Below are positions 1-64,000 of a stretch of DNA of 64,000 nt, in pieces. Origin of the DNA: Eledone cirrhosa (lineage: Eukaryota); assembly GCA_964016885.1 (NCBI GenBank), contig CAXHJY010000956.1, positions 42,978-106,977 of the forward strand, read 5' to 3'. Each line of letters begins with the position of its first letter. Position 1 is the stretch's first letter. Under the pieces are notes generated by a model that had not been told where the DNA came from, did not search any database, and saw only the letters and a program-made list of their open reading frames with translations. The translations under genes and the position numbers were made by a program.

Positions 1-48
<48 letters not shown>

Positions 49-163
49 TTATATGTTAATAGATTATTGTTATTATTATTATTATTATTATTATCATTGA
101 TGTAAAGAATGGATATTGTGTAATATATAACAATATAACAAGGCCAAGAATGTAAAACATTCT

Positions 164-243
<80 letters not shown>

Positions 244-338
244 CTTTCATCTTCCAATGAGTGAATAGAGAAGTGAACGAGGATTGCAACTGAAATATTA
301 CACTGCTGAGGAGACGAAAAACAATTATGAAACTTTCT

Positions 339-380
<42 letters not shown>

Positions 381-539
381 TATATGAGAGAGAGAGAGTG
401 GAAGAGAGGGTTTGTGAGAGAGAGAGAGAGAGAGTTTGAGAGAGCGAGAGAATGTGAGAGACAAAGACAGAGTGAGAGAGAATGTGAGAGAGTCAGAGGA
501 AGACAGATAGATATACACACATATATATATATGCTCACA

Positions 540-610
540 TACAACGTGTCCCCAAAATTGTATACACACTTCAAAGGCATTCTAATAAACATGCGTATAC
601 ATTTTTGGCG

Positions 611-612
<2 letters not shown>
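540..612. mobile_element. Tiny Tc1/mariner-type MITE remnant
   Basis: Starts TACAACGTGTCCCCAAAATTGTATAC, with imperfect inverted partner GTATACATTTTTGG at 595-608. Resembles TA-CAGGGTGTCCCAAAA mariner-type termini. Confidence 0.45.
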
Positions 613-665
<53 letters not shown>

Positions 666-849
666 CTTAGTACTATATTTTAAAAATCTGCCTGGATTAA
701 ATATTTGCGACTGTTGGATTCTTTACGTCAGTATGGGGACACATGTTAGTGCTGTCTTATGTGAAATGGTCGGTCTCTATATACTAAACATATTATCGAA
801 TTAATTTATGAACTCCGGCATCGACTTATACCGCATCAAATACGAAAAA

Positions 850-1715
850 TGATTAAATCGACCTCATTACGTTACTGGTATTTTAATTTATTGACCTTAT
901 AGGCATGAAAGGCAAAGCTAACCTCGGTGGAATTTGAAGTCAGACAGTAAATAAAGGATTACGATTTAGAGACAAGGGGACCAATTTTGGGAGGAGGTGG
1001 AAAAATATTAAATCAACCCCAGTGCTTTACTGGTACTTTAATTTATCCACCTCGTAAGGATGAAAGGCAAAGCTGAACTCGGAACATAAATAAATGTTTC
1101 CGATTCAGACACAAGGCAAATCATTTTGAGGTGATGCGAAAGACAATTAAATCTACCCAGTGTATTACTGGTACTTTATTTTATCGACCTTGTAACGATG
1201 AAAGGCTAAGTTGACCTCGGCAGGATTTGATCTCAGATCGTAAATAAAGATCTCTGGTTTAGGCACAAGGTAAAACATTTTTGCGGAGATGCGAAAGACA
1301 ATTAAATCTACCCCAGTGTATTACTGGTACTTTATTTTGTTGACCTCGGCAAGATTTGATCTCAGATCGTAAATAAAGATCTCTGGTTTAGGCACAAGGT
1401 AAAACATTTTTGCGGAGATGCGAAAGACGATTAAATCTACCCCAGTGTATTACTGGTACTTTATTTTGTTGACCTCGGCAAGATTTGATCTCAGATCGTA
1501 AATAAAGATCTCTGGTTTAGGCACAAGGCAAAACATTTTTGCGGAGATGCGAAAGACAATTAAATCTACCCCAGTGTATTACTGGTACTTTATTTTATCG
1601 ACCCCGTAACGATGAAAGGCTAAGTTGACCTCGGCAGGATTTGATCTCAGATCGTAAATAAAGATTTCTGATTTCAACACAAGGCAAACAAATCTTAAGG
1701 ACATGGGAGTTGAAT
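850..1715 (-). mobile_element. Tandem array of ~6 headless copies of a tRNA-derived SINE (family S1)
   Basis: Repeated TACTGGTACTTTATTTTATCGACC..GATGAAAGGC.AAGTTGACCTCGGC.GGATTTGA.CTCAGA, the reverse complement of the SINE body and B box. TAAATAAAGAT unit starts at 1241, 1370, 1499 and 1655 (129, 129, 156 bp). Confidence 0.85.
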
Positions 1716-2176
1716 TCGTTTCTGTATTAGAATTGACACTAGAGAACTTACAAGTGCACAGTTCTGTTGCAACTAGCAATGCGCATTGAATTACTGCAGC
1801 AGGGGTTGGATGTGCACATTTTAAATGATATTGAGATTATGAGAAACGGGAGTCTCACAAATCGATAAGATTGATAGAAATATGATTGAATTTTCGATAT
1901 AACATTTGATATTTTATGGGAGATGGCGGGCAGGAAGGGGTGCTTATGTATGTATCTATGTAGGTAGGTATGTATGTATGTAAACACATATATATGTGTG
2001 TGTATGTGTGGGTGTATATGTGTGTGTGTGTGTATATATGTGTGTGCGTGTGTGTATATATATGTGTGTGTGTGTGTGCTTTCGTTGTACGTTAGATATA
2101 TAGGTATATGATTATGTATACGGACAGTTATATATATATATAATTATGTATGTACATATATATGTATGTGTGTGTG

Positions 2177-2209
<33 letters not shown>

Positions 2210-2210
2210 G

Positions 2211-2246
<36 letters not shown>

Positions 2247-2347
2247 GTTAGCCAGATTATATATATATACATATGTTTCATATGTATATATATATATATG
2301 CGTTAGCCATATGTGTATATATGTATATATATATATATGCGTTAGCC

Positions 2348-2383
<36 letters not shown>

Positions 2384-2569
2384 GCGTACATATATTTGTG
2401 TATGTGTGTGTGTGTGTGTTTATTAACTCTTCAATTTATATCTTGGTTCCACTGAGAATAACAGGAATTCGGTTGGATTAAATTTCCACCCAGTGAAATA
2501 TGTGAAAGTATTGTTTGCATCCGATTGTGTAGGTAATGAAAGTTTCATATATACACCTCTGTTCGTACG

Positions 2570-2596
<27 letters not shown>

Positions 2597-2600
<4 letters not shown>

Positions 2601-3553
2601 TGTGAGAAAAACCACAGACCCTCCATCTCAACTCTACTTTTGAAAAGCAGAAGTACTGCGAAACCGGTAAAGGAACCAAATAAATATATATATTTTTTTA
2701 GAAAAACCACAGACCCTCCATCTCAACTCTACTTTTGAAAAGCAGAAGTACTGCGAAACCGGTAAAGGAACCAAATAAATATATATATTTTTTTAGAAAA
2801 ACCACAGTCCCTCCATCTCAACTCTACTTTTGAAAAGCAGAAGTACTGCGAAACCGGTAAAGGAACCAAATAAATATATATATTTTTTTAGAAAAACCAC
2901 AGTCCCTCCATCTCAACTCTACTTTTGAAAAGCAGAAGTACTGCGAAACCGGTAAAGGAACCAAATAAATATATTTTTTTAGAAAAACCACAGACCCTCT
3001 ATCTCAACTCTACTTTTGAAAAGCAGAAGTACTGCGAAACCGGTAAAGGAACCAAATAAATATATTTTTTTAGAAAAACCACAGACCCTCTATCTCAACT
3101 CTACTTTTGAAAAGCAGAAGTACTGCGAAACCGGTAAAGGAACCAAATAAATATATTTTTTTAGAAAAACCACAGACCCTCTATCTCAACTCTACTTTTG
3201 AAAAGCAGAAGTACTGCGAAACCGGTAAAGGAACCAAATAAATATATTTTTTTAGAAAAACCACAGACCCTCTATCTCAACTCTACTTTTGAAAAGCAGA
3301 AGTAATGCGAAACCGGTAAAGGAACCAAATAAATATATATATTTTTTTAGAAAAACCACAGTCCCTCCATCTCAACTCTACTTTTGAAAAGCAGAAGAAC
3401 TGCGAAACCGGTAAAGGAACCAAATAAATATATATATATTTTTTTTAAATAAGACTTCAGTTGCATTTTCGATTTCATCTTTTTTTCTTTATACTTTCAC
3501 TCGTGTAGGACACCTCGGTTATTTTTCATTTTGTAAAAAAACCTCATTTTCTA

Positions 3554-3555
<2 letters not shown>
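2597..3555 (+). mobile_element. PLE pLTR-like element (family H1) with a 9-copy internal tandem amplification
   Basis: Units start at 2605, 2700, 2795, 2890, 2981, 3072, 3163, 3254 and 3349. A unique 3' tail runs to 3555. Single-copy relatives lie at 11242-11423 (+) and 49211-49360 (-). Flanked by (TA)n. Confidence 0.75.
2637..2672 (+). ncRNA. Minimal type I hammerhead ribozyme, U3-A8 variant (first of 9 tandem copies)
   Basis: CUU-UUGAAAA-GCAG(AAGUA)CUGC-GAA-ACCGGU-A-AAG: core boxes, 4-bp stem II, palindromic stem III, GUA cleavage triplet (predicted cut after 2669), 3-bp stem I. Confidence 0.75.
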
Positions 3556-3631
<76 letters not shown>

Positions 3632-3644
3632 CACTATCTTTTAA

Positions 3645-3725
3645 ATTGCCTTGTCCGACGAACGAATGAGGACGTTTTTTGTATTCGTCTTATTCGGAAA
3701 TCCTCTGGTAATGAGGTAATTATAT
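3645..3725 (+). ncRNA. Degenerate hammerhead motif in a PLE-like fragment
   Basis: CCGACGA (U4>C), long stem II CGAATGAGGACG/CGTCTTATTCG, GAAA, stem III CCTC/GAGG, then TA. Stem I is poor. Confidence 0.5.
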
Positions 3726-3907
3726 TGTATTGTTTATTATACATTATATATATATATACAATATATTAGTAAATGGAAACTATTGATAAAACCATATTTA
3801 TTTTATTATATATATTTCAAGGGCAACAAGTTATAAAAATGTTTAAGCTTGTTGAATCCCAACAAATTAAATATAACCGCTGCATATATATATATATATA
3901 TATATAT

Positions 3908-4150
3908 AGTTATAATTTGGGAGGGCAATACTGCCAATAAAAACACACGCACCTGTTGGTTTTCACCTCAATTTATTATAAGTTTTATAAGTTTCCGTTT
4001 GGTTCGTTGGTTGGTTCAATAACCGGAAGGTTGTTTATATAGGGTCAAAGCTCTTTCGTCACACATTCTGTGACCTCTTCAGTGAATAGGTTTTTATTTT
4101 GTGTTCCTCCTTTCTTCTGTCCTACATCATCTTGTTTTTGTGATTTGTGA
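3908..4150 (-). mobile_element. PLE pLTR-like fragment with hammerhead at 4045-4085 (family H4)
   Basis: Minus strand reads TCA-CTGAAGA-G-GTCAC(AGAATGT)GTGAC-GAA-AGAGCT-T-TGA. The terminus TTATAATTTGGGAGGGCAA abuts (TA)n and resembles the termini at 8541, 16501, 62751 and 63306. Confidence 0.65.
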
Positions 4151-4192
4151 TTTACATGCAAGCTAAGATATTTATTTATTTATGGTTTTATT

Positions 4193-4361
4193 TTCTTCTT
4201 CTTCTTCTTCTTCTTCTTCTTCTTCTTCTTCTTCTTCTTCTTCTTCTTCTTGTCTTCTTCTTCTTCTTGTCTTCTGTCTTCTTCTTCTGCCTTCTTCTTC
4301 TTCTTCTTCTTCTTCTGTTTCTTCTTGTCTTCTGTCTTCTTCTTCTTCTGCCTTCTTCTTC
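4193..4361. repeat. (CTT)n microsatellite
   Basis: Visible trinucleotide repeat. Confidence 0.95.
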
Positions 4362-4657
4362 AGAAATGAAGACCACAAGAGAGATACAGAAAAGAACCCA
4401 ACCAAGCCCAGATCTCACCCTACACTACACCACCTCACGACACTCCACCACCTCCACCCTACACTCCCCACCCTCGCCGCACTCCCCACCACCACCCTAC
4501 ACACCCACCCTCCCCAACCCCCTCTAGGAGTTGTTACCATGCCAAATATTCTATCTCTGTCCAATGGTTTGGCACCATTCGGATTACTTTTCACTGCCTT
4601 TTTTTTCTGGTTCCGTCGGAAACTTTTTTCACCTCTGAACATCTGATATTTGTTTCG

Positions 4658-4697
4658 TCTACTACTGCCACTACTACTACTACCACTACTACTACTG

Positions 4698-4755
<58 letters not shown>

Positions 4756-5095
4756 CACTACTACTATTGTCACTACTGCTACTACTACTACCACTACTAC
4801 TATTGCCACTACTACTACTAGTAGTACTACTACCACTACTATTACTGCCACTACTACTACTACTACTACTGCTACTACTGCTAATACCACTACTACTACA
4901 ACTGCTACTACTGCTGCTATTACTACTACTACTAGTATTAGCAGCAGTAGCAATAGTAGTAGCAGCAGCAGCAGTAATAGTGGTAATAGTAGTAGTATTA
5001 GTAGCAGCAGTAGTAGTGGGGGTGGGGGTATTAGTAGTAATAGCAGTACCAGCAGCAGCAGTAGTTGTAGTTGTAGTAATTGTTGAAGTACCCGC

Positions 5096-5137
<42 letters not shown>

Positions 5138-5218
5138 AGTTGTAGTAGTTGCAGTACCAGTAGTAGCAGCAGTAGTAATGGTGGTGGTGGTGGTGGTAGA
5201 AGTAGTAGTAGTAGCACC

Positions 5219-5256
<38 letters not shown>

Positions 5257-5258
5257 CA
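4658..5258. repeat. (CTA)n followed by (TAG)n, an inverted trinucleotide tract pair
   Basis: The CTA run switches to its reverse complement near 4934. Confidence 0.95.
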
Positions 5259-5540
5259 ATAAAATCGGTTGAGAAGACGTAACAAAAATGGCGCCAAGCA
5301 AAAAAATGTATTTAATGAAGAGAAATATAAAACGAGGGGACAAGATATATATATATATGTGTGTGTGAGTGTATGTACAATATGTACATATATATATATG
5401 TGTATGTGTGTGCGTTTTTGTGTGTGTGTGTTTATATATGTGTGTGTGAATATATATATACATCTTTAATTCAAGCACATATATATGTATGTATGTGTGT
5501 GAGTTATATATATATATTTATATACATATATACTCACGAT

Positions 5541-5583
5541 TACGAGCTGAGGATCCGCTAAGGTGAAACATTTATTCTCGGTA
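5541..5583 (+). ncRNA. Probable degenerate hammerhead motif
   Basis: CGAG-CTGAGGA-TCC(GCTAA)GGT-GAAAC-ATTTATT-CTCG. Stem I CGAG/CTCG is present, stem III is imperfect. Confidence 0.4.
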
Positions 5584-5605
5584 TGGTGAACTAACAGTTG
5601 TGTAA

Positions 5606-8734
<3,129 letters not shown>

Positions 8735-9098
8735 ACACTACTCTATAAAAAATATATAATATTGAGTTTTGATTTGTGACTGGAGGAGTCAAATGTACAC
8801 ACTGCTTCTTCTTCTTGTTATTGTTGTAGTTGTGTTGTTGTTGTTGTGATTCTTTGAACACCGTTGTTGTTATTGTTGCTGTTGTGTGTGTTGTTGTTGC
8901 TGCTGTTTGTGTTGTTGTAATGGTTCTAACTCCCTGTTGTAGTTGTTATTAAAGATGCGGTTGTCGTTGTTTTTTTGGCTCATGTTGTATTTTCGTGTTG
9001 TTGATGTTGTTCCTACTACTACTTCTACTACTACTACTACTGATGATGATGATAGTACTACTACTACAGCTACTATTCCCTCTACTACTGCCAATTAT

Positions 9099-9280
9099 AA
9101 TTGTTTCTACTTTTGGCACAAGGCCAGCAATTACCCCAGTGTATTACTGGTACTTTATTTTATCGACCCCCGTAAGGATGAAAGGCAAAGTTGACCTCGG
9201 CGGGATTTGAACTGAGAATGGCAAGGGCCGTAACCCTATGCGTCAAAGCATGGCGTCCGACCCTCTACCGATTCTGCCAA
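9099..9280 (-). mobile_element. tRNA-derived SINE S1, near full length
   Basis: Reverse complement of the 11601-11790 copy, with A-box-like TGGCAGAATCGG and B-box-like GTTCAAATCCC. Confidence 0.9.
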
Positions 9281-9654
9281 ATAATAATACCATCACTACT
9301 ACTACTACTACTACTACCACTACTACCACTACTACTACTACTACTGCTACTGCTACTACTACTACTATGACCTCCACTACTGCTAATAACAAAAATTATA
9401 ATTATTGTATTAATATATTTGATATATATGTGTGTGTGTGTGTGTGTGTGGGTGTGGGGGTGCGTCTGTGTCTGTGTGCGAGTGGGAGAGCGTGTGTGTG
9501 TGTATGTTATTAATGTGGTGGTGGCGTCCTTGTTGGTGGTTTAATCCCCACCGGAAGTAGTTATACATGTCTTTTTTCCGGTGTCGATAAAATAACTAAT
9601 ATACAATATTTGGGGAAAGGACTGGGGGGGGGTGTCTGTTCTCTCTAATATTCT

Positions 9655-10360
9655 TGATGATGATGATGGTGATGAATATAGTGATGATGATGATGATGGA
9701 TATGAGGATGGTGATGATGGTGATGATGGTGATGATGGTAACGGTGATGACGATGATGATGATGATGATGATGAGAGTTCTGATGGCGACGGCGGAGCAT
9801 GAAGAAATGATGATGAATTTGAAGAAGAAGAAGAAGAAGAAGAAGAAGACAAACAAGGCGAAGAAGAAGAAGACAAACAAGGCGAAGAAGGCAAAGAAGA
9901 AGGCAAAGAAGAGGACAAACAAGGCGAAGAAGGCAAAGAAGAAGAAGACAAACAAGGCGAAGAAGAAGAAGAGAGAGAAGAAGGTAAATAAGAAAAAGGC
10001 AAAGAAGAAGAAGAAGGCAAAGAAGAAGAGAGAGAAGAAAAAGGCAAAGAAGAAGAGAGAGAAGAAGAAGGTAAATAAGAAAAAGGCAAAGAAGAAGAAG
10101 AAGAAGGCAAAGAAGAAGAGAGAGAAGAAAAAGGCAAAGAAGAAGAGAAAGAAGAAGAAGAAGAAGAAGAAGAAGAAGAAGAAGAAGGCAAAAAAGAAGA
10201 AGAAGAAATGGATGAGGTTTTATGATGATGAAAAAGAATTATGAACAGCTACATCAGCGAAAGTAGGACAAACAAGATAATGACGAAGAAGAAGAAGAAA
10301 AAGAGGAAGACGGGGAGGGAAAATGAAAGAAGAAGAAGGCGAAGAAGGAGGAGGAGAAGA
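9655..10360. repeat. (GAT)n then (AAG)n-based compound repeat
   Basis: Visible. The poly-M, poly-K and poly-S ORFs are artefacts. Confidence 0.9.
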
Positions 10361-10669
10361 AAAGATCATTGGTTAGATTTATGAGGAATGTTCTGGTAAT
10401 TATTTCCGACTTTTAAAAGCAACAGGTCGTAAATAATCCTCGGTAGCCATCTTTAAAATTAATATATCCTGCTGATGTATGCTCTTTCTCATACAGAATG
10501 GATCTAATCCGTTTTCACTTCAGCGCAGTGAGTTTCTTTAACACATACCTATCTAGCTAGCTATGTATCTATCTATCTATGTGTGTGCGTGTGTATATAT
10601 ATATATATATATATATACATACATCAAGCTAACTAACTACATAGCTATGTATCTATCTATATCTATGAA

Positions 10670-10738
<69 letters not shown>

Positions 10739-10805
10739 ATATATATATATATATATACATCAAGCTAACTAACTACATAGCTATGTATCTATCTATCTCT
10801 ATGAA

Positions 10806-10856
<51 letters not shown>

Positions 10857-10889
10857 CTCTTTCTCTCTTTCTCTTTCTCTCTCTCTCTC

Positions 10890-11173
<284 letters not shown>

Positions 11174-11241
11174 ACTATATATATATATATAATTGTTGAA
11201 GGGCTGCAGGTAAATGCGTGCGTAGCGGTATGGTGGTTGAG

Positions 11242-11423
11242 CAACTCTACTTTTGAAAAGCAGAAGAACTGTGAAACCGGTAAAGGAACCAAATAAATAT
11301 ATATATATTTTTTTTAAAAAGACTCCAGCTGCATTTTCGATATCATCTTTTTTCCTTATACTTTCACTCGTGTAGGACACCTCGGTTATTTTCCATTTTG
11401 TAAAAAATACCTCACTTTCTAAT
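11242..11423 (+). mobile_element. Single copy of family H1 with minimal hammerhead
   Basis: Near-identical to 3372-3555. TTGAAAA-GCAG(AAGAA)CTGT-GAAACCGGTA, with stem II kept by a G.U pair. Confidence 0.8.
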
Positions 11424-11600
11424 ATATATATATATATTTAATACATTAACAGAGAAAGCTTTAAGCAATACTACGACCTGCTTCCGTCTCACTCAACAAA
11501 TATTAGGATATACCTTAGTATAATCCCAATTATACGTTTGGGTGCTAACTATACGTATTTTGCGGATAGCCAGTTGTATTATTTTATATGAGACATATAA

Positions 11601-11790
11601 GGGCGGTGGATTGGCTGTATCGGTAGAGGGTCGGACGCCATGCTTTGACGCATAGAGTTACGGCCCTTGCCATTCTGAGTTCAAATCCCGCCGAGGTTAA
11701 CTTTGCCTTTCATCCTTACGGGGTCGATAAAATAAAGTACCAGTAATACACTGGATAATTGCTGGCCTTGTGCCAAAAGTAGAAACAATT
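11601..11790 (+). mobile_element. tRNA-derived SINE S1, full length, 20-bp TSD
   Basis: GGGCGG head, A box TGGCTGTATCGG, B box GAGTTCAAATCCC. The body GCCTTTCATCCTTACGGGGTCGATAAAATAAAGTACCAG resembles the Meta-domain of animal SINEs. TSD ATTATTTTATATGAGACATA at 11578-11597 and 11788-11807. Confidence 0.92.
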
Positions 11791-12149
11791 ATTTTATATG
11801 AGACATAATTAAAATACATCTCTCTTTCCAAACAATCGTTTCATTATAAGTTTTCTACAAATTGGGAAAATAATGTCCAGGTTATGTAGAAGCCTATATA
11901 TATACAGAGAGAGAGAGGGACATACCTACCAACAGGCAGACCATACAGAGAGCAAGTCATACAGACACAGACAGAAGTATGATAGGTATAATCGAAAGGT
12001 CAAATTGGTCTATCTACACCATATAGGTTTTATATATTTTGCTGACATCCATTAAGTTTCCTTTTAACACACTCGACATTTTAGATTATTTAGCATTTTA
12101 TCTTTCTAGTTATTGAAGAGGAATGGATCTATGTTCATTGTTGATTTTT

Positions 12150-15097
<2,948 letters not shown>

Positions 15098-15439
15098 AAT
15101 GGTTAAAAATTATACCGAACACACATACACGCGCACACAGTCAGATACACAGACGCACACACACACACTCAGACACTTACACAGGTACACACTCATGCAC
15201 GCACACGCACATACACAGACACAGACAAACACACACACACATGCACTCACATACACACATACAAATTCTACTTCGTTGAGGTTTATCTCCCCTCTTGTAA
15301 CTCTTTAATATATATTTATCATGCAATGCATTTTTTCAAAATGGTTGACTAACTCTAAGCTTGTTTCCCTCGTCCAAACATTTTTCCCATTCTTTTATCT
15401 TTTCTCCTTTAAACTAGTCTGTCGTTTTAATTCTAATTC

Positions 15440-15480
15440 TCTCTTCTGATGAAGGACAAACGTCTGAAACGTTATGACTC
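15440..15480 (+). ncRNA. Minimal hammerhead motif in a PLE-like fragment
   Basis: TCTT-CTGATGA-A-GGAC(AAAC)GTCT-GAAACGTT-ATGA. Palindromic AACGTT stem III, and stem I has one mismatch. Confidence 0.6.
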
Positions 15481-15593
15481 ATTTCCTGTCATATCAAGTA
15501 TTAAACTAATATATATTTTCATTATACTCTCTGTTCTCACGTTTAGTTGATTATATATATATATATATATATATATATAAGATCACCTCCTAC

Positions 15594-15675
<82 letters not shown>

Positions 15676-15819
15676 GTTGATTGTGTTAGTGTGTGTGTGT
15701 ATGTGTATGTGTATCGAATCTCACTGATGAGTTTTCGACCTAGGTGTATATAAACTATATATCCTTAGGTTCAAATGCATGGACTTTAGTAAATTCATAT
15801 GTGAATATATATATATATA

Positions 15820-15853
<34 letters not shown>

Positions 15854-15856
15854 ATA

Positions 15857-16044
15857 GGGCGGTGAATTGGCAGTATCGGTAGAGGGTTGGACGTCATGCT
15901 TTCTTGCATAGTTACGTCCCTTTATGGTCTGAGTTCAAATCCCGTCGAGGTTAACTTTGCCTTTCATCCTTACGGGATCGATAAAATAAAGTACCAGTAA
16001 TGTACTGGGTAATTGCTGGCCTTGTGCCAATAGTAGAAACAATT
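15857..16044 (+). mobile_element. tRNA-derived SINE S1, full length
   Basis: Same head, body and tail as 11601. Confidence 0.9.
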
Positions 16045-16078
16045 ATTATTATATATATATTATATATTATATATATTA

Positions 16079-16260
16079 GGGCGGTAGATTGGCAGTATCG
16101 GTAGAGGGTCGGACGTCATGCTCTGACGCATAGAGTTATGGCCCTTGCCATTCTGAGTTCTAATCCCGCCGCGGTTAACTTTGCCTTTCATCCTTACCGG
16201 GTTGATTAATAAAGTACCAGTAATACACTGAGATAATTGTGCCAAAAATAGAAACAATTA
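16079..16260 (+). mobile_element. tRNA-derived SINE S1, full length with a small 3' deletion
   Basis: Same head and body as 11601. Lacks GCTGGCCTT near the tail. Confidence 0.9.
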
Positions 16261-16629
16261 TTATATATATTATATTATATATATATATGTATATTTTTAT
16301 GTATGTATGTAGGTATGTATGTAAGTATATATACTCTGGGATATTAAACCTAACGGTCACGTCAAAGCTTATATATGCATATATATATATATATATATGC
16401 TTTATATATATATATGCACTAGGATATACGAGTGATTTTCTATGAAAATACATACACACACACACTTACTTAGTACGTGCATATATATATATATATATTT
16501 CGTTCTTATTGGCAACATGACCCTCCCAAGTATAACAATATATATATATTTATTATACATATATATATATATACACGTATATTGTTGTGTATATCTATCT
16601 ATCTCTCTCTCTCTCTCTATATATATATA

Positions 16630-16681
<52 letters not shown>

Positions 16682-16694
16682 TATATATATATAA

Positions 16695-16893
16695 TATTTT
16701 ATAGAAGGAGCTTCTACAGGACTAGTACTGTTTCATTTCAGATGAAATCTTCAGGGGCTTCTGAAGATTTCAGCTGAATGAAACAGTACTAGTCCCTGTA
16801 GAAGCTCCTTCTATAAAATAAAAAAAATGTACTCTGCCATGTATTGAGTACCTTACTTACTGTGGTTATCCCCAACTCAACCCGGGACCTACG
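16695..16893. mobile_element. Palindromic double-hammerhead PLE-like element (family H2)
   Basis: Inverted arms of ~55-60 bp around 16755-16760, with CTGAAGA..GAAACAG..CTGTA cores on both strands. The 3' tail has GTATTGAGTAC at 16841. Confidence 0.8.
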
Positions 16894-17010
16894 TATATAT
16901 ATAATATATATATATATATACTGATATATATATATATATATACTGATATATATATTATATATACTAATATATATATTATATATACTGATATATATATGTA
17001 TATACACACA

Positions 17011-17062
<52 letters not shown>

Positions 17063-17254
17063 ATATAATTTATTGATGGGGTTATTTTGACTTTTATTGG
17101 CTGATAGTTTAAGACATCGAATGACATGTATTTCTTTTCTTATCGCAAATTAAGTCTTGTTCAATGCTTTCGCCGCTATTCAAAATGGCGAACAGCACTA
17201 TCGTTTCAAATAACTACGCTCATATATATCCAAATACATACACACGCACACACG

Positions 17255-17319
<65 letters not shown>

Positions 17320-17403
17320 GCACATATAGATACATGTTCAATCACATATACTTATACATATACATACTGGTTCGTACAAGAACATATATACATATATCCG
17401 AAT

Positions 17404-17434
<31 letters not shown>

Positions 17435-17455
17435 AATATATATACATACATATAA

Positions 17456-17512
<57 letters not shown>

Positions 17513-17550
17513 CCTGTATGTATATGTATAAATATATTTGTGATTGAACA

Positions 17551-17608
<58 letters not shown>

Positions 17609-64000: not shown

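Follow-up and report, generated by a model that had tools for sequence, protein, structure and literature searches.

The array of nine hammerhead-bearing units in the 64,000-nucleotide stretch of Eledone cirrhosa DNA analysed here (the window) is very probably a single-locus minisatellite of variable copy number. It would consist of an internal piece of the pseudo-LTR (pLTR) of a Penelope-like element (PLE). After a single short insertion, this piece would have multiplied through slippage or unequal exchange at the DNA level, and the hammerheads would be inherited passengers of little or no activity. A first-pass annotation had proposed an ultra-small retrozyme-like satellite, with the caveat that a pLTR might have given rise to the array passively, by slippage. 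It is the caveat that the data bear out, and the satellite reading fails, since exact-match searches placed the unit junction at no other locus.

TRF (period 91/95, 9 copies, 97% matches) and a motif search confirmed nine units of 91–95 bp with a hammerhead motif in each. The units start at 2606, 2701, 2796, 2891, 2982, 3073, 3164, 3255 and 3350, with spacings in order of 95, 95, 95, 91, 91, 91, 91 and 95. The element itself starts at 2598 on the plus strand, and the ends of family copies mark 2598–2605 as the 5' end of a short PLE insertion and a candidate pLTR transcription start. Units 1–8 (2606–3349, plus strand) are internal pLTR pieces, each with the motif, AATAAA and an AT/T run. Unit 9 (3350–3446, plus strand) carries the family-majority loop II and is continuous with the 3' part of the element. 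About 110 nt more of element sequence follow, namely the remaining pLTR to its usual long 3' end (3447–3556, plus strand); the positions at which family copies stop correspond to 3493 or 3556. Sequence inspection and TRF place (TA)n microsatellites on both flanks, at 2570–2597 and 3554–3629, and the former is the likely insertion target, (TA)n being the setting of most family copies.

The variants shared between units bear on how the array grew. The loop II change common to units 1–8 is present in only 2 of 164 family copies and is thus the derived state. One substitution is common to units 3, 4 and 9 (0 of 163 family copies) and another to units 5–8 (2 of 164), while units 4–7 share a 4-nt deletion. 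The single changes named in the first-pass annotation were also recovered: C>A in stem II of unit 8, a different loop in unit 9, and a G.U pair in stem II of the separate copy at 11242. All eight junctions are the same, which argues for descent from one event, and the changes shared in blocks fit repeated DNA duplication and exchange rather than one pass round a circle. Other dispersed repeats are locally tandem in the window, at 1210–1603 and 33443–34380 (129 bp x 3.1 and 141 bp x 5.7; TRF). Local amplification is therefore frequent in this region and does not call for a ribozyme.

When the genome was searched with the unit, many single copies were found dispersed through it, and they extend past the unit on both sides. 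Upstream, the longer copies show a TATAAAA box, about 1.3 kb of non-coding sequence and then a reading frame. In all nine loci fetched, which were chosen from 30 for reaching far upstream, RT/EN remnants occurred on the strand of the unit and 5' to it. The whole hammerhead-bearing stretch lies immediately 5' of the ORF in 17 of 25 loci, and a shorter part of it in 7 more. Because this stretch precedes the ORF and copies of it also stand 3' of the ORF, the unit is part of the pLTR. The natural 590-aa frame at L095:4141-5910 contains Pfam RVT_1 (E 2.3e-7) followed by GIY-YIG (E 1.3e-6), both above the cut-offs, and the atlas neighbours of the PLE protein belong to the same RVT_1/GIY-YIG families. 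A C-x4-C-x2-C linker at residue 460, before the endonuclease, conforms to the CX2-5CxxC type reported as a mark of Neptune and Nematis PLEs (PMC8557442). Judged by homology, the parent is an EN+ PLE with a reverse transcriptase plus a GIY-YIG endonuclease at the C terminus, present in thousands of copies. A 26-mer across the cut site has 13,678 exact genome matches (control, 0). A literature search of papers without their supplements found none on this PLE family, and no rates for the U3-A8 change discussed below.

The head-to-tail junction pattern gave 14 matches in 3 Gb, all of them at this locus (8 in this contig and 6 in contig C24), in exact-match searches that miss mutated junctions. The genome search for other arrays suggested in the first-pass annotation thus returned this locus only. 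A looser junction pattern found six further loci, and all six were head-to-head inversions. No head-to-tail copies of the whole short element with a spacer of up to 14 nt and the longer 3' end were found, and none of the first 100 genome hits had a same-strand neighbour within 2 kb; the same 100 hits included 19 head-to-head pairs. A retrozyme unit would be expected to be dispersed as a family of its own; this one is not, all 14 junctions lying at one locus. These findings bear on the idea that the array is one insertion of a mobile retrozyme family, for which a circular RNA was reverse-transcribed in rolling-circle fashion. Such an origin would suit the head-to-tail order of the units, their nearly equal length and the hammerhead that each contains, and circular intermediates have been proposed for PLEs and retrozymes (PMC4209133, PMC7229834). 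However, the confinement of the junction to one locus largely refutes it, and the outer ends of the array are the standard ends of single PLE copies. The block-shared mutations and the ancestral loop in unit 9 are unexpected from one pass round one circle, and a 95-nt circle presupposes an existing dimer. We give this origin almost no credence.

The second copy of the locus allowed us to examine the assembly. The window is colinear with C24:29860000-29926900, at 93–98% identity in all five stretches fetched, and the C24 copy has seven units rather than nine, with two identical 91-bp units fewer. Most simply, the C24 copy is the other haplotype, and the window's contig (C983) is probably an unpurged haplotig; misassembly of identical units could account for the difference between nine and seven. 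That the whole array is an assembly artefact, or its motif a chance match with no ribozyme behind it, is in our judgement very unlikely. C983 is indeed a small contig that duplicates C24, and four sequencing runs listed no junction-spanning read or contig, a result that neither supports nor refutes the assembly. Against an artefact, the two colinear contigs both carry the array, with the same private variants in the same order.

The ends of family copies indicate how such insertions arise. Among the first 100 downstream-anchor hits on C1 (its first 30 Mb), 53 begin between -5 and +12 of the equivalent of 2598 and 3 begin within 5 nt of the cut (+72), in counts where members of inverted pairs are not independent. 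The rest of the 100 comprise 16 that continue for over 430 nt and 28 with an end at some other point. The 5' pile-up point lies 72 nt upstream of the cut and, in longer copies, 30 nt past the TATAAAA box, from which we infer that it is the transcription start. Downstream, copies end at two preferred points 63 nt apart (tail positions 144 and 207), and inverted pairs often have one of these two 3' ends on each arm. The C1 ends can be read as a clear trace, left in the genome, of a pLTR promoter and of two starts of reverse transcription. Since the 5' ends lie upstream of the cut, the RNA that was copied mostly held an uncut ribozyme; the counts are silent on cut RNAs that were never copied.

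The outer ends of the array (2598 and 3556) coincide with the points where short PLE insertions usually end and not with the cut site. This suggests the following course for the array. RNA from the pLTR promoter of the parent element would have served as template for reverse transcription that began internally, and a copy of 217 nt would have entered (TA)n. One duplication may then have joined the T-run/A that follows the hammerhead to the A-rich start, and private mutations would have been spread in blocks by the duplications that came later. In the resulting transcripts, a hairpin is predicted to block the core of units 1–8, and this hairpin, together with an AATAAA in every unit, would disfavour long self-processing multimers.

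The motif of each unit reads CUU-UUGAAAA-GCAG(loop of 5)CUGC-GAA-ACCGGU-A-AAG, with the predicted cut after A2669, A2764 and so on. In unit 1 (2637–2672, plus strand), identified by the descriptor and by homology to a sister family, it comprises a 3-bp stem I, a U3-A8 core, a 4-bp stem II and the ACCGGU palindrome. The features of a minimal type I hammerhead are present, namely a core with a 3-8 pair, G10.1-C11.1, GAAA and UH, and the earlier assignment to the minimal type I U3-A8 class with a palindromic stem III was right. A fourth stem I pair occurs in 60 of 164 family copies; the array has three. A descriptor written after the motif had been seen matched ten sites in the window, the nine units and 11250. 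Among 20,000 dinucleotide shuffles of a natural pLTR stretch (667 nt) it matched 1, and among 20,000 of the 95-nt unit it matched 0. These figures speak against a chance match. In its favor, an Rfam scan of the kind proposed in the first-pass annotation found no match to the hammerhead models at 2600–3450 (E up to 10), nor did a scan of 1–15000, and a genome pattern search for a C3-G8 version with the stem II of the array gave 0 matches. Weak MALAT1 matches in the Rfam scans (E about 1) were dismissed as chance. The difference in substitution rate between core and flank (0.008 vs 0.023) was rejected as evidence, given the A/T-rich core and the neutral evolution of inserted copies.

The sister PLE family with a U3-A8 motif, found by descriptor, argues further against chance. 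Its pattern has 792 matches (e.g. L096:3785-3845, minus strand), and a related PLE protein occurs at 5 of 30 sister loci with 30–67% identity. Among the first 100 matches listed, read by eye, 93 were U3-A8, 2 C3-A8, 5 U3-G8 and 0 C3-G8. The sister family conserves the core, G10.1-C11.1 and GAAA, with the CCGG palindrome in 22 of 30, and varies at N7, H17, loop II (which is longer) and the stem pairs. Against a genuine hammerhead, stem I of the sister family is limited to 2 bp at 24 of 30 loci. Candidate covariation between just these two lineages amounts to one double change in stem I, whose score was equalled by one slid control, and two that were noted by eye in stem II. PLE pLTRs carrying the U3-A8 variant are known from published work, with about 1,300 matches in Schistosoma mansoni (PMC4209133). 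At the family level, the sequence comparisons indicate that the motif is probably a genuine PLE hammerhead.

Other core variants were also observed. In another organism (run X7; L147:1481), the same pLTR family is abundant and carries C3 with A8, a 3-8 mismatch, in 21,300 of 21,543 depth over 17 contigs; position 3 was unchanged in runs X4, X5 and X8, at low depth. This abundance suggests spread without a canonical core, and the mismatch counts on the side of a chance match. Canonical C3-G8 hammerhead-like motifs occur in other families of the genome (L106 near 811, L166 near 1969, L056 near 1301 and L068, minus strand, near 393), two of them with a 7-bp stem I and a CTAG palindrome.

Folding analysis predicted poor cleavage of the array. 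The rare loop II variant is predicted to create an 8-bp hairpin in units 1–8 (2635–2655 in unit 1, plus strand) that pairs the core. The predicted probability of stem II was 0.05–0.11 in units 1–7, in contrast to 0.73 in unit 9 and 0.80–0.81 in 73 family copies, in programs that ignore tertiary contacts and proteins. G5 is often paired in family copies too (about 0.7, predicted). The double hammerhead lay 8.5–13.5 kcal/mol above the MFE in all six adjacent pairs tested of the eight, in a calculation with neither a positive nor a family control. The circular monomer reached -2.4 and -3.6 kcal/mol (z -0.02 and -0.4) and was no more structured than shuffles. The -5 kcal/mol filter of a recent preprint was passed (-5.8), but via a non-hammerhead fold. 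The ACCGGU palindromes of different units are predicted to pair in the whole-array ensemble (P 0.24–0.56), which makes a dimer helix feasible.

These predictions concern a further reading, in which the array is local but a sense transcript cleaves itself as double hammerheads, perhaps aided by PLE protein, into monomers or circles of 91–95 nt that have not yet been reinserted. Every motif element is intact in eight of the nine units, and the palindrome pairing between units would assist such cleavage. Dimers and trimers of the Schistosoma minimal hammerhead are reported to cleave in vitro at a low level (PMC4209133), and a model in which a pLTR becomes a retrozyme via local amplification has been published (bioRxiv 10.64898/2026.07.22.740005). 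The 5' (TA)n occupies the position of the TATA box of full copies. A search of sequencing runs listed no RNA run with a match, a result that speaks neither for nor against expression. On the other hand, units 1–8 are predicted to form the blocking hairpin, the array belongs to the subfamily with a 3-bp rather than a 4-bp stem I, and the circular monomer is unstructured. AATAAA stands 9 nt past the predicted cut in all nine units, and the array is without the native promoter region. In the same preprint, one of nine predicted dimers tested cleaved, and the other eight did not. We therefore regard this reading as unlikely. Its fuller form, a retrozyme being born in which the expanded pLTR fragment is transcribed from the (TA)n flank and processes itself through palindrome dimers, perhaps with PLE protein, into RNAs or circles of 91–95 nt, seems to us decidedly improbable. 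If it were true, these RNAs or circles would be among the smallest known in animals, and if the array made 95-nt circles, one duplication would be enough to start a retrozyme.

A candidate intron touches the same region. A donor-like CG|GTAAAG overlaps the cut triplet (2667–2673), and within the 3' part of the element a pyrimidine tract (3481–3509) ends in AG at 3507–3508 (plus strand), a putative 3' splice site; a similar acceptor-like stretch is also seen in the sister family. From the sequence, an intron in the 5' pLTR would remove AATAAA and the cut site, so that a switch between splicing, cleavage and polyadenylation is possible. A genome search for a copy of the spliced junction gave 0 matches, but PLE copies are known to retain introns and the result is hence uninformative. 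Homology and motif searches found two further pLTR copies in the window: a separate 5'-truncated copy with one hammerhead motif (11242–11424, plus strand) and a short copy in which the innermost stem I pair is broken (49209–49358, minus strand). The PLE protein had no tblastn match in the 64-kb window. The earlier suggestion that host pre-mRNA might be cut gained no support in the window, where a listing of 61 complexity-filtered frames identified no host gene.

Our study places the array among ordinary minisatellites derived from a known kind of element, and the size of its unit is not new. It is a single instance in which a pLTR fragment has become a minisatellite; retrozymes have already been proposed to arise by this route. 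The locus nevertheless offers a natural test case, because one can see in it the parent, the junction, two length alleles and the order in which mutations arose. The family data are more useful than the array: there are more than 13,000 U3-A8 copies, with 5' ends mostly upstream of the cut, which agrees with a report that PLEs are copied mainly from uncut RNA (PMC11167929).

The pLTR minimal hammerheads described in PMC4209133 are likewise of type I, with a palindrome around 15-16 and G10.1-C11.1, and lie in pLTRs mostly as single dispersed copies. Unlike them, the present motif has a 4-bp stem II, no extra base after A9 and a 3-bp stem I (4 bp in a subfamily), and its copy number exceeds 13,000. 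The parent resembles the Neptune/Nematis EN+ PLEs described in PMC8557442 in its reverse transcriptase followed by a C-terminal GIY-YIG, its C-x4-C-x2-C linker, partial tandems, inverted 5'-truncated copies, (TA)n targets and an optional tail, although the optional extension is 63 nt here and 30–40 bp there.

Animal non-LTR retrozymes share with the array tandem type I hammerhead units, low GC and pLTR homology, according to PMC7229834 and 10.64898/2026.07.22.740005. The array also contains two or more units in a row that each bear a full type I hammerhead; by the formal rule of the preprint it might be counted as a retrozyme, but its unit is not dispersed. In contrast to these retrozymes, it occupies one locus with no dispersed unit family, its hammerhead is minimal rather than canonical, and its monomer is predicted to be unstructured. 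Animal retrozymes with demonstrated circles are reported to have monomers of 220–390 nt (PMC7229834). The impression in the first-pass annotation that the unit is unusually short does not hold against the published tandem hammerhead families, which are pLTR-related, span 51–972 bp and average 98 bp in one sarcopterygian fish (10.64898/2026.07.22.740005); the array size lies within this range.

The Poseidon element PAc of Anolis, as described in PMC11167929, differs in its C3-G8 core, against U3-A8 here, and in the start of reverse transcription, which lies inside the ORF in PAc, whereas copies here end upstream of the ORF start. Its hammerhead is reported to be dispensable for insertion and to cleave only with protein present. 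Like the family studied here, PAc shows two preferred 3' ends of genomic copies and keeps an uncut hammerhead (PMC11167929).
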